From positions 152,485 to 216,484 of the IMG/VR virus record IMGVR_UViG_3300028886_000031: DNA of 64,000 nucleotides. One strand, written 5' to 3'. Of the stretch, positions 1 through 64,000 are shown piece after piece. Origin of the DNA: a virus. Its lineage: Duplodnaviria > Heunggongvirae > Uroviricota > Caudoviricetes. The first letter of the stretch is position 1. Each line of letters starts with the position of its first letter. A program made the position numbers and the translations under genes. The notes below the pieces were generated by a model. That model made no database searches, was not told the DNA's origin, and saw only the letters and a program-made list of their open reading frames with translations.

Positions 1-3000
1 ATATACCTTATAATATCCAGCAGCATCCCATTTAAATGTATTATATCTATCCGCACCATCATAGTGACTTTCAATATATTTTCCATTGCTATTATCATAG
101 AACGTGGAACTAAATCTATCTCCTTGAATGTTTTCAGGAAGACCAGTTACCATTTTACCATAGCAACTTCTAGGCATATCCGTGTTAAACAATGGCTCAT
201 AACTATCTTTGACGGCGTTGTATTTCTTTTTCTGTTCTTTTCTATAAGCAAATACACCATAATCGTTAAGTATTGGCAAATACCAATCTGGGAGATTCTG
301 ATCAAAGACAGCAAATTCACAGATATAACAGCATTGATTTTGTATAACTATATTATGAACATCTACGTTGTTAATGGCTTCATAAAAACCATCTCTATAA
401 AGATATGTCATATTTTGTTTAGAATCATATTTTAGATGATACAGATGCCATTTAGAATCCTGTTGTCTAATATATTTGTTTAGTTCATCGACTGGTTCGC
501 CATGAAGTTTTGTACTATCCTCTAGAACATTTCTAATTCTCAATATAATATGAAGATCTTTATTAGATATATTATTTGTGAATTTTATATTTGTAAATTC
601 ATTACAATATAATGCACCATATTGATATCCATTAAAATCATGACCATAGTATCTCTTATTTAAGTTTATAGCAGCTCTATCTATATCTGTTACTTCTATT
701 GTTGTTGTATTGTAGAAATCATATAGTCCATTTCCATAATAGAAATTAATATAAGAAATTGGAGTATACATTTCAGGAAGTGTATTTTGACTAATTCTTC
801 TATTAAACAATTTAGAATACTTATCTAAAGGAATTGTATAATTTCCGTTGCTATCTTTCTTTCCTTTATATGTTTGATAATCCTCACCTAGCAAATGTGG
901 GTATTCTGCTATTATATCGAGAGAGTAACCACATACTCCGCATACAAACAGAAGATCAGATACATCACTCTTTAATTTTGGATTTAATTTGTAAAATGTT
1001 TTTGTTTCTCCAGTTGATATTCCATTCTTTGTTTTAAAAATTGACGTATCACTTGCAGATTCACAAAATGCAATATATGTTGCTTCCGATATGTCTGGAA
1101 TCTGACAATAGTCTGTAATAATCCAGAACATATTAGCATCATTTTTATGATATTCCTTAATTGCAAGGTCTAAGTATGTATCAGGCAGAAAACTTAAATC
1201 ATAGAATGAAATCATTTTTCCATTCTTGTTAAAATATATTGGATATCCAAATCTTTTCTTATCTTCTAGAGCATAATAATATCCATTATATTTTGGATTT
1301 TCGAAATCGCCAATATAGAATGTTGGGGTTATATTACGTTTGTTTGTTTTGATATATCCAGAGTTATCTTTTGTGTAGTGTTGGAATATTCCATATTTGT
1401 ACTCAGCTTTGTTTAGATATAATATAAATGTATCATAATCCTCTATATTCTCCAGTTTACAATATTTAAGAGGTTCACCATTGGATTTAAGATATGGATT
1501 ACCTGAAATATCATCCTCTGACACATAATTAAAATGATAGCATTTATCATTTCTAAATGCGTATTCGTATACAAACCATCTTGTTAATGTAATATAATGT
1601 CTCTTATCAAAAGGAGTTCCATCTACATCATAATTACTCAAGAAGGTATAAGTTGTCTTATAGAAATAATACCTATTATTTGTATACTTATTTCCTGTTT
1701 TGCTAATATCGAAATAGAATCCATCTACATTCTGATCAAATCCAGAACAATAATAACTGGCATATATCTTTTTATCATCATACATAATATAGTAATCACC
1801 AATATTGTCTAGTTTATCATAGACTTCTATCTGTGGTGTTAAACTATTTACATACGGATAAACCTCTCTATAATTAACGACTTCATTATCATTTTTATAA
1901 TCTTTTAAATAAATTAGATCATTAAATGGAACATATTCATTTATCTGTTGTTTAATTCTTGATCTATTTCTTAGACCATTTTCGTCTGAGATATTTAGAT
2001 TTTCTTTACCATCTACATTGTTTGGTCTAATTCTATTATAGTTAATGTCATCTATATCATTTAATGTATAATCATTAAAATCTATTTCCAATTGTGATAC
2101 AAGTCTAAGCATTCTATCACGTTTTGGCTTGTAGAAATTAATAATATTTCTAACTAGACGAGAACTAAAGATATGTGTGTTGTAGACATCCAATACACAT
2201 TTATAACCGTTGTTTTTAAGATATTCTTGTAACGCTTCTGCAAGTTCTAGGATAAGATTTGTATACTGCTCCATCGAATCTTCATAAGATGTTAATTTGG
2301 CATTTATATAATCTAGAAGATCTTGATCTAGTCCATAATTGACATTCATTATTAAAGGTTCTTTAAATTGTGTATACACTTCATGGACACTATCAGTTTC
2401 TTTATCATAATGATATGTTTTAATTGTAGATTCTGGTATATACTTCTTCCCTACATCTTCATTCTTTTCATTAATGTAATCTCTTTGAACTTCACAATAA
2501 TATCTACCGGATCCGACATGAAGAATATGTACATCATTGTCTGTAACAGATGAATAATCTAACTCGTTGACATAAGGATCTGCTAGATATCTTTCAGAAT
2601 CATATACTCTTCTGTAAGTAAAGTCTTGATCACAATAGCCACAATCAAATATTGGATTTCTTTTACCAAGATAGTCCGTAACATAATTTCCATCAGCATC
2701 TAATTGATAGTAAATCGATTTTCTATCTTCATTTATATCCCAAATTCTAGAACATTTCGTTCTTATCCATCTATATTTGATTCTCTCCTGTGCTTCATCT
2801 TCATCCAGGTTGATACATTTAATATAGATATAATTTGTCTGTTCATCTAAATAGTAGTTAAAGTTCTTGTATATGAAACCTGAATTAATATCTAAAATAT
2901 ATCCATTTTTGTACATATACTTAAATAAATCAGATATCTGATAACTATATTGTATATTGCTTCCGAATGGATCATTGTATACTGGAATACGAATGTTATC

Positions 3001-5712
3001 CATATTGTTATCAGGATCGGAGTCTATATTTGTATCGTTCTGAACCTCTGATATATTTTGGAATATAGCATCTAAATATGAAGGATCAACTTTGTCTACG
3101 ACAACACATTTTGCCAGTTTTGAATCTGGTTTGAACATGGAATCACTATAATAGAATTTCTTTTCTACATAGTAAGGAAGACCCTTTTCATCTTTTTGTT
3201 TAACCGTAAATGTATGTATTTTAATAACTGTACTTGGGAACAAATCAGATGGAGAAGATACAAATGACATCTTTCCATTTTCACGTTTAACGTCTACATT
3301 GTATTCATTCTTGAGAGTATCAAACTTTTCACTATTGTAATCTAATTCTATTTTCTCATAGCCTAAGGCATTCCAATTATCTTCGAAAGTTACAGAATCA
3401 GAATTTAGATTAAAATATGATCCTATTTTGTTTTGACCATCATTCTTAGAAACATGGATATATAGATTTCCATTTTTATAAACTGGGATTCCATAATCAT
3501 TTTCCGTAAAGATCTCTGTATCTAAATTTATGTTGTTATCTATTACAAGATTACGGCTTTTAATTCTGAGCCATTTTGTTCCTTCGTAGTTTAAAAAGAA
3601 ATATGTTGTATTCTTATTTTTCCCATAACTAATAGCCCAATTCCACTTCTTATTCTGTGGATATCTATTTCCAATGTTTACATAATTAAGTTTTTCACCA
3701 TCGTGTGTTATAAAATCTTTATAGTTAAACGTAATGTCTGTGATATATTTTCTAAGCGCAGTTTCTTTAATAATATCTTTATCTTCTCTAAAGAGTGATG
3801 TTGGATATTTTAGAAAGCTATTCATAAATGTAGCATATCTAAAATCCCTATCTGTATTTCTGAAAGGAAGATTTTTTAGATAACTATTATAATTTTCTAT
3901 AAGTTCAGATTCCGGAATAGAACTTTGGACACCGTATGTAGAGCTTTTAAATATATTGTATATTGGATTATTCTGAAAATGTAAATCGTGCATTAAAAAG
4001 TCTGAATAATAATAGATCATGTCTAGATCTGTACTATTCGTAAAACTTCCGAGATAAAATGGCTTTTGATAAAAAATTGTTGGAATGTTCTCTGGTGTAT
4101 GATAATGGACAATTCTAATTCTTTCTCTAGCATCTTCCACAGGAATTTTAGCTTCATCATATCTAGCATCAATAATTCTCTGCATAGATTGACTTGAAAC
4201 TTTACAATTTTCCTCTATTGTAGTCCAATTTGTATATACGTTTCCTTCATCTAAGCAAACTTGTATATCATAATATCCATAGTTATGTGGCTCATTCCAG
4301 AATATCTCTATATATTTTCCATTGGCATGTAATTGATAATTACTAATTTTTATAATAGATCTAATTCCATCCAGACCATTTTCAGAATCTACTTTTTCGT
4401 GTTTCTTTGTAAGCCACCAATACTCTAATTCGTCATAACTACAATATCCAACTGGTACGGCAGTTAAGACATAATGTTCCAAAGTCTTTTGATAAATCTG
4501 TTTCTTGCTTGGATCTTCTATTTTATTAATAAACGTGTATATTCTATATGCTAACTCTAAGAACTTATTTGGACCGACGATATCACTTGTATCTAGTCCA
4601 GTAAACCCAAATCTAGTAGTATAATGTCTCAGATCATTAAATCTAAGATAATCTGCATACATTACGAGCATGTAAAGAAAGCCTTGCCAAACTGCCAGAA
4701 AGCTCGTATTTAGATTGGAATTTCCAATTATAACATCTTTCTTTGGTTTTACACCAGATAGAAAATCTACTATCTGCTGTTTAGCAAGTCTGTTAATCAT
4801 TCTTAATGTAGTTGTATGATCATTATTGCTAAACTTAATTTTGACATTAAAGTATGGCGTTAGAGAAGGAAGATGCATGTATGTATAGTTCTTATCCTTC
4901 TTTGTTAAACCCTGATTCCAGTTTAACTTAACAATTTCCCATTTCTTATAGAACCAATGACACTCTTTAATTTCATCTAGTTTAGAGTTAAATTTGCCCC
5001 ATTCCCAATATTCTTCATCAATACCTTCATTCTGATCGATGTATTGACCAGATGTAGAAGTTTCTACAAGTTCATTTGGTCTTTTTATTGGAATCCATTT
5101 AATTTCTACGTTTTCTCGTCCATCTCTGGTAGGATATACCCAAGCTTCTGTAATATAACAATCTTCAAGACCAATAATGTTTAATGCCTTTACAATAGAA
5201 TCTGGTGAACCCTTTATTTTATAAAGATCACACATATTCAATAAAAACGTTTGTCTTCTATTAAGTGATGCTACTGTTCTACTATTAATAAAGTCTATTC
5301 CAAATCCTCTAATTGCTTTATCTACCTCATCACTGGATAGACTATACGCGTTTGTACATTGTGCTGTTGTATCTTGAAAAGTCTTAATTGTTCCAGCCCA
5401 ATCAAGAATAATACTCTTGAACATATAGCAGTCTATAGTATTAAAGGAATATGATCCAGGAAAACCAGCTCCATTAAAATATTTACTTATATCTAATCTA
5501 GAGTTAATTGCCTGGAGGATTTCATCCTTATGCTTTGGGAATATCAATCCTGGCTGACCATCTGGATAATCATAATTGAGGGATTCAAAGTATTTATCTA
5601 TTGTATTGAATCTAAGAGAAACTTTTTGGCTGAGTTGTTTGCAATATCTAATGCTGTTTAACTGGTAGAAGTTAAAAATTCTCAGGAAATTGTCTACTGA
5701 AGGAAATATCAT
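1..5712 (-). CDS. Very large (>=1904 aa, 3'-truncated by window edge) virion structural protein, baseplate wedge-like
   Basis: ATG at 5712 after AAAGGA; hand translation MIFPSVDNFLRIFNFYQ...FLLNMCDLYKIKGSPDSIVKALNIIG resembles the LYKxKGT motif of baseplate wedge proteins (T4 gp7 / P2 gpI type). The track reports no stop-terminated ORF in this frame, and the antisense shadow ORFs at 64, 1597 and 2368 share its codon register, so the frame appears open to base 1. Confidence 0.8.
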   Translation of the reverse strand, partial: MIFPSVDNFLRIFNFYQLNSIRYCKQLSQKVSLRFNTIDKYFESLNYDYPDGQPGLIFPKHKDEILQAINSRLDISKYFNGAGFPGSYSFNTIDCYMFKSIILDWAGTIKTFQDTTAQCTNAYSLSSDEVDKAIRGFGIDFINSRTVASLNRRQTFLLNMCDLYKIKGSPDSIVKALNIIGLEDCYITEAWVYPTRDGRENVEIKWIPIKRPNELVETSTSGQYIDQNEGIDEEYWEWGKFNSKLDEIKECHWFYKKWEIVKLNWNQGLTKKDKNYTYMHLPSLTPYFNVKIKFSNNDHTTTLRMINRLAKQQIVDFLSGVKPKKDVIIGNSNLNTSFLAVWQGFLYMLVMYADYLRFNDLRHYTTRFGFTGLDTSDIVGPNKFLELAYRIYTFINKIEDPSKKQIYQKTLEHYVLTAVPVGYCSYDELEYWWLTKKHEKVDSENGLDGIRSIIKISNYQLHANGKYIEIFWNEPHNYGYYDIQVCLDEGNVYTNWTTIEENCKVSSQSMQRIIDARYDEAKIPVEDARERIRIVHYHTPENIPTIFYQKPFYLGSFTNSTDLDMIYYYSDFLMHDLHFQNNPIYNIFKSSTYGVQSSIPESELIENYNSYLKNLPFRNTDRDFRYATFMNSFLKYPTSLFREDKDIIKETALRKYITDITFNYKDFITHDGEKLNYVNIGNRYPQNKKWNWAISYGKNKNTTYFFLNYEGTKWLRIKSRNLVIDNNINLDTEIFTENDYGIPVYKNGNLYIHVSKNDGQNKIGSYFNLNSDSVTFEDNWNALGYEKIELDYNSEKFDTLKNEYNVDVKRENGKMSFVSSPSDLFPSTVIKIHTFTVKQKDEKGLPYYVEKKFYYSDSMFKPDSKLAKCVVVDKVDPSYLDAIFQNISEVQNDTNIDSDPDNNMDNIRIPVYNDPFGSNIQYSYQISDLFKYMYKNGYILDINSGFIYKNFNYYLDEQTNYIYIKCINLDEDEAQERIKYRWIRTKCSRIWDINEDRKSIYYQLDADGNYVTDYLGKRNPIFDCGYCDQDFTYRRVYDSERYLADPYVNELDYSSVTDNDVHILHVGSGRYYCEVQRDYINEKNEDVGKKYIPESTIKTYHYDKETDSVHEVYTQFKEPLIMNVNYGLDQDLLDYINAKLTSYEDSMEQYTNLILELAEALQEYLKNNGYKCVLDVYNTHIFSSRLVRNIINFYKPKRDRMLRLVSQLEIDFNDYTLNDIDDINYNRIRPNNVDGKENLNISDENGLRNRSRIKQQINEYVPFNDLIYLKDYKNDNEVVNYREVYPYVNSLTPQIEVYDKLDNIGDYYIMYDDKKIYASYYCSGFDQNVDGFYFDISKTGNKYTNNRYYFYKTTYTFLSNYDVDGTPFDKRHYITLTRWFVYEYAFRNDKCYHFNYVSEDDISGNPYLKSNGEPLKYCKLENIEDYDTFILYLNKAEYKYGIFQHYTKDNSGYIKTNKRNITPTFYIGDFENPKYNGYYYALEDKKRFGYPIYFNKNGKMISFYDLSFLPDTYLDLAIKEYHKNDANMFWIITDYCQIPDISEATYIAFCESASDTSIFKTKNGISTGETKTFYKLNPKLKSDVSDLLFVCGVCGYSLDIIAEYPHLLGEDYQTYKGKKDSNGNYTIPLDKYSKLFNRRISQNTLPEMYTPISYINFYYGNGLYDFYNTTTIEVTDIDRAAINLNKRYYGHDFNGYQYGALYCNEFTNIKFTNNISNKDLHIILRIRNVLEDSTKLHGEPVDELNKYIRQQDSKWHLYHLKYDSKQNMTYLYRDGFYEAINNVDVHNIVIQNQCCYICEFAVFDQNLPDWYLPILNDYGVFAYRKEQKKKYNAVKDSYEPLFNTDMPRSCYGKMVTGLPENIQGDRFSSTFYDNSNGKYIESHYDGADRYNTFKWDAAGYYKVY

Positions 5713-5833
5713 AATCCTTTATCCATTTAGAGATATAAACTAAATAACTATATTATAGTTTATTAAGGATTTGAATTATCCGATTTTAATTTAAGCTTTA
5801 GAATATAGATAACATTAAATGTCTATCATTTCT

Positions 5834-5848
5834 TATATATATTATAAT
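5834..5848 (+). promoter_or_regulatory. Early-type promoter motif TATATATATTATAAT
   Basis: Copy of the recurrent (C/G)TATATATA(T/A)(T/A)AT motif upstream of a higher-GC gene. Confidence 0.55.
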
Positions 5849-5980
5849 CTAGATTACCAAACGTAACTTTGTGAGATGCACAGTTGCAATGGAGTGATTC
5901 CATAATTCCTTACGTGACCGTTTCACGTTAAGGTCTCACAATTTTTATTTTTGGTAGTCGACAAAAAAGGAAAAGCCAAA

Positions 5981-6892
5981 ATGAAGACATGGAGCGATGA
6001 GACGCTGTCATGGGTTCTTCCGTTCATGGACGGATCCAAGCAGCTGACTGAACAGATAGTCAAGGATGCAGCAAAGGATGCGGAGAAACTCTCTCTGTTG
6101 ACTGCGTGCAGCCTCATACATAGAGACAAAGATGAGATTACCCTGAAGAGGGTGTCTGAAAACATCTTCGCCAAGAAGGCTGATATGTATTTCAGCGACT
6201 TCAGTGACACCATTGAGGAATTCACAAACCTCGCTATCGAGAGTGAAGACCTCGGTGATCTTGTCCGTCGCGGTTGGATGATGGAAAAGCTTCCGGGAGA
6301 CCCTTACGCCGTCATTTTCGACGATGAAGACAATCCCGTTGCCTACGTCATGCACTTCACGGACACTCGCTGCCCTTGGATCAAGTTTCCGGGAGATACG
6401 CGTAAAGTCCAGTTCCAGATCACTTACTTCGATGGACCTAACGAAGATGGGTTTGCGAAGCGTTTGAATGGCTGGATGCAACCTGGAAAGGGTCCGTATA
6501 CATATAAGCGCACTGGCGTGACGATGAGCACGTTGGATCGCATTCCCAGTTATATCTTGCAGAAGTTCCTCAATCAGCAGGATGTTGTGGTGGATGAGGA
6601 GCTGAATCAGATCAAGCTCGGAATGCGTGATATTCGTGACTTCCTTAAGGGGAGCAATTTTGTTTCCCAAGTCGAAGGCGAGGAACACATGTTCGAGATC
6701 AGCAAGGATCCTGGCTCGGACAACGGTTCGGCGTTGATGGATTCCGTGGAAATCGGAACCGTTACACTGAAACGGACGTCACCTACGTCGGCACGCGTAA
6801 TGGTCACCTTGACCAGTCTCCCCAATGGGGTTGGCAAGAACCACGCTATTAACTGTCTCACGTCTGCGGCACTCTGTCCCGTTCACGTGTAA
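5981..6892 (+). CDS. Hypothetical protein (303 aa), GC-rich relative to surroundings
   Basis: ATG 5981 after AAAAGGAAAA; ~50% GC by spot count; followed by a terminator. Confidence 0.85.
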   Translation: MKTWSDETLSWVLPFMDGSKQLTEQIVKDAAKDAEKLSLLTACSLIHRDKDEITLKRVSENIFAKKADMYFSDFSDTIEEFTNLAIESEDLGDLVRRGWMMEKLPGDPYAVIFDDEDNPVAYVMHFTDTRCPWIKFPGDTRKVQFQITYFDGPNEDGFAKRLNGWMQPGKGPYTYKRTGVTMSTLDRIPSYILQKFLNQQDVVVDEELNQIKLGMRDIRDFLKGSNFVSQVEGEEHMFEISKDPGSDNGSALMDSVEIGTVTLKRTSPTSARVMVTLTSLPNGVGKNHAINCLTSAALCPVHV

Positions 6893-6917
6893 TACATATA
6901 GCAAGACAGTTCTGAAG

Positions 6918-6950
6918 AGGGCTTCGTAGTAATACGAGGTCCTTTTTTTG
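6918..6950 (+). terminator. Intrinsic terminator
   Basis: AGGGCTTCGTA-GTAA-TACGAGGTCCT stem, GNRA loop, followed by T tract. Confidence 0.8.
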
Positions 6951-6960
6951 CTTAATTTTT

Positions 6961-7536
6961 TTATACAATAATACCGTCTTGGGAAATCTTTTTCAATTTC
7001 TGGTATTTAAGATATTCAAATCTTTTTTTATTGAAGGTTTCCACTTCCGGAGGATTTTGCATATATTGTGTCTGTCTTAGGTTTTCTATGGTATCTAGCA
7101 TACTCAATCTAAGACAAGAATATACATATTTATCAAAACCACTCACCTTTGTTGGATTTCTAACTTTCGCTTCATCCTCAACCATTGCTGGATATTTCTC
7201 AACATACAATAAAGAGTTGTGGTTTTTAAATGTGTTTGCATATCTAAAATAAAAAGACGGACTATTACAATATACTTTAAATGGTGTGTCAGCGTTAATT
7301 TTTACAAGTCTATTTCCATGAAACTCTAAAACAACATCATATTTAAGTCCTGGAACAGTTTTAGATGGAGCTTTATAATACATTGTTATAGTCATAAGTT
7401 TTGGCTCAAGATACATAAGTTGTATATCAGACCTTAACTCAGAAAAATCTTTTTCTAGACCAGCTAAAAGATATTTTAATGGGATTGCTGATTGTCCAGT
7501 TGAAATATTTTTCAACATTGTTTTACATGTAAGCAT
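6961..7536 (-). CDS. Hypothetical phage protein (191 aa)
   Basis: ATG ORF with genome-typical codon use; KVYCNSPSFYFRY and RNP..GFDKY segments. Confidence 0.8.
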   Translation of the reverse strand: MLTCKTMLKNISTGQSAIPLKYLLAGLEKDFSELRSDIQLMYLEPKLMTITMYYKAPSKTVPGLKYDVVLEFHGNRLVKINADTPFKVYCNSPSFYFRYANTFKNHNSLLYVEKYPAMVEDEAKVRNPTKVSGFDKYVYSCLRLSMLDTIENLRQTQYMQNPPEVETFNKKRFEYLKYQKLKKISQDGIIV

Positions 7537-7638
7537 ATTTAGAAAACCTTTTTATTTTATTAATCAAAAAGATTAGTAATATATAATATTGAACATAATA
7601 TGATATCTGTGTATTAACACACTTTAAAGGAGAATCAA

Positions 7639-7995
7639 ATGAAAGAAAAAGTAGTAATGGTTAGAACAATCGGTGGCGAATTTATTATGGGTTCGCAGGA
7701 TGATTGTGATATTGTTTCCGCTGATGGAAAAGTCCAGGCACAAGATACGGATAAGATAATTCTAAAGCATGCTAGAATTTTTAATATTCAAATGACTGGA
7801 CGCGGAGCAGCAATTGCCTTTATTCCACCATTTCCATTTTCCCAGCAAGTTAAACATGATGATCTAGAGTTGTCTAGTTCTATTATCATGTTGAAGATTG
7901 ATGAATCTGATATTGATGCTGAAATTGTTAATGGGTATAAGTCCAACATTACAGGGCTTGATCTGAATACTGGATCCAATAAGTTTGTAATGTAA
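7639..7995 (+). CDS. Hypothetical protein (118 aa), possibly Sm-like beta fold
   Basis: SD AAAGGAG; VVMVRTIGGEFIMG start recalls small conserved myophage proteins. Confidence 0.8.
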   Translation: MKEKVVMVRTIGGEFIMGSQDDCDIVSADGKVQAQDTDKIILKHARIFNIQMTGRGAAIAFIPPFPFSQQVKHDDLELSSSIIMLKIDESDIDAEIVNGYKSNITGLDLNTGSNKFVM

Positions 7996-8011
7996 GAAGA
8001 AATTCGCATTC

Positions 8012-8043
8012 AAACCACTACTACAGAAATGTAGTAGTGGTTT
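8012..8043. terminator. Bidirectional terminator between convergent genes
   Basis: AAACCACTACTACA-GAAA-TGTAGTAGTGGTTT perfect 14-bp stem. Confidence 0.85.
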
Positions 8044-8046
8044 TAC

Positions 8047-9189
8047 TTACGCAAATGGATTATGAGGTTGATTTGGATCTGTTTCCTCAATATCCATGTT
8101 ATTAGCAAAAGGATCTCCAGCTTTTATAGGATCTTGTGGAACTGGTTTTTGCTGTGTCGGTTTGGATGCTGGCTTTTTCTTTGGTTGAGTTGCTTCTGGT
8201 TCACTAAAAGGTGCATATGCAGGGGAAACATTAATTGGAGATGTATTCTCTGGTTTCTTAGCATAAGCGTTATTGTTAACCATTTCAAGTCTGGCTAATT
8301 TCCTTTTTTGTTCTTCTATCTTTTTCATCCAAGAACGAATTTCGCACTTAAGTTTATATCTGCACTCTTGTGGATCTTTTGCAGCATCACATTTAAGAAG
8401 TGCATCTTCTGATTTAGCTTTTGCTTTCTCTGCAGCTGTAATAATAGCATTACACATGCAGATTGTTCTATTTTTACCAGTTTTACCTTTGCATTGTCTA
8501 GCTTCTTGAGAGAAAAATTCTTTGTATGCTATATTTATTCCTATAATAGCACCTGTAATACCAGCAGCAATCAATGCAGCATTAGCTATTCCATGTCCGA
8601 CTTTATGTATATACATCTTATCTGATGGTTTCAGATGACTTTTATTTAGAGTCCAGAATGTCTTAGCCATACGACCACTAAATCCAGCTTCTTCCGGTAA
8701 TATTTTTTTGAAAACTGGAGAGGCAATTAACATATCATATACTTTGCTATGATACTCTTTTAAATTCTTTAAAAGCTCTTGTCTTTTTTCTGGAGGATAT
8801 CTCAGAAGTGCAAATGCTGCTCCAGCAATTCCGGCATATTTTAGATATTTTAAAAATGATCTTACATCATCAGCAATATCTTTTCCAATAGACATAGCAT
8901 CTACACTATAATCATCACTATCTTCTTTAAGAAGAACTTTATCACGTTCCTTATTAAGAGTATGTTCGCTTACAAAATGTCGCGTATCATTCTTTAACTC
9001 ATAAGATTCTTGTATATCTTCCAACATTCTTGTACATACTCTAGAATCATTTACGAACAATAAATTTTCTAGGATAGTTTTACAAGAATCATTATCTAAC
9101 TGCTCTATGAATTTTTGTGTCCCTATTGGATTTCTTACTTTAAGATGTCCACGAGTGACCAAATTCATTAAGGGAAATTGGTAATTCAT
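8047..9189 (-). CDS. Putative virion/membrane protein (380 aa)
   Basis: Two Gly/Ala-rich hydrophobic helices, Cys motif CKGKTGKNRTICMC, coiled coil, Pro-rich tail. Confidence 0.8.
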   Translation of the reverse strand: MNYQFPLMNLVTRGHLKVRNPIGTQKFIEQLDNDSCKTILENLLFVNDSRVCTRMLEDIQESYELKNDTRHFVSEHTLNKERDKVLLKEDSDDYSVDAMSIGKDIADDVRSFLKYLKYAGIAGAAFALLRYPPEKRQELLKNLKEYHSKVYDMLIASPVFKKILPEEAGFSGRMAKTFWTLNKSHLKPSDKMYIHKVGHGIANAALIAAGITGAIIGINIAYKEFFSQEARQCKGKTGKNRTICMCNAIITAAEKAKAKSEDALLKCDAAKDPQECRYKLKCEIRSWMKKIEEQKRKLARLEMVNNNAYAKKPENTSPINVSPAYAPFSEPEATQPKKKPASKPTQQKPVPQDPIKAGDPFANNMDIEETDPNQPHNPFA

Positions 9190-9790
9190 CTAATCTAATC
9201 CTCTGGAATATATTTAAAATGTAAATAATTTTAAAATTTATTCAGATGTTAAATAAATCTATTATTTTAAGAAACCAGAACAATCTTATTAAAAGATCTA
9301 TAATGAGATTAAGACTGAAGGGTCTGTATAAGAAATGTCCGATTTGTAATAAGAAAATAACTAATAGGGTCGAACCTCTCGAAAAAATAAATTAAAATAG
9401 AAATCTATTTATTCTATGTAAAATCTATTTAAATGTATTTAAATAGATATTTTATTTTTAAGAATAAAAAATTGTTATAGATTTCTTCTTAATTATAAAA
9501 TAGATAAAATCTATTTTAGTTAAAAAAATTTAATTTTTAAAAATCGACCCGATTCAATCCGAGTTTACCATTGAAGAAAAAACCACAGAAGTGCAGATAT
9601 CCAATAGATAGAAAAAATTGGATCGAATATAATTTCTAATATTTTGTACATTAGCATTTTCATATATTTGATTTTTATTTTTGTTAGAAACTGAATGTCT
9701 AATACTCTAACAATATTAGATTTTAAAAACTAGATCCATAATAAAAAGTATGGATAATATCCAAAACTAAAATAAATTAAGGAGTAAAAA

Positions 9791-10321
9791 ATGAAGAAAA
9801 TTATTATGACAGCTCTCGCTGGCATGTCCATTATTATTACTGGTTGCAAAGATGTTCCAACCGTTGATACAATGAAAGCTGTATCTACATCTGTTGGTGT
9901 TGCTGCTGGTACAGTAGCAAACATGGCAAAGATTGATGATACATCAAGAAATGCAATTTGTGATATTATGGGAAAAGTCAGGGAATGCGTTCCTGAGAAA
10001 GACCAGTCTTTCACAGATTGTTGGGTTCCCGTTGCTAATAAATACATAGAGGAACTTAAGACAGCTGGAAAAATTAGTGATATTCAGGCAACTCTTATTG
10101 CAACTGGAGTTAAGACAGCATGTACAGGCATTGACTACATTTTCGATAAGAAGTATCCGAAGGCTAAGGGTGTAGAAGAACTTACCCGAGCTGCAGCAAG
10201 TGGATTTATTGATGGCTTCCTAACTGTATTTAAGCCAGCTAACGCTACAGAGGTTGAAAAGGCTAAGTCAAATATGGACAAGGATGTTTACGAATATCTG
10301 AAAAAAGAGTTCGTAAAGTAA
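9791..10321 (+). CDS. Lipoprotein (176 aa)
   Basis: SD AAGGAG; signal peptide MKKIIMTALAGMSIIITG-C with lipobox. Confidence 0.8.
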   Translation: MKKIIMTALAGMSIIITGCKDVPTVDTMKAVSTSVGVAAGTVANMAKIDDTSRNAICDIMGKVRECVPEKDQSFTDCWVPVANKYIEELKTAGKISDIQATLIATGVKTACTGIDYIFDKKYPKAKGVEELTRAAASGFIDGFLTVFKPANATEVEKAKSNMDKDVYEYLKKEFVK

Positions 10322-10346
10322 TTTATCTAATTAGATAAATTATTCA

Positions 10347-10381
10347 GACTCCCGTTGTAGAAAAAATCTACAACGGGAGTC
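10347..10381. terminator. Perfect 15-bp hairpin, likely terminator
   Basis: GACTCCCGTTGTAGA-AAAAA-TCTACAACGGGAGTC just after the lipoprotein stop. Confidence 0.7.
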
Positions 10382-10412
10382 AATTTATCGATTTTTTAAA
10401 TAAATTTAAAAG

Positions 10413-10655
10413 ATGGATAAAAACATGATACAATATTCATTTCTATTTGAGAATAACCAAACTATAACAAGAACAGCAAAGAATGCTCATCAATTTGGAT
10501 ATAGATATTGGAAGTCTGGAAAAAAAGAAGAAGATAGTAAAAATGGAGTTAGCCATATTTATCGTACAAAGACAGATAAAGATGGTAATTCTAAGATTAA
10601 AAGAATTATGAAAAAGATTATCGGTAAAGATGATAAAAAATCTAAAGAAAAATAA
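10413..10655 (+). CDS. Small basic protein with YSFLxE leader (start possibly 10425)
   Basis: MIQYSFLFE motif; Lys-rich. Confidence 0.7.
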   Translation: MDKNMIQYSFLFENNQTITRTAKNAHQFGYRYWKSGKKEEDSKNGVSHIYRTKTDKDGNSKIKRIMKKIIGKDDKKSKEK

Positions 10656-10661
10656 TATCTA

Positions 10662-11036
10662 ATGAAAACATATAGTTTTTTAAATGAGTTTATATTGCTT
10701 TGTCCAAAAGCAATAGATAATAAAATTGTTCAACTTGTCGATAATTATTTTGGAATTAAATATGGCATAGATTATACAGATAGGACACTTCTATCTGATA
10801 TAATGAAAACTACGGACTTCCTAGAAATCATATCCAGAATATCTAAAAATTATAATATTAGATCAGAAATTCCAGAAAAGATATATGATCTAGCAAAATC
10901 ACTAGATAATATAACATTTGGTCAATTTGTTTACACTATAAAAGAGTATATTAAATATTATAGTATAAATAAAATGAAGTCCAATGATTATGGACTTATA
11001 GATGGAAAATTTAACAAAACAATATCCACACTCTAA
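10662..11036 (+). CDS. Hypothetical protein with YSFLxE leader (124 aa)
   Basis: MKTYSFLNE start; weak acyl-carrier-like helical pattern. Confidence 0.7.
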   Translation: MKTYSFLNEFILLCPKAIDNKIVQLVDNYFGIKYGIDYTDRTLLSDIMKTTDFLEIISRISKNYNIRSEIPEKIYDLAKSLDNITFGQFVYTIKEYIKYYSINKMKSNDYGLIDGKFNKTISTL

Positions 11037-11082
11037 ATTTAATTAGAATGTGGATATTATTAGTAGAGATAGTTTATTAGAA

Positions 11083-11772
11083 TTATCTAATAATGCAAAG
11101 TTGACCTTTTCTGCTATACTTTGTATTTAAGGTCGCTGTCCATGTACCATATACAGAAGCAACATCAGTAACACTTGAATAATATGCCGAACATGGTCCA
11201 ATTAAACGCGTAGGAGAAACATGTCCATATGCTCTACAGCCACATCCAAGTGTTCCTGTAACATAACCTTTGAGTTTATCTGGAACTCTACATCCTTTAA
11301 TTTTCTTTGTTGTAGATTTTCCAGCTCCGGCTATTGTAACATATAGAGATGTTTCTTCATCTACTTCGCCAATATTATAACTCGGTTCAGCTTCGAGATA
11401 GAATACCACACTTGGAGTCTCAAACTTCTTCGTTTTATTATCTCCAACGTAAACCCAGCGTCTAAATAAAACATCATCGTTTACTCTGCATTTATAAGTA
11501 ATGTTCTTACCATTAATCTTATGTGTTTTATTTACGAGCTGATCTATTTCTATTATTGCGTTAGAGTCACTATCTGTATAAGTGACATACATGTAACCAG
11601 TGATTTTCTGTCTCTGGTATTTTCTATATCCAAGAGAACTATTGTTGTTATAGATTCTTGGTATATTTAGTGCTAGCTTTAGATCATAAACATCTGTAAT
11701 TTCAGCTGCATTAGATTTTCCAAAGGATGTTAATGTTAGAAAGCATAGCACATATCGTGCTATATTTTTCAT
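11083..11772 (-). CDS. Secreted/periplasmic beta-rich protein (229 aa)
   Basis: SD AAGGAA; signal peptide ending ...SNA-A; Cys-containing C-terminus. Confidence 0.75.
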   Translation of the reverse strand: MKNIARYVLCFLTLTSFGKSNAAEITDVYDLKLALNIPRIYNNNSSLGYRKYQRQKITGYMYVTYTDSDSNAIIEIDQLVNKTHKINGKNITYKCRVNDDVLFRRWVYVGDNKTKKFETPSVVFYLEAEPSYNIGEVDEETSLYVTIAGAGKSTTKKIKGCRVPDKLKGYVTGTLGCGCRAYGHVSPTRLIGPCSAYYSSVTDVASVYGTWTATLNTKYSRKGQLCIIR

Positions 11773-11837
11773 AACTATTCCTTTGTTTAGAATGAATAAT
11801 ATTATTTATTCTATCATACAAAGGAATAGTTTGAGAA

Positions 11838-12629
11838 CTATTTACTATTTGGTTGTAGAGAATTATATGCTAAAACGCCAGCACCACCTAATCCAGCAGC
11901 AGTATAACCTAGAGTCTTTTTAGTTCCGCTCCAGGCTGTGGATCCAATCTTTTTCATGGTTTCACCTCTAGCTTTTTTAGCTCTAAGTGCTTCAGCTTTT
12001 TTCTGTCTAGCTAGTCTTATTTCTTCTTCTTTTTGTTTCTTGAACGTTTCACCAACGCCCATCTTATCTTTTACGGCTTGTTGTCTTTGTGCTTGTGCAG
12101 CTTTTGCTTCTGGAGTCATTGGTGTTATTGGTGTCACTGGTTTACTAGGAGGAGGTCTTCTATATGTCCTTTCAGTAATTCCAGGAGCAAGAGTCTTGCC
12201 ACTTGCCGCTGGATTTGGAGCTGCTGTTGTACTTGCAGCGTTCTTTTTATTCCAATTTGTAATATCAGACATTATCTGATCTTGAGTTCTTGGAGTCGGA
12301 GCGGCAGGTGCTGCTGGAGGAACAGGTTTTTTAATTGGTTTAAGTTTCATTCTACCAGGAGTCTGAGCAGTAGGTGCTACTGGAGTAACAGGAGGAGTTG
12401 GAACTGGAGCAGGAGTCCTTCTAATTGGTTTAAGCACTACTGGTTTTCGTTGTGCTGCAATCATAGCATCCGCTCTTTGATTTGCAACATCTAGAGCGGT
12501 TTTTAGTGCTGGTTTTTGTACTATTTTTTTACCAGCTTCTGCTACTTTCGTACCAGTTTTTGCCATCGCTATATCTACCGCTGTCTTTAATTTGCCAGCT
12601 TCCGTTAATAAAAAACTATATTTTATCAT
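11838..12629 (-). CDS. Pro/Ala/Lys-rich putative internal virion protein with C-terminal Gly-rich helix (263 aa)
   Basis: MIKYSFLLTE leader; low-complexity core; TAAGLGGAGVLAYN tail. Confidence 0.75.
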   Translation of the reverse strand: MIKYSFLLTEAGKLKTAVDIAMAKTGTKVAEAGKKIVQKPALKTALDVANQRADAMIAAQRKPVVLKPIRRTPAPVPTPPVTPVAPTAQTPGRMKLKPIKKPVPPAAPAAPTPRTQDQIMSDITNWNKKNAASTTAAPNPAASGKTLAPGITERTYRRPPPSKPVTPITPMTPEAKAAQAQRQQAVKDKMGVGETFKKQKEEEIRLARQKKAEALRAKKARGETMKKIGSTAWSGTKKTLGYTAAGLGGAGVLAYNSLQPNSK

Positions 12630-12642
12630 AATCTAAATTCCT

Positions 12643-13161
12643 TTAATCCGTTGTCATATTATATAATCCAATACCACCGAGACCAACTAGTCCAGCAGTT
12701 GTACCAATAGCGTTAGCAGTACCTTTTGTTGCTGATATAGTTGTATTTTTAATTCCTTTTCCTGTTTTTTTGGCTTTCTTTTTAAGTTTGCTCATACCTC
12801 TGCCAAAACTATCTTTAATAGCAGTTCCTTTGGATCTTAACTCATCCATAAGTTCATTTCTAGAGCTATGCCAATTTTGTTCAGTATTAGCAAAATCAGA
12901 AATTTTATCACGTAATTTTCCAAGTTTACGGAGACTCATATTTGGATTTTCATATCCAGCTAATGCTTGTGTATTAAATACTAGATCTGAAGGATTTAGA
13001 TGATGGGAACTTGTAAATTTCGTACCTTTCTTTATATATCTTCCACCTTTGCCAAATCCAAATAAATGCTCTTTTGTATGTCTCCAGTCATCACGCATAA
13101 ATCTTCCGAATTTCCTTAGAAGTTTATCTTCTAGAAGTAGAATTGGATTTAGATTATACAT
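12643..13161 (-). CDS. Basic putative internal virion protein (172 aa)
   Basis: MYNLNPILLLE leader; TAGLVGLGGIGLYN tail. Confidence 0.75.
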   Translation of the reverse strand: MYNLNPILLLEDKLLRKFGRFMRDDWRHTKEHLFGFGKGGRYIKKGTKFTSSHHLNPSDLVFNTQALAGYENPNMSLRKLGKLRDKISDFANTEQNWHSSRNELMDELRSKGTAIKDSFGRGMSKLKKKAKKTGKGIKNTTISATKGTANAIGTTAGLVGLGGIGLYNMTTD

Positions 13162-13163
13162 TA

Positions 13164-14027
13164 TTATTTACCACGACCAAAAAGCTTACCTAACCAACTA
13201 GGACTATCTTTATATGCAGTAATTGCATCAGCTTTAAGAGTACCAGAATCAAATGCTTCTTTTGCTGCATCTGCTGCAGACACCATTTTTTCATTAGAAC
13301 TCTTTAATACAATACCAATATCAGCAGGTAAACCAGCATTAGCAACTTCAGCTTCTATTTGAGCATTTGAAAGATTAAATTTAGCTTTGAGTTTTCTTGC
13401 TTGTGCTATAAGCCTACGCTTTTCCTCTGGCGTTGTGCTAGGATTTTCTAAACTAGCTTTAAGTTTCTGTAATGTATCAGATAGCTGTGATTTTGCCAGT
13501 ACAGCACTTCGTGGCAAAGGCGTTTTAGAAGCAGTTCCTAATTGTGCAGCAATTTCTCTTGCTTGATTAGCAGCGCTTCCATATTCCTCTGCTGCTTGCG
13601 CTGCCATTTTTTCACCCTGCTTTACTTGTGCACGAGCTTGTTTTCCGGTGCTTTTTACTATATCTATACCATCTGCATGCGCGGCAGCGTCTCCAATTCC
13701 TATTACTCCTCTACGTCTAGCTCCATGTAAATCTCGTATAGCTTCACGTGCTTTTTTTGTAGCTTGATCAACACTTCCTCTGACTTCATCTGCTGCAGCT
13801 TGTTTTTTCCTAGCAGAACCAGAAAGTAAAGATCCAAAGAAGTTATGCCACCTTCCTTTATCTGTTGAAGGTAGCATATGAATTCTTCCACCTTTTTCTA
13901 CAGTCTTAACTTTTCCAGAAAGTAATCTTGCAAAATCATCTAATGACATTCCAGCTTGTTTAGCACCTCTACCAAGCAATGTACCAGTAGCTTCATGTAG
14001 AGTTAAAAAATTATATTCTCTTCTCAT
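13164..14027 (-). CDS. Ala-rich helical putative internal virion protein (287 aa)
   Basis: MRREYNFLTLHE leader; co-oriented with its neighbours. Confidence 0.75.
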   Translation of the reverse strand: MRREYNFLTLHEATGTLLGRGAKQAGMSLDDFARLLSGKVKTVEKGGRIHMLPSTDKGRWHNFFGSLLSGSARKKQAAADEVRGSVDQATKKAREAIRDLHGARRRGVIGIGDAAAHADGIDIVKSTGKQARAQVKQGEKMAAQAAEEYGSAANQAREIAAQLGTASKTPLPRSAVLAKSQLSDTLQKLKASLENPSTTPEEKRRLIAQARKLKAKFNLSNAQIEAEVANAGLPADIGIVLKSSNEKMVSAADAAKEAFDSGTLKADAITAYKDSPSWLGKLFGRGK

Positions 14028-14051
14028 ACTAAAATCTCTTTAATTGTGTTT

Positions 14052-14426
14052 TTATAATTTTTTCAATCTTATTATATCTATAATCCCAACTTGCCATCTA
14101 TCTTTATTCTTGAAATTATTTGTTGATGTAAGAATCCAGATACAATTTCCAATTTGACCACATTCATTAATTCCATCTATATTGGATTTAGACCAATGAT
14201 CACTTACTCTAACAAGTTTTGTCTTATCTGGACTAAAGAAATACGCAGAACTTACCTTTCCACGTTTTTTGGAAAAGTATTTAAATACATATCCTTCGTT
14301 CTTAATCCTATTTAGGATCTGATTAAGATCATTTCCACTAAAAAGAAACTTAAATTCTCCATAAGTATTATGGTTATAATCAGAAAGAAATGCTTCTGTT
14401 AGAAAACTGTATTTTTTTATTAGCAT
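14052..14426 (-). CDS. Hypothetical protein with KYSFLTE leader (124 aa)
   Basis: S.YF......LVRVSDHWS..........GQIGNCIW motif seen in small phage proteins. Confidence 0.75.
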   Translation of the reverse strand: MLIKKYSFLTEAFLSDYNHNTYGEFKFLFSGNDLNQILNRIKNEGYVFKYFSKKRGKVSSAYFFSPDKTKLVRVSDHWSKSNIDGINECGQIGNCIWILTSTNNFKNKDRWQVGIIDIIRLKKL

Positions 14427-14532
14427 AATATTGTATTTTAATTTATTTAAAAAATAATTTTTTATCTATATATATTAAATAATGTAATCTAGTCATTCCA
14501 TATCTATTTAAACCAAAGAAAGGAGAAAGAGA

Positions 14533-15024
14533 ATGGAAGAAAAGAAACCAGATATCTCCCAAGAGGAGAAAAATATAATAATGCAGGTAACAACTGCAAT
14601 AGAGACAGAAGCACATAAAACAATATGCATGAACGTATACAATGCCATACAGAAAGACAAAGATAAAGATCCGAAAACATATGATCACATACTAACAAAG
14701 ATAATACTTATGAAGGTACTTGGTGATCACATAAATATTCTCATTAGATTCTGTGATGAAACGAAGAAAGAATTTCCATGGAAGTTAATCTACAGTCTGT
14801 GTGACCTTTTCAATTCAGAAATAACTGCCATGCTTAAACTTGCTGAGACTATGGTAGATAGAGAAGTTCTACTCAAAATGCTGGATGATGTCATGCATGG
14901 AAAGTTCTTCAATGAATCTGAGTCTGAATCTAATTCCGAATCTGAGAAAGAAATTTCAAATTCGGAAGAAAAATATGAACAGACAAAAGACGAAAAGCAA
15001 TCACTCTGGAACATGGATCAATAG
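14533..15024 (+). CDS. Acidic hypothetical protein (163 aa)
   Basis: SD AAAGGAG; early-type motif CTATATATATTAAATAAT at 14466-14483. Confidence 0.8.
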   Translation: MEEKKPDISQEEKNIIMQVTTAIETEAHKTICMNVYNAIQKDKDKDPKTYDHILTKIILMKVLGDHINILIRFCDETKKEFPWKLIYSLCDLFNSEITAMLKLAETMVDREVLLKMLDDVMHGKFFNESESESNSESEKEISNSEEKYEQTKDEKQSLWNMDQ

Positions 15025-15041
15025 TAGATATCACTCGAACT

Positions 15042-15059
15042 CTATATATATTAATAGAT
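15042..15059 (+). promoter_or_regulatory. Early-type promoter of the long 15.2-29.7 kb operon
   Basis: CTATATATATTAATAGAT motif. Confidence 0.6.
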
Positions 15060-15215
15060 GTGGTACTAAGAAATTAATTTTGCGTTTTAGAGTTGGGCGC
15101 GAAGTTCATTTCTTAACTTCATGTCGTGGGTGCGATGTGGAGTTAGTAGACGTCTGGAATGGAGAACTAACCACCTCCTTAAGTTCCAGACGTCTACTTA
15201 CCACGCGTTTTTTCT
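15060..15215 (+). ncRNA. Structured 5' leader / attenuator-like RNA
   Basis: Perfect 15-bp stem 15145-15159 / 15184-15198, extended by GTGG/CCAC, followed by T tract; GC-richer than flanks. Confidence 0.5.
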
Positions 15216-15234
15216 AAAAAGAAAGGAATCAACA

Positions 15235-16476
15235 ATGACAGAGTTAACAATTCCAAATTCAAATATTACATATCGTGAGGTATTTAACGATTTAATAAGT
15301 AGAGCTAGTAAACATCCAATGTTCAAATCTTTTGAACTTCAACTTCTATTACCAATTACGCATGCTTTTGTAAATAAAGAGCCTGTTTTTAGATTTCATA
15401 AATATTCTGTAAAAGATGTAGATTGGAATGTTGTGGATACACATTGGTTTAAATATACATGGAATGGAAATTATGATTATCATTGTTTCTTTAACAAAAT
15501 AACTGGATTCACAATTAGATTTGGACATGATGTAAAGGATGAGCCAAAATATTGTAATTTAGGTCCAGAAATTCTGGATTTGGAAATATCAGTAAACGGA
15601 TGTCCAAAAGTTGGAGGACATAACTGCAAGTTTTGTTATAAGAATAATAGTGATAAACCTCCGACGAACATGAGTTTTGAAACATTTAAGAAAATATTTG
15701 ATTCGATGCCAAAATGTTTGTATAGTATAGCGTTTGGAATCACTGGAGTTCAAACAAATCCAGATTTCCCAAAAATGCTAGAATATTGTTATGAGAATGA
15801 TGTTATTCCAAATTATACATTAAGTGGTGCAGATTTAAATGATGAGATATTAGAAGTTACATCTAAATATTGTGGTGCTGTTGCTGTATCTTGTTATGAA
15901 GGCAATAAGCAATTGTGTTATGATACAATTAAAAAGATGTATGAAGGATCTAAATTTAAACTTCATGTAAACATGCATATTGTTTTAAGTGAAGATCCAA
16001 TCCAGTTGGCACATATTTGGGATGTTCTTAAAGATATTAAAGAAAAGAAAGTTGCTGGATTAAGAAATATTGTTTTTCTAAGAATCAAGCCTGTTGGTAG
16101 AGCAGGTAAGATGGATTGCAAAATTCATTTGGATACATATAAGAAAATTATGACATTTTGTATGGAAAACAATATCGGTTTTGGATTTGATAGTTGTTCA
16201 GCAAAGACCGCAGCAAAGGTCTTAAAGGAACTTGGACACGAAGAATTAATAGATTGTTGTGAACCATGTGAAAGTTCACGCATGTCGGCATATATTTCTG
16301 TAGATGGTAAATATTGGAACTGTTCATTCTGTGAACGTTCTGATTGGTTCAAGCCTATTAATGTATTAGATTATAACAATTTTATAGATGTCTGGCACAT
16401 GCCTGAGGTTATGAGAGTTAGAAATATAGAAACTGACCAAAGTTGCCCAGTTTATGATTTGGACTCAAAGGAGTAA
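15235..16476 (+). CDS. Radical SAM protein (413 aa)
   Basis: SD AAAGGAA, ATG 15235; LEISVNGCPKVGGHNCKFCY (CX7CX2C variant); C-terminal Cys cluster CEPCES...WNCSFCE...C. Confidence 0.8.
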   Translation: MTELTIPNSNITYREVFNDLISRASKHPMFKSFELQLLLPITHAFVNKEPVFRFHKYSVKDVDWNVVDTHWFKYTWNGNYDYHCFFNKITGFTIRFGHDVKDEPKYCNLGPEILDLEISVNGCPKVGGHNCKFCYKNNSDKPPTNMSFETFKKIFDSMPKCLYSIAFGITGVQTNPDFPKMLEYCYENDVIPNYTLSGADLNDEILEVTSKYCGAVAVSCYEGNKQLCYDTIKKMYEGSKFKLHVNMHIVLSEDPIQLAHIWDVLKDIKEKKVAGLRNIVFLRIKPVGRAGKMDCKIHLDTYKKIMTFCMENNIGFGFDSCSAKTAAKVLKELGHEELIDCCEPCESSRMSAYISVDGKYWNCSFCERSDWFKPINVLDYNNFIDVWHMPEVMRVRNIETDQSCPVYDLDSKE

Positions 16477-16478
16477 GA

Positions 16479-16931
16479 ATGAAAAAAGAAGACCTTTATT
16501 TCGTAACATTACCTGGAGATATAGATAAAGATTATAATCTTGGTGCAATTAACTTGCTGACTAGGAGATTTCATAAACCTCACCCAAAAGGAGGTCATCC
16601 TATTTGGCTAGATGAACCAATGTTTTTTATAAATGTACAGCATAAAGATAGATTAATTGAAAGTGTGACAGATGATTCATATTGGTATGGGTATGAAGTT
16701 GTCAAAGATAAAGACTTAGCAAAACTGCAACAATATTTACTTTCAAATAAAGATAAGATTATTCATGATCTTAAAGAGTTACATGAAAGTCCAAGATGTG
16801 ATCATAGAATATTCGAAATAGTTAGTGTTAATACTTTTAAAGCTGTATGTCTGATAGATATAGAAAAAGGTATAATAACACCATATAATAAAAGAAGATC
16901 AAAAAAAAGGAGTAAGCAATGTACGCAATAG
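16479..16931 (+). CDS. Hypothetical protein
   Basis: SD AAGGAG; tightly packed operon. Confidence 0.75.
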   Translation: MKKEDLYFVTLPGDIDKDYNLGAINLLTRRFHKPHPKGGHPIWLDEPMFFINVQHKDRLIESVTDDSYWYGYEVVKDKDLAKLQQYLLSNKDKIIHDLKELHESPRCDHRIFEIVSVNTFKAVCLIDIEKGIITPYNKRRSKKRSKQCTQ

Positions 16932-17263
16932 CATTTAAAGATGATGCTACGTTACAAGTGCTTAAAGATAATATTTACAATGCTTGGGAAAGTAATAAAA
17001 TACTACAATACATAAATACTTATGTATTAGATAAAACAAGATATACATTTTCCGTTAAAGAATTTCTAGAACGATATAAAATATATAATCCGGAATCTAC
17101 GGATTTATTTAACTATAAAAAAATAATTGCCGTGCCAGATTCAGCATTTTCAAAAACTATGGCACCAATTGGAAAATTTCTTGAACATGTATTATTATAT
17201 GAGGTAATATATATGTCACCAGATATAATTAAATTTGATAACTTTGCTGAAGTATTAAAATAA
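16919..17263 (+). CDS. Hypothetical protein
   Basis: SD AAAGGAG; overlaps previous stop. Confidence 0.75.
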   Translation: MYAIAFKDDATLQVLKDNIYNAWESNKILQYINTYVLDKTRYTFSVKEFLERYKIYNPESTDLFNYKKIIAVPDSAFSKTMAPIGKFLEHVLLYEVIYMSPDIIKFDNFAEVLK

Positions 17264-17290
17264 GTTGCTATTAGAAAGGAGTAAAAAACA

Positions 17291-17704
17291 ATGAATACAG
17301 ATCATCTTGATCCAGCACCGGAAATGCCAAAGAAATATCGTTCAGATAGTCAAAATAAAATGTGTCCATATGAAGAAATAACGAAATTCTATTTGGAACA
17401 GATAAATAATACAACAAGATATTGTCAAGAATGTTTAGCAAAACACATGGTAGTATATCCTAGATATAATGATCCAGAATATCAAGATAAGATAAAGAAA
17501 GAAAATAATTCTACAGAAAAACAGAATGATATTCAAATACCGCCTATGGTGCAGGTAAGAGTTAAGACAAAACATCTTAAAGAAATGGCTGTACATTTAC
17601 TTCAGATTATTAAAGGCTATGCTCCAGAATATGCTATTCCAGTAGATTTTGGATATATGTTGTATGAAATAACAAAAGAAGATCAAGAAAGGAATGAACA
17701 ATGA
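17291..17704 (+). CDS. Hypothetical protein
   Basis: SD AAAGGAG. Confidence 0.75.
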   Translation: MNTDHLDPAPEMPKKYRSDSQNKMCPYEEITKFYLEQINNTTRYCQECLAKHMVVYPRYNDPEYQDKIKKENNSTEKQNDIQIPPMVQVRVKTKHLKEMAVHLLQIIKGYAPEYAIPVDFGYMLYEITKEDQERNEQ

Positions 17705-17859
17705 TAAAATGGATTAAAAAAATGATTTGTAAAATTAGAGGACATCATAATTGGGTACGTTGTTGTTATGGTGGTCTTAGTGGATCTTATTTTGTAACTA
17801 AATGTAGTTGTTGCGACGTTGAAAAACCGGATTCATTTGAACCAGAAACGAGTTATTAA
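17701..17859 (+). CDS. Small Cys/His-rich protein (52 aa), not in ORF track
   Basis: ATGA overlap with the previous gene, SD AAAGGAA; MIKWIKKMICKIRGHHNW...KCSCC. Confidence 0.6.
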   Translation: MIKWIKKMICKIRGHHNWVRCCYGGLSGSYFVTKCSCCDVEKPDSFEPETSY

Positions 17860-17869
17860 ATGAATAATC

Positions 17870-18295
17870 TTGAAGTCGTTTATGGAATGGGATGAATTAA
17901 AATCAGGATATGTTATTAGGTTTACTCCAGTTTATAGAGAGTCTATAACATCAAATGAATGGTATGATGTAAAAATTATCATATTACTTGGTGAGAAATG
18001 TTCAGATGGATCTTCATTCGTTGGTAATGTTCTCGCAGGATTAGATTATCCAAAAGATGTTTATAGATCACTTATGATTCCAAATAGGGATGTTATGAGC
18101 ACAGTAACGATTCCTTATAGTAAATTTAGTAAATTCAAAGATTGTATTACATTAGCAGATAAATCAGATTATAAATCAATTGCAGATAGAATTAATAGTC
18201 ATATTCAAAGTTATTTTGATTTATATAATACTGAAAAGATATGGGGTGAATTTATTTTAAAGAAAGTTAATGAATTCCTGTCACATAAAAAATAG
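17870..18295 (+). CDS. Hypothetical protein
   Basis: Operon position; start may be ATG 17882. Confidence 0.7.
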   Translation: MKSFMEWDELKSGYVIRFTPVYRESITSNEWYDVKIIILLGEKCSDGSSFVGNVLAGLDYPKDVYRSLMIPNRDVMSTVTIPYSKFSKFKDCITLADKSDYKSIADRINSHIQSYFDLYNTEKIWGEFILKKVNEFLSHKK

Positions 18296-18304
18296 GAGAA
18301 TGGA

Positions 18305-18583
18305 ATGAATGAACTAAAAGTTGTTTACATAGTGGAATGGTTTGGGAGAGGTCCTACAAGACTCTCCCAAAACATTACCAAAGATAGAAAAGGTTTACAA
18401 AAATATATAGATAAACTTCTAAATAAAAGAAATAATAATATTGAAATAAAAGGAAATAGCCCAGATATGTTTACGGCTTTAGATATCAATGATAATTATA
18501 GTGGTATTCGTATATATTCTAGACCAGTCATAGACAAACTAGAGCATATTGATTTGTTGCGTCCAAATGCTTTACACTTTTAG
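18305..18583 (+). CDS. Hypothetical protein
   Basis: SD AGGAG. Confidence 0.7.
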   Translation: MNELKVVYIVEWFGRGPTRLSQNITKDRKGLQKYIDKLLNKRNNNIEIKGNSPDMFTALDINDNYSGIRIYSRPVIDKLEHIDLLRPNALHF

Positions 18584-18596
18584 AAAGGAGTAAACA

Positions 18597-18902
18597 ATGA
18601 AAATAGTTGAAAAAGAAGAAATTAGACGGACAATAAAACCAGTATATGATGTTGGTGATATTGTATGTGTTCATATGGATAGGAATACTGAAAAGTGGGG
18701 AATTATTACATATAAATCCAAAAATGACACTTATAGTGTTAGCCTTTTTGGTAAGAATGAAGCACTATCAATTAGGATAAGTTATGGCAATATAAATCCA
18801 TATGAGCTCGTATATGAAACTAAAATGAAACGTCTTATGAGAAAAGATCCAGATATAGAGAGACAGAAATATTTAGCGAATAAGTTAAAACAGAAAGGTT
18901 AG
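18597..18902 (+). CDS. Hypothetical protein, SH3/KOW-like beta barrel
   Basis: SD AAAGGAG; YDVGDIV motif. Confidence 0.7.
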   Translation: MKIVEKEEIRRTIKPVYDVGDIVCVHMDRNTEKWGIITYKSKNDTYSVSLFGKNEALSIRISYGNINPYELVYETKMKRLMRKDPDIERQKYLANKLKQKG

Positions 18903-19043
18903 TCATGAACACTTATGACGAAATTATGGAAACATATTTAGAAACAATGAGTAAAGCACCAAAAGAATGTCAAGAATGTACAAGGAGACATTTTATAGGC
19001 TGTAGTGGATGTGAATATTCAAAATATTGGGAGAATAGAAGAA

Positions 19044-19310
19044 ATGAACAAAAAGTATAAAATTGGAGATATTGTTTACATAGATAAACCTTCACTTCTT
19101 AATAAAATGGAAAAATCATGGTTCATTATTATCGGAGTAATTCGTTATAATGAAGAACAACCAGAGTATAGTAAATATAGAGGAATATTCTTGAATGATC
19201 TTCCATTAGTACATGAAATAAATCAATATCAAATTTCTAATGAGACAGCATATGTTCATATGGATGTAAATGATGCTAGTGACATTACAATTGTTCATAG
19301 ATTATTCTAA
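19044..19310 (+). CDS. Hypothetical protein, SH3-like beta barrel
   Basis: ATG 19044; KYKIGDIVY motif. Confidence 0.65.
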   Translation: MNKKYKIGDIVYIDKPSLLNKMEKSWFIIIGVIRYNEEQPEYSKYRGIFLNDLPLVHEINQYQISNETAYVHMDVNDASDITIVHRLF

Positions 19311-19479
19311 AGGAGATAAACAGAGATGGATCAAAATGAACTTTCTAAAGAGATAGATCACATATTAGATTTCTATTCTATTAATTTAGATAGAGATGCC
19401 ATTAAGAAAGATATTATACAGCTTATTGAAAAACAGAAACAAGATCTTGTATGCTCAATATTTAAAGGATTAGCACACG

Positions 19480-19668
19480 ATGACAGAAAATGAAATTTCA
19501 TGTAAGTTAGATCTTGTCTGTGAAAAATTAGATGAGATAATAGAAATATTAATTTATCAATCTAGATCAGATAATGAAAGTAAAAGAGAATTAAAGAAGA
19601 AGTATGATGAATTAAGAAAATCTAAGGATAGACCATTTAGATATGATTATGATGGATATGATCCGTAA
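19480..19668 (+). CDS. Small hypothetical protein
   Basis: SD AAGGA; operon position. Confidence 0.6.
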   Translation: MTENEISCKLDLVCEKLDEIIEILIYQSRSDNESKRELKKKYDELRKSKDRPFRYDYDGYDP

Positions 19669-19683
19669 ACAGAAAGGAAAACG

Positions 19684-19932
19684 ATGGCAAAAGAAGAATC
19701 ACTTGTTATGAAGTATGCTGTTCTAACAGAGGAAACAGCAAACTCTATAGATATAAATGATCCTAGACAAATAAGAAAATTGAAATTGTATGATGATCTA
19801 GATGAAGCTAAATTAGTATGTGCTGTAAAAGATATGAGACATCCAGAATACAAGTATGCTGTATATGTATTAGAGTATGTAATCTATTTATTTAAGAAGT
19901 ACAAGGAAGGAGAAAATAAAAATGGAACTTGA
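19684..19932 (+). CDS. Hypothetical protein
   Basis: SD AAAGGAA. Confidence 0.7.
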   Translation: MAKEESLVMKYAVLTEETANSIDINDPRQIRKLKLYDDLDEAKLVCAVKDMRHPEYKYAVYVLEYVIYLFKKYKEGENKNGT

Positions 19933-20176
19933 AGACATGAATCCTACAGATGTTAGATGGGAAATAATTAAAAATGTTTATGACAAGAATGTAACAAGTG
20001 ATATTAAAAAACAAATTAGTGGATCTCCTGCTAATGTTATGGCTGCTATTACTATGATGTTTTGTATGAGTTTTGTACCAGCATTAAAATTTGAAAATAA
20101 TGAAGAGTTATTAGAAATACAGAATAGACTTTACAAATACCATTTAGAACTTATGGAGAAAGGAGAGGATAAATGA
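19922..20176 (+). CDS. Hypothetical protein
   Basis: SD AAGGAG; overlap with previous gene. Confidence 0.7.
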   Translation: MELEDMNPTDVRWEIIKNVYDKNVTSDIKKQISGSPANVMAAITMMFCMSFVPALKFENNEELLEIQNRLYKYHLELMEKGEDK

Positions 20177-20367
20177 GTATCTTTTATAGGTTAATAAAAG
20201 GTTTACCAACTAAGCCTGGAGATATTGCCGTTATTAGACATAATAATTGCTTATTACCAATAGATTTAAAAGCTATGAATCGACTACACATGTGTATGGA
20301 ATTTGATGGTGATGGTATTATGACTTTAAGAAAAGTTTCTAATAAAAGAAATTTGAACTTAACCTGA
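20173..20367 (+). CDS. Small hypothetical protein
   Basis: ATGA coupling; SD GAGG. Confidence 0.6.
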   Translation: MSIFYRLIKGLPTKPGDIAVIRHNNCLLPIDLKAMNRLHMCMEFDGDGIMTLRKVSNKRNLNLT

Positions 20368-20377
20368 AAGGAAAACA

Positions 20378-20863
20378 ATGATTATCAACAAAGTCAAGTT
20401 AGGTGTATCAATAGATGAATTAAAGAAAAGAATAGATGATTTTAAAATAATAGAAGATAATGAACCTGTTTACGGATTGTATGCTTTTATATGGAATGAT
20501 CAAACACAATCTAATCTAAAACGTTTTGGAGTAAGATTCGGTTGTGAAAATTATACAGATTGTGAAGATATGAATGATGAAGATGAACAATTTAGAACTC
20601 CTGGATTCAGAGCTGGTTACGATAGTGTTAATAATATTGCTGTTAGATGGGTAGCAGCAGGTGATGATTCAGATATGCCAGTATGTTTTTGCATATATAT
20701 TAATTCTTTTGATGAATTAGATGTTTATGTTCCATATAATGGAAATGATTATAATAAGAAAGAAAATAGGGCATATTATTATGGTGAGAAAGATAAGTTA
20801 GAATATAATCAAGATGAAATGAGAAATGAATTCTTTACTCATATACAATGTAAAGGAGCATAA
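20378..20863 (+). CDS. Hypothetical protein
   Basis: SD AAAGGAA; acidic; AGDDSDMPVCFCIY...VYVPYNGN motif. Confidence 0.75.
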   Translation: MIINKVKLGVSIDELKKRIDDFKIIEDNEPVYGLYAFIWNDQTQSNLKRFGVRFGCENYTDCEDMNDEDEQFRTPGFRAGYDSVNNIAVRWVAAGDDSDMPVCFCIYINSFDELDVYVPYNGNDYNKKENRAYYYGEKDKLEYNQDEMRNEFFTHIQCKGA

Positions 20864-20865
20864 AA

Positions 20866-21252
20866 ATGGGATACTTGCATTGTGATGGAATGAAATACGG
20901 AATTATTCCAAAAAGGAATATTATAGATTCCATATTGATAAACTTACCAATTATTAATCGTTTATATACAAAAAAAATTGAAATTCATCTTACAAGTAGA
21001 TTAGATTCTGGAGCACCTGTATGTGGTACATTTCGTTCTGTAAGAATATATAGGTGGCAAACTAAATTAATGATTAATTTTATGGTTCCAGAGGTATTTA
21101 CAAATGTCATTTTAAACATATACAATAAGAATATTGTTTATGAACCTAGAGAATGCTATGATAAATGTAGAGAATTAGGAAAAGATCTTGTTTATAAACC
21201 TGGAATAGAATATTCAATGTGTCTAATAGTAAGAGAGCAAATAAAATGGTGA
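20866..21252 (+). CDS. Hypothetical protein
   Basis: SD AAAGGAG. Confidence 0.7.
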   Translation: MGYLHCDGMKYGIIPKRNIIDSILINLPIINRLYTKKIEIHLTSRLDSGAPVCGTFRSVRIYRWQTKLMINFMVPEVFTNVILNIYNKNIVYEPRECYDKCRELGKDLVYKPGIEYSMCLIVREQIKW

Positions 21253-21602
21253 AAATTGAACTTTATCGTTGTAAATGGTTTGAAAGTGATTTTGATGATT
21301 TTGGTAAAACTTATTGGTGCCAAAATACAGATTGTCCAACAAGAGAATGTTGGTGTAATCATGGGCTAGAAAATTCTATGTGTCCATTCTTTGAGAAAAT
21401 GGACATGAAACCAAATATATTTGAATATGATGAAGAAACTGTCGAATATATTCGTAATCAATTTCTTAGTAGAATTAAAGAATATTGTAATGCTGAATAT
21501 AAAGATACAAAAAGACAATTAGAGAGTCTTACTAAATTAGAAAAATCTCTATCTTATACTTTGACAAAAATAGAAGAGGCATTAAATAATGGAAATGAAT
21601 AA
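21246..21602 (+). CDS. Cys-rich N-terminus plus coiled coil
   Basis: ATG 21246; C..WC...C...C.C........CPF pattern, also seen in 24309-24659. Confidence 0.7.
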   Translation: MVKIELYRCKWFESDFDDFGKTYWCQNTDCPTRECWCNHGLENSMCPFFEKMDMKPNIFEYDEETVEYIRNQFLSRIKEYCNAEYKDTKRQLESLTKLEKSLSYTLTKIEEALNNGNE

Positions 21603-21789
21603 TGAATATGAATATCATGTAGGATATGATGATTATAAAACAGAAAATGATGAAATGAAAATCTTCACAGTAATCTGTAATACTTTTGATAGATTAAAAG
21701 ATGCTGAAAAATATAGAAATGAACAACAAAAGAGAATGCCGGATAAAGCCTTGTGGATTCAAATAAAAAGAAAGGAAAAATCATTATGA
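21589..21789 (+). CDS. Small hypothetical protein
   Basis: Operon position; SD GAGG. Confidence 0.6.
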   Translation: MEMNNEYEYHVGYDDYKTENDEMKIFTVICNTFDRLKDAEKYRNEQQKRMPDKALWIQIKRKEKSL

Positions 21790-21950
21790 ACTCATTTGGT
21801 CATTTAATTGTTAGTATATCTAAATCAATTTTAAGAATTGGTTCATGCGTATTTGCCTATGGTATGAATAATGTGAAATATTTAGCAATAGGTTTTCTAG
21901 TTGCTGAAATATTAGGTATAATAGAAGAGCTTGTAGACAAAAGAGAGTGA
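21786..21950 (+). CDS. Small phage membrane protein (54 aa)
   Basis: GH..VSISKSILRI...LVAEILGIIEELV pattern; two hydrophobic helices. Confidence 0.7.
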   Translation: MNSFGHLIVSISKSILRIGSCVFAYGMNNVKYLAIGFLVAEILGIIEELVDKRE

Positions 21951-21995
21951 GGAAAACGATGATGTATGAAAGATGGTGAAATAATAGTTAGAGAT

Positions 21996-22100
21996 GTCAA
22001 CTACCATGCAGCGAAGCTAACATGGCTTGTTTCTAAATCCTAAGATGCTATTGCTAGCATTTTAGAGTCTGAAACGATTGGTTGGTTGACAACAACCTGC
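21996..22100 (-). mobile_element. IS200/IS605-type right end / omegaRNA region of the tnpB element
   Basis: Minus strand AAGCCATG-ttagcttcgctg-CATGG-TAGTTGAC: hairpin plus GGTAGTTGAC end, overlapping the tnpB 3' end. Confidence 0.65.
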
Positions 22101-23194
22101 TCTACAGATCGGTCTTCTTGTTTGATAGTAGAGAGAATTTGTAAATATCTATTTTTAATATTAATAGCAGCATTGTAATCAGCATGAATTTTGAATCCAC
22201 AATGACTGCAATGGTAGTGACTTTTGAATCTAGCTTTCTTGTTTGTAAATCCACATTTTGAACAAGTTTGTGACGTATATGCTGGATTAACCTTGACAAA
22301 GTTTTTACCAAGTGCTTTAGCTTTGTATTCAATAAAGTTCTGTAACTGGAAAAAACTCCAATTACTCAACCATTTATTGACTTTTTTGCTAAAGTGTTTG
22401 GTGTTTCTTACGCCAGACAAATCCTCAACCACAAATGTGTCATAGTCTAGATTCACGAGTCGTTTACTAATAACATGATTCAAGTCTTTGCTGAACCGCA
22501 TCTGCTTTCCTGAAAGGAGTTTTAAATGTCTTTTTGAGGAGGCAGTGCCTTTTGCTTGTAACTTGGATCGTAGATATAGAAATTTCCTTTGATGTTTACG
22601 AAGTTCTTTAGAATTCCATTTGATTTTGGAATTTGAAGTTGTTACTAAATTATGAATACCTAAATCGATACCTAAAATCTTTTTGGGATCCACAGGAACT
22701 GGATCTGGTTTAAAAAATTGTAAATGTAACCAAAAAGTATCCGTTTTCTTGCAATAAGATACGGATGCTGTCTTAAATTTCCAATTTAAAAATACTTCTT
22801 TTCTATCTTTATCTTTCGGTGTTTCGATATAGACTTTTTCTCTTTTATCAAGAGTTGAAAAAGTGAACATGTTCAGACCGTGTCTAGAAATAGTGCAATC
22901 ATTATATCTAACCGTCATGTATTTGGACTTACACTCTGGTCTTTTACATTTAAATTTTCCACATTTAACTGCTTCTAAAGCAACATCACGTGTTGCTTGA
23001 AGTATTGAAGAAGGAATTTTAAATCTATTCTTTAAATCTAAATACAATGCTTTATGTGCTTTATCTTTACTAAAAGTTTGGTTTTTATAAGACCATTCCG
23101 TATGTATATTGAAAATATCATGAACTATTCCCATTAATTCTAAATAACGTTCCTTATTTGAAGGTGTAAATTTAAAATTAATTGTCCTAAACAT
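22040..23194 (-). mobile_element. tnpB: TnpB RNA-guided endonuclease (384 aa), no tnpA nearby
   Basis: RuvC-I LGIDLG, RuvC-II VVEDL, zinc finger TSQTCSKCG...CSHCG, RuvC-III HADYNAAINI; inserted antisense into the operon. Confidence 0.95.
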
Positions 23195-23254
23195 AGTTCA
23201 TAAAAAATTAAAATTTTAGTTTATTCAACTTAAAAACAAGAAAGGAAGAAGTTT

Positions 23255-23644
23255 ATGATCAGAATTAAACCACAACATTTACAAAAAGTAATGGATATGC
23301 TTGCTGATAGTACAAATAAACATCTTAAAGTTCGTGGAACTATAGATAACAATGTTATATTTACATTGGATGATACAAATGATATTATAGATAGAGCTGT
23401 AGGTGGATATCAAAATGGAGTTCCAACTCCAATTACCAAATTGTATTTTATGCACATATTAAATGATATAATATTTATAGGTCTGGAAAGTAATGAAATT
23501 AAAGGTAATGTAATTTATGATATTCTACCTTTTAGATTAAGCGATAAGAAAATTACAATTGATTATATTAATGAAGCGTTAAATGATTATGGTATACAAG
23601 TAGAGAATTATGATCCGTCAATCCAGAAAGGAGAAAAACAATGA
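23255..23644 (+). CDS. Hypothetical protein
   Basis: SD AAAGGAAG. Confidence 0.7.
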   Translation: MIRIKPQHLQKVMDMLADSTNKHLKVRGTIDNNVIFTLDDTNDIIDRAVGGYQNGVPTPITKLYFMHILNDIIFIGLESNEIKGNVIYDILPFRLSDKKITIDYINEALNDYGIQVENYDPSIQKGEKQ

Positions 23645-23819
23645 AAGCAGTTCTAATTGAAGATGAAAATGGACAGATTGTAGCATATACGAGAAGAGGT
23701 ACATTTAGGGATTTTGATCATGCCATAAAGACCCTTGGTGAAATAGATAAAATACCAGAACATGACTGTTGTAAAGTTGGATATGAAAAAGATTTAAAAC
23801 AAAAATCGAAAGAAGACTA

Positions 23820-24026
23820 ATGCAAGATTACTTCTTTATTCTAAATGATCAAGAGTATAAATATTACAGTCAACATTACCATTCAGAATTGTTTAGGGAT
23901 GGTTTAAACTGTTACACAAGTTATAAAGAGGCTAAGGAAGAAATTGATAAACTAAGAAAACTGCACCCAGATGTAAAATTTAAAATATATGTTTTATATA
24001 CAACTATCACAGAAATGGATGAATAA
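23820..24026 (+). CDS. Small hypothetical protein
   Basis: TAATG coupling on both sides. Confidence 0.65.
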   Translation: MQDYFFILNDQEYKYYSQHYHSELFRDGLNCYTSYKEAKEEIDKLRKLHPDVKFKIYVLYTTITEMDE

Positions 24027-24292
24027 TGATTGACAAAATAGTAAATCCATTGGTTAATTTTAAATTGAATATAAGCATGGATGTTGGAATCTTTATCCCA
24101 TTAAAAATTATAGAGAACAAGGTTAAAAGTTTTTGTTACATGCACGATTTAGATGTTAGAGTTTTAAAATCTGGTTTTCTTGTAAAACATGTAGAGTTTA
24201 TAATAACTGGTAAAGTAAAGAAATCCGAATATAGAGAATATAAAGAAGCGTTTGATACTTACTTTAAAAATCTTGAATTACTGTCCGCTTAA
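24026..24292 (+). CDS. Hypothetical protein
   Basis: TAATG coupling. Confidence 0.7.
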   Translation: MIDKIVNPLVNFKLNISMDVGIFIPLKIIENKVKSFCYMHDLDVRVLKSGFLVKHVEFIITGKVKKSEYREYKEAFDTYFKNLELLSA

Positions 24293-24308
24293 AAGAAAGG
24301 AAGAGAAA

Positions 24309-24659
24309 ATGAAAAAGTACCATGATTGTTATTATGTAAGATATAAAACTACAAGAACAAAATGTACGGCATATTGTAAAAATGAAAAATCTGGACGTAA
24401 AGTTTGTAATTGTGACGGGATCATTATAAGAAATGAATGTCCGTATTTCTTAGAAGATAAAGATACAGCATTGACTCCAATGATAGTAACTGAAGATATT
24501 CAGAAAAAGATTTTAAAATATAGATCGAAATTAATTCAAGAAGCTGAGAATTTAAACAGAAAGGTAGATAAATATTTAGATAAAATGAAATGTATTATAT
24601 TAAAATTAAAGGAACCGTTTGATATACAAAAAGGAAAGTCATCATGCCAAAAGAAGTAA
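24309..24659 (+). CDS. Cys-rich N-terminus plus coiled coil
   Basis: ATG 24309 after AAAGGAAG; YC..........CNC........CPYF. Confidence 0.7.
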   Translation: MKKYHDCYYVRYKTTRTKCTAYCKNEKSGRKVCNCDGIIIRNECPYFLEDKDTALTPMIVTEDIQKKILKYRSKLIQEAENLNRKVDKYLDKMKCIILKLKEPFDIQKGKSSCQKK

Positions 24660-24859
24660 AATGGCTAGGAGATAGACATTGTGACTTCTGCCATAAAGAA
24701 TGTAAAGAAGATTTATATGATGCTGTGACAGTATATGGACCTTGGGCAACCATGTGTAAGCATTGTTTTACGAAAAACTCTAATGGTTTACTTGGATTGG
24801 GGTTTGGACAGCATTATGTGAAGAACAATAATAATGAATTTATTAAGGTGGAGGGATAG
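24644..24859 (+). CDS. Small zinc-binding phage protein (71 aa)
   Basis: CDFC...GPWATMCKHC...GLGFGQHY. Confidence 0.75.
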   Translation: MPKEVKWLGDRHCDFCHKECKEDLYDAVTVYGPWATMCKHCFTKNSNGLLGLGFGQHYVKNNNNEFIKVEG

Positions 24860-24860
24860 T

Positions 24861-25199
24861 ATGAGTAAAATCACATACGAATCTCTTAGAAAAGATCTTG
24901 ATGAAATTCTAAATCTAGCTAAACCAATATTAGAACAAAAGAAATTAATAGATGAATTACATAAAAGAATATGTTTTTGGGATCAAGATTATAATCATTG
25001 GTTCAGCAATAATCCAAACATGGAATATTGTATGGGGCATGATTGTACAGAAAATTGTAGAAGAGAAACCTGTCCGGAAGATAGAAAGAAAGCAACTCAA
25101 CTCAGATGGGGTCTTAATTCATTAAATGATATAACCAAATTAATTGGCGAATACGATATGTATGCTTACGGTCGAAAGGAATATAAGTGCGACGAATAA
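24861..25199 (+). CDS. Hypothetical protein with Cys cluster
   Basis: ATG 24861 after GGAGGG; C...C...C....C. Confidence 0.7.
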   Translation: MSKITYESLRKDLDEILNLAKPILEQKKLIDELHKRICFWDQDYNHWFSNNPNMEYCMGHDCTENCRRETCPEDRKKATQLRWGLNSLNDITKLIGEYDMYAYGRKEYKCDE

Positions 25200-25828
25200 T
25201 AGATTATTTCAAAAATCTACTAAATATTAAAATACAAAAAAATCAAGGTGTTCTTATATTAACATCATGTATAACTGGATTCATATTCTGTTACATATCT
25301 GCTAGAATACAAAAAGAAATAGTTTCATCATTACCTGCAGAGTTCCTTTCCATACAATCCCTTTGGTTTTGTATCTCATCATTGCTAATTGGAATAATAT
25401 GGAAAGGAACAACAAGGTTGTTTGCAATTAGATATTTTGCCATACTGGCGTTATCAGAATCTATATTAGCATTTATATTAGGAATGTATCTAACTTTTGT
25501 ATATTATAATCCCTGGATATTTGCAATAGGTACTTTATTGTATCAAAGTGTAATATCCAATTTCGTTTGTAAATGTTTAATGTGTTTTGAATCTAAACTT
25601 TGGCAACAAAGGGAAAGAGAAGATTTTGATAATACAAATAGTGTTATGAGAAATATTGTATGCTGTATTGGTTTTGGATTTGCTGTATTAAATATGCCTT
25701 CATTAAAAATTGCCATCTTCTTATGGGGATGTAGTTGTATAGTGGATGATATAGGTTGGATTATTGTCTACAAGAAAAACAAAGAGTTAATTCTGAAAGG
25801 AGAAAAAAACAATGCTATTTGCGATTAG
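25187..25828 (+). CDS. Multi-pass membrane protein (213 aa)
   Basis: About 5-6 hydrophobic helices; GTG start after AAGGAA. Confidence 0.8.
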   Translation: MRRIIDYFKNLLNIKIQKNQGVLILTSCITGFIFCYISARIQKEIVSSLPAEFLSIQSLWFCISSLLIGIIWKGTTRLFAIRYFAILALSESILAFILGMYLTFVYYNPWIFAIGTLLYQSVISNFVCKCLMCFESKLWQQREREDFDNTNSVMRNIVCCIGFGFAVLNMPSLKIAIFLWGCSCIVDDIGWIIVYKKNKELILKGEKNNAICD

Positions 25829-25953
25829 TCATTGGTGGATACCGCCAATTGTATTCGGAACAATCATTCTTCTAATGTTTATACTTTGTATATTGGCATT
25901 CTTATTATTCTATCTAATTATAAAAATAGAATCTCATCGAAAAGGAATGCGTT

Positions 25954-26748
25954 ATGAGGAGTAAAACAAGGATCAATATAGTATCGGATATACATTATTC
26001 TGATGAAAATGATAATATAGATTTTAGTAAGTTTAACTTTGATGTAGATTGTTTTGTATGTGCTGGTGATCTTGGAGTTAATAGTAGATCATATTATAAA
26101 TGTAAAAATATATTACGGAGTTATTGTGCCGAAAAAAATTGTTATTTTGTACAAACGCAAGGAAACCATGATCTATGGGGAAGCGGTAATTTCTTCACAG
26201 AAGCTGATACAATAACAACAGAAATGCTGAATTCAAGACATGGTATTGCATTTATATCCATGCCATTGTTTACATGCTTAGAAGATATATCTTTCAAACC
26301 GGAAATTCTTGGTGATTTCCAGGAATACCTAAAAGCATATAAATTTGAACTAGATGGTCAGCCAAAATGTCCAGAAAAAATGTTTAACCTAGAATGGAAT
26401 TCTATTTTCTATCAATCAATAGAATGCTTGAATCATAGAATTTCGACATATAGAAATGTAGTTGTAAATGGTGAACATATGTATAAGAAGATTGTTGTCG
26501 TGACACATTACGTTCCTAAAAAAGAGTTAATAAAAAACTCTATTATGTATGGTCACGAACTCAATCCTTATTGGGCTTCAAATGATGTATTTGAGATTCT
26601 AAATAACAAACCAGATATATGGATTCATGGTCATAGCCACGAATTCTGTGATATGGAAATAGATGGAATACGATACATTAGAAATCCTTTACATGATTAC
26701 AATATGAAAATAATTGAAGATGCCTATAACTACATCATAGAGGTTTAG
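25954..26748 (+). CDS. Calcineurin-like metallophosphoesterase
   Basis: SDIH, AGD, GNHD, THY, HGHSH motifs. Confidence 0.9.
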   Translation: MRSKTRINIVSDIHYSDENDNIDFSKFNFDVDCFVCAGDLGVNSRSYYKCKNILRSYCAEKNCYFVQTQGNHDLWGSGNFFTEADTITTEMLNSRHGIAFISMPLFTCLEDISFKPEILGDFQEYLKAYKFELDGQPKCPEKMFNLEWNSIFYQSIECLNHRISTYRNVVVNGEHMYKKIVVVTHYVPKKELIKNSIMYGHELNPYWASNDVFEILNNKPDIWIHGHSHEFCDMEIDGIRYIRNPLHDYNMKIIEDAYNYIIEV

Positions 26749-26762
26749 AAAGGTAAAACAAC

Positions 26763-27263
26763 ATGCTTAGAACAGATTTTGTTAGTAATAGTTCTTCCTC
26801 CTCATTTGTTGTCTCATTAACAAATGAGGAGGTAAAAAATATAGACCGTCCAAGAACAATACTAGAATTTATACTAAGATCCAAAAAGTTTGATTTTTGT
26901 GAATTACATGATCCAGTAGATCTTAGAAAAGATGATAGTAGATTCTACCTATGGAATGGAAAAAGAAGAAAATTTGACGTTAATAAATATGAAGATTACA
27001 TTTGTCCATGGAAATACAATACACAATCTGATTTTATTGCTACAAAAGATTCTATCCATAAATATTTAGAGTGTTGTAAAAATTGTACGGATAAAAAAGA
27101 CTGCTATAATTATCCGAGAATTAAAAAATGTTGTAAAGAAATAGATGAAGGTAAGACTGTCTATTGCTTTGAATTAAGAAGCACTGATCCAATATACATA
27201 GAAGATACAGACTTTGCTGATATTAAAGACCCACATGTTGTCGATGCCGAATCTTCACATTAA
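26763..27263 (+). CDS. SNSSS-motif protein
   Basis: MLRTDFVSNSSSSSF N-terminus. Confidence 0.8.
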   Translation: MLRTDFVSNSSSSSFVVSLTNEEVKNIDRPRTILEFILRSKKFDFCELHDPVDLRKDDSRFYLWNGKRRKFDVNKYEDYICPWKYNTQSDFIATKDSIHKYLECCKNCTDKKDCYNYPRIKKCCKEIDEGKTVYCFELRSTDPIYIEDTDFADIKDPHVVDAESSH

Positions 27264-27287
27264 CATATATAAAAAAAGGAATTAAGA

Positions 27288-27734
27288 ATGAGAAGACTTT
27301 TTATTATACGTAAAGACTTGCATTTAACGGCTGGCAAACTTGCAGCAATGGTTGGACATTGTTGTGAGGCTTATTGGACAAATCTACTTAAAAGATGTTC
27401 TGTTGCTAATCCTGTCGAAGTATTGGAACAGAGTGGAGAATATAGGTTTAAAGTAGATATTAATCAAAGTATATGGCATGAATATGTTTGTGGAATATTT
27501 ACAAAAACAATTTGTGAATGTCCAAATAAAAACCAGTTAATGAAAGCTGTTGATATAGCCAAATCTTTAAATCTTGTTGAACTTCAAGATTATGGATTTA
27601 TAAATGATAGGTGCCTTACAGAACTTACACCAGAAAATCCAGATGGAACAACGACAGTTGGAATCTGGTTTAAACCTTTACCTGACGATATAGCACACAC
27701 AATCAGTAAAAAATTTAAACTTTACAGAGATTGA
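27288..27734 (+). CDS. pth2: Peptidyl-tRNA hydrolase type 2-like protein
   Basis: IIRKDLHLTAGKLAAMVGH, INDRCLTE, TTVGIWFKP...ISKKFKLY match the Pth2 family pattern. Confidence 0.8.
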   Translation: MRRLFIIRKDLHLTAGKLAAMVGHCCEAYWTNLLKRCSVANPVEVLEQSGEYRFKVDINQSIWHEYVCGIFTKTICECPNKNQLMKAVDIAKSLNLVELQDYGFINDRCLTELTPENPDGTTTVGIWFKPLPDDIAHTISKKFKLYRD

Positions 27735-27754
27735 ACAACTCAGGAGGTGTTAAA

Positions 27755-27994
27755 ATGAAAAAGAAAATCCTAAACGTCATAGAGGATGGAAATGAGGATT
27801 TACATATTCTTTTTCAAACAATTATTAATGATGATATAGAGAAATCTGTACGTGAATCTGCAGAGTTTTTGTCAGATATGATTAATATAACTGAAAAAGA
27901 TATTAAAGACATATCTAAAGAACTTAACGTAGGTTCATGCTGGTTTAAAGAAGAATATTTTTTTGATATTACGGAGATTAAAATAGATGGTTAA
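27755..27994 (+). CDS. Acidic hypothetical protein
   Basis: SD AGGAGG, ATG 27755. Confidence 0.7.
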   Translation: MKKKILNVIEDGNEDLHILFQTIINDDIEKSVRESAEFLSDMINITEKDIKDISKELNVGSCWFKEEYFFDITEIKIDG

Positions 27995-28169
27995 GAAATG
28001 TGTAAGGAATTGGTTAAACGGAGATAGAGAGTACAAAATTGTATCTCTACAATATCCTGATTCAAATAAAACTTTTTATTATGTTTACCATTATGAACTT
28101 GGTATTAGTGCAATATTTGAAAATATACACGATGTTCATTACTGGTTAAGCCCTTAAGAAAGGATCACA

Positions 28170-28544
28170 ATGTTTAGAAACGATTTTGTTTCAAATAGTT
28201 CTAGTTGTTCATTCATTATTCACCTAGTGACTACAAAAGATATAGACGAATTTAAAAAAGTGTTTCCTAAACTTGTTGAAAAGAAGTATATTGATATGGA
28301 TCGTCTTTTAGATCCAGATACATTTTTCGAATGTCTTTCTTGTCAAGGCAACAATGGAATAGATTCATTAAAGAGAGGTGATTTTGTTAGATTAAGTTCT
28401 GGTGATGATCATTATCCAGATTATGAACAGAAATATTGGGACATGTGTGAGATTATAGACTCTTGTGGATATAGTTTTAAAATGTATAAAGATAGTTATG
28501 CACATATGACAAGAGGAAAGAGATGGAAAGATAACGATGATTGA
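28170..28544 (+). CDS. SNSSS-motif protein
   Basis: MFRNDFVSNSSSCSF. Confidence 0.8.
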   Translation: MFRNDFVSNSSSCSFIIHLVTTKDIDEFKKVFPKLVEKKYIDMDRLLDPDTFFECLSCQGNNGIDSLKRGDFVRLSSGDDHYPDYEQKYWDMCEIIDSCGYSFKMYKDSYAHMTRGKRWKDNDD

Positions 28545-28616
28545 TGATTTTGAATTACTAGAAACGATATGTAAGAAATTAAATAAACATTTATATGATT
28601 TAGAAAGAAAAAGAAC

Positions 28617-29720
28617 ATGACACTTAACATAATCTCAGACTTACATTGTTCCATGAATGATTTAACAAAGAAAGTTATATGGAACAGATCCGAAGAAGAT
28701 CAACAATACTTTAATACACTTATCAATAAACGATATATAGAGATGTCCAATATTATAAGTGAAATTCGTTCTAAATATGATTCATTAAAAGATATTGAAC
28801 CACAGATAGATAAGAAATCCATGCTATATACATTTAATCCAAAAATTGCTAGCATTAAAAATCTGGATCAATGTATTAAGTTAATGGAAAAAGTACATCT
28901 ATTTTATTCATATCCACGTAAATACTATTATGATGGAATTGTATTTGATATGGATAAAATTGCATTCTTTCTAGATTCCATAAGTTTTCCTTTTGCAAAA
29001 TATAGTTTTCAGAACTTAATGTATAAAGTTCAATCTGAGTTTAGACCAGAGAAACTTAAAAAAGCAGATTATCTTCTTATTGCCGGTGATCTTGGTTTAA
29101 ATGAATCTTATGAAGAAGTTTATAAAGATATAAAGAAGAGAACAAGAAGGAAATTTAAAGATGTTTTCTATATTAAAGGAAACCATGATTACTGGAAATT
29201 TGGAAAAGATAGATATGAAAACATTGATATTGGAAGTAGATTTATAGAAGCTGAACTAGATGAAAATACAATTCTTCTTGGATGTACGTTATGGAGTCCA
29301 ATTCCGGAAAATGAAAAATGGTGTGTTAGAAGAGGAATGAATGATTATAACTATATTCCTTTCTTTACACCCGAAAAATCTACAGAACTTTACAACAGAG
29401 AAAGTAGTTGGCTAAGAGATAGAGTTCGTGCACATTCTGGTAAAAAGATAATTATAATGACACATCATCTACCTAGAGAGGAAATAATAGACGATAGATT
29501 TATGCACAGTGATGTAAATTCAGCTTACTGTGTTATGAACCATAGCTGTGATGATATTAAACCTCTTGTATGGGTTCATGGTCATAGCCACAATTACTCA
29601 GACCATACAATAGATGGAGTTAGATATATTAGAAATCCAATTGGATATCGTGAACATTATGGCTATGTTCCATCTGAGTGTCCAACAACACATTGGTACA
29701 ATACAATAATAGAGGTATGA
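28617..29720 (+). CDS. Calcineurin-like metallophosphoesterase with a large insertion (367 aa)
   Basis: SDLH ... AGDLG, GNHD, THH, HGHSH motifs. Confidence 0.9.
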   Translation: MTLNIISDLHCSMNDLTKKVIWNRSEEDQQYFNTLINKRYIEMSNIISEIRSKYDSLKDIEPQIDKKSMLYTFNPKIASIKNLDQCIKLMEKVHLFYSYPRKYYYDGIVFDMDKIAFFLDSISFPFAKYSFQNLMYKVQSEFRPEKLKKADYLLIAGDLGLNESYEEVYKDIKKRTRRKFKDVFYIKGNHDYWKFGKDRYENIDIGSRFIEAELDENTILLGCTLWSPIPENEKWCVRRGMNDYNYIPFFTPEKSTELYNRESSWLRDRVRAHSGKKIIIMTHHLPREEIIDDRFMHSDVNSAYCVMNHSCDDIKPLVWVHGHSHNYSDHTIDGVRYIRNPIGYREHYGYVPSECPTTHWYNTIIEV

Positions 29721-29722
29721 AT

Positions 29723-29764
29723 AAAAAACGTGTTGTGTTTTCTACTGAATACAACACGTTTTTT
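29723..29764. terminator. Bidirectional terminator
   Basis: AAAAAACGTGTTGT...ACAACACGTTTTTT between convergent genes. Confidence 0.75.
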
Positions 29765-30656
29765 ATTTATTATCAGATAAATATTCTTTTCTTGTCTGCA
29801 TAGAAGGATAATCCATAGATGTTGTCATTCCTTCTTCCTCACTTCTATCAAATGCCTTAATGGCACATTTAGACATCCAATCACCTATTCTATGTCTCAA
29901 AGCAACTTGTTTTCTAACGCTAACAAGTTCATCTAGAGCAGAAATTAACTCTGGACCATATCCAAGTGCCTTAGCAAAAGCATCAGCTTCCAACTCTTGG
30001 TATCTCGTATTTCCAAATCTATCTAGACAATTTAGATAATATAAGAAACAGCTTTCTTTTTCAGGTCTTTTTAAAATCATATTTGGGATGTTTCTAGCAC
30101 AATCTACCCAATGACCAATTTCATGTAAATAAATAGCAAGTCTCTGTTCTGGAGTAGCACTTTGAAGCAAACCATATGTAGCAAAAACAGATATTGGGGT
30201 TGTGACATTCTTAAATAAAACAATTTTTTTGCCTTTTTTCTTAGAATCATTAGATATCTTAAACTTCTTCATGTAGATTAACTGTTGAAGTTGCTGACTC
30301 ATAAGAATAGCCATAAAGCTGTCATTTATACCCCATCCTAAATGTTTTGGATATTGCTTAAAATGTTTTTCTGCCATCTGTCTTATTTGCTTTTCACAAC
30401 CGACATAAAATCCAGGAATAACAAAAGCATTTCTATCAGAGTCAGCGTAAGCATGAACTTTAATATTTAAACCTTTAACAACAGAGTTAATCATTGCTGT
30501 TTCTTTTGGAAGTTCCTTACATGATCCAAAGAAAGTAAAATTCTGTTTTACTTCGTGCCACCAAAGTTTTAAACTAAAAAACCAGGAATTTAGCATTTTA
30601 TCATATTCTGGATACTCTCCATAAGATTCCATTAAGAAACTATATTTCTTTTTCAT
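29763..30656 (-). CDS. M48-like zinc metallopeptidase with YSFLxE leader
   Basis: LHEIGH and ELEADAFA motifs; ends YPSMQTR. Confidence 0.8.
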   Translation of the reverse strand: MKKKYSFLMESYGEYPEYDKMLNSWFFSLKLWWHEVKQNFTFFGSCKELPKETAMINSVVKGLNIKVHAYADSDRNAFVIPGFYVGCEKQIRQMAEKHFKQYPKHLGWGINDSFMAILMSQQLQQLIYMKKFKISNDSKKKGKKIVLFKNVTTPISVFATYGLLQSATPEQRLAIYLHEIGHWVDCARNIPNMILKRPEKESCFLYYLNCLDRFGNTRYQELEADAFAKALGYGPELISALDELVSVRKQVALRHRIGDWMSKCAIKAFDRSEEEGMTTSMDYPSMQTRKEYLSDNK

Positions 30657-30714
30657 ATAAGCTTTTAAAGTTAATAAATTAAAATTTTTTTAATTTATTA
30701 ATTGAATATAATTC

Positions 30715-31527
30715 ATGAATAATTTTAATCCCATTTACTTAGAAAAACAAAAAGAAAAGAAACCATACGACTTTGTTGGTGCAGCAGGTGGTGTTGGTGC
30801 TGGTCTTGTAGCATCGAATTTACCAATATGGGCAAGCGTTCCAGTCAATAAAAAAATAGGAGTGCCTGCAAATGATGCTGAATATACATATATGATGAAT
30901 AAACTTGGAAATCTTAAAGTAAATGGAACGAATACAGTTGATAATTATTTAAAGAGCAGAGGTATTAAATATGGATATGGTGGACCATATCCATCACCAC
31001 ACTTTGATATAGCAAAGAAAAAGATAAACCTCAACTTGAATCCAAAATATTTTGATAAATGGGGAATCCCATTGTTTGCCCATGAGCTAGGTCACTCTGA
31101 AAAATTAGCTAACAATCCTAAAGTTGTATCTAGAACTAACAATTATCTCCTATCCAAAAAAGTTTCTGGTTATGCAGCATTACTTCAACTTATAAATTGT
31201 TTTAATAACGATGATGAAAGTAGACAAAAGATTGGACGTGCACTATCTGTCTCTGGAGGTGTAACAGCAGTCCCAATGCTAGCTGAGGAAATAGGTGCTT
31301 CGATGAGAGGTTCTAAAATGCTTGGTCTCAAAGGAGGTCAAAAAGCTAGAGCATTTATTGGAATTGGGTCTTATATTGCTTGGGCATTAAGTCCAACAAT
31401 TATATATCAAGTATCAGAAAAAACAAGAAAGTTCTTGAATACCTTAAGAAAACAGAAGCAAAAACATCCGGAAATAGGACAAGAAATTTCAGAGTTAGAA
31501 AATCAAAACATTAAGGTAAAGATTTAA
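30715..31527 (+). CDS. Membrane-associated zinc metallopeptidase-like protein with NFNPIYLE leader
   Basis: AHELGH and EEIGAS motifs; Gly-rich hydrophobic helices. Confidence 0.75.
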   Translation: MNNFNPIYLEKQKEKKPYDFVGAAGGVGAGLVASNLPIWASVPVNKKIGVPANDAEYTYMMNKLGNLKVNGTNTVDNYLKSRGIKYGYGGPYPSPHFDIAKKKINLNLNPKYFDKWGIPLFAHELGHSEKLANNPKVVSRTNNYLLSKKVSGYAALLQLINCFNNDDESRQKIGRALSVSGGVTAVPMLAEEIGASMRGSKMLGLKGGQKARAFIGIGSYIAWALSPTIIYQVSEKTRKFLNTLRKQKQKHPEIGQEISELENQNIKVKI

Positions 31528-31541
31528 AATTTTACTAAACA

Positions 31542-31577
31542 AAAACTGCGTCCTTTTAAATTCAAGGACGCAGTTTT
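31542..31577. terminator. Bidirectional terminator
   Basis: AAAACTGCGTCCTT / AAGGACGCAGTTTT 14-bp stem. Confidence 0.8.
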
Positions 31578-31602
31578 ATGATCAGCAAATTGAAATTAAA
31601 TT

Positions 31603-32271
31603 CTATTGTGGTAAATACGGACCCTTTCTCAAAGTAGCAGATTTCATTGCTCTTAAAGCCGGATTAGTGTTTGGATCTGGATTCTGACGTCCATTAAATA
31701 TAAATGAGGAATTAAAATCAACAGGATTTTCCAATCCTAATTTTATATCACCCATTTTCCTAAATTCTCTTGCTGCTTGATATTCACCTTCCCTTATGTT
31801 TGAAAGGAATTCATTATATTGTTTAAATGCTTTATCACCACCGTATTTAGCCTTAAATGCTTCTAAATCAGCCGTTGCTTGAGCTAATTTTTTCTTATAA
31901 GCTTTCCTATGGACAGGCTCTAATTTACCCAATGGTGATTTTAATTTTCTTTCTAATGAACTAACTATATCTTCAAGCTTCCAATATCTAGGCCATATAA
32001 CCTTCTTCCACATTTCTTTAGATTGACCAGAAAGTTTCTGTACATCATAAAGTGACCAAGCTGCTTGATTTCCAAAAATCTTAGGCTCTAAATAATAGCC
32101 TAATTTTTTTCTTAATGTTTTTGTTGTAGCAATAACTGGTTTTTTAAATCTATGACCAAGATAGATATTTGCTTCTTGTAAAGTATGTAATGGGTTTACA
32201 TTCTTCATAATAAAATAATCTCCATTATATAACTCTTCAGAAAGAAGTAATGGATTTTTATTTCGAATCAT
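31603..32271 (-). CDS. Basic hypothetical protein with NKNPLLLSE leader
   Basis: Leader appears twice (NKNPLLLSEE, NVNPLHTLQE). Confidence 0.75.
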   Translation of the reverse strand: MIRNKNPLLLSEELYNGDYFIMKNVNPLHTLQEANIYLGHRFKKPVIATTKTLRKKLGYYLEPKIFGNQAAWSLYDVQKLSGQSKEMWKKVIWPRYWKLEDIVSSLERKLKSPLGKLEPVHRKAYKKKLAQATADLEAFKAKYGGDKAFKQYNEFLSNIREGEYQAAREFRKMGDIKLGLENPVDFNSSFIFNGRQNPDPNTNPALRAMKSATLRKGPYLPQ

Positions 32272-32323
32272 AATTTTTCCTTTTTATAATTTGTTTCAAA
32301 TAAATAAAAAAAGTTAAACAACT

Positions 32324-33082
32324 ATGCGGAAATCTTTTAACTCAAAAATTAAATATCTCGTATCAAAAGACGTTGTAACTGATTTAAAACGTCAATGCTG
32401 TGATAAATTAAAAGCTAAAGACTATGTATTGAATTGCAACGTATCCAATCTCATTAAAATTCCAGAAGTATTAAGAATTACAGGTGATAAATTAGTTCTT
32501 AATGAAATAGACTTTACACAATATGAATTTCCACTATATATTAAATGCAATCATGGATGTAGATATCAAATATACTGTAATAACATAGACTCTATTAATA
32601 GACATACAGAAAGTATCATAAATAAGTACATGTCTAAAACATATACAGAATATAATGAATACCAATATGATGGAATAGATAAAAAAATATATCTTGAGAA
32701 ATACATCAAAATAGATTATTTAATGCAATTCTATTGTTTCCATGGTGAACCATTGTTTCTGGAATGTATTAAGAAAAATTTAAAAACAAACGATTCAATT
32801 TTTGTTAATGAATATAACATAAATTATGAACCATTTAGATTTACAAATTCCCTCAAATTATACGATAGAATACCAAAACCATCTTTTTACGAAGAACTGG
32901 TAGAAAATACTAAAAAACTATCTAAAGATTTTGACTTTGTTAGAGTTGATTACTTTATAGATATAAACAACAATGTTTATTTTTCTGAACTAACTTTTAG
33001 TCCAAGTGCTGGTCATGTACAATTTAAAAATAAAAAAATGGATAATTATTTTGGTAGTTTTCTAAAAACAACGCGAGATTAA
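32324..33082 (+). CDS. TupA-like ATP-grasp protein
   Basis: YIKCNHGC, FYCFHGEP, LSKDFDFVRVDY, YFSELTFSPSAG. Confidence 0.85.
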   Translation: MRKSFNSKIKYLVSKDVVTDLKRQCCDKLKAKDYVLNCNVSNLIKIPEVLRITGDKLVLNEIDFTQYEFPLYIKCNHGCRYQIYCNNIDSINRHTESIINKYMSKTYTEYNEYQYDGIDKKIYLEKYIKIDYLMQFYCFHGEPLFLECIKKNLKTNDSIFVNEYNINYEPFRFTNSLKLYDRIPKPSFYEELVENTKKLSKDFDFVRVDYFIDINNNVYFSELTFSPSAGHVQFKNKKMDNYFGSFLKTTRD

Positions 33083-33118
33083 ATCCAAGGATCTTTTTTT
33101 AAAGATCCTTGGATTTAA
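33079..33118. terminator. Perfect 18-bp inverted repeat between convergent genes
   Basis: TTAAATCCAAGGATCTTT / AAAGATCCTTGGATTTAA. Confidence 0.75.
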
Positions 33119-33121
33119 AAA

Positions 33122-34003
33122 TTATGAATCTAAAATACGATTAGCAAAATCAACTGGATTTGAAAACACAATAGCTCTTTGACAAGCACAAATAGCGATT
33201 CCCCAATTAGATAAAAGATCATGAATTGAATAAAAATATGATGTGAAATTATCTAATACCCTTGATGCATAACTAAACAAAGTACAAAAATCAACTAGTA
33301 AGTTCTCATTAATATAACCTGGAATTTGAGCATAAAGATAATGTTGAAGAAGATTACTATTTACTGACCTGCAAGAAAGAACTGACAAACTGTTTATGTC
33401 ATCCTTAAATTGAAACTCTGTGAATTGTCCAAGATTATTGTCATACAACTCTGCCTTATCCTGGTTAAGATCAGACACGACCTCATTAAAATAGTCAGCA
33501 GCCTCAGGAAATTTATCAATTTGTTTTTGAATTTGATTAGGAAAATTCTCATAGATATCATCAAACCAATGTAAATGCATGTAATAATAATCTTCAAATG
33601 CATTTAATAAAATGTCTTGTTTTTCAGAATTACTCATTCTACCTACTTCAGTTAGAAGCTCATTACGTGCATTTTCAGTGAGAACATCATAAATAGTTTT
33701 TCCAGAGTTATCTTGAACAGCGTCTTGCCGAATATTAGTATCAAATGTAATAGTATATGATTTATTATCTATCATTTCCGATACCGTAGTAGTTTTTGAC
33801 CCATCCCAAAGAAAAGTTTCTAATAACTTGTTAGCCACAAAGGAATGTATAGGATTCTTAGAATATATCTCCGAGTCTGTTACTAGATTTTCAAAGTAAC
33901 TTATTCCCGTAAAATAAGATTCAGTAAGTTTATAAGATTTAGTAATTTCAGCAAGACCTTTAAAAGCATAAGGTGGTAAATTTAATAATTGTTTTCTTGT
34001 CAT
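33122..34003 (-). CDS. Acidic hypothetical protein (293 aa)
   Basis: SD AAGGAAAA; long ORF. Confidence 0.8.
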   Translation of the reverse strand: MTRKQLLNLPPYAFKGLAEITKSYKLTESYFTGISYFENLVTDSEIYSKNPIHSFVANKLLETFLWDGSKTTTVSEMIDNKSYTITFDTNIRQDAVQDNSGKTIYDVLTENARNELLTEVGRMSNSEKQDILLNAFEDYYYMHLHWFDDIYENFPNQIQKQIDKFPEAADYFNEVVSDLNQDKAELYDNNLGQFTEFQFKDDINSLSVLSCRSVNSNLLQHYLYAQIPGYINENLLVDFCTLFSYASRVLDNFTSYFYSIHDLLSNWGIAICACQRAIVFSNPVDFANRILDS

Positions 34004-34228
34004 TTCTGTTTTTCCTTATTATAATATAAAATTAACAGCACTAGAGTACATTATTAACGAAATTTAGAATATCTTCAACAAAGCCATCTTCATTATTCCG
34101 TATTATCTCTCGATTTATTTTTTCATATGTTGGTCTATCCATAATTACTCCATATTTCTTTTAAATTTAATGTTTTATATTTGTTAAATAAATTAAAACA
34201 CAATCTATAATATAGGATTATAATCATT

Positions 34229-34639
34229 ATGAACAATTTAAATCCATTGTTATATCTACAAGAGTTTAAGGTTGTTAATGGTATTATTTTAGATAGAGAT
34301 GTAGAAGAATATTTCTTAGAAAAAATATATCCTAAATACAATAATAAAATTTTAACATATATTAAGAAGTCCTTTGCTGTATACTCTAAAAAAGAGTTAT
34401 TACAGAAATATGGTATAAATGTTACTAAGATAACCTATTTAGATGGATGTGCAAATTTAGAAATAAAAGCCATTGATAATAAAAAGAATATACTAAGAGC
34501 ACAGGTTGAAGGCAAAATATGTTATCAATATAAATCCAAGGAATGGGGAAATAATGAAGATGGAATGTGGTTTAATAGTATAATACTATTTGATCTAAAT
34601 GGATGGAGTAAATTAGAAAAAATCTATTTAGGAAGTTAA
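34229..34639 (+). CDS. Hypothetical protein with NLNPLLYLQE leader
   Basis: Leader motif; late-type AAATAAATTAAAA at 34186. Confidence 0.75.
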   Translation: MNNLNPLLYLQEFKVVNGIILDRDVEEYFLEKIYPKYNNKILTYIKKSFAVYSKKELLQKYGINVTKITYLDGCANLEIKAIDNKKNILRAQVEGKICYQYKSKEWGNNEDGMWFNSIILFDLNGWSKLEKIYLGS

Positions 34640-34705
34640 TTAATTTAGAGATCTTTAAACAGATAATCTGATATTTTAATTTAATCTAATTAAAATGAGA
34701 ATATT

Positions 34706-34798
34706 ATGAATAATTTAAATCCATTATATGAAAAACTTTTAGACATGGAAGCAAAATATGTAAGTCATAAACCTGTTTTACATTCTCATAAGTTTTAA
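34706..34798 (+). pseudogene. 30-codon ORF or remnant carrying only the MNNLNPLYE leader
   Basis: atgaataatttaaatccattatatgaa, nearly identical to the starts of neighbouring family genes; stops after 30 aa. Confidence 0.45.
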
Positions 34799-34966
34799 AT
34801 AAATCTATTCTATTCTATTATCTTATCATGAATTAGATTAAATGTTTTAGAAAATAAAAACAAGACAGTAAATTATATTAAAAAATATAAATTATCTACT
34901 GTCTTGTTTTTATCACACATTTTATTATTTAAACAATTAAAAAGAAACACATAATTAATTCATTCA

Positions 34967-35503
34967 TTAAAGATAACATTTTGTATATTGTATATCACCT
35001 TTAACATATTGTAAAATTTCTTTTTTCTTTTCTAATGGTAACATATTTAAAAGTTTAGCAAGAGTCCAATTACAATTACTTACCTTTATATACCAAATGT
35101 TAATTTTTTTCTTATACCAAATATAATTACTTGTAGGTGGTATTTTATAAATATAAGCTCCAAAAATATCTACAAACCCATGTTCCAGTTTTACGGTTTT
35201 ATTATTATTTTCCATAAGTAATGGAATTACCTTATTCTCTATATCTTCCATTGATATATATTTGATATATTTAAAATCTGGATCTTCTTGAATTGTAAAT
35301 TCTTCTGGATTATAAGAGTTATGATATTCATCACCACATACAGCAACACATGATGTATCACAATAATTTGGATTTCCGGAATATACTTTACTAACTATAA
35401 AATCATAGAAAATATTTCTATTTTCGCAATAATAAACATTAGCATATTTACTATCACATTCACCACATGGTGCATAACAAATTTCTTTACTAAACAATCC
35501 CAT
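34967..35503 (-). CDS. Hypothetical protein with N-terminal Cys motifs
   Basis: SD AAAGGAG; CYAPCGEC. Confidence 0.75.
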   Translation of the reverse strand: MGLFSKEICYAPCGECDSKYANVYYCENRNIFYDFIVSKVYSGNPNYCDTSCVAVCGDEYHNSYNPEEFTIQEDPDFKYIKYISMEDIENKVIPLLMENNNKTVKLEHGFVDIFGAYIYKIPPTSNYIWYKKKINIWYIKVSNCNWTLAKLLNMLPLEKKKEILQYVKGDIQYTKCYL

Positions 35504-35570
35504 TGTCTTAACTCCTTTCTGTATATGTTTATATATTTAGATATAACATAACATTTAAAATAGATGTACG

Positions 35571-35663
35571 ATTTCTATTAGAAATTTACAATATGAGATT
35601 AAATAGAGTTATTTACTTTAATTTCTATTAGAAATTTACAATATGAGATTAAATAGAGTTATT
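35571..35663. repeat. 43-bp direct repeat, two copies, period 50
   Basis: ATTTCTATTAGAAATTTACAATATGAGATTAAATAGAGTTATT at 35571 and 35621. Confidence 0.9.
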
Positions 35664-35861
35664 AGAGGATCAGATTTAAAGAAAGAGCTCATTATATAAT
35701 AAAATTTTCAATTATATAGGAGAATTTCTACACATATCCGATTAATGCAACTTATTCCAGCTCTCCATTTAAGGATCGACCTCCTAATATTATAAAAAAA
35801 TCTATATATAGGAGTTCTTTAAATAAATTAAAATACAATTTATAATATAAGGTATAATGTA

Positions 35862-36065
35862 ATGAACAATTTAAATCCTATCTATTTAACAGAGCAGATT
35901 AAGAATCGTATTCTTAAGAAAGCAGCTAAAGCAACAGCATCAGGTAATCTTCTACAAGGTAAATCAAAAGACCTTGCTAATAAAGCAATGACTGGTAAGA
36001 AGAGTTATAAGTTCTGGAGAACATACAGTAAGTTTGATCCAGGTTCTGCTCCAGCACAAGGTTAA
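35862..36065 (+). CDS. Small basic protein with NLNPIYLTE leader
   Basis: Leader; paralog-like to 36109-36354. Confidence 0.75.
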   Translation: MNNLNPIYLTEQIKNRILKKAAKATASGNLLQGKSKDLANKAMTGKKSYKFWRTYSKFDPGSAPAQG

Positions 36066-36108
36066 TCTAAGATTGTTAATTATAATTTTTAATTAAAGGT
36101 ATAATACA

Positions 36109-36354
36109 ATGAATAATTTAAATCCAATTTACTTATTAGAAATATCACAAGATCTTATCAGAAGAGCTGGAAATAATACAATTAATACTCTTGTAAAAAC
36201 TGGAAAGATGTCTAGGGCTAAGGCAAAATCAGCTGTAGCTGATAGATTATTAACAGCCAATGCACGTAGATCAATTAAAGCACCAAAAAACAAAATGGCT
36301 AAAAGTAATTTTAATACCGTTGCTGATTATATTGATACACTTATTAAAAAATAA
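36109..36354 (+). CDS. Small basic protein with NLNPIYLLE leader
   Basis: Leader; shared AAGGTATAAT upstream. Confidence 0.75.
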   Translation: MNNLNPIYLLEISQDLIRRAGNNTINTLVKTGKMSRAKAKSAVADRLLTANARRSIKAPKNKMAKSNFNTVADYIDTLIKK

Positions 36355-36407
36355 TTAATCCCAAATTGTTAATTATAACACCTGATTAAATAACGTATAG
36401 TTAGGTG

Positions 36408-36962
36408 CTATAATTTATATTTCCAAATATATCCATAAGCATTTTTACATCGTCCTTTGCAACAATTAACAATATTTCCAGCACAACCATTATTTAAATT
36501 TAAAAATTTAGATGCTTCTGCTATACTATTCCATTCAGATATTAATTGATTATCTAGAGAATATTGTAAAACTTTCCTTTTTTTATTATTTTTAATAGAA
36601 TAGATTTTCATTCTCTCCCTTAATGTACCATAATTCATATTATCTTTATGAGACATCCATTCTAAATTATCTATTCTATTATTTAACTTATTTTCATCTT
36701 TATGATTAACATCTGTATAGTTATAAGGATTTGGTATAAATGTTAATGCAACTAACCTATGTACTTTATATGCTTTTCTAATACCATTGTTATTTAAAAT
36801 ACAAGTAGCATATCCAATATTATCTTTGCCAGGATTCATAATATATCCATTATTAGATTTACATCTACTAGATTGTCTAAATGATTTAATTCTACCAAAT
36901 GTACTAATTTGGTATAACCCAGTATAACCATCTATATCTTTCCATTCTTCCAATAATTCCAT
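36408..36962 (-). CDS. Free-standing NUMOD4-HNH homing endonuclease
   Basis: EEWKDIDGYTGLYQISTFGRIKS (NUMOD4); HRLVALTF...VNHKDENKLNNRIDNLEW (HNH); NUMOD1-like C-terminus. Confidence 0.92.
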   Translation of the reverse strand: MELLEEWKDIDGYTGLYQISTFGRIKSFRQSSRCKSNNGYIMNPGKDNIGYATCILNNNGIRKAYKVHRLVALTFIPNPYNYTDVNHKDENKLNNRIDNLEWMSHKDNMNYGTLRERMKIYSIKNNKKRKVLQYSLDNQLISEWNSIAEASKFLNLNNGCAGNIVNCCKGRCKNAYGYIWKYKL

Positions 36963-37582
36963 ATAGTTTACTCCTCTTAGATTATTTTAATTTAATTCTT
37001 AAAATATCTAATAAATTATAGTATCCCAATCTAACGTTTTAATACAAGTTATAATGGAAACTACAATACAATCTCCAAGTTGAGGGGAATACGTTCCTAG
37101 GATCACTGTCGGAACAGAGTTCATGATACATCCGTCAATATACTTGATGAAGGATTGTAATGTAAAAGTACAATACAACTTGTAATAAAATGTTTAATTG
37201 AGATTACAATTAAGACAGTAATTAAAACTGGTGGAATGTCTGTAATAGCATTCTGTAGATACAATACTAACGTTTTAATTTGAAATTAAATATATGTTTT
37301 AATTTAACTTGAGTCTAGAGACTCTTACCGACAAAAATCCATTTTGATTTCTGGATTTTTTACCGCAAAATTTTAATACAACTTATAATATAATGTATAA
37401 TGTAACCTGTAATAGAATACAGGAATATGAATTACGTTGATGTAAACGTCAGCGTCCGCGACCGAAGAATTGTTTTTTCGGAGAGAGCCCTATATGGGAG
37501 CATGTCGATTGAATGTCTATTTGTTTACGTATATTAGCTTAAATCGCCGACCGAGAATTTTTATAAAAAATTTTTACCATAG

Positions 37583-37656
37583 GAGAATCTTCTTTAAAAT
37601 CTATTTCATTCTCTTATTATAATTATCATAAGAGAATCTTCTTTAAAATCTATTTC
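37583..37656. repeat. 25-bp direct repeat, two copies
   Basis: GAGAATCTTCTTTAAAATCTATTTC at 37583 and 37632. Confidence 0.85.
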
Positions 37657-37837
37657 TCTTTCATTCTTCTAATTGATAATTGTAATGTAATGTTATAATA
37701 GAAACATTACGATATATATAGTAATATAATAATCCTAGAGAGTATCTAACGAAAAACTAACGAAATCCCTTGGATCGAAACTATGGCATGGTGCTGTAGT
37801 GGGTTATCCGTAACCGTTAACCACAAGGAGGTGGAAA

Positions 37838-38176
37838 ATGGTACTCAAAGGGAGCCTTAATGCGTCCGAGGCTAAAGTGGACGTAAAAGAACTCCTCGAG
37901 CGTTCAGCTACGTTCACAGAAAGTCAGATATCACGTATTCAGAAATATCTAATAGATTTTCTGAAAACGGATACACGGTATCTGGCTTCTAAAAACGTAG
38001 CTGGACTCTTAGAACGAGATTCTGAATTCGCCGGAGTGCAAGACCAAGTCGTAGAACTCTTTCAAGGGTTCGCAAACGATGTATGGGGTTTGCACTATCT
38101 TGCTGCGAAGATCAGATTTCAGTTTAAGGGGTTCGAGTTAGAATACAACACTCCAGAAGACCTCGATGAATATTGA
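37838..38176 (+). CDS. Hypothetical protein (112 aa), GC-richer
   Basis: Strong SD AAGGAGGT; early-type motif at 37711. Confidence 0.85.
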   Translation: MVLKGSLNASEAKVDVKELLERSATFTESQISRIQKYLIDFLKTDTRYLASKNVAGLLERDSEFAGVQDQVVELFQGFANDVWGLHYLAAKIRFQFKGFELEYNTPEDLDEY

Positions 38177-38204
38177 GGCAGGATGTTGTGTTCTAATGAG
38201 ACTC

Positions 38205-38240
38205 GGTCTAGTAGCGAAATGCGAACGACCTTGTTTTTCT
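38205..38240 (+). terminator. Dispersed terminator element, copy 1
   Basis: GGTCTAGTAGCGAAATGCGAACGACC followed by T tract. Confidence 0.7.
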
Positions 38241-38346
38241 TGAAATTTATTTTTTATAATAAAAAATTTGCCAGAGCATCTTGTATAAGGTGCTCTAACA
38301 AACTCTTCTATAAAATCTGTTGATATCACTTTATCAACAGTATAAA

Positions 38347-39000
38347 CTATTTGTTTCCAAGATATTTTTCTAATTCTGCTGAAGTAAAAAATCTAGATGG
38401 AGGTGGTGTTGGAGCTAATCCAAAATGATATTGTGTTGGATGTTGTGCTAAAGGTCCAAACTGTGGTTTTGATGTTAAATACTTTTCTAGTTCCTCTGCT
38501 GTGAAAGGTTTTGATGGAGGTGGTGTTGGAGCTAGTCCAGATGGAGGTGTTATTGGAGTTGGTGTTGATTGAGGAGGTGTTTCTGCAGGTTTTTGTTCAG
38601 TTGTTGGATCACTGTTTCCAAAGTAATTTCCAATCATTCCACCAAGAACGGCTCCACCAGTTGTTCCTATGGCTCTAGCTCCAATCTTTAGTAATTTCTT
38701 TTTTCTTATTTTGTCATTTAGAATATTTATAGCTTGAAGTTTCCAATCTGGACTTGATTCCAATTGTTTAAGGACATTAGCTATGTTTGGATCTATTTGC
38801 TGTACTTCTTGTAATGTTGATCTAAAGGAGTCATTTGCCAGGATTATATCTCTAATCTTATTAAGCTTATCTAAACTGGCGTTAATAAAATATTTATCTA
38901 TTAGTTTAGATGTAAAGAATCCAGCTGTACCGCCAGCTATTCCGCCAATCGAACCAGGAACGGTAATTGAGAATTCATATAAGGGATTTAAATTTCTCAT
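38347..39000 (-). CDS. Glycine-zipper family protein with NLNPLYE leader and duplicated Pro-rich tail
   Basis: Two GxxxG helices; GLAPTPPPS..FT..ELEKYL twice. Confidence 0.85.
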   Translation of the reverse strand: MRNLNPLYEFSITVPGSIGGIAGGTAGFFTSKLIDKYFINASLDKLNKIRDIILANDSFRSTLQEVQQIDPNIANVLKQLESSPDWKLQAINILNDKIRKKKLLKIGARAIGTTGGAVLGGMIGNYFGNSDPTTEQKPAETPPQSTPTPITPPSGLAPTPPPSKPFTAEELEKYLTSKPQFGPLAQHPTQYHFGLAPTPPPSRFFTSAELEKYLGNK

Positions 39001-39086
39001 AATTTTTAATCTTCTATATGGTTTTTTAATTTTTTAGATTTTAAGTTTAATAAAATAAAAAAGAATTTTTAAAGAGAGCTTAATAT

Positions 39087-39620
39087 ATGAGAAATTTAAA
39101 TCCAATTTATGAAGATGTATGGTATCCAGGAACTATCTTGGGAGGAGCCGTTGGTGGTGGAGCTGGTTTTTTAATATCTAAGTTGGTTGATAAATATTTT
39201 ATAAAGACCAATATGCAGAAACTGATGCATATTAAAGGTATACTTTTGAATACGGATTCATTTTCCGAGTTCCAAAATAAAGCTATGGATGTAGATCCCA
39301 AATTTGGTGTTGTTTTAAAACAATATGAAAAATATCCGAATTGGAAAGAAACTCTTTTAGCGCTTTTGGATAAGAAAATTAACCAGAAAAAAATGTTACA
39401 AGCTGGAGTTAAAGGTCTTGGAACAGTAGGTGGTGCTGTAGCTGGCGGTATGATAGGAAATAATTTAGAGCCAAATAAACCTCTTCCTAGTATTACAGAT
39501 AAGGATCTTCTTTGGGAGCTTCCTGATTATATGAAAAACAGACCAACTATTTTAGATGTAATGGATGATCCAAATAAGTATAGAGCGTCTATTCCATATG
39601 GTGGAATACGTTTTTATTAA
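39087..39620 (+). CDS. Glycine-zipper family protein with NLNPIYE leader
   Basis: Clear paralog of 38347-39000 (SKL.DKYFI ... GGAV.GGMIGN). Confidence 0.85.
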   Translation: MRNLNPIYEDVWYPGTILGGAVGGGAGFLISKLVDKYFIKTNMQKLMHIKGILLNTDSFSEFQNKAMDVDPKFGVVLKQYEKYPNWKETLLALLDKKINQKKMLQAGVKGLGTVGGAVAGGMIGNNLEPNKPLPSITDKDLLWELPDYMKNRPTILDVMDDPNKYRASIPYGGIRFY

Positions 39621-39625
39621 TTAAT

Positions 39626-39660
39626 AAAAAGTCGTTCGCATTTCGCTACTAGACTTTTTT
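39626..39660. terminator. Dispersed terminator element, copy 2 (reverse orientation, bidirectional)
   Basis: Reverse complement AAAAAAGTCTAGTAGCGAAATGCGAACGACTTTTT. Confidence 0.75.
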
Positions 39661-39680
39661 GTGTTGGGCTTGTGATATTT

Positions 39681-39875
39681 TTACGTCCGGATGTAATGGA
39701 CGTTGAGGTCTTTGTCGCACGTAGTGAAAATTTGTTTATAAGCCATGTGCCACGATTCCTTTGTTACTTTGTACCCGTTGATCAGATATTTGTCCTCTAC
39801 CATTTTGAGTCGTTCGAATGGCTCTACGAGGAGCTCACCGTACTCATTGGTGAACTCGATTATGATGTTGTTCAT
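39681..39875 (-). CDS. Small hypothetical protein (64 aa)
   Basis: SD AAAGGAA; early-type motif on the minus strand at 39946-39958. Confidence 0.7.
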   Translation of the reverse strand: MNNIIIEFTNEYGELLVEPFERLKMVEDKYLINGYKVTKESWHMAYKQIFTTCDKDLNVHYIRT

Positions 39876-40097
39876 TTGTTTTTTCCTTTTTGAATTTGTG
39901 ATAAGTTGAGAACAGACTTTGTTCTAGAACAACTTATCTTTAAGTTTAATATATATCGTAAGAGGTATCTTGTTAAAAGTCAAAAATATCGTTTTATTTC
40001 TAATATAGTTTTATAATGCGATAATTATGATATATAGCGAAATGCGAACGACCTTGTTTTTTGTTGTTTAATAAATTAAAAGAGAGATGAGTATATT

Positions 40098-40559
40098 ATG
40101 AAATATAGTTTTTTAACAGAATTTCTTCGTCCGTCATTTGGAACTTACGGTGATCCAGTTAATGTAATTGTCCAAGGTGGAGGAGGTAGCAATACTCAAG
40201 TAGTAAATAATGTTCAACCGACATTAAGTGACATAGATAGATCTATTGCCGGAGCAGCTATTGGCGGTGCTGGTGGTGCTCTTATATCTAAAGCATTTTT
40301 AAGAAATGTAAAAGATATAAAAGAATTAATTACTCAAACAGATACTCCAGAAGAATGTATTGAAGTTCTAAAAGGATATGCTGGTGGAATAACTCCAATA
40401 GCACTTGTAGCAAGAAAATGTATTAAATATTGTCAACTTACACCAGAGACATATAAGAGCAGATGCTTAAAACTTTTAAATACATATTATGCCACTATGC
40501 TTACTACTGGTACTCTCGGCGGTTCAACAGGTGGTCTTTTTGGCGGATTACTCACATAA
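40098..40559 (+). CDS. Glycine-zipper family protein with MKYSFLTE leader
   Basis: GAAIGGAGG and GTLGGSTGGLFGG helices. Confidence 0.8.
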   Translation: MKYSFLTEFLRPSFGTYGDPVNVIVQGGGGSNTQVVNNVQPTLSDIDRSIAGAAIGGAGGALISKAFLRNVKDIKELITQTDTPEECIEVLKGYAGGITPIALVARKCIKYCQLTPETYKSRCLKLLNTYYATMLTTGTLGGSTGGLFGGLLT

Positions 40560-40564
40560 CTAAT

Positions 40565-41104
40565 ATGAAAAACTTAAATCCATTATATGAGTTTCTTACT
40601 CCACAGAGTTTGGAAGTTATGGCATTAGCTAGCGATGCAGAAACTGCACCAATAGCAGGAACTTTTATTGGATCTGCAGGTGGAACAGCTCTTGGAGGTA
40701 TTGGTGGAGGTGGTTATGGAATATATAAAGGAATAAAAGCCTCTAATAAAAGTAGAGGTTTAAGAGAAAGAAATATCATCAAAAATATAATCATAACAAG
40801 TGGTACTGCTGATGAGTGTATTGACAAGTTGAGACAAATTGGCACAGAAAGAGCTTTAAAATATGCTACTAAAGTTGATGAAAATAGAAATGGAAAATGG
40901 AAAGAAAAATTAATATCCAATATAAACAACAAGAATATGGCACTTAACATTGCTGGAGGAGTTGGAGGTGGTGTTGGAGGAGCAGTTTTAGGTGGTGCTT
41001 TAGGATGTATTGGAGGAGGCTTTACTGGGTATGGATATGGAAAAATGCAACAAGATCAAATATTGAATTATTTAAAACAGAATTATCCATCACAAGCATA
41101 TTAA
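40565..41104 (+). CDS. Glycine-zipper family protein with MKNLNPLYE leader (179 aa)
   Basis: True start ATG 40565 (track start 40463 overlaps the previous gene); very Gly-rich helices. Confidence 0.8.
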   Translation: MKNLNPLYEFLTPQSLEVMALASDAETAPIAGTFIGSAGGTALGGIGGGGYGIYKGIKASNKSRGLRERNIIKNIIITSGTADECIDKLRQIGTERALKYATKVDENRNGKWKEKLISNINNKNMALNIAGGVGGGVGGAVLGGALGCIGGGFTGYGYGKMQQDQILNYLKQNYPSQAY

Positions 41105-41129
41105 TTTAAATAAATTCAAAAAGGATTTT

Positions 41130-41543
41130 ATGACAAAAGTTATTCTAGAATGGAATCAAAAGCATATTCTAAAAGAAGATACAGCACAAGCAGTTATTGG
41201 AGCTGGATCTGGAGCTATAGGAATGGCATTCGGTGAATGGTTATTGCATTGGGTTAAAGAACTTAAAGCAGTTATTTATAACGCTAATACGATAGAAGAA
41301 GTTAAAGAATGGTATGATAAAAACATTGTAGATGATGATGCCATTTATTGGACACGTAAAAACTTGCTTAAAACAGATTATTTTAGTAGAGCACTTGGTA
41401 TGATGATGGAAAACCATGATCCAAACTGGAAAGAAAAACTCTTAAGAAGATGTAATAAAAGTATCTTTTTAACAAGAGCTAGTGGTGCAATTATGACAGG
41501 TCTCTTAACTGTCAAGGGTGCACTAACAAATAGTTATCAATAA
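41130..41543 (+). CDS. Divergent member of the glycine-zipper family
   Basis: GAGSGAIG helix; shared central motif (NTIEE...PNWKEKLL). Confidence 0.75.
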   Translation: MTKVILEWNQKHILKEDTAQAVIGAGSGAIGMAFGEWLLHWVKELKAVIYNANTIEEVKEWYDKNIVDDDAIYWTRKNLLKTDYFSRALGMMMENHDPNWKEKLLRRCNKSIFLTRASGAIMTGLLTVKGALTNSYQ

Positions 41544-41568
41544 GATAACTTTAAATAATTCAATGTAA

Positions 41569-41583
41569 CTATATATATTATCT
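41569..41583 (+). promoter_or_regulatory. Early-type promoter driving the pentamer array
   Basis: CTATATATATTATCT. Confidence 0.6.
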
Positions 41584-41589
41584 CTTAAT

Positions 41590-42290
41590 GGTAGGAGGAA
41601 GATTGGGATTTTTTCCATTCTTCCTCCGTAAATCCTAGTAAAAGAAACAGAGAAGATATGTGGCGAAGGGAGTTGACGAGACACGGAAGAGACGAGAGTC
41701 GATTTGATACGAATGGAAATGGAATCGACGGGAGACGAGCGGTAGCGATTCTAGTCGAGATGGATGGGAATAGAGTCGATTGGTCACGACACGAATGGAT
41801 ATGACATGGAAAAGAACAGTTAGGATAGGATACGAGAAGGAAAGGAATAGTCACGATGTGTTTTGAGACGGAGAGGAACTGATATGACTAGAATGGACGC
41901 GAATAGATAAGGATACGAAGCAAGAGGAGACGAACCGTTACGATAAGGAGAAGATTGGACCTGATTCGACGTGAGATGAAACAGAAGAGAAGAGTAGCGT
42001 AGGGATTTGACTGGAGTGGAGACGGAAAAGACTGGAGGTGTGCTGAGGTGACAAGAGACAGAGAGGATTCGGGACGTGTCGACAGGTGGAGACGCGAATA
42101 GATAGGGAATGGAAAAGAGCGGATGGGAGTCGAACAGAGGCGAGTTGAGACGGAATGGATGAGATACAACGGGATACGAATGGAAATGGATGTGAGCCGA
42201 AAGGATAGGAATTGATCCGTATCTCACTTCAAGAAAAGAATTTCCAAAAGGTTCTTTTACATCCTATTCTATAGGATGTTTTTCTTGACT
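41590..42290 (+). ncRNA. Putative guide-RNA precursor (VIPR-like) containing the pentamer array
   Basis: Promoter motif, 5' hairpin 41594-41627, array, 3' hairpins with T tract about 42227-42290; no + strand ORF; RAMP gene nearby. Confidence 0.7.
41644..42218 (+). repeat. 5-nt periodic array (G[A/T]NNN)n in 15 blocks separated by GANANR hexamers
   Basis: Hand parse: 111 units, 108 start with G, 95 with GA, 12 with GT; a 1-nt phase slip ends each block. Confidence 0.95.
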
Positions 42291-42409
42291 TGTTTTATTA
42301 ATAAAATAGATTATCTTTACTATATATATAATATTTCAGATGGAATCTCTGTAATGTATCTTTTCTGTTAGATACATGGATATCCATCGTAATCAAAAAG
42401 GAATTCAAA

Positions 42410-42724
42410 ATGACAAAAGAAGAGGTTAATGAGAATTTCGATTCTGCGGCAACAAAGCTGCTGGAGGCACTCATGAAGAGTGACCTTGAACATTATCGTG
42501 CTACCTGGACTTTTAATGATTGTGTTTATGGCGTTGAATTCTGGAAACCGGAACTCAAATTCATGAATTACAAGCACAGAACGTTTGTCTTTACCCCAGG
42601 AAAAGACTTTCCTGTGGAGATGGAATTGAAGATGACGTTTTTGATTAAGTTTCAGGAAATTTGGAAAGGGCACATGGACATTGTCAGAAAGCGTGACCAA
42701 GATTTGGATGCGTTTACTCTTTGA
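42410..42724 (+). CDS. Hypothetical protein (104 aa) between the array and the RAMP gene
   Basis: SD AAAAGGAA; own early-type motif at 42320; GC-richer codon use. Confidence 0.8.
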   Translation: MTKEEVNENFDSAATKLLEALMKSDLEHYRATWTFNDCVYGVEFWKPELKFMNYKHRTFVFTPGKDFPVEMELKMTFLIKFQEIWKGHMDIVRKRDQDLDAFTL

Positions 42725-42814
42725 ATGTGTGAGGACAAGGCTAGATCTTTTATAGATTGATGCCTTGTTTTTTTGAAAAATAATTCTTCTAAACTTAAAA
42801 ACAACAATAATATC

Positions 42815-42829
42815 CTATATATATAATAT
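42815..42829 (+). promoter_or_regulatory. Early-type promoter of the RAMP gene
   Basis: CTATATATATAATAT. Confidence 0.6.
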
Positions 42830-42930
42830 ATTGATAGTGGTGAGATGTGTCTTACGTTATTGGTTGAAAGACCATTTTAACAAGAGACTCATTGAACCAT
42901 AAAACAACAACCGAAAGGAGAAAAAAAGAA

Positions 42931-43638
42931 ATGGGAACAAAAATCAAAGTGCGGTTCACGACCGTGCAGCCCATATTGGGCATGACGTCCGAGAATGAGG
43001 CGTTGTATGACGCCCACATCCGGATGAGGGACAAAAAACTTGGGGTGAGAGCGGCGACCCTCATTCCTACGGAAAAGAGAGAACAGGAACTTGCTGCAAT
43101 CCGTCTTGCAAGAGACGAAGTGCGGCAGGAGAACGCCGAACGTTCACGTAACTTGTTTCCTCGCTCTACCACTGATACAAACCATCCACCGATCTGGTAT
43201 GCCAGTCAGATGAAGGGTTTCTTGAAATCCTCATTCGAAGCCCTTCTTCAGACGGACAAGGCTCTGTGGCAAAAGAGCAAGGGATGCCTTTTGAATCCCT
43301 ATAACGTTAAGAAGCGTGTCGACCAACTTATTCTCGTTACGCCAGACGAGATTATCATTCACATACCTGAAGGAACAGGGATTGGATGGTGCCAGAGACC
43401 TCTATTTCGACAGGATGAACATAATTCCGAGGTCAAGAAGTCCTCGATGGCTTGTTCTGAGGAAATTGGTGCAGGAGCGTGGTTTGAGTTCGAGGTTACT
43501 GTTCTGAACTCAAAATACGTTCCTTACATCAAGGATGCGTTTGCCTATGCACAGGTTGTCGGCTTCGGAGGTTGGCGCGGGTCTGGTGATCGTGGCAAAG
43601 CTACTTTTGAGATTCTCTCTGAAGAGAATTTTGAGTAG
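42931..43638 (+). CDS. Stand-alone Cas7/RAMP-fold protein (Vipr-like), 235 aa
   Basis: SD AAAGGAG, ATG 42931; RAMP motifs IKVRFTTVQPILG (beta1), PIWYASQMKGFLKS (P.IPGSSLKG-like), CQRPL, C-terminal G-loop GFGGWRGSGDRGKATF. Confidence 0.8.
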   Translation: MGTKIKVRFTTVQPILGMTSENEALYDAHIRMRDKKLGVRAATLIPTEKREQELAAIRLARDEVRQENAERSRNLFPRSTTDTNHPPIWYASQMKGFLKSSFEALLQTDKALWQKSKGCLLNPYNVKKRVDQLILVTPDEIIIHIPEGTGIGWCQRPLFRQDEHNSEVKKSSMACSEEIGAGAWFEFEVTVLNSKYVPYIKDAFAYAQVVGFGGWRGSGDRGKATFEILSEENFE

Positions 43639-43663
43639 TTAGCAACAAACAGGCAAAAACAGG

Positions 43664-43697
43664 AAGGTCTAGTAGCGAAATGCGAACGACCTTTTTG
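43664..43697 (+). terminator. Dispersed terminator element after the RAMP gene
   Basis: AAGGTCTAGTAGCGAAATGCGAACGACCTTTTT. Confidence 0.75.
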
Positions 43698-44138
43698 TTC
43701 GAAACTTTTATTTAACATGAAAAGATTTTGAATAGTATATATCATTATAAATTATGTGTATATGTTTAGCTCTGTCTTAGAAATTATTCTGAATTGATTA
43801 AGACTGAAAGACTGTATAAAATAATAAAGTAGATGTCTGCCATAAGCATCGAATTCCTTGTAATGGGACGTCGAAATATTATTTTAACAAGATCTTAATC
43901 AATCGTATGTCTATAGAGAAGTACCCAGATTTCTCATTAGATATATTGTTAACCATCAGGATATTTTTTAAGTAGCAATACATTTAGATTTTGTTTTTCA
44001 ATCTTATAATGTAGGTATATACACATCCATCAATTACTCTGCAACCTATTGTTTACGATAACACACTCTTCCTTTCTGGTGTGTAATCTCTCCTGTTGTA
44101 CAATAGGTTGCAGAGAATTTTTTTAATAAAAATAAAAT

Positions 44139-44462
44139 ATGTATAACGATTTATTTCTGTTAGAATTTGCACAATCTGGAAGATTTGTGAGAAAATTAGA
44201 AAAGACTGGTGGAGATAGTGTTGTACAATCTATTTTAAAATGGGCTGGTCAAACTCCTAGACAAAGACATGCTAAAAGACTCCTTAAATTAAAAAACGCT
44301 TATGGATACGATGAAGATAAATTAAAGAGATTAGCATATGCAAACTGGCAACTCCATCATCCTGGAACAAAACCAACTAATGAGCAATTAATTGAAATTA
44401 TTAAAAAACTGCTAAAAGATAGAAATACAGAAATATCCCATTCTTGGACAACATTTTTCTAA
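44139..44462 (+). CDS. Basic hypothetical protein with MYNDLFLLE leader
   Basis: Leader resembles the family; AT-rich codons. Confidence 0.7.
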   Translation: MYNDLFLLEFAQSGRFVRKLEKTGGDSVVQSILKWAGQTPRQRHAKRLLKLKNAYGYDEDKLKRLAYANWQLHHPGTKPTNEQLIEIIKKLLKDRNTEISHSWTTFF

Positions 44463-44518
44463 GCAAAAAACCAGCTGAATTATTTCAACTGGCTTCCGAC
44501 AACTCCTTTCTTTTTCGA

Positions 44519-44713
44519 TCATGACGGTGGTGTCACCGCCAGAAAGATGTATCCGAGAATAATGAAAAGCAGCATGGTAATTACCATGCCAATAACTTCG
44601 CACGTAAACATGAAGCCACGTTTGAATTTAGACAATGGTTTGTAAAATGCTGCTTCATCCTCTCGCATGGTCCGAAGATACCAAGAATTCTGGTGTAATT
44701 TGTTTTCGCTCAT
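44519..44713 (-). CDS. Small single-pass membrane protein
   Basis: SD AAAGGAAAAAG; C-terminal TM helix; minus-strand early motif 44781-44795. Confidence 0.7.
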   Translation of the reverse strand: MSENKLHQNSWYLRTMREDEAAFYKPLSKFKRGFMFTCEVIGMVITMLLFIILGYIFLAVTPPS

Positions 44714-44861
44714 TTCTTTTTCCTTTCTTTGAGACAGATAGAGTTAGTTCACACGAACTATAGAAACCCCATCTTCTAGTCTATTATATATATAGAAAAA
44801 TCGTGATATATATAATATAGAAAGGTTGGACATGGTGTTTAACCACAAAAAAGGAGTCAAA

Positions 44862-45320
44862 ATGAACAAAGACATCATATACGTGGCAATTGTATTGGAT
44901 GAGAATTCCATACAAACGTGCAGAACTCTCTTCAAGCATTATTCTAAAATGCCAATCGAGGAACAATGGACCGTAAATCAGTTTACGGTCAGTTGTGATC
45001 ACATCACATTGGCATTCGGTGATGATGTAACTGATAACGTAGTCAATTGCATAGGAAGGCAAGTAACAGACATACAGCCACAAAGTTTGCTCGTGGATGA
45101 TTATGGCTGTTATGGTCTTTTCATTCCGAGGAAAGAGTTCTTGATTCGTGAAATCCCGTTTATGGGAAAATATGCTCATGTGACGCTCGGCCATCCTAAG
45201 GTTATCGTACCGCGTGAAGTGGGAATGATCCCAGAGAGAAATCATTACTGCATAAGGGTACAGAATCTTTCTCTCAGTGGGAAGATTATGTCTTTCTGTA
45301 TGGATGGAAAGTGGCACTAG
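44862..45320 (+). CDS. 2H-phosphoesterase-like protein (152 aa)
   Basis: SD AAGGAG, ATG 44862; two HxT motifs (DHITL, AHVTL); early motif 44805-44818. Confidence 0.7.
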   Translation: MNKDIIYVAIVLDENSIQTCRTLFKHYSKMPIEEQWTVNQFTVSCDHITLAFGDDVTDNVVNCIGRQVTDIQPQSLLVDDYGCYGLFIPRKEFLIREIPFMGKYAHVTLGHPKVIVPREVGMIPERNHYCIRVQNLSLSGKIMSFCMDGKWH

Positions 45321-46189
45321 CATAAAATCACACTAGCAACGGAAACTTCAGGACAGCAATGCCCTGGAGTTTTTGTTCTCTGTTTTTTACATAAAATAAT
45401 ATCATTTGAATATATTACATAAATGTCTTTTATTATTTAGAATGAAATAGACATGATATTTAAAAAGTAGAATCTAAATTGGATTTAATATATTTACTAT
45501 ATTTGGTATAAGCATCGAACTCCTTGTAATACTTGGTATCGTAAATGTATAAAAGAAAATCTAGAATCTATAAGTATTAGATATCATATCAAAAGTTCAT
45601 CATACATGTTAGTCCTAGCTGATATGCAGGTAATATAAAGACATTGTTATTTTTCAGTAGAATATATTATAGATATACTTGATTACATGTTCTTCTGTTC
45701 TATATATATAGATTAAATATTTTATTGTTATATATTTGATACTTATATTTCGTCTTTGCGGTTCGTTCCTATAAAAAGATTCCGTTTCGGTGGGCTTGGA
45801 GTCTTTTTGTAATCATACAACTACATGCCTCCAAGAATTAAGACATGTGGTTGTATGATGATTTTTTACTCATAGTGCACCAAACTTCTAAAAATAATAT
45901 TTCAGTTATTTTTAGATTTTAAATAAATAATTGTAACTGGCGGAATTGGTATTGTGATATCCATATTCCCCTTATATATCTGTTATGATATAAAAATGAT
46001 AATTTTATATCATAGTAGATATATAATACAAGAGTAATTTTATAAGTGAAAATTACTCTTAGAAATCACAAAATTACAGTGCGGATTAATCTTCCGCACT
46101 GTAAACGCTCGCTATTTTAAAAAAACAAGCATAACTATATATATAATATAATAGTTAACAATGACCAAACACGAGAAAGGAGTAAGAAA

Positions 46190-46630
46190 ATGTTTATCGA
46201 GGAATTCCAAAAAGAGCTAGAAGAAGCTAAAATTGAGATTGCCTCTTTAAAAGAGCAATTAGAAAATAAAACAAAAATAATAGATGATCTCTTAGATAAG
46301 AAGCCAATTAATATAGATGATCCAAAAGATGAGATAACTCCTTTGACAATGCTTAAGGAGATAATTCCAAGAATAGCATCTTATTGTGGTATTTTAAATA
46401 CAAAGAAAAAACTTAGTGACTGGTTGGATATCAAACCATCTGTTTTTCATTCTCTTGTCTTATCAAAACAGAGAGAGCTTAATAAACTTGGAGTTCATGC
46501 CGAAGAATCAAAACTTGCCATGTGGTGCTGGATTTTTCTTTACATCAAGGCATATCAAGATATAGATTTTCAAAGATATTGGAGAAAACTTGATCCAGAA
46601 GAGAGAAAGAAGAAAACGGACAAGTCTTAA
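46190..46630 (+). CDS. Hypothetical protein with N-terminal coiled coil
   Basis: SD AAAGGAG; early motif at 46135. Confidence 0.8.
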   Translation: MFIEEFQKELEEAKIEIASLKEQLENKTKIIDDLLDKKPINIDDPKDEITPLTMLKEIIPRIASYCGILNTKKKLSDWLDIKPSVFHSLVLSKQRELNKLGVHAEESKLAMWCWIFLYIKAYQDIDFQRYWRKLDPEERKKKTDKS

Positions 46631-46659
46631 CATAACTTATATTTTCTATATATATTAAC

Positions 46660-46780
46660 ATATAGAACTGGAAGTTTTCAGAAATGAACCTTTCTTCTGG
46701 TCCTAAAGAAAGACTGGAATGACGTAGACTATGTTTGGCTTTTACAGGTCTACGTCATTCCAGTCGCTTCTGTTTTTTTG
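46660..46780 (+). ncRNA. Candidate small RNA with a perfect 18-bp hairpin
   Basis: Promoter motif 46646; stem 46712-46729 / 46748-46765; T tract; only a 12-codon ORF inside. Confidence 0.5.
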
Positions 46781-47032
46781 GAATAAATTATGTTCTGAAT
46801 CTATAGTTGGTTATCTCCTTTACCAATCTCTTAGATTCAGAATATTCCACTCATTATCTTACTGGAATTCAATATATATTAATTAATGTTATGATGTTGG
46901 AAACAACTGATTAACGGTTGGATTGTTTTTATTCTCGTATTTATAAAAAATTATAAGGTATGTGTGCCGAATACGGGATACGCAACAATTCAACTTTATC
47001 TCAAACACAAAAAACAAAGAAGGAGCATTGAT

Positions 47033-47287
47033 ATGATGCCTCAAATACCCCTAGCAGAGGATAGCTATTATCCTACATATGCGGACATGGATAGATATTA
47101 CGCTACACAGAAACTTAATCCAGCTTTGTTAAATGAACCTAACCGGAATTCGAATATTTACTATAATGACGGAAAGCGTGTTTTTAAAGCAAATATGAAT
47201 TCTAGTGCGCTAGCTGGAGCCGCATGTGGTATGTTAGCTGGAGCTGCTTTGGGAATCTATTTATACAGAAGATACTGTGAAAACTGA
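47033..47287 (+). CDS. Small protein with C-terminal Gly/Ala TM helix (84 aa)
   Basis: SD AAGGAG, ATG 47033; ALAGAACGMLAGAALGIYLY. Confidence 0.75.
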   Translation: MMPQIPLAEDSYYPTYADMDRYYATQKLNPALLNEPNRNSNIYYNDGKRVFKANMNSSALAGAACGMLAGAALGIYLYRRYCEN

Positions 47288-47425
47288 TGTATAAATAGTA
47301 AGGTATAGAAACTATCGTTCATTGTATTTGATTGGACACAGGTTCCCGTGAACAGATACGTTTCTATATCTTTATACACAACATGGATGTTTAATAAATA
47401 TAAAACCACATAGTGAAAGTTAGTT

Positions 47426-47824
47426 ATGAGTGATAAGTTAAACTATAAACCTTCTGCTGTTTTTTTGGACAATAAAAATGGCTCTTACTATAGAAACATG
47501 TTTATGAATAATTGTAAGATGGGAATCCGGTATTGCAATAAGATAAAAACACAATTAAATACAATAAAACAGACAAAAGAGTTAATTAAAGAACTCGATT
47601 TGACAAGTGATCCAGATTACGAGCCGATACTTTCGGATATACAAGACATAGAGTTAAATCTACGTGAATTGAATAAAAAGATAGAGGCACTTTCTGAAAA
47701 ATATCAGTATAGATTTAATGAACTAGGTTCTAAAGACTTTCAGAAACTTCTTGACGAACATACTCAAAAAATTCAAGAACTGGAATCTAAAAATCAATAT
47801 GAAAGAACAGAAGTCAACGCGTAA
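47426..47824 (+). CDS. Coiled-coil hypothetical protein
   Basis: ATG ORF; heptad pattern. Confidence 0.7.
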   Translation: MSDKLNYKPSAVFLDNKNGSYYRNMFMNNCKMGIRYCNKIKTQLNTIKQTKELIKELDLTSDPDYEPILSDIQDIELNLRELNKKIEALSEKYQYRFNELGSKDFQKLLDEHTQKIQELESKNQYERTEVNA

Positions 47825-48260
47825 AAAACAAGGTGAATGGTTTTTTCTTCCTTGTGATGTCTATGAAGTTAGAATTGCTATGTATATTGGTGATTCTAAC
47901 ATATATTCAAGAAACGGCAAGAAATTTATATCTAAACATTTTAACAAAAACGCTAAGTCAATTTTAAAGGATATTAACGATTTAGTGAATGATAAAGAAA
48001 ACAATTGTGGCAATTGGTGTATGGATTGCAGGTATAACAACAGACAGGATATTATTATTTTTCTTGAAGAATTTAATGTATCAAACCTAGAAGATGTCGG
48101 TGTTTTTATACATGAATGTACACATGCAGTTTTTGATATTTTAAATTTTCGAAACGTTATAGAACAGCGTAATTCTAATAACGAAGCTGCTGCATATTTA
48201 ATGGAATACATTACAAAGAATTTTTTAGACCTTATTAAAAAAAAGGAAACACGAAAATGA
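47799..48260 (+). CDS. Zincin-like HExxH protein
   Basis: IHECTHAV ... NEAAAYLMEY. Confidence 0.75.
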   Translation: MKEQKSTRKKQGEWFFLPCDVYEVRIAMYIGDSNIYSRNGKKFISKHFNKNAKSILKDINDLVNDKENNCGNWCMDCRYNNRQDIIIFLEEFNVSNLEDVGVFIHECTHAVFDILNFRNVIEQRNSNNEAAAYLMEYITKNFLDLIKKKETRK

Positions 48261-48499
48261 AAGTATACATAAAGACAAAATCAATGGATAACCTAGCTAA
48301 TCAATTAATAGATGACTTGATGGAATTAGTCAATCTGGTATTTGAATTTTCTACTCCAGAAACTAAAAATGAAGATAAAACGTCATGTAAGAATAATAAG
48401 TCTACATCATGCAATAAAAGCTCTTGTCCATGTAAGAAAAATACAGAGGATGATATAGATTTTGATTCTCTTCCTATTCCAGAGACGGTTAAAGTTTAA
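48257..48499 (+). CDS. Small hypothetical protein
   Basis: ATGA coupling; SD AAGGAAA. Confidence 0.65.
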   Translation: MKVYIKTKSMDNLANQLIDDLMELVNLVFEFSTPETKNEDKTSCKNNKSTSCNKSSCPCKKNTEDDIDFDSLPIPETVKV

Positions 48500-48581
48500 A
48501 ATTCATATAGATCTTTCGATTTATAAGAATAAAATAAAAATATAAAAAATTTTTTATGCATAAAAACAATTGAGGTAAAAA

Positions 48582-49154
48582 ATGAGTATTTTAGATAAAA
48601 CATCCAAGGCCATTTTGGTTGAGGGAATGAGAAATTCTCTTTGCAATGTTCTTCAGGAAAGTACACAGATGTCTGCAAAGGACGCAAGTCTTCGCCAGAA
48701 GTTTGTTCGTGAGAATGCTACATATGAGCAGCTCTTGAATATTACAATGAACCCAGATAGAGATACAAACTATCTTCCAGATTATGTTCTTGAGGGTGCT
48801 GTTGCTGTTCTTCATAGAGCATGTCTTACTGGTCGTAAGTACATCGGTGTAAATGCTATTACAGAAGGTGCACTTAAGCTTCATAAGGAAACTGGTGCTG
48901 TTATTACAGAGAGTATGCTTGATGCGGCTTTGAATTCTGTTCAGAGGGGACAGGGTCTTAAGGTTATTTCAAGTGTTCTTCAGGAATCAGCAAAGGTTCA
49001 ACAGGCAATCGATGCTAAGAAAAAGGCACTTGCTGAATCACGTATGAACCCAGCAGCACAACCAACTCAGAAGACTGTAACTGAAGCTAAGAAGGTTGCC
49101 AAGAAAGTCAAGATTTGCAAGAAATGCGGTAAAGCAAAGTGCAAGTGCAAGTAA
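48582..49154 (+). CDS. Putative head/core protein with Lys/Cys tail
   Basis: Paralog of 49176; many LxE/ITE sites; ends KICKKCGKAKCKCK. Confidence 0.8.
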   Translation: MSILDKTSKAILVEGMRNSLCNVLQESTQMSAKDASLRQKFVRENATYEQLLNITMNPDRDTNYLPDYVLEGAVAVLHRACLTGRKYIGVNAITEGALKLHKETGAVITESMLDAALNSVQRGQGLKVISSVLQESAKVQQAIDAKKKALAESRMNPAAQPTQKTVTEAKKVAKKVKICKKCGKAKCKCK

Positions 49155-49175
49155 TCTGTAGAAAGGAACACTAAC

Positions 49176-50159
49176 ATGGGCATCTTTAATGATAGATCGA
49201 AAAGAGCGCTCGTGGGTGCAATGCGTGAATGTGTGTGTGACACTCTAATGGAGAGTGCCACACTCACATCCAAGCAGGCTACAGATAAAATGAATTTTGT
49301 ATTCGAAAATGCAACATATGAACAACTTCTAAATGTTACGATTAATCCAGATCGTGATACTAACTATCTTCCGTCATATGTTCTCGAAGGTGCTGTAGCT
49401 ATTCTCCACAGAGCATGTCTCACAGGAAGAGAATATATTGGCAAGAACGCTATTACAGAAGGAGCTAAGCTTCTCGCTGAAGAAACTGGCGCTGTCATTA
49501 CAGAAAGTATGAAGCAAGCCGCTCTGAATAGTGTTAATAATGGAGGTGGTTTAAAAGTTGTAGAAAAACTTCTGGAAGAAGCTGCTTTATTACAAGAAGA
49601 TTATGCAGCAAATGCTCAGACTATTTTTGGTATAAGCCCAGAAACATATAATGCTTTGAGAAGTGCTAGAACAGATAAAGGTGCTGCCTTAGCTAAGAGA
49701 AAAGGTAATTTAATTAGTGAATTAACAGCCAAAGCAAAAAGTTTGAAGTTTAATGATCCAAAGTTTACTGCTGAGATATGGGCAAATGATCTTATTGCTG
49801 CTGCTCAAACTGGTGATGTTTCAAAATTGTCTGCAGTTAAAAGACAGATAATGGCTGCATCCAGAGAAGGTATTGTAAAAGATGCAATTAAGACATTAGA
49901 TACGACACCATCATCAGCATTATCACCGAGACAACTAAGAAAATTACAACAGCGTGCTGGTGGGAATTTCGGTAGAAATTTTGGATCAGCAGCTAAAAAT
50001 AATATCAATCCAGGAATGCTAAATGATGTTAATAGAACAATAGCAAACCAGTCAAAGAGAATGAACCCTTGGGTTGCTGGTGGATTGGGAATTGCTGGAG
50101 CACTTGGTGGTGCATATCTATATAATAGATATAAACAAAATCAGGCTGCTCAACAGTAA
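49176..50159 (+). CDS. Putative head/ejection protein with C-terminal Gly-rich TM helix
   Basis: N-terminal ~135 aa highly similar to 48582-49154; WVAGGLGIAGALGGAYLYN tail. Confidence 0.8.
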   Translation: MGIFNDRSKRALVGAMRECVCDTLMESATLTSKQATDKMNFVFENATYEQLLNVTINPDRDTNYLPSYVLEGAVAILHRACLTGREYIGKNAITEGAKLLAEETGAVITESMKQAALNSVNNGGGLKVVEKLLEEAALLQEDYAANAQTIFGISPETYNALRSARTDKGAALAKRKGNLISELTAKAKSLKFNDPKFTAEIWANDLIAAAQTGDVSKLSAVKRQIMAASREGIVKDAIKTLDTTPSSALSPRQLRKLQQRAGGNFGRNFGSAAKNNINPGMLNDVNRTIANQSKRMNPWVAGGLGIAGALGGAYLYNRYKQNQAAQQ

Positions 50160-50210
50160 TAATTGGAAATATCTAGCGTAGAAATTACGCTAGATATTTT
50201 TCCTCGCTTT

Positions 50211-50810
50211 TTAGTATTTTCTTATACATCCAAATTTTTCTTGTTTCGGATTAAATTCGTATACAACAGTAAAATCTGGACTATTGATAAATGATTCTAT
50301 TGTATAAGCTTTCTTTCCAAACGCTATATTAACCATATCTATTTTAAGATCAGGAAAACATGCCGCAGTCATTTCATGACAATAATATGCTTTATTTCCA
50401 GTCTTAAAATCAAAATCATATGGTCTGCCGACAAGTGCCTTAGCTATTTGAACAGCTTTCTTTAAACCTTTTCTCGGTTTAAATATGATAAATCTATCAC
50501 ATCTTAAGAAATCTACTAAATCTTGTTGAAATACTCCAACTGCCATAGAATGAATCATAGATTGTTCCCATTCACTATTCTTAATACAGATTCCAGTATG
50601 ACTATAATCTCCAGGGATGAAGTATCCATCTAGATAATCACTATAACCTCTACCAATGACATATCCTGGTTGTAGAACCTCTACCGCTTCTCTAAACTGT
50701 CTACCTTTTGCCAAGAATGTAGTTGGACAATAAGATAACCACATCGGGTATTTAGATATTTTAATTCTACCAAATATGGTTAAAAATTTTTCTTTTAACC
50801 ATTTAAACAT
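50211..50810 (-). CDS. Permuted papain-like amidase (YiiX/YebB-like, C92)
   Basis: PG.YSHTGI before GRPYDF...YYCHEM (His before Cys). Confidence 0.8.
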   Translation of the reverse strand: MFKWLKEKFLTIFGRIKISKYPMWLSYCPTTFLAKGRQFREAVEVLQPGYVIGRGYSDYLDGYFIPGDYSHTGICIKNSEWEQSMIHSMAVGVFQQDLVDFLRCDRFIIFKPRKGLKKAVQIAKALVGRPYDFDFKTGNKAYYCHEMTAACFPDLKIDMVNIAFGKKAYTIESFINSPDFTVVYEFNPKQEKFGCIRKY

Positions 50811-50960
50811 AATATTTTTTCCTTATTTGTACTTAATATAATTTATTATCCTATTAACAGCATTCTACATCAATGATTTTAAAAATGTTATATCAAATAA
50901 ATAATATGATATATATTAACAATTGTGTCGAACAAATCATCAAAACAGAAAGGAAAAACG

Positions 50961-51404
50961 ATGAAGAAGTTCATAATCGCCGTACTCACGGCTTTTAGTA
51001 CAATTGTTTGTGACGGAAAGACTGTGAGGAAAGTTATGGTTACTGACGAACTGTTGAATGCCCTTGCTCAAGTTGAGTCAAACAACGACAACACAAAGGT
51101 TGGCAAACTTGGTGAGCTCGGCATTCTCCAAATCAGAGAATGTGTTATTCATGACGTCAACAGAATATACAAGACAAATTATATTCTTGAAGATGCCAAG
51201 GACAACACAAAAGCAAAAGACATCTGTCGTAAGTATCTCCAACATTGGGGCAAGCATTACGAGAAAAAGACTGGTCAGAAAGCAACCAATCAAGTCCTTT
51301 CCAAGATTTGGAATGGCGGTCCAAATGGACCATACAAGAAAACAACCTATGTGATAGCCAACTTGGATTGTTACTGGTTAAAAGTTAAAGCCCAACTTGG
51401 CTAA
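50961..51404 (+). CDS. Secreted lysozyme-like muramidase (147 aa)
   Basis: SD AAAGGAAAA; signal peptide; ALAQVES...GILQI...IWNGGP lysozyme-fold motifs. Confidence 0.8.
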   Translation: MKKFIIAVLTAFSTIVCDGKTVRKVMVTDELLNALAQVESNNDNTKVGKLGELGILQIRECVIHDVNRIYKTNYILEDAKDNTKAKDICRKYLQHWGKHYEKKTGQKATNQVLSKIWNGGPNGPYKKTTYVIANLDCYWLKVKAQLG

Positions 51405-51474
51405 ACAAAAGTTGTTTATTAAAGAAGTCGTTGGATGCTAATCCTTCGACTTTTTTTATTTGAAAGGAGTAATT

Positions 51475-52086
51475 ATGGTATACATTGTAGAAGGTATAGA
51501 TGGATCAGGTAAAACATCTATTTGTCAAAAACTAAAAGATCATATATCTAAAACCAGATATTGCTATGTTGTGAGAGAACCAGGAGGTACAACTTGTGCT
51601 GAATACATTAGATCTATTATAAAAGATCCAAATGTAAAAATGTCAAAAGAACATCAACTAACTCTTTTTATTCTTGCTCGATATTTTATTACAGAGTATA
51701 TTAATAGTCAATATCTATTAGAAGATGCTGATTTTATATTAGATAGATATATTCCATCCACCATAGCATATCAACATTATGGATTTGGAATACAAATGGA
51801 TCTGATAAATAAACTACATGAAGATATTACTCCATGTTCATGGATTACGATGAACAATTCTACAATTATATATCTTAAGACAGATCCAGAAGTTGCATTA
51901 CAGCGAATTAGAAAACGTGGAGATGAACCAGATAAATTTGAGAGATTAGACTTTCTCCAAAAGGTATCTAATGGATATGATGAATATTTTAAAACAAAAC
52001 CTTCGAAAAAGATAATCACAATAGATACATCCAATAAAACAGAAAATGAAGTTTGGATAGAGTTATTAAAGGAACTAAAAATATGA
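51475..52086 (+). CDS. tmk: Thymidylate kinase
   Basis: [11 protein letters not shown]-loop, REPGGT, DRY motifs. Confidence 0.92.
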
Positions 52087-53084
52087 AAGCACTTATAACA
52101 GGAATTACTGGTCAAGATGGATCGTATCTAACGGAACTTCTTTTAAATAAAGGATATGAAGTTCATGGTATTATAAGAAGATCATCTTGTATTAACACAA
52201 GTAGAATTGATCACTTATATCAAGATCCACACATTAAAGATTGTAAATTGTTTTTACATTATGGTGATCTTGTGGATTCTGCAAATCTAATTAGAATTAT
52301 GACTGAAGTTCATCCAGATGAAGTATATAATCTTGGTGCTCAAAGTCATGTAAAAGTATCATTCGATAGTCCGGAATATACTGGAAACGTAGATGCACTT
52401 GGAACTCTAAGATTACTAGAGGCTATTAGATGTGTAGATAAAAATATTAAGTTTTATCAGGCATCCACGTCAGAACTTTACGGTCTTGTTCAACAGACGC
52501 CACAGACAGAATTAACTCCGTTCTATCCAAGAAGTCCTTATGGAGTTGCTAAATTGTACTCGTATTGGATCTGTAAAAACTACAGAGAAGCATATAATAT
52601 GTTTATATGTAATGGGATTCTTTTTAATCATGAGTCACCAAGAAGAGGTGAAACATTTGTAACAAGAAAGATTACTCTAGGTGCTGCTAGAATAGCATGT
52701 GGATTGCAAGATAAACTCTATCTCGGAAATTTGGATGCTAAAAGAGATTGGGGTCATGCAAGAGATTATGTAGAGGGAATGTATCTAATGTTACAACATT
52801 CTGTTCCGGATGATTATGTATTAGCAACTGGTGAAAGTCATTCAGTAAGAGATTTCATTAATGAATGTAGTAAATATTGCAATATAGATCTAATGTCACA
52901 TGTTGTAATAGATCCTAGATATTATAGACCATCTGAAGTACAGCAACTTTTAGGTAGTTATGCTAAAGCTAAGAGAGTTTTGCTCTGGAAACCAAAAGTA
53001 AAATTTCATGAATTAGTTTATGAAATGATGGAAAGCGATTTACAGAAAGTTTATAAAGAAGAAGTAAAACACACAGGGAAATAA
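52083..53084 (+). CDS. gmd: GDP-mannose 4,6-dehydratase
   Basis: [49 protein letters not shown]. Confidence 0.97.
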
Positions 53085-53091
53085 AATATTC

Positions 53092-53135
53092 TATAGGTAT
53101 TTTAGATATCTAACGATTGATCTAAAATACCTATA
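53092..53135. terminator. 16-bp inverted repeat between convergent genes
   Basis: TATAGGTATTTTAGAT / ATCTAAAATACCTATA. Confidence 0.7.
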
Positions 53136-53148
53136 ATATTATATAGAA

Positions 53149-54087
53149 TTACTTAGAATATTTTAGACTATTTATTTTCTCTTGTTGTTTTTTATTATTC
53201 CATTTTTGGATCAGATTAGAAAGCTTAGATCCACTATATCCGCCAACTCCGAGACCAACAGCACCACCAGCATATTTACCCATGTCACCGACATTCTGTA
53301 TTCTATCATTAATTGCAGAACCTGCTACATAAGCATCATGAAGTTTATCGGCTAAATCTACAGTATTTTTGGCACCATGTTTATTTACATCGGTTGCCAC
53401 ATTAGTGAGAAAATCTTTAAAATTAATTCCATCAACAGAATTTGTAATTTTCTTAATATGACTTGATGGATCTTTAGCTAAGTCTGTTATGTTATCCGGT
53501 AATTGAGATCTGAGACTTTTAATAAAACTTGCTGTAGTAAGAGGTTTGTTACCTAAATCATGTGCTACATTACGAACGAATTGTCCAGCATTACTATTTT
53601 TAATAGAGTTTACTGTACTGCTAGTAATAGGATTGTTGCTTAAATCTTGGGATACCTGATCAGCAAGTTTTCCAACATTACTATTTTTTATATCATTTAA
53701 ATTTGATTTACTCACATCTACTTCACCTTTTAATGGATCATAATGAGTATTTGTTTCTTTAGATATTTGATAGTTTCTAGCACGTGATTGTGCTTCCTTA
53801 CCCAATAGATATGCTAATCCAGCACCTAAGCCAAGTCCAACAAGGGAATTTAATAATATCTTTCCAGTACTTGAATGTTTTACAAACATGTATTGCAAGA
53901 AATCTATATATTGCTCTCTTGACATTTTCTCATCCATGTTCTGGACTAATGACCTACTCTTATCATCCCCATTTTTTAAGACAGCCATCTTAAAATCTCT
54001 AGCTGTAGGATATTTAGAAACAATATCAGATATAATATTGGCCTGCTTTGATTTAGACCAAGTTTTAATAGAATTAAGATTATTCAT
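53149..54087 (-). CDS. Putative virion membrane protein (312 aa)
   Basis: MNNLNS leader; two Gly-rich helices; paralog of 54087-54674. Confidence 0.8.
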   Translation of the reverse strand: MNNLNSIKTWSKSKQANIISDIVSKYPTARDFKMAVLKNGDDKSRSLVQNMDEKMSREQYIDFLQYMFVKHSSTGKILLNSLVGLGLGAGLAYLLGKEAQSRARNYQISKETNTHYDPLKGEVDVSKSNLNDIKNSNVGKLADQVSQDLSNNPITSSTVNSIKNSNAGQFVRNVAHDLGNKPLTTASFIKSLRSQLPDNITDLAKDPSSHIKKITNSVDGINFKDFLTNVATDVNKHGAKNTVDLADKLHDAYVAGSAINDRIQNVGDMGKYAGGAVGLGVGGYSGSKLSNLIQKWNNKKQQEKINSLKYSK

Positions 54088-54674
54088 TATAAAAGTCCTC
54101 TATTATACATATAATTAAGTGTTGTTTTATTATTTGTTTTCTTTAAATTTTCAATTTCTTTTTGTATATTATTATCCCGCCAGTTCAAGATAGAATTCGT
54201 TGCCGCAGCACCACCAATTCCACCAGCAATGCCACTTGCAGCTCCAATTATTCCATTCTTAAGGCCATTTTTATATATATCATTTTTGAGAGTTGTTAAT
54301 GGACTATCTAAATTAGCCATATCTGATATACTATCAGAGATTCTATGTGCCACGCTTTTTTTGTCTAGATCATTAGTGACGCCGAGATATACGCCTAAGT
54401 AATTAGCTAATATACCTAATCCTATTCCAGATAATATTGTGCTTAGAAATTTACCATGCCCGTTATACTTTATGAATACATATTGTAAAAAATCTATGTA
54501 CTGATATCTTGACATATTATCAGGTATCGTTTGAGCTAATGCAGTTAATTTTTTATTATCGGATGATAATAATGCTTTCTTGAAATCATTACCAGTAGGA
54601 TATTCCTGGACTATTTTTTTAATAGCTTCTAACTGCTTAGATTTTGAAAATTTGTACGTGACTGGGTTTAGCAT
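54087..54674 (-). CDS. Putative virion membrane protein (195 aa)
   Basis: Shares KSKQ...YPT..DFK...MSR.QYIDFLQY with 53149-54087. Confidence 0.8.
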   Translation of the reverse strand: MLNPVTYKFSKSKQLEAIKKIVQEYPTGNDFKKALLSSDNKKLTALAQTIPDNMSRYQYIDFLQYVFIKYNGHGKFLSTILSGIGLGILANYLGVYLGVTNDLDKKSVAHRISDSISDMANLDSPLTTLKNDIYKNGLKNGIIGAASGIAGGIGGAAATNSILNWRDNNIQKEIENLKKTNNKTTLNYMYNRGLL

Positions 54675-54809
54675 AATAATCTTACGAATTTAATAAATTT
54701 AAATTTATTAAAAAAATATGAAAGATATTAATTTGTTATAATTTGATATAGATTTATTACTTATTAATAAAAATATCTAACATTCATTCTAAAGTTGAAA
54801 GCTGACAAT

Positions 54810-55778
54810 ATGAAAAAAACACATAAAATTTACGTTGCTGGTTCTACTGGATTAGTTGGATCAGCTGTTGTGAGAAGATTAAAAGCACATGGTTATAAAG
54901 ATATTCTAACTGAAAGAGTAGAATTATTTGATCCTGTGGAGATTGATAATTTTCTGGTTGTAAATAGACCAGATACAATTATCATGTGTGCTGCTAGGGT
55001 TGGTGGAATTGGAGCTAATTCCAAATGTAATTCTGGTTTCTTATACGACAATCTTCAAATGGAGCTGAATTTAATTAATGCTGCTCGTGTTAGACAAGTT
55101 CCAAATTTTATATTTCTGGGTTCTTCTTGTATTTATCCAAAAGATAGTAAAATACCGATTAAACCAGATCAGTTATTAAGTAGAAAATTAGAGCCTACAA
55201 ACGAAGGTTATGCACTTGCTAAAATATGTGGAATCAAACTATGCCAGTTTATTAGACGTGAAGATGGTCTAGATTATCATTCTGTAATGCCATGCAATCT
55301 ATACGGACCAAATGATAATTATGATTTAGAAAACTGTCATGTCCTACCAGCATTAATTAGAAAAGTTCATGATTGTTATAAAAACAACATAAGATGTATA
55401 GAATTATGGGGAACAGGAAGACCGTTAAGGGAATTCTTATATTCAGATGATGTTGCCGATGCTATTATTAAGTTAATGGAAAAAATTCCAGAATCTAAAA
55501 TAACAAGGGAATATTTACCAGATATTATTAATGTTGGATCGGAAAAAGAAATTTCTATATTGAATCTTCTTCATACTGTTATATATACAATTAGAGAATT
55601 TACAAATGCCAGCTGGAGTCCTATGGTTGTATGTGATACAAACAAACCGGATGGAGTATATTCTAAACTCATGGATTCATCTTTTATAAAAAGCCTCGGA
55701 TGGTCTCAAAAAACAAGTCTGGAAGAAGGTCTCAGATTAACATATAAAGATGCTTTGAAGAAACATATTTTTAAATAA
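54810..55778 (+). CDS. fcl: GDP-L-fucose synthase
   Basis: GSTGLVGS, AARVGGI, GSSCIYP, YALAK, CNLYGPNDNY, WGTG.PLREFL. Confidence 0.95.
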   Translation: MKKTHKIYVAGSTGLVGSAVVRRLKAHGYKDILTERVELFDPVEIDNFLVVNRPDTIIMCAARVGGIGANSKCNSGFLYDNLQMELNLINAARVRQVPNFIFLGSSCIYPKDSKIPIKPDQLLSRKLEPTNEGYALAKICGIKLCQFIRREDGLDYHSVMPCNLYGPNDNYDLENCHVLPALIRKVHDCYKNNIRCIELWGTGRPLREFLYSDDVADAIIKLMEKIPESKITREYLPDIINVGSEKEISILNLLHTVIYTIREFTNASWSPMVVCDTNKPDGVYSKLMDSSFIKSLGWSQKTSLEEGLRLTYKDALKKHIFK

Positions 55779-55799
55779 ATATAAAAAGAATTGTAAATT

Positions 55800-56216
55800 A
55801 TGGATATCAATAATATTACATCTACAGAAGATTCTTCTAAGAATAATGAGCTCATAAATAAAGAGAAGTCGTCCTATGATAAACTTCTAGATGAGTTTAC
55901 TAAATCTCGAGAAGATCTCAAGAAAATGTTAGCAGATGTAGAAGAATGTAAACAAAGTGTTTTGAAAGATGTTTCTTCCTCTTCTGATTATAGAAATAAA
56001 TATGCTAGGGAAGAACGTTTGAAAACTTTAAGTACATTCTTTCAGAATGAGCTTCAAATAAGACAAGAGTATAATAGATCACTTCTTTCTGAGATTGAAG
56101 TTAGACGTAAACTGGATATGAATAATCAGGATGAAGATGAAGTAGATATACGCGCTATTATGAAGCAAATTGCAGCTTTTAATAAATCGAAAGAAAACGA
56201 CGATGACAAAAAGTGA
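55800..56216 (+). CDS. Coiled-coil hypothetical protein
   Basis: Late-type AAATAAATA upstream; helical. Confidence 0.75.
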   Translation: MDINNITSTEDSSKNNELINKEKSSYDKLLDEFTKSREDLKKMLADVEECKQSVLKDVSSSSDYRNKYAREERLKTLSTFFQNELQIRQEYNRSLLSEIEVRRKLDMNNQDEDEVDIRAIMKQIAAFNKSKENDDDKK

Positions 56217-56367
56217 GTTTCTAGATAAAATCAAAGACATTCCAGATAATGCTGAGATTGATGTATATAATTTAGAAACATTCATGCATCCAGAATTCGA
56301 AATAAATACAGAATCTTATTTTAATTATGATACAGGAACTCCTATTATCACAATTGAAATAACTTAA
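56203..56367 (+). CDS. Small acidic protein (54 aa)
   Basis: MTKSEFLDKIKDIPDNAEI pattern; overlap with previous gene. Confidence 0.65.
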   Translation: MTKSEFLDKIKDIPDNAEIDVYNLETFMHPEFEINTESYFNYDTGTPIITIEIT

Positions 56368-56419
56368 ATGTACATGAACAACTATATATATTAATTAATG
56401 ATGTATTAGTTAAACATTT

Positions 56420-56496
56420 GCCCCTGTAGCTCACCAGGACAGAGCAGCTGCCTTCTAAGCAGCGGGTAGGAGGTTCGAATCCTCTCAGGGGCGCCA
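56420..56496 (+). tRNA. tRNA-Arg (anticodon UCU) with encoded CCA
   Basis: Acceptor GCCCCTG/CAGGGGC, anticodon arm GCTGC-CTTCTAA-GCAGC, T arm GGTTCGAATCC; early motif at 56382. Confidence 0.97.
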
Positions 56497-56511
56497 TCTT
56501 AAAGGAGAGTT

Positions 56512-57054
56512 ATGAATCAGTATTTTCGAATTGAAAGATCTAACTTTAATCTTTATTTTTTATCAAACAATAATATAGAATTTATAACAGATGGAAAATA
56601 TGCTTATATTTTTCTTGGAAAAACAAATGAAAATTTACTAGACAAGAATATATCTGCGTATAGTAAACTATTTGATGATGTTAATATAGAATATGAGTTA
56701 TTTATAGATAAAGCAGATCAATTCACAAAACAACTAGAAAATCCTGAACGGAAAGTTATGCTAACTGTAAAGGATCTTATAGAGTTTTTACAAAAGCAAG
56801 ATCCGAACGCACTAATTCTTTCCTACGAAGTAAATTCTGGTGCATTTATAAGTCAGTTTAAAGAACTCCCAAATAGACAAGTATGTACTGTTCAACAATG
56901 TAAAAAAGATGATATTAAGTATTGGACGGCTTTATATGAACGTGAGTTCGAAAACGATCCAGATAAAGATGAAAAGATAAAGGAAAAAATACATGACTCA
57001 CTTTATGAAACATATAGGTATGCTAGGAATACAGATGTCGTAATATCATTCTAA
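56512..57054 (+). CDS. Hypothetical protein
   Basis: SD AAAGGAG; LTVKDLIEFLQKQDPNA motif. Confidence 0.75.
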   Translation: MNQYFRIERSNFNLYFLSNNNIEFITDGKYAYIFLGKTNENLLDKNISAYSKLFDDVNIEYELFIDKADQFTKQLENPERKVMLTVKDLIEFLQKQDPNALILSYEVNSGAFISQFKELPNRQVCTVQQCKKDDIKYWTALYEREFENDPDKDEKIKEKIHDSLYETYRYARNTDVVISF

Positions 57055-57065
57055 GGAGAGTTAAT

Positions 57066-57362
57066 ATGCTAATCCGACAGTTTAAAGTCTATAAAAAACA
57101 TGGATATGATATTGTAAATGGTATAAAATGGGAAGGTTGGAACATAAGTGATCTAAAAGAGTTTCTTGGTGATCATCTGCTAGATAATCCAGATAAACAA
57201 AAGTACTTTAATTTTGTATCTAAAGATGATAAATTAGATATATACCTTAAAAATGAAAATGAACCTAGGCAAAAGATATGCCTGAGAGATGTTGTTATAA
57301 GAGATAGAATAGATAGTTGTCATTTTAAAATACTAAAAGAGTATGAAACTATGGATTACTAA
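57066..57362 (+). CDS. Hypothetical protein
   Basis: SD AAGGAG. Confidence 0.7.
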   Translation: MLIRQFKVYKKHGYDIVNGIKWEGWNISDLKEFLGDHLLDNPDKQKYFNFVSKDDKLDIYLKNENEPRQKICLRDVVIRDRIDSCHFKILKEYETMDY

Positions 57363-57374
57363 AAGGAGAATTTT

Positions 57375-57905
57375 ATGATTAGGAATGATTTTGTATCAAA
57401 TAGCTCATCTTGCAGTTTTGTTATATCAAATCATGAAAGCATTAAAGATGCTTTACATAACAAAAAATATGATTTTTTGAAATTCATATATTTAATCCCA
57501 CATAATCATAGATATAGTTATGATAATGGCTCCATAGAATTTTGTAAAGATGGTCCAGAATGTTGGGATAACTATCTATTATATCAGATTCCGGAAACAT
57601 CAGCTATAAAAATAACAACAGATTCTCCAAACAACATTGAAATTAAAGATGTAGAGTGTTTTAAAGATCCTGAAAAATTATCTGAGGATGATCTTGAAAT
57701 TATAACACGACTTGTAGAAGAGTCTGATAAAATTGTTTTTAATTTTGGATTAGATGATACTGGTGAAAAAGCACCTAGAGTTGCTACAACACTTAGTTTG
57801 CTATGTTATATGTATGATGTATATGTAACATCTGAGGAATTTGATATAGATTCTGTTATAGATACTGTGAAATTATTTAAAGGAGTTAACAATGATAAGA
57901 AATGA
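57375..57905 (+). CDS. SNSSS-motif protein
   Basis: MIRNDFVSNSSSCSF; SD AAAGGAG. Confidence 0.8.
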   Translation: MIRNDFVSNSSSCSFVISNHESIKDALHNKKYDFLKFIYLIPHNHRYSYDNGSIEFCKDGPECWDNYLLYQIPETSAIKITTDSPNNIEIKDVECFKDPEKLSEDDLEIITRLVEESDKIVFNFGLDDTGEKAPRVATTLSLLCYMYDVYVTSEEFDIDSVIDTVKLFKGVNNDKK

Positions 57906-58473
57906 CTTTGTATCAAATAGTTCGTCTAGTAGTTTCATTGTAGCTAGTACAGATAATAAATATGATATCTTGTTACAGGATTATGATGTATTAACTCTAG
58001 AAGAATATGTCAAGCATTATATAAGAGAAGATATATGGTCTTATGGATACTCAGACAAAAAGGATTCCATTAGATATGTATCTGACGCTGAACTTTGCCG
58101 ATGTTTTGAACGCAGTCTCAGGTATACATTCCCATTGAGTGCAAAGGATGATGTAGAATCCTATCTGGAATTATCAAAGAACCGTCCAAATGGCAATTGG
58201 GATAGTGATGTTGTTAGAAAGTGGAGTGATAATCTAAATGCCATTTTCGATACCATCCAAAAGAAAATATTGGAATCTCTTAAACTAAAATGGAAAGATG
58301 TTAAATTCCATGTTGCAGAGGTAGATGATAATCCTTTATGGATGGATAAAGATGGCAATGAAGTAGAACGTGAAGATATGGTAGATAATATGGAAGAACT
58401 TGTTCAGGAGAGAATAGATTATATAAATTCTCTGAAGCCTATTAAGTTCTTTCGAACATTTTCTCATCATTGA
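57892..58473 (+). CDS. SNSSS-motif protein
   Basis: MIRNDFVSNSSSSSF; ends in HH. Confidence 0.8.
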   Translation: MIRNDFVSNSSSSSFIVASTDNKYDILLQDYDVLTLEEYVKHYIREDIWSYGYSDKKDSIRYVSDAELCRCFERSLRYTFPLSAKDDVESYLELSKNRPNGNWDSDVVRKWSDNLNAIFDTIQKKILESLKLKWKDVKFHVAEVDDNPLWMDKDGNEVEREDMVDNMEELVQERIDYINSLKPIKFFRTFSHH

Positions 58474-58672
58474 GATATTCTTCTTCCTCATCCTCGTCCT
58501 GTTGATCCTCATCTGGGTCATCAGGACGAGATTCCTTGTCCAATCTACTCATTTTATACTCATGATACTTATCTTTTATTTTTGCTTTGTTTTTTGGAGT
58601 GAATGTCTTTTTCCATGTCTCATGTGCTAAATGAGTTATAGAAAATTCAGATAAAAATGAGTAACTTTTCAT
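58442..58672 (-). CDS. Small protein with YSFLSE leader and acidic tail
   Basis: MKSYSFLSE; overlaps the 3' end of the opposite gene. Confidence 0.65.
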   Translation of the reverse strand: MKSYSFLSEFSITHLAHETWKKTFTPKNKAKIKDKYHEYKMSRLDKESRPDDPDEDQQDEDEEEEYLNDEKMFERT

Positions 58673-58796
58673 GTTATAAAATTAGGTTTTGTATTTGTTC
58701 ATCGGTTATGAGTTTAGTGAGAAGTACTTTGAATATATTGTGTTATAACTTATTTCAGACAAACAAAAAACTGAAATCTGAGAGGATATTTTCTAT

Positions 58797-61055
58797 ATGA
58801 CCGTTATTAAAAGAAATGGAAAAATCGAGAAACTTTCCAAGAAAAAAATTTTTAATTCTATTTCGAATGCTAACAATTCCGTAGAGGAAAATGTTAGATT
58901 AACACAAAAAGATATTTCTGAAATTACAGAAAACATATTGAACTCTTTAAACATAATGCGACCAGAAGGGTGTACAGAACCAGTAGACATAGATGTCTTA
59001 GAGAACATCATAGAAAACAACCTTATGGATTACAAAGGTTATGACGTTGCCAAACGATATATTAAATATAGATACGAGAAAGAACGTGTTAGAAACCTTA
59101 ACGGTTTAACAGAGAAGATTATGGGTAAGAACGTCCAAAATCAAAATGCAAATTTGGATGAATTTTCTTTTAGCGGTAGAATGGGTGAAGCTGCATCATA
59201 TATTACAAAGGACTATGCTTTGAATCATCTTATAAGCAAGAAGTCCAAGCAAAACCATATTAACAATGAAATTTACATACATGACTTAGATCATTATGCT
59301 CTAGGAGACCATAATTGCTTAAGTATTCCTTTCGATAAGCTTTTAGCCAATGGATTTAATACACGTCAAACAGATGTTAGACCAGCAAATTCTATTAATA
59401 CAGCATTCCAGCTTACAGCTGTAATATTCCAACTTCAATCTCTTCAACAATTCGGTGGAGTTGCAGCAACACACTTGGATTGGACAATGGTTCCGTATGT
59501 CCGTTTGAGTTTTAATAAACATTATCTAGATGGTCTAAAGTATATAGATAATGTTAAAAAAGATTATTATGAATCTAGGGATACAATTACAAAAACTTCC
59601 ATAGATGATACGGAACTATATAACTGTGAAAGATCTCGTGCGTATGCCTTAGAACAGACAAAGAAAGAACTAAGACAAGCAGTAGAGGGAATGTACCATA
59701 ATCTAAACACCTTACAATCGCGCTCTGGTGGTCAGCTTCCATTTACCTCAATCAACTATGGAACTTGTACATCGACAGAAGGTAGAATGGTTATTCGTGC
59801 ATTAATCGAGGGGTGTATGGAAGGTGTTGGAGAATACAACAGAACTGCTATTTTTCCATGTGGAATTTTCCAATCTGGCAAAGGAATTAACCAACGTCCG
59901 GGTGATCCAAATTATGATCTTTTCCAATTGGCTCTAGAATGTACTGCCAAAAGAATATATCCAAACTATGCCAATATAGATTGGAGTGGAAATGCTGGAT
60001 ATGATCCAAACAATCCATGTACATTCTTCTCCACAATGGGATGTAGGACTGCTAATGGGTTAGATATTAATCAAGACGATCCAAAGTTGGCACAACTTAA
60101 GGATGGAAGAGGAAATATAAGTCCAGTTACAATAATTCTTCCAACTCTAGCCATGGAAGCACACGATAAAGTTTATCCAAGTCCAATTAAAGAAAATGAT
60201 TATGATCCTGCAAAAGTTATTCCAGAATTTATGAAACTTCTTGATAAGAAGATAAACGAAGCAAGAGATATGCTTCTTGAAAGGTTTGATTGGCAATGTT
60301 CTCAACCAGCAGACTCAGCAAAGTTCATGTATGAGAATGAACTTATGTATGGATATAAGAAGGAAGAGGGAATCAAATCAGCATTAAAACATGGAACAAT
60401 TGTTATTGGTCAATTAGGACTAGCTGAAGCACTTAATATCCTTATTGGTTGTGACCAAACAACAAAAGAAGGAATGCAACTTGCTGTCGAGATTGAGACT
60501 TTATTTAAAACAAAGTGTGCAAAATTTAAGAAAGATTATAAACTTAATTTTGGAGTTTACTATACTCCAGCAGAGAACCTTTGCTACACAGCATTAAAGA
60601 AGTTTAGAGAAAAATATGGAACTATTCCAAATGTAAGTGATCATGACTTCTTTACGAATTCCATTCATGTTCCAGTTTGGAATCGAATGAACGCATTTCA
60701 AAAAATTGATATTGAATCACAACTTACAGGATATTCAAACGCTGGATGTATAACTTATGTAGAATTGGATGGTGATGCTTCTAAGAACACTAAAGCACTA
60801 GAACAGCTTGTATTATATGCTATGGAGAAAGATATTCCATATTTTGCCATAAATGTTCCAATAAATGATTGTTTATCTTGTGGATATTCAGATCCTAAAA
60901 TGACGGATACATGCCCGATATGTGGAAGTCATACTATAAATCAATTAAGAAGAGTTACTGGATATTTATCCACAACAGTTAAACATTTTAATCTTGGAAA
61001 ACAAGATGAAGTTTCTAACAGAGCTAAGCATACTGGAATAGAGGTCACGGAATAA
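58797..61055 (+). CDS. nrdD: Anaerobic (class III) ribonucleoside-triphosphate reductase
   Basis: N-terminal ATP cone; MGCRT; YTPAENL; CLSCG...CPICG; glycyl-radical RRVTGYL. Confidence 0.97.
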   Translation: MTVIKRNGKIEKLSKKKIFNSISNANNSVEENVRLTQKDISEITENILNSLNIMRPEGCTEPVDIDVLENIIENNLMDYKGYDVAKRYIKYRYEKERVRNLNGLTEKIMGKNVQNQNANLDEFSFSGRMGEAASYITKDYALNHLISKKSKQNHINNEIYIHDLDHYALGDHNCLSIPFDKLLANGFNTRQTDVRPANSINTAFQLTAVIFQLQSLQQFGGVAATHLDWTMVPYVRLSFNKHYLDGLKYIDNVKKDYYESRDTITKTSIDDTELYNCERSRAYALEQTKKELRQAVEGMYHNLNTLQSRSGGQLPFTSINYGTCTSTEGRMVIRALIEGCMEGVGEYNRTAIFPCGIFQSGKGINQRPGDPNYDLFQLALECTAKRIYPNYANIDWSGNAGYDPNNPCTFFSTMGCRTANGLDINQDDPKLAQLKDGRGNISPVTIILPTLAMEAHDKVYPSPIKENDYDPAKVIPEFMKLLDKKINEARDMLLERFDWQCSQPADSAKFMYENELMYGYKKEEGIKSALKHGTIVIGQLGLAEALNILIGCDQTTKEGMQLAVEIETLFKTKCAKFKKDYKLNFGVYYTPAENLCYTALKKFREKYGTIPNVSDHDFFTNSIHVPVWNRMNAFQKIDIESQLTGYSNAGCITYVELDGDASKNTKALEQLVLYAMEKDIPYFAINVPINDCLSCGYSDPKMTDTCPICGSHTINQLRRVTGYLSTTVKHFNLGKQDEVSNRAKHTGIEVTE

Positions 61056-61057
61056 TT

Positions 61058-61882
61058 ATGCCATCTTTAGAAGAATCTGTTATACGCGATTATAATAATC
61101 TTATGTCTATGTTATCCATTCAAAAAAAATATAAAATAGATTATTCTAAAGTTAATTCTATTTTGAAAAAGAATGGGATTGAAAAAATTAGTTCTACAAA
61201 ACGTCTTAATCCAGATATAAGAGAAGATTATTTTAGTAAAATAGACTCTATGGATAAAGCATATTGGATTGGATGGATACTGACAGATGGATCTATAGAT
61301 AATCATAACGGACTGCAAATAGGTTTACAAAAAAATGATTATTATATTCTTGACATATTTCAAAAAGATCTTGGTTTAAAAAATCATGTTAAAATATGTA
61401 AGTATGATGGTATAGACCAATGTAGATTTTCTATTATGTGCAAACAATATAAAGAAGATTTAAAAAAATATGGAATCGTAGAAAACAAAACAAAAGAATT
61501 AAAATTTCCTTATAATAAGATTGATAGGAAATATGATTCTCCATTTATCAGAGGATTATTTGATGGTGATGGTGGATTTACTTTAGGATTTGCTACTAGA
61601 TTTATAAAAGAGAGAAAAAAATCTTATACAAATCCATATAGTGAATTTAGTTTTACAGGAACTTACGATATGTGTGATGGATTTCAAAATACAATATTAT
61701 CACACATAGAACTAAAGAAAAAGAAGATCCATACAAATAATTCTATGTTTCATGTTAGATGGAGTAACAGAGAAGAAATTCTCAAAATTTGTGATTTTAT
61801 GTATGAAAATAAAACTGATCATTTTCTTCAAAGAAAATTTGATAAGTATATGAATTTGCTAAAAAAGGAATACAATATATGA
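61058..61882 (+). CDS. Free-standing double-motif LAGLIDADG homing endonuclease
   Basis: AYWIGWILTDGSI and FIRGLFDGDGGF; between nrdD and nrdG. Confidence 0.85.
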   Translation: MPSLEESVIRDYNNLMSMLSIQKKYKIDYSKVNSILKKNGIEKISSTKRLNPDIREDYFSKIDSMDKAYWIGWILTDGSIDNHNGLQIGLQKNDYYILDIFQKDLGLKNHVKICKYDGIDQCRFSIMCKQYKEDLKKYGIVENKTKELKFPYNKIDRKYDSPFIRGLFDGDGGFTLGFATRFIKERKKSYTNPYSEFSFTGTYDMCDGFQNTILSHIELKKKKIHTNNSMFHVRWSNREEILKICDFMYENKTDHFLQRKFDKYMNLLKKEYNI

Positions 61883-62466
61883 ATTATTCTAAAATTGTTT
61901 CTTATGATATCTGTAACGGAACCGGATGGAGAGTTAGTTTATTTGTAAGCGGTTGTAGTAGAAATTGTCCAGGATGTTTTAATCCTCAAACTCATGATCC
62001 TTGTTTTGGACAGAAATTTACAGAGAAAACAAAACAACTTATATTTAATGAATTAGATAAAGATAAGATAAGTGGATTATCACTTCTAGGTGGTGATCCA
62101 ATGTATCCAGCAAATAGAAAAGAGATAATAGAATTATGTAAGGAAGTTAAAGAAAAATATCCAAATAAAGATATTTGGATGTGGACTGGATATCTATTTA
62201 ATGAACTTATTAATGAACCAGATTGTAAAAATATATTTAAATATGTAGATGTTGTAATAGATGGTCCTTTCAAACAGGAACTAAAGGATCCTGAATTAAA
62301 GTGGAAAGGATCATCCAATCAAATTGTATGGAAAATATACAAACAAGACGATTCACATTATTTATGTATGTCTGATATAAAGACGGAGTGTGGTGAACGT
62401 GCTGTATGTAATATCATTACTTATTTCGATGCTCCAATACAATATATCTATGGAAATTATTTATAA
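61879..62466 (+). CDS. nrdG: Anaerobic RNR activating enzyme (radical SAM)
   Basis: SLFVSGCSRNCPGCFNP, LLGGDP, WTGY, DVVIDGPF, KGSSNQ. Confidence 0.96.
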   Translation: MNYSKIVSYDICNGTGWRVSLFVSGCSRNCPGCFNPQTHDPCFGQKFTEKTKQLIFNELDKDKISGLSLLGGDPMYPANRKEIIELCKEVKEKYPNKDIWMWTGYLFNELINEPDCKNIFKYVDVVIDGPFKQELKDPELKWKGSSNQIVWKIYKQDDSHYLCMSDIKTECGERAVCNIITYFDAPIQYIYGNYL

Positions 62467-62481
62467 ATTAATAAATAAGTT

Positions 62482-62883
62482 ATGAAAAACGTTATTTTTC
62501 TTTCTCTATTTTTCTTATCTGGATGTTATACTCCAGTTGGTATGTGGTTTAGATCTAATTTTACTTGTTCTTGTCCAAATAAATATGAGAAAGAAATTAT
62601 TAAAGATAGCTGTAATAATGAATCTATTAAACTTAAGTTAGAAGAACATTTGTGGAATGGAAGACAACAAGATATTCCAGAACTTCTGGCAAGAATGAAA
62701 AAACAAGTTATAGATGAAAGATTATATATTAATAATATCATTGTAGGTAACTGGAGAGGCGATACTGCTATAATTATATTTGCTAGTAATATACCAACAT
62801 CACTAAAAGATAAAGATGAATTAGCTAAGCACAAATACAATAAAATCAGAGAAGAAAAATGTGATTGTAGATTATGTAAGTAA
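62482..62883 (+). CDS. Lipoprotein
   Basis: MKNVIFLSLFFLSG-C lipobox. Confidence 0.7.
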   Translation: MKNVIFLSLFFLSGCYTPVGMWFRSNFTCSCPNKYEKEIIKDSCNNESIKLKLEEHLWNGRQQDIPELLARMKKQVIDERLYINNIIVGNWRGDTAIIIFASNIPTSLKDKDELAKHKYNKIREEKCDCRLCK

Positions 62884-62898
62884 AAAGGAGTAGCAATC

Positions 62899-64000
62899 AT
62901 GTGTGCAATAGTCGGTGGAACAAGATTAACAGATAAAGAATTTAAACTACTAGAAGTTACTAGAACTCGCGGTAGAGATTATTCTAACGTATTTATAAGA
63001 AATCAAAGTTGGATATGTAATCATAGAGCAATTCCAACTACAGAAACATCCAATCCAGAACATAATCAGCCATTTGGTACAGATTATAAAATAGTACATA
63101 ATGGTACTATTGCAAATGATGTAGAATTGGGCAGAACAATAGGAGAAATAGATAGTTCAGTATTATTTAAAGTATTGGATTGTACGAATATAGATACATT
63201 ACATCAAACAATTCAAAAAGTTAAAGGTTCATATGCTATTGCTATAATGAAACCAAATGGAACTTTTTATTTAGCATGTAACTATAAACCAATAGCGTAT
63301 TCTTATGAACGTGATATTCATGATCTAAAACAATTAACAGCGTTTGCTAGTTATGAAGATGATTTAAAGTATTGTGAATATCCAAATATAGAACGTTTAC
63401 CTCCATATTCTGTATTAGATACAGAGACGTGGCAAATTAGAAGTATACCTAGAACAGATTATAATAATGCTCTTGTTATATGTTCTGGTGGACTAGATAG
63501 TACGGCGGTTGCTGCTTATGCTTGTCATGTTCATAAACCGGAGAATGTTACTTTAATTCATTATAGATATGGTTGTATTGCAGAGACAAAAGAAATACAA
63601 TGCGTTAAAAAGATAGCTGAATATCTCAAGTGTAATTTAGACTTTATTGATGTTAATATGTCTTTTATGAATAAGAATTCAGCTTTATTTAGAACAGAAG
63701 ATGATATTCATAAAGGAATAGAAGGATCTGAATATGCTTATGAATGGGTTCCTGCTAGGAATTTAATTATGCTATCCTTAGCCGTTGGATACGCTGAAGC
63801 AAATAGAATTACAAATATTTATTTAGGAACGAATCTTGAAGAAGGTGGAGCATATCCAGATAATGAAAATCAATTCATTAAGGATTTTGATTCCTGTCTT
63901 TATGGTGCTGTTCAAAATGGAGTTAAAGTAAAAGTTCATACTCCAGTTGGTAACTTAATGAAACATGAAATAGTAGCGTTTGGAAATAAGTATGGAGCAC
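62899..64000 (+). CDS. queC: GAT-QueC fusion (class II glutamine amidotransferase + QueC), truncated by window edge; not in ORF track
   Basis: SD AAAGGAG; MCAIVG (N-terminal nucleophile Cys), RGRD, NHRAIPTTE, VHNGTI; then CSGGLDST, WVPARNL, GAYPDN. Confidence 0.92.
   Translation, partial: MCAIVGGTRLTDKEFKLLEVTRTRGRDYSNVFIRNQSWICNHRAIPTTETSNPEHNQPFGTDYKIVHNGTIANDVELGRTIGEIDSSVLFKVLDCTNIDTLHQTIQKVKGSYAIAIMKPNGTFYLACNYKPIAYSYERDIHDLKQLTAFASYEDDLKYCEYPNIERLPPYSVLDTETWQIRSIPRTDYNNALVICSGGLDSTAVAAYACHVHKPENVTLIHYRYGCIAETKEIQCVKKIAEYLKCNLDFIDVNMSFMNKNSALFRTEDDIHKGIEGSEYAYEWVPARNLIMLSLAVGYAEANRITNIYLGTNLEEGGAYPDNENQFIKDFDSCLYGAVQNGVKVKVHTPVGNLMKHEIVAFGNKYGA

Follow-up and report, generated by a model that had tools for sequence, protein, structure and literature searches.

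The locus described here comes from the genome of a giant rumen phage (source habitat, bovine gut) and contains an array of five-letter units, 575 bases long. The window, meaning the whole stretch of 64,000 nucleotides that was analysed, also carries on the same strand a gene for a stand-alone RAMP protein, which begins 0.7 kb downstream of the array. A combination of this kind has been published as VIPR, a CRISPR-related, RNA-guided DNA silencer consisting of a lone phage RAMP protein (Vipr) and vrRNAs made of five-base units (bioRxiv 10.64898/2026.04.26.720920, 10.64898/2026.04.26.720927, 10.64898/2026.10.15.759431). A previous reading of this DNA from its letters alone (hereafter the sequence-only reading) had inferred a multiplexed array with no CRISPR-like repeat. 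Such a system is not without precedent, since Vipr and pentamer-repeat vrRNAs were published in 2026 (bioRxiv 10.64898/2026.04.26.720920); the finding is not a new kind of system. The features of the locus are the following.

41550..41579, + strand: promoter-like site (TTTAAA, 18 nt, TATATT) in the conserved leader, a candidate promoter from a consensus scan
41594..41627, + strand: 5' leader hairpin (fold of 41560-41660: -28.2 kcal/mol, z=-3.6)
41627..41635, + strand: conserved leader motif CGTAAATCC, just 5' of the first hexamer, from the leader alignment
41644..42218, + strand: vrRNA-type array of 97 G-A-N-N-N pentamers and 15 hexamers, in 15 blocks of 31-46 nt (last 30 nt)
42259..42284, + strand: predicted intrinsic-terminator-like hairpin and T run, end of the array transcript
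42410..42724, + strand: 104-aa ORF between array and vipr, a possible but unsupported accessory (vap) gene, no family match
42931..43638, + strand: vipr gene, stand-alone 235-aa RAMP of the Vipr family (homologues, AF2 model, Foldseek, G-loop alignment)
43683..43701, + strand: predicted terminator-like hairpin 3' of vipr

Hairpins were found at the two ends of the array only. Between them the blocks abut directly, with no structured 3' tail on each block. The 104-aa ORF had no match in Pfam, PHROGs or NCBIfam. Rfam, searched over the whole window at gathering thresholds, returned one tRNA only, so that the array has no Rfam family. No nucleotide similarity to the locus was detected in GenBank phages, and a metagenome scan with the leader DNA motif gave no match.

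In rumen RNA libraries of two studies, contigs extend over the upstream gene as far as 41654 and restart at 42840. A search of RNA runs for the array by itself listed none that contain it. As contigs cannot show transcripts or their ends, the gap between 41654 and 42840 carries no information on expression of the array. The vipr region (42840-43663) is matched at 99-100% identity by rumen metatranscriptome contigs of two studies, a weak hint that vipr is expressed, with DNA carry-over being possible.

Elsewhere in the window, an intergenic, iteron-like tandem repeat with a period of 27/50 nt was detected at 35570-35684 (Tandem Repeats Finder score 136). A divergent ORF pair (38347-39000 on the - strand, 39087-39620 on the + strand) gave weak glycine-zipper matches, and the small ORFs that follow 39087-39620, upstream of the array, may encode membrane proteins.

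Unit and hexamer grammar of the array

The array had been divided by hand into a hexamer at 41644 and 15 blocks running from 41650 to 42218, and this division was reproduced letter for letter. The blocks contain 7, 7, 8, 9, 6, 6, 8, 7, 7, 8, 7, 9, 9, 7 and 6 units, and the parse stops exactly at 42218. An independent parser based on dynamic programming, which rewards nothing but 'GA' at the start of a unit and imposes a penalty on any length but 5, returned the identical 97 pentamers and 15 hexamers. Block length is 31, 36, 41 or 46 nt, i.e. 5n+1, apart from the 30 nt of the last block. The hexamers common to both parses, all on the + strand, are listed below.

41644..41649, +: GAAACA, leading hexamer, part of the conserved leader-to-array junction (also in the leader alignment)
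41680..41685, +: GACACG
41716..41721, +: GAAATG
41757..41762, +: GAGATG
41803..41808, +: GACATG
41834..41839, +: GAGAAG
41865..41870, +: GAGACG
41906..41911, +: GATAAG
41942..41947, +: GATAAG
41978..41983, +: GAAACA
42019..42024, +: GAGACG
42055..42060, +: GAGACA
42101..42106, +: GATAGG
42147..42152, +: GAGACG
42183..42188, +: GAAATG

In the 112 units taken together, positions 1-2 are fixed and positions 3-5 are free. Among the pentamers, position 1 is G in 94/97 and position 2 is A in 84, T in 12, G in 1 and C in none, while positions 3-5 vary; the start differs from GA in 13 of the 97, and 12 of these 13 are GT. All 15 hexamers begin with GA. Moreover, their fourth position is A in 15/15, against 31/97 in the pentamers (Fisher p=3.3e-7), and their sixth is always a purine (G in 12, A in 3), exactly as the sequence-only reading had stated. 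The test on position 4 is independent of the parse because the parser ignores this position. That every block is closed by a hexamer was correct for 14 closing hexamers; the last block is unclosed, and the 15th hexamer leads the array. Apart from a mild A-richness in the first unit, the constraint is confined to the hexamer, and the base before the unit G is free.

On the + strand, purines predominate in 41644-42218 (G 208, A 206, T 95, C 66). When both strands of the complete 321,650-bp genome were scanned for GA at a period of 5, the array region was the only match. The predicted structure of the array RNA is close to that of shuffled sequence (z=+0.64), as would be expected for a strand coated with protein. 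Tandem-repeat analysis and inspection of the sequence detected no 24-40-nt direct repeats with unique spacers at the array. The statement that there is no CRISPR-like repeat is therefore right for repeats of 24-40 nt, but the conserved hexamer amounts to a minimal repeat in its own right.

A compositional bias was also observed at position 5 of the inner pentamers (41650-42218), where A occurs in 3/53 and G or C in 39/53 (~74%), in a phage of 31% GC. The pooled relatives do not have this GC-rich, A-poor position.

The neighbouring Vipr protein

In published VIPR systems, Vipr holds a constant GGY, the two variable bases of the unit pair with DNA and every third target base is skipped (bioRxiv 10.64898/2026.04.26.720920, 10.64898/2026.04.26.720927). 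The published filaments have one protomer per unit and 5-6 subunits per turn, and the pocket for Y3 is said to exclude purines. The experiments reported to date concern type II, with a promoter and a structured tail for each guide, and its exemplar is Escherichia phage SUSP1.

An exhaustive phmmer search with the product of 42931-43638 found 387 relatives. With 42 relatives aligned, the AF2 model of the protein had a pLDDT of 88. The top Foldseek match of this model among AFDB clusters was A0A1F4YLN4 (E 3e-15, TM 0.70), and A0A2D6XG06, X1U2U4, A0A0F9A1L0 and A0A661D0E2 were also within the top 14 cluster matches. These are the five founding Vipr accessions named in the methods of the preprint (bioRxiv 10.64898/2026.04.26.720920). 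The best matches in the PDB were type VII Cas7 and Csm3. Pfam, PHROGs and NCBIfam gave no match for Vipr or its neighbours, and no Cas family, cas1/cas2 and Cas6 included, was found among the neighbouring genes searched. A word-index protein search with Vipr returned the self-match only, and a metagenome scan with two Vipr peptides gave no match.

The vipr gene of SUSP1 was located in KT454805.2, where it adjoins GGT-type vrRNAs. A profile of the window Vipr clade had no match in the SUSP1 genome, and in an hhalign comparison of this clade with SUSP1 Vipr the G-loop alone aligned (probability 73%). Within the G-loop, the window protein keeps two residues of SUSP1 Vipr, the W stacking on G2 and the R in contact with Y3. 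D177 of SUSP1, the aspartate that reads G1, corresponds to G in the window protein and to glutamine in most of the clade. Because the match to SUSP1 is limited to the G-loop, with W and R kept and the G1 aspartate replaced, the sequence and the predicted fold identify the window protein as a Vipr whose lineage is distant from the type II studied so far.

A search for a single residue deciding between A and C at position 2 of the unit gave a suggestive trend at most. At the F212 site, three residues before the G-loop W, a larger residue is present in 4/5 pure-GA lineages (F in the window and L001, Y in L103, M in L089); the fifth, L124, has L, and I or L occupies the site in lineages whose arrays are GC-type or mixed. 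The residue at this site is a possible determinant of purine acceptance, in a trend that is confounded by phylogeny.

Related arrays and turnover of blocks

Arrays of period-5 G were found on the vipr strand in 76 of 85 scanned sequences (the loci of 84 relatives and the window), mostly directly beside vipr. A DNA pattern written from the grammar only matched 74 viral loci, and vipr adjoins the match in at least 17 of them.

The nearest relative, L001, has a Vipr of 52% identity and four GA-type arrays; it comes, like L002, from public rumen-like assemblies. The three L001 arrays upstream of vipr have a leader of the window type, with promoter-like stretch, hairpin, YGTAAAWCC and first hexamer. 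Indeed, a TTTAAAT...CTATATATATTAT stretch precedes all three of them and also the first array of L002, and YGTAAAWCC is found in 5/5 aligned leaders. The L001 hairpins stand at the equivalent place and differ in sequence. At the 3' side, terminator architecture is the sole feature shared between array trailers, the second L001 array (1346-1690) having a two-hairpin trailer as in the window. No ORF lies between the third L001 array and vipr, and the genes flanking the window locus (41130-41543 and 44139-44462) have no counterpart beside L001 vipr.

Eight other GA-type phage loci were pooled, giving 580 pentamers and 96 hexamers. In these hexamers, position 6 is G in 91/96, position 4 is A in 72/96 and position 3 is A in 66/96; those of L001 mostly read GAAA[ATC]G. 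With the window included, the slips of GA-type arrays fall on 111 hexamers, 4 heptamers and 1 tetramer, and the blocks, mostly of 5-9 units, have a mode of 7. Units of the form G-C-N-N-N make up 18 GC-type arrays lying beside vipr relatives at 31-35% identity. Their 117 hexamers read G-C-A-A-N-G (A 89, A 101, G 109), and the block mode is again 7. The constant of the family is G at position 6 and A at positions 3-4, and not GANANR. Through the G at position 6, GGA or GGC arises where the next block begins. Slips in random sequence contexts, which would have spoken against punctuation, are not what the orthologous arrays contain: in the 8 GA-type loci and 18 GC-type arrays, the slip is almost always +1 and sits on G-(A/C)-A-A-N-G.

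GA and GC units coexist within single blocks of some relatives. Because the two types mix in this way, the A of the window unit is assigned to the Y3 position and its G to G2, with G1 free.

Long GA-pentamer arrays with runs of 11-45 units were also observed at L104 (8710-9114), L117 (4806-5682) and L141 (6058-6934). They are broken by T-rich stretches such as GTTTA-ACTTTT-TAAATG, have no vipr in the fetched segments, and may be of a tailed or solo vrRNA type. Finally, a GC-rich viral contig (L147, 6752-7997) has three short runs of GAGTG/GAATG/GAGAG/GATTG pentamers between protein-coding stretches, and no vipr gene in the segment.

The sequence-only reading had proposed comparing the arrays of related phages for gain or loss of blocks at hexamer boundaries, and this is what was found between L001 and L002. 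These loci are 97-98% identical, and their two large array differences, one block of 31 nt and one run of five blocks, consist of whole blocks bounded by hexamers. Short repeated sequences are present at the junctions of both indels. The gut phages L092, L105, L116, L134 and L146 have some blocks in common and others swapped, and adjacent paralogous blocks occur in the L001 array downstream of its vipr (3208-3790). As judged from these alignments, blocks are the units of evolution, by gain and loss. Blockwise gain and loss at hexamers matches what is expected of separate guides.

Probable guides, target searches and alternatives

The window phage resembles published VIPR carriers in encoding a small stand-alone RAMP with a neighbouring same-strand array of five-base units. 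Further likenesses are the constant G-containing positions beside hypervariable ones, the absence of CRISPR repeats, the absence of cas genes among the neighbours searched, and the conserved W-R of the G-loop. It differs from type II in several respects. In place of G-G-Y, the constant motif reads G-A, with A or T but never C as its second base and with G1 free, and the G1-reading aspartate of SUSP1 is replaced by glycine. Blocks contain 6-9 units against 9-16. Individual guides have no promoter, tail or pseudoknot, and 15 blocks with six-base separators would share one transcript; no conserved vap gene was seen among the flanking genes compared with L001.

The canonical GGY/NN consensus is not seen in the array. 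The methods of the preprint list the variant units NNNGG, YNNNG and NNNNG (10.64898/2026.04.26.720920), of which YNNNG, with A for Y, comes closest. The same methods and the legend of fig. S18 describe tail-less 'staggered' vrRNA arrays. According to these passages, the likeness to the window lies in the missing tails, in the end of one vrRNA being the start of the next, in the one-base offset and in the single fixed G per unit. However, the legend gives a 1-nt overlap, whereas the offset in the window is a 1-nt insertion (5n+1). As far as these passages go, the 5n+1 grammar of the window probably corresponds to the staggered arrays. In these passages there is no mention of a hexamer consensus, of the distribution of block sizes, of block indels or of the A-type unit. 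What is new here is the A-type unit, the clade-wide hexamer consensus, the block statistics and the block indels.

Like CRISPR arrays, which are processed by Cas6 or host RNases, the array would place many guides on one precursor, and its guide modules are gained and lost. In contrast to CRISPR arrays, the separator measures 6 nt and not the 24-40 nt of a repeat, and the guide is interleaved with constant bases. By analogy with the 3' trimming of type III crRNAs, which is measured by the Cas7 (Csm3) filament, a periodic RAMP filament could define which RNA is exposed.

We consider it very likely that the array is a guide-RNA (vrRNA) array of a phage VIPR system, and there is good reason to think that the hexamers delimit separate guides. 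On physical cleavage at the hexamer our judgement is evenly divided. The explanation as a whole, a VIPR vrRNA array with the Vipr of 42931-43638 as its user and hexamers punctuating about 15 guides, is a likely one. The sequence-only reading had the same core, namely a multiplexed guide-like array, a neighbouring RAMP and a non-random hexamer punctuation; this core is borne out to a large extent by the linkage to Vipr, the conserved hexamers and the blockwise turnover.

The mechanism that we propose starts from one transcript of about 700 nt, which would comprise the leader promoter, the 5' hairpin, the 15 blocks and the terminator. By analogy with the SUSP1 structures, Vipr protomers would coat this transcript, one per five-base unit, each gripping the constant G-A and offering the variable bases to DNA. 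With respect to the published register G1-G2-Y3-N4-N5, the window G would be G2, A would take the place of Y3 and G1 would be free. The hexamer would then be a last unit ending in A, followed by one spacer base and by a G that restores GGA/GGC. Its extra base would shift the 5-nt register by +1. This slip may serve as a stop/start mark that the filament cannot cross, so that every block has a short Vipr filament to itself. Each block (6-9 units here, 5-9 in the clade as a whole) would then act as a separate guide, with the next filament perhaps seeded at the restored GG motif. Vipr or a host RNase would probably trim the unprotected junction, and the system would silence competing elements at the level of DNA.

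If two bases are read per unit, as published, a block of 6-9 units specifies just 12-18 bases, a short stretch for the specific recognition of DNA. Moreover, A at the Y3 place would require an altered Vipr pocket. A variant of the mechanism that we hold as a tentative possibility is punctuation purely by phase. The extra base and the restored GG would end one filament and seed the next, borders being set by the register with neither a processing enzyme nor a repeat; the pocket would be rebuilt for a purine, and three bases may be read per unit.

Under the reading rules tried, none of the blocks searched had a credible DNA target. In the phage's own genome, self-matches under eight reading rules equalled those of shuffled controls. 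The guides of L001 gave no signal against the genome of the window phage, scans for exact patterns in IMG/VR and in prokaryote genomes yielded matches at chance level only, and a codon-position likelihood test on the variable dinucleotides detected no preference. Blocks 12 and 13 had no viral matches. Under the rule of two bases plus a skip, block 4 had 9, of which 4 belong to one family of fragments from AT-rich phages estimated at ~300 kb and agree at 18/18. This was the sole perfect long match found; it lies at G001:C1:17046-17071 (L169 1501-1526), inside a 307-aa ORF, and also occurs in G002-G004. We judged it a chance match: the skipped base falls at codon position 2, no other block converges on these fragments and the third bases agree at chance level. 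The 44 matches of block 4 in prokaryote genomes were likewise rejected, being scattered and with third-base agreement at chance. One 8-unit block of gut phage L116 had 21 matches, on which its other blocks do not converge.

The +1 slips could also be read as phase adjusters within one continuous VIPR scaffold or guide. They would then serve the helical geometry of a long filament, at about one slip per 1.2-1.5 turns, or an irregular long target. The single promoter and single terminator of the whole array suit such a continuous molecule, and blocks of 5-9 units are of the order of the 5-6 subunits per turn. Within one array, however, block length ranges over 5-9 units, and the hexamer is conserved in sequence and not in length alone. 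Moreover, close relatives have whole blocks inserted, deleted or exchanged with their neighbours untouched, and in the one 16/16 match examined the adjacent blocks did not match the flanking DNA. A continuous guide is therefore improbable. Block turnover raises another question, that of hexamers as mere scars or microhomologies of array building, produced by duplication or recombination between short GAAANGGA-like sequences and with no role in RNA. The repeats at both L001/L002 indel junctions could indeed reflect recombination at hexamers rather than function, and the paralogous neighbours in the L001 array fit duplication. Neutral scars, though, would have decayed and would include -1 slips as often as +1, whereas the consensus and the +1 direction persist in GA- and GC-type arrays across proteins only 31-35% identical; we regard this origin as very unlikely.

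Finally, RNAs that titrate proteins, such as CsrB or the GAG repeats bound by TRAP, typically contain short purine motifs in repeated copies. The array could thus be a sponge or decoy RNA, or else a DNA element (origin, centromere or packaging site), readings with which the absence of a target also agrees. Against both stand the tight, strand-specific linkage to the Vipr RAMP across dozens of unrelated phages, the hypervariability of three of the five positions together with block turnover, a 5-nt period exactly that of published vrRNAs, and the lack of an Rfam family; the strong strand asymmetry further argues against a site in double-stranded DNA. We give these readings hardly any credit. 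The VIPR guide array, punctuated by hexamers, is the reading that we retain.

Across a broad clade of phage Vipr proteins, arrays of both the A-type and the C-type have a six-base border that shifts the register by +1. This border rule is a simple means of calling guides in such arrays, which is needed for target prediction, and the border unit is a design idea for multiplexed VIPR guides. The adenine found where the solved structure excludes purines indicates that the protein and its constant motif can change together. The array suggests a way for a tail-less lineage to pack many guides per transcript and, if punctuation by phase alone is true, it would be the most compact multiplex guide array known.
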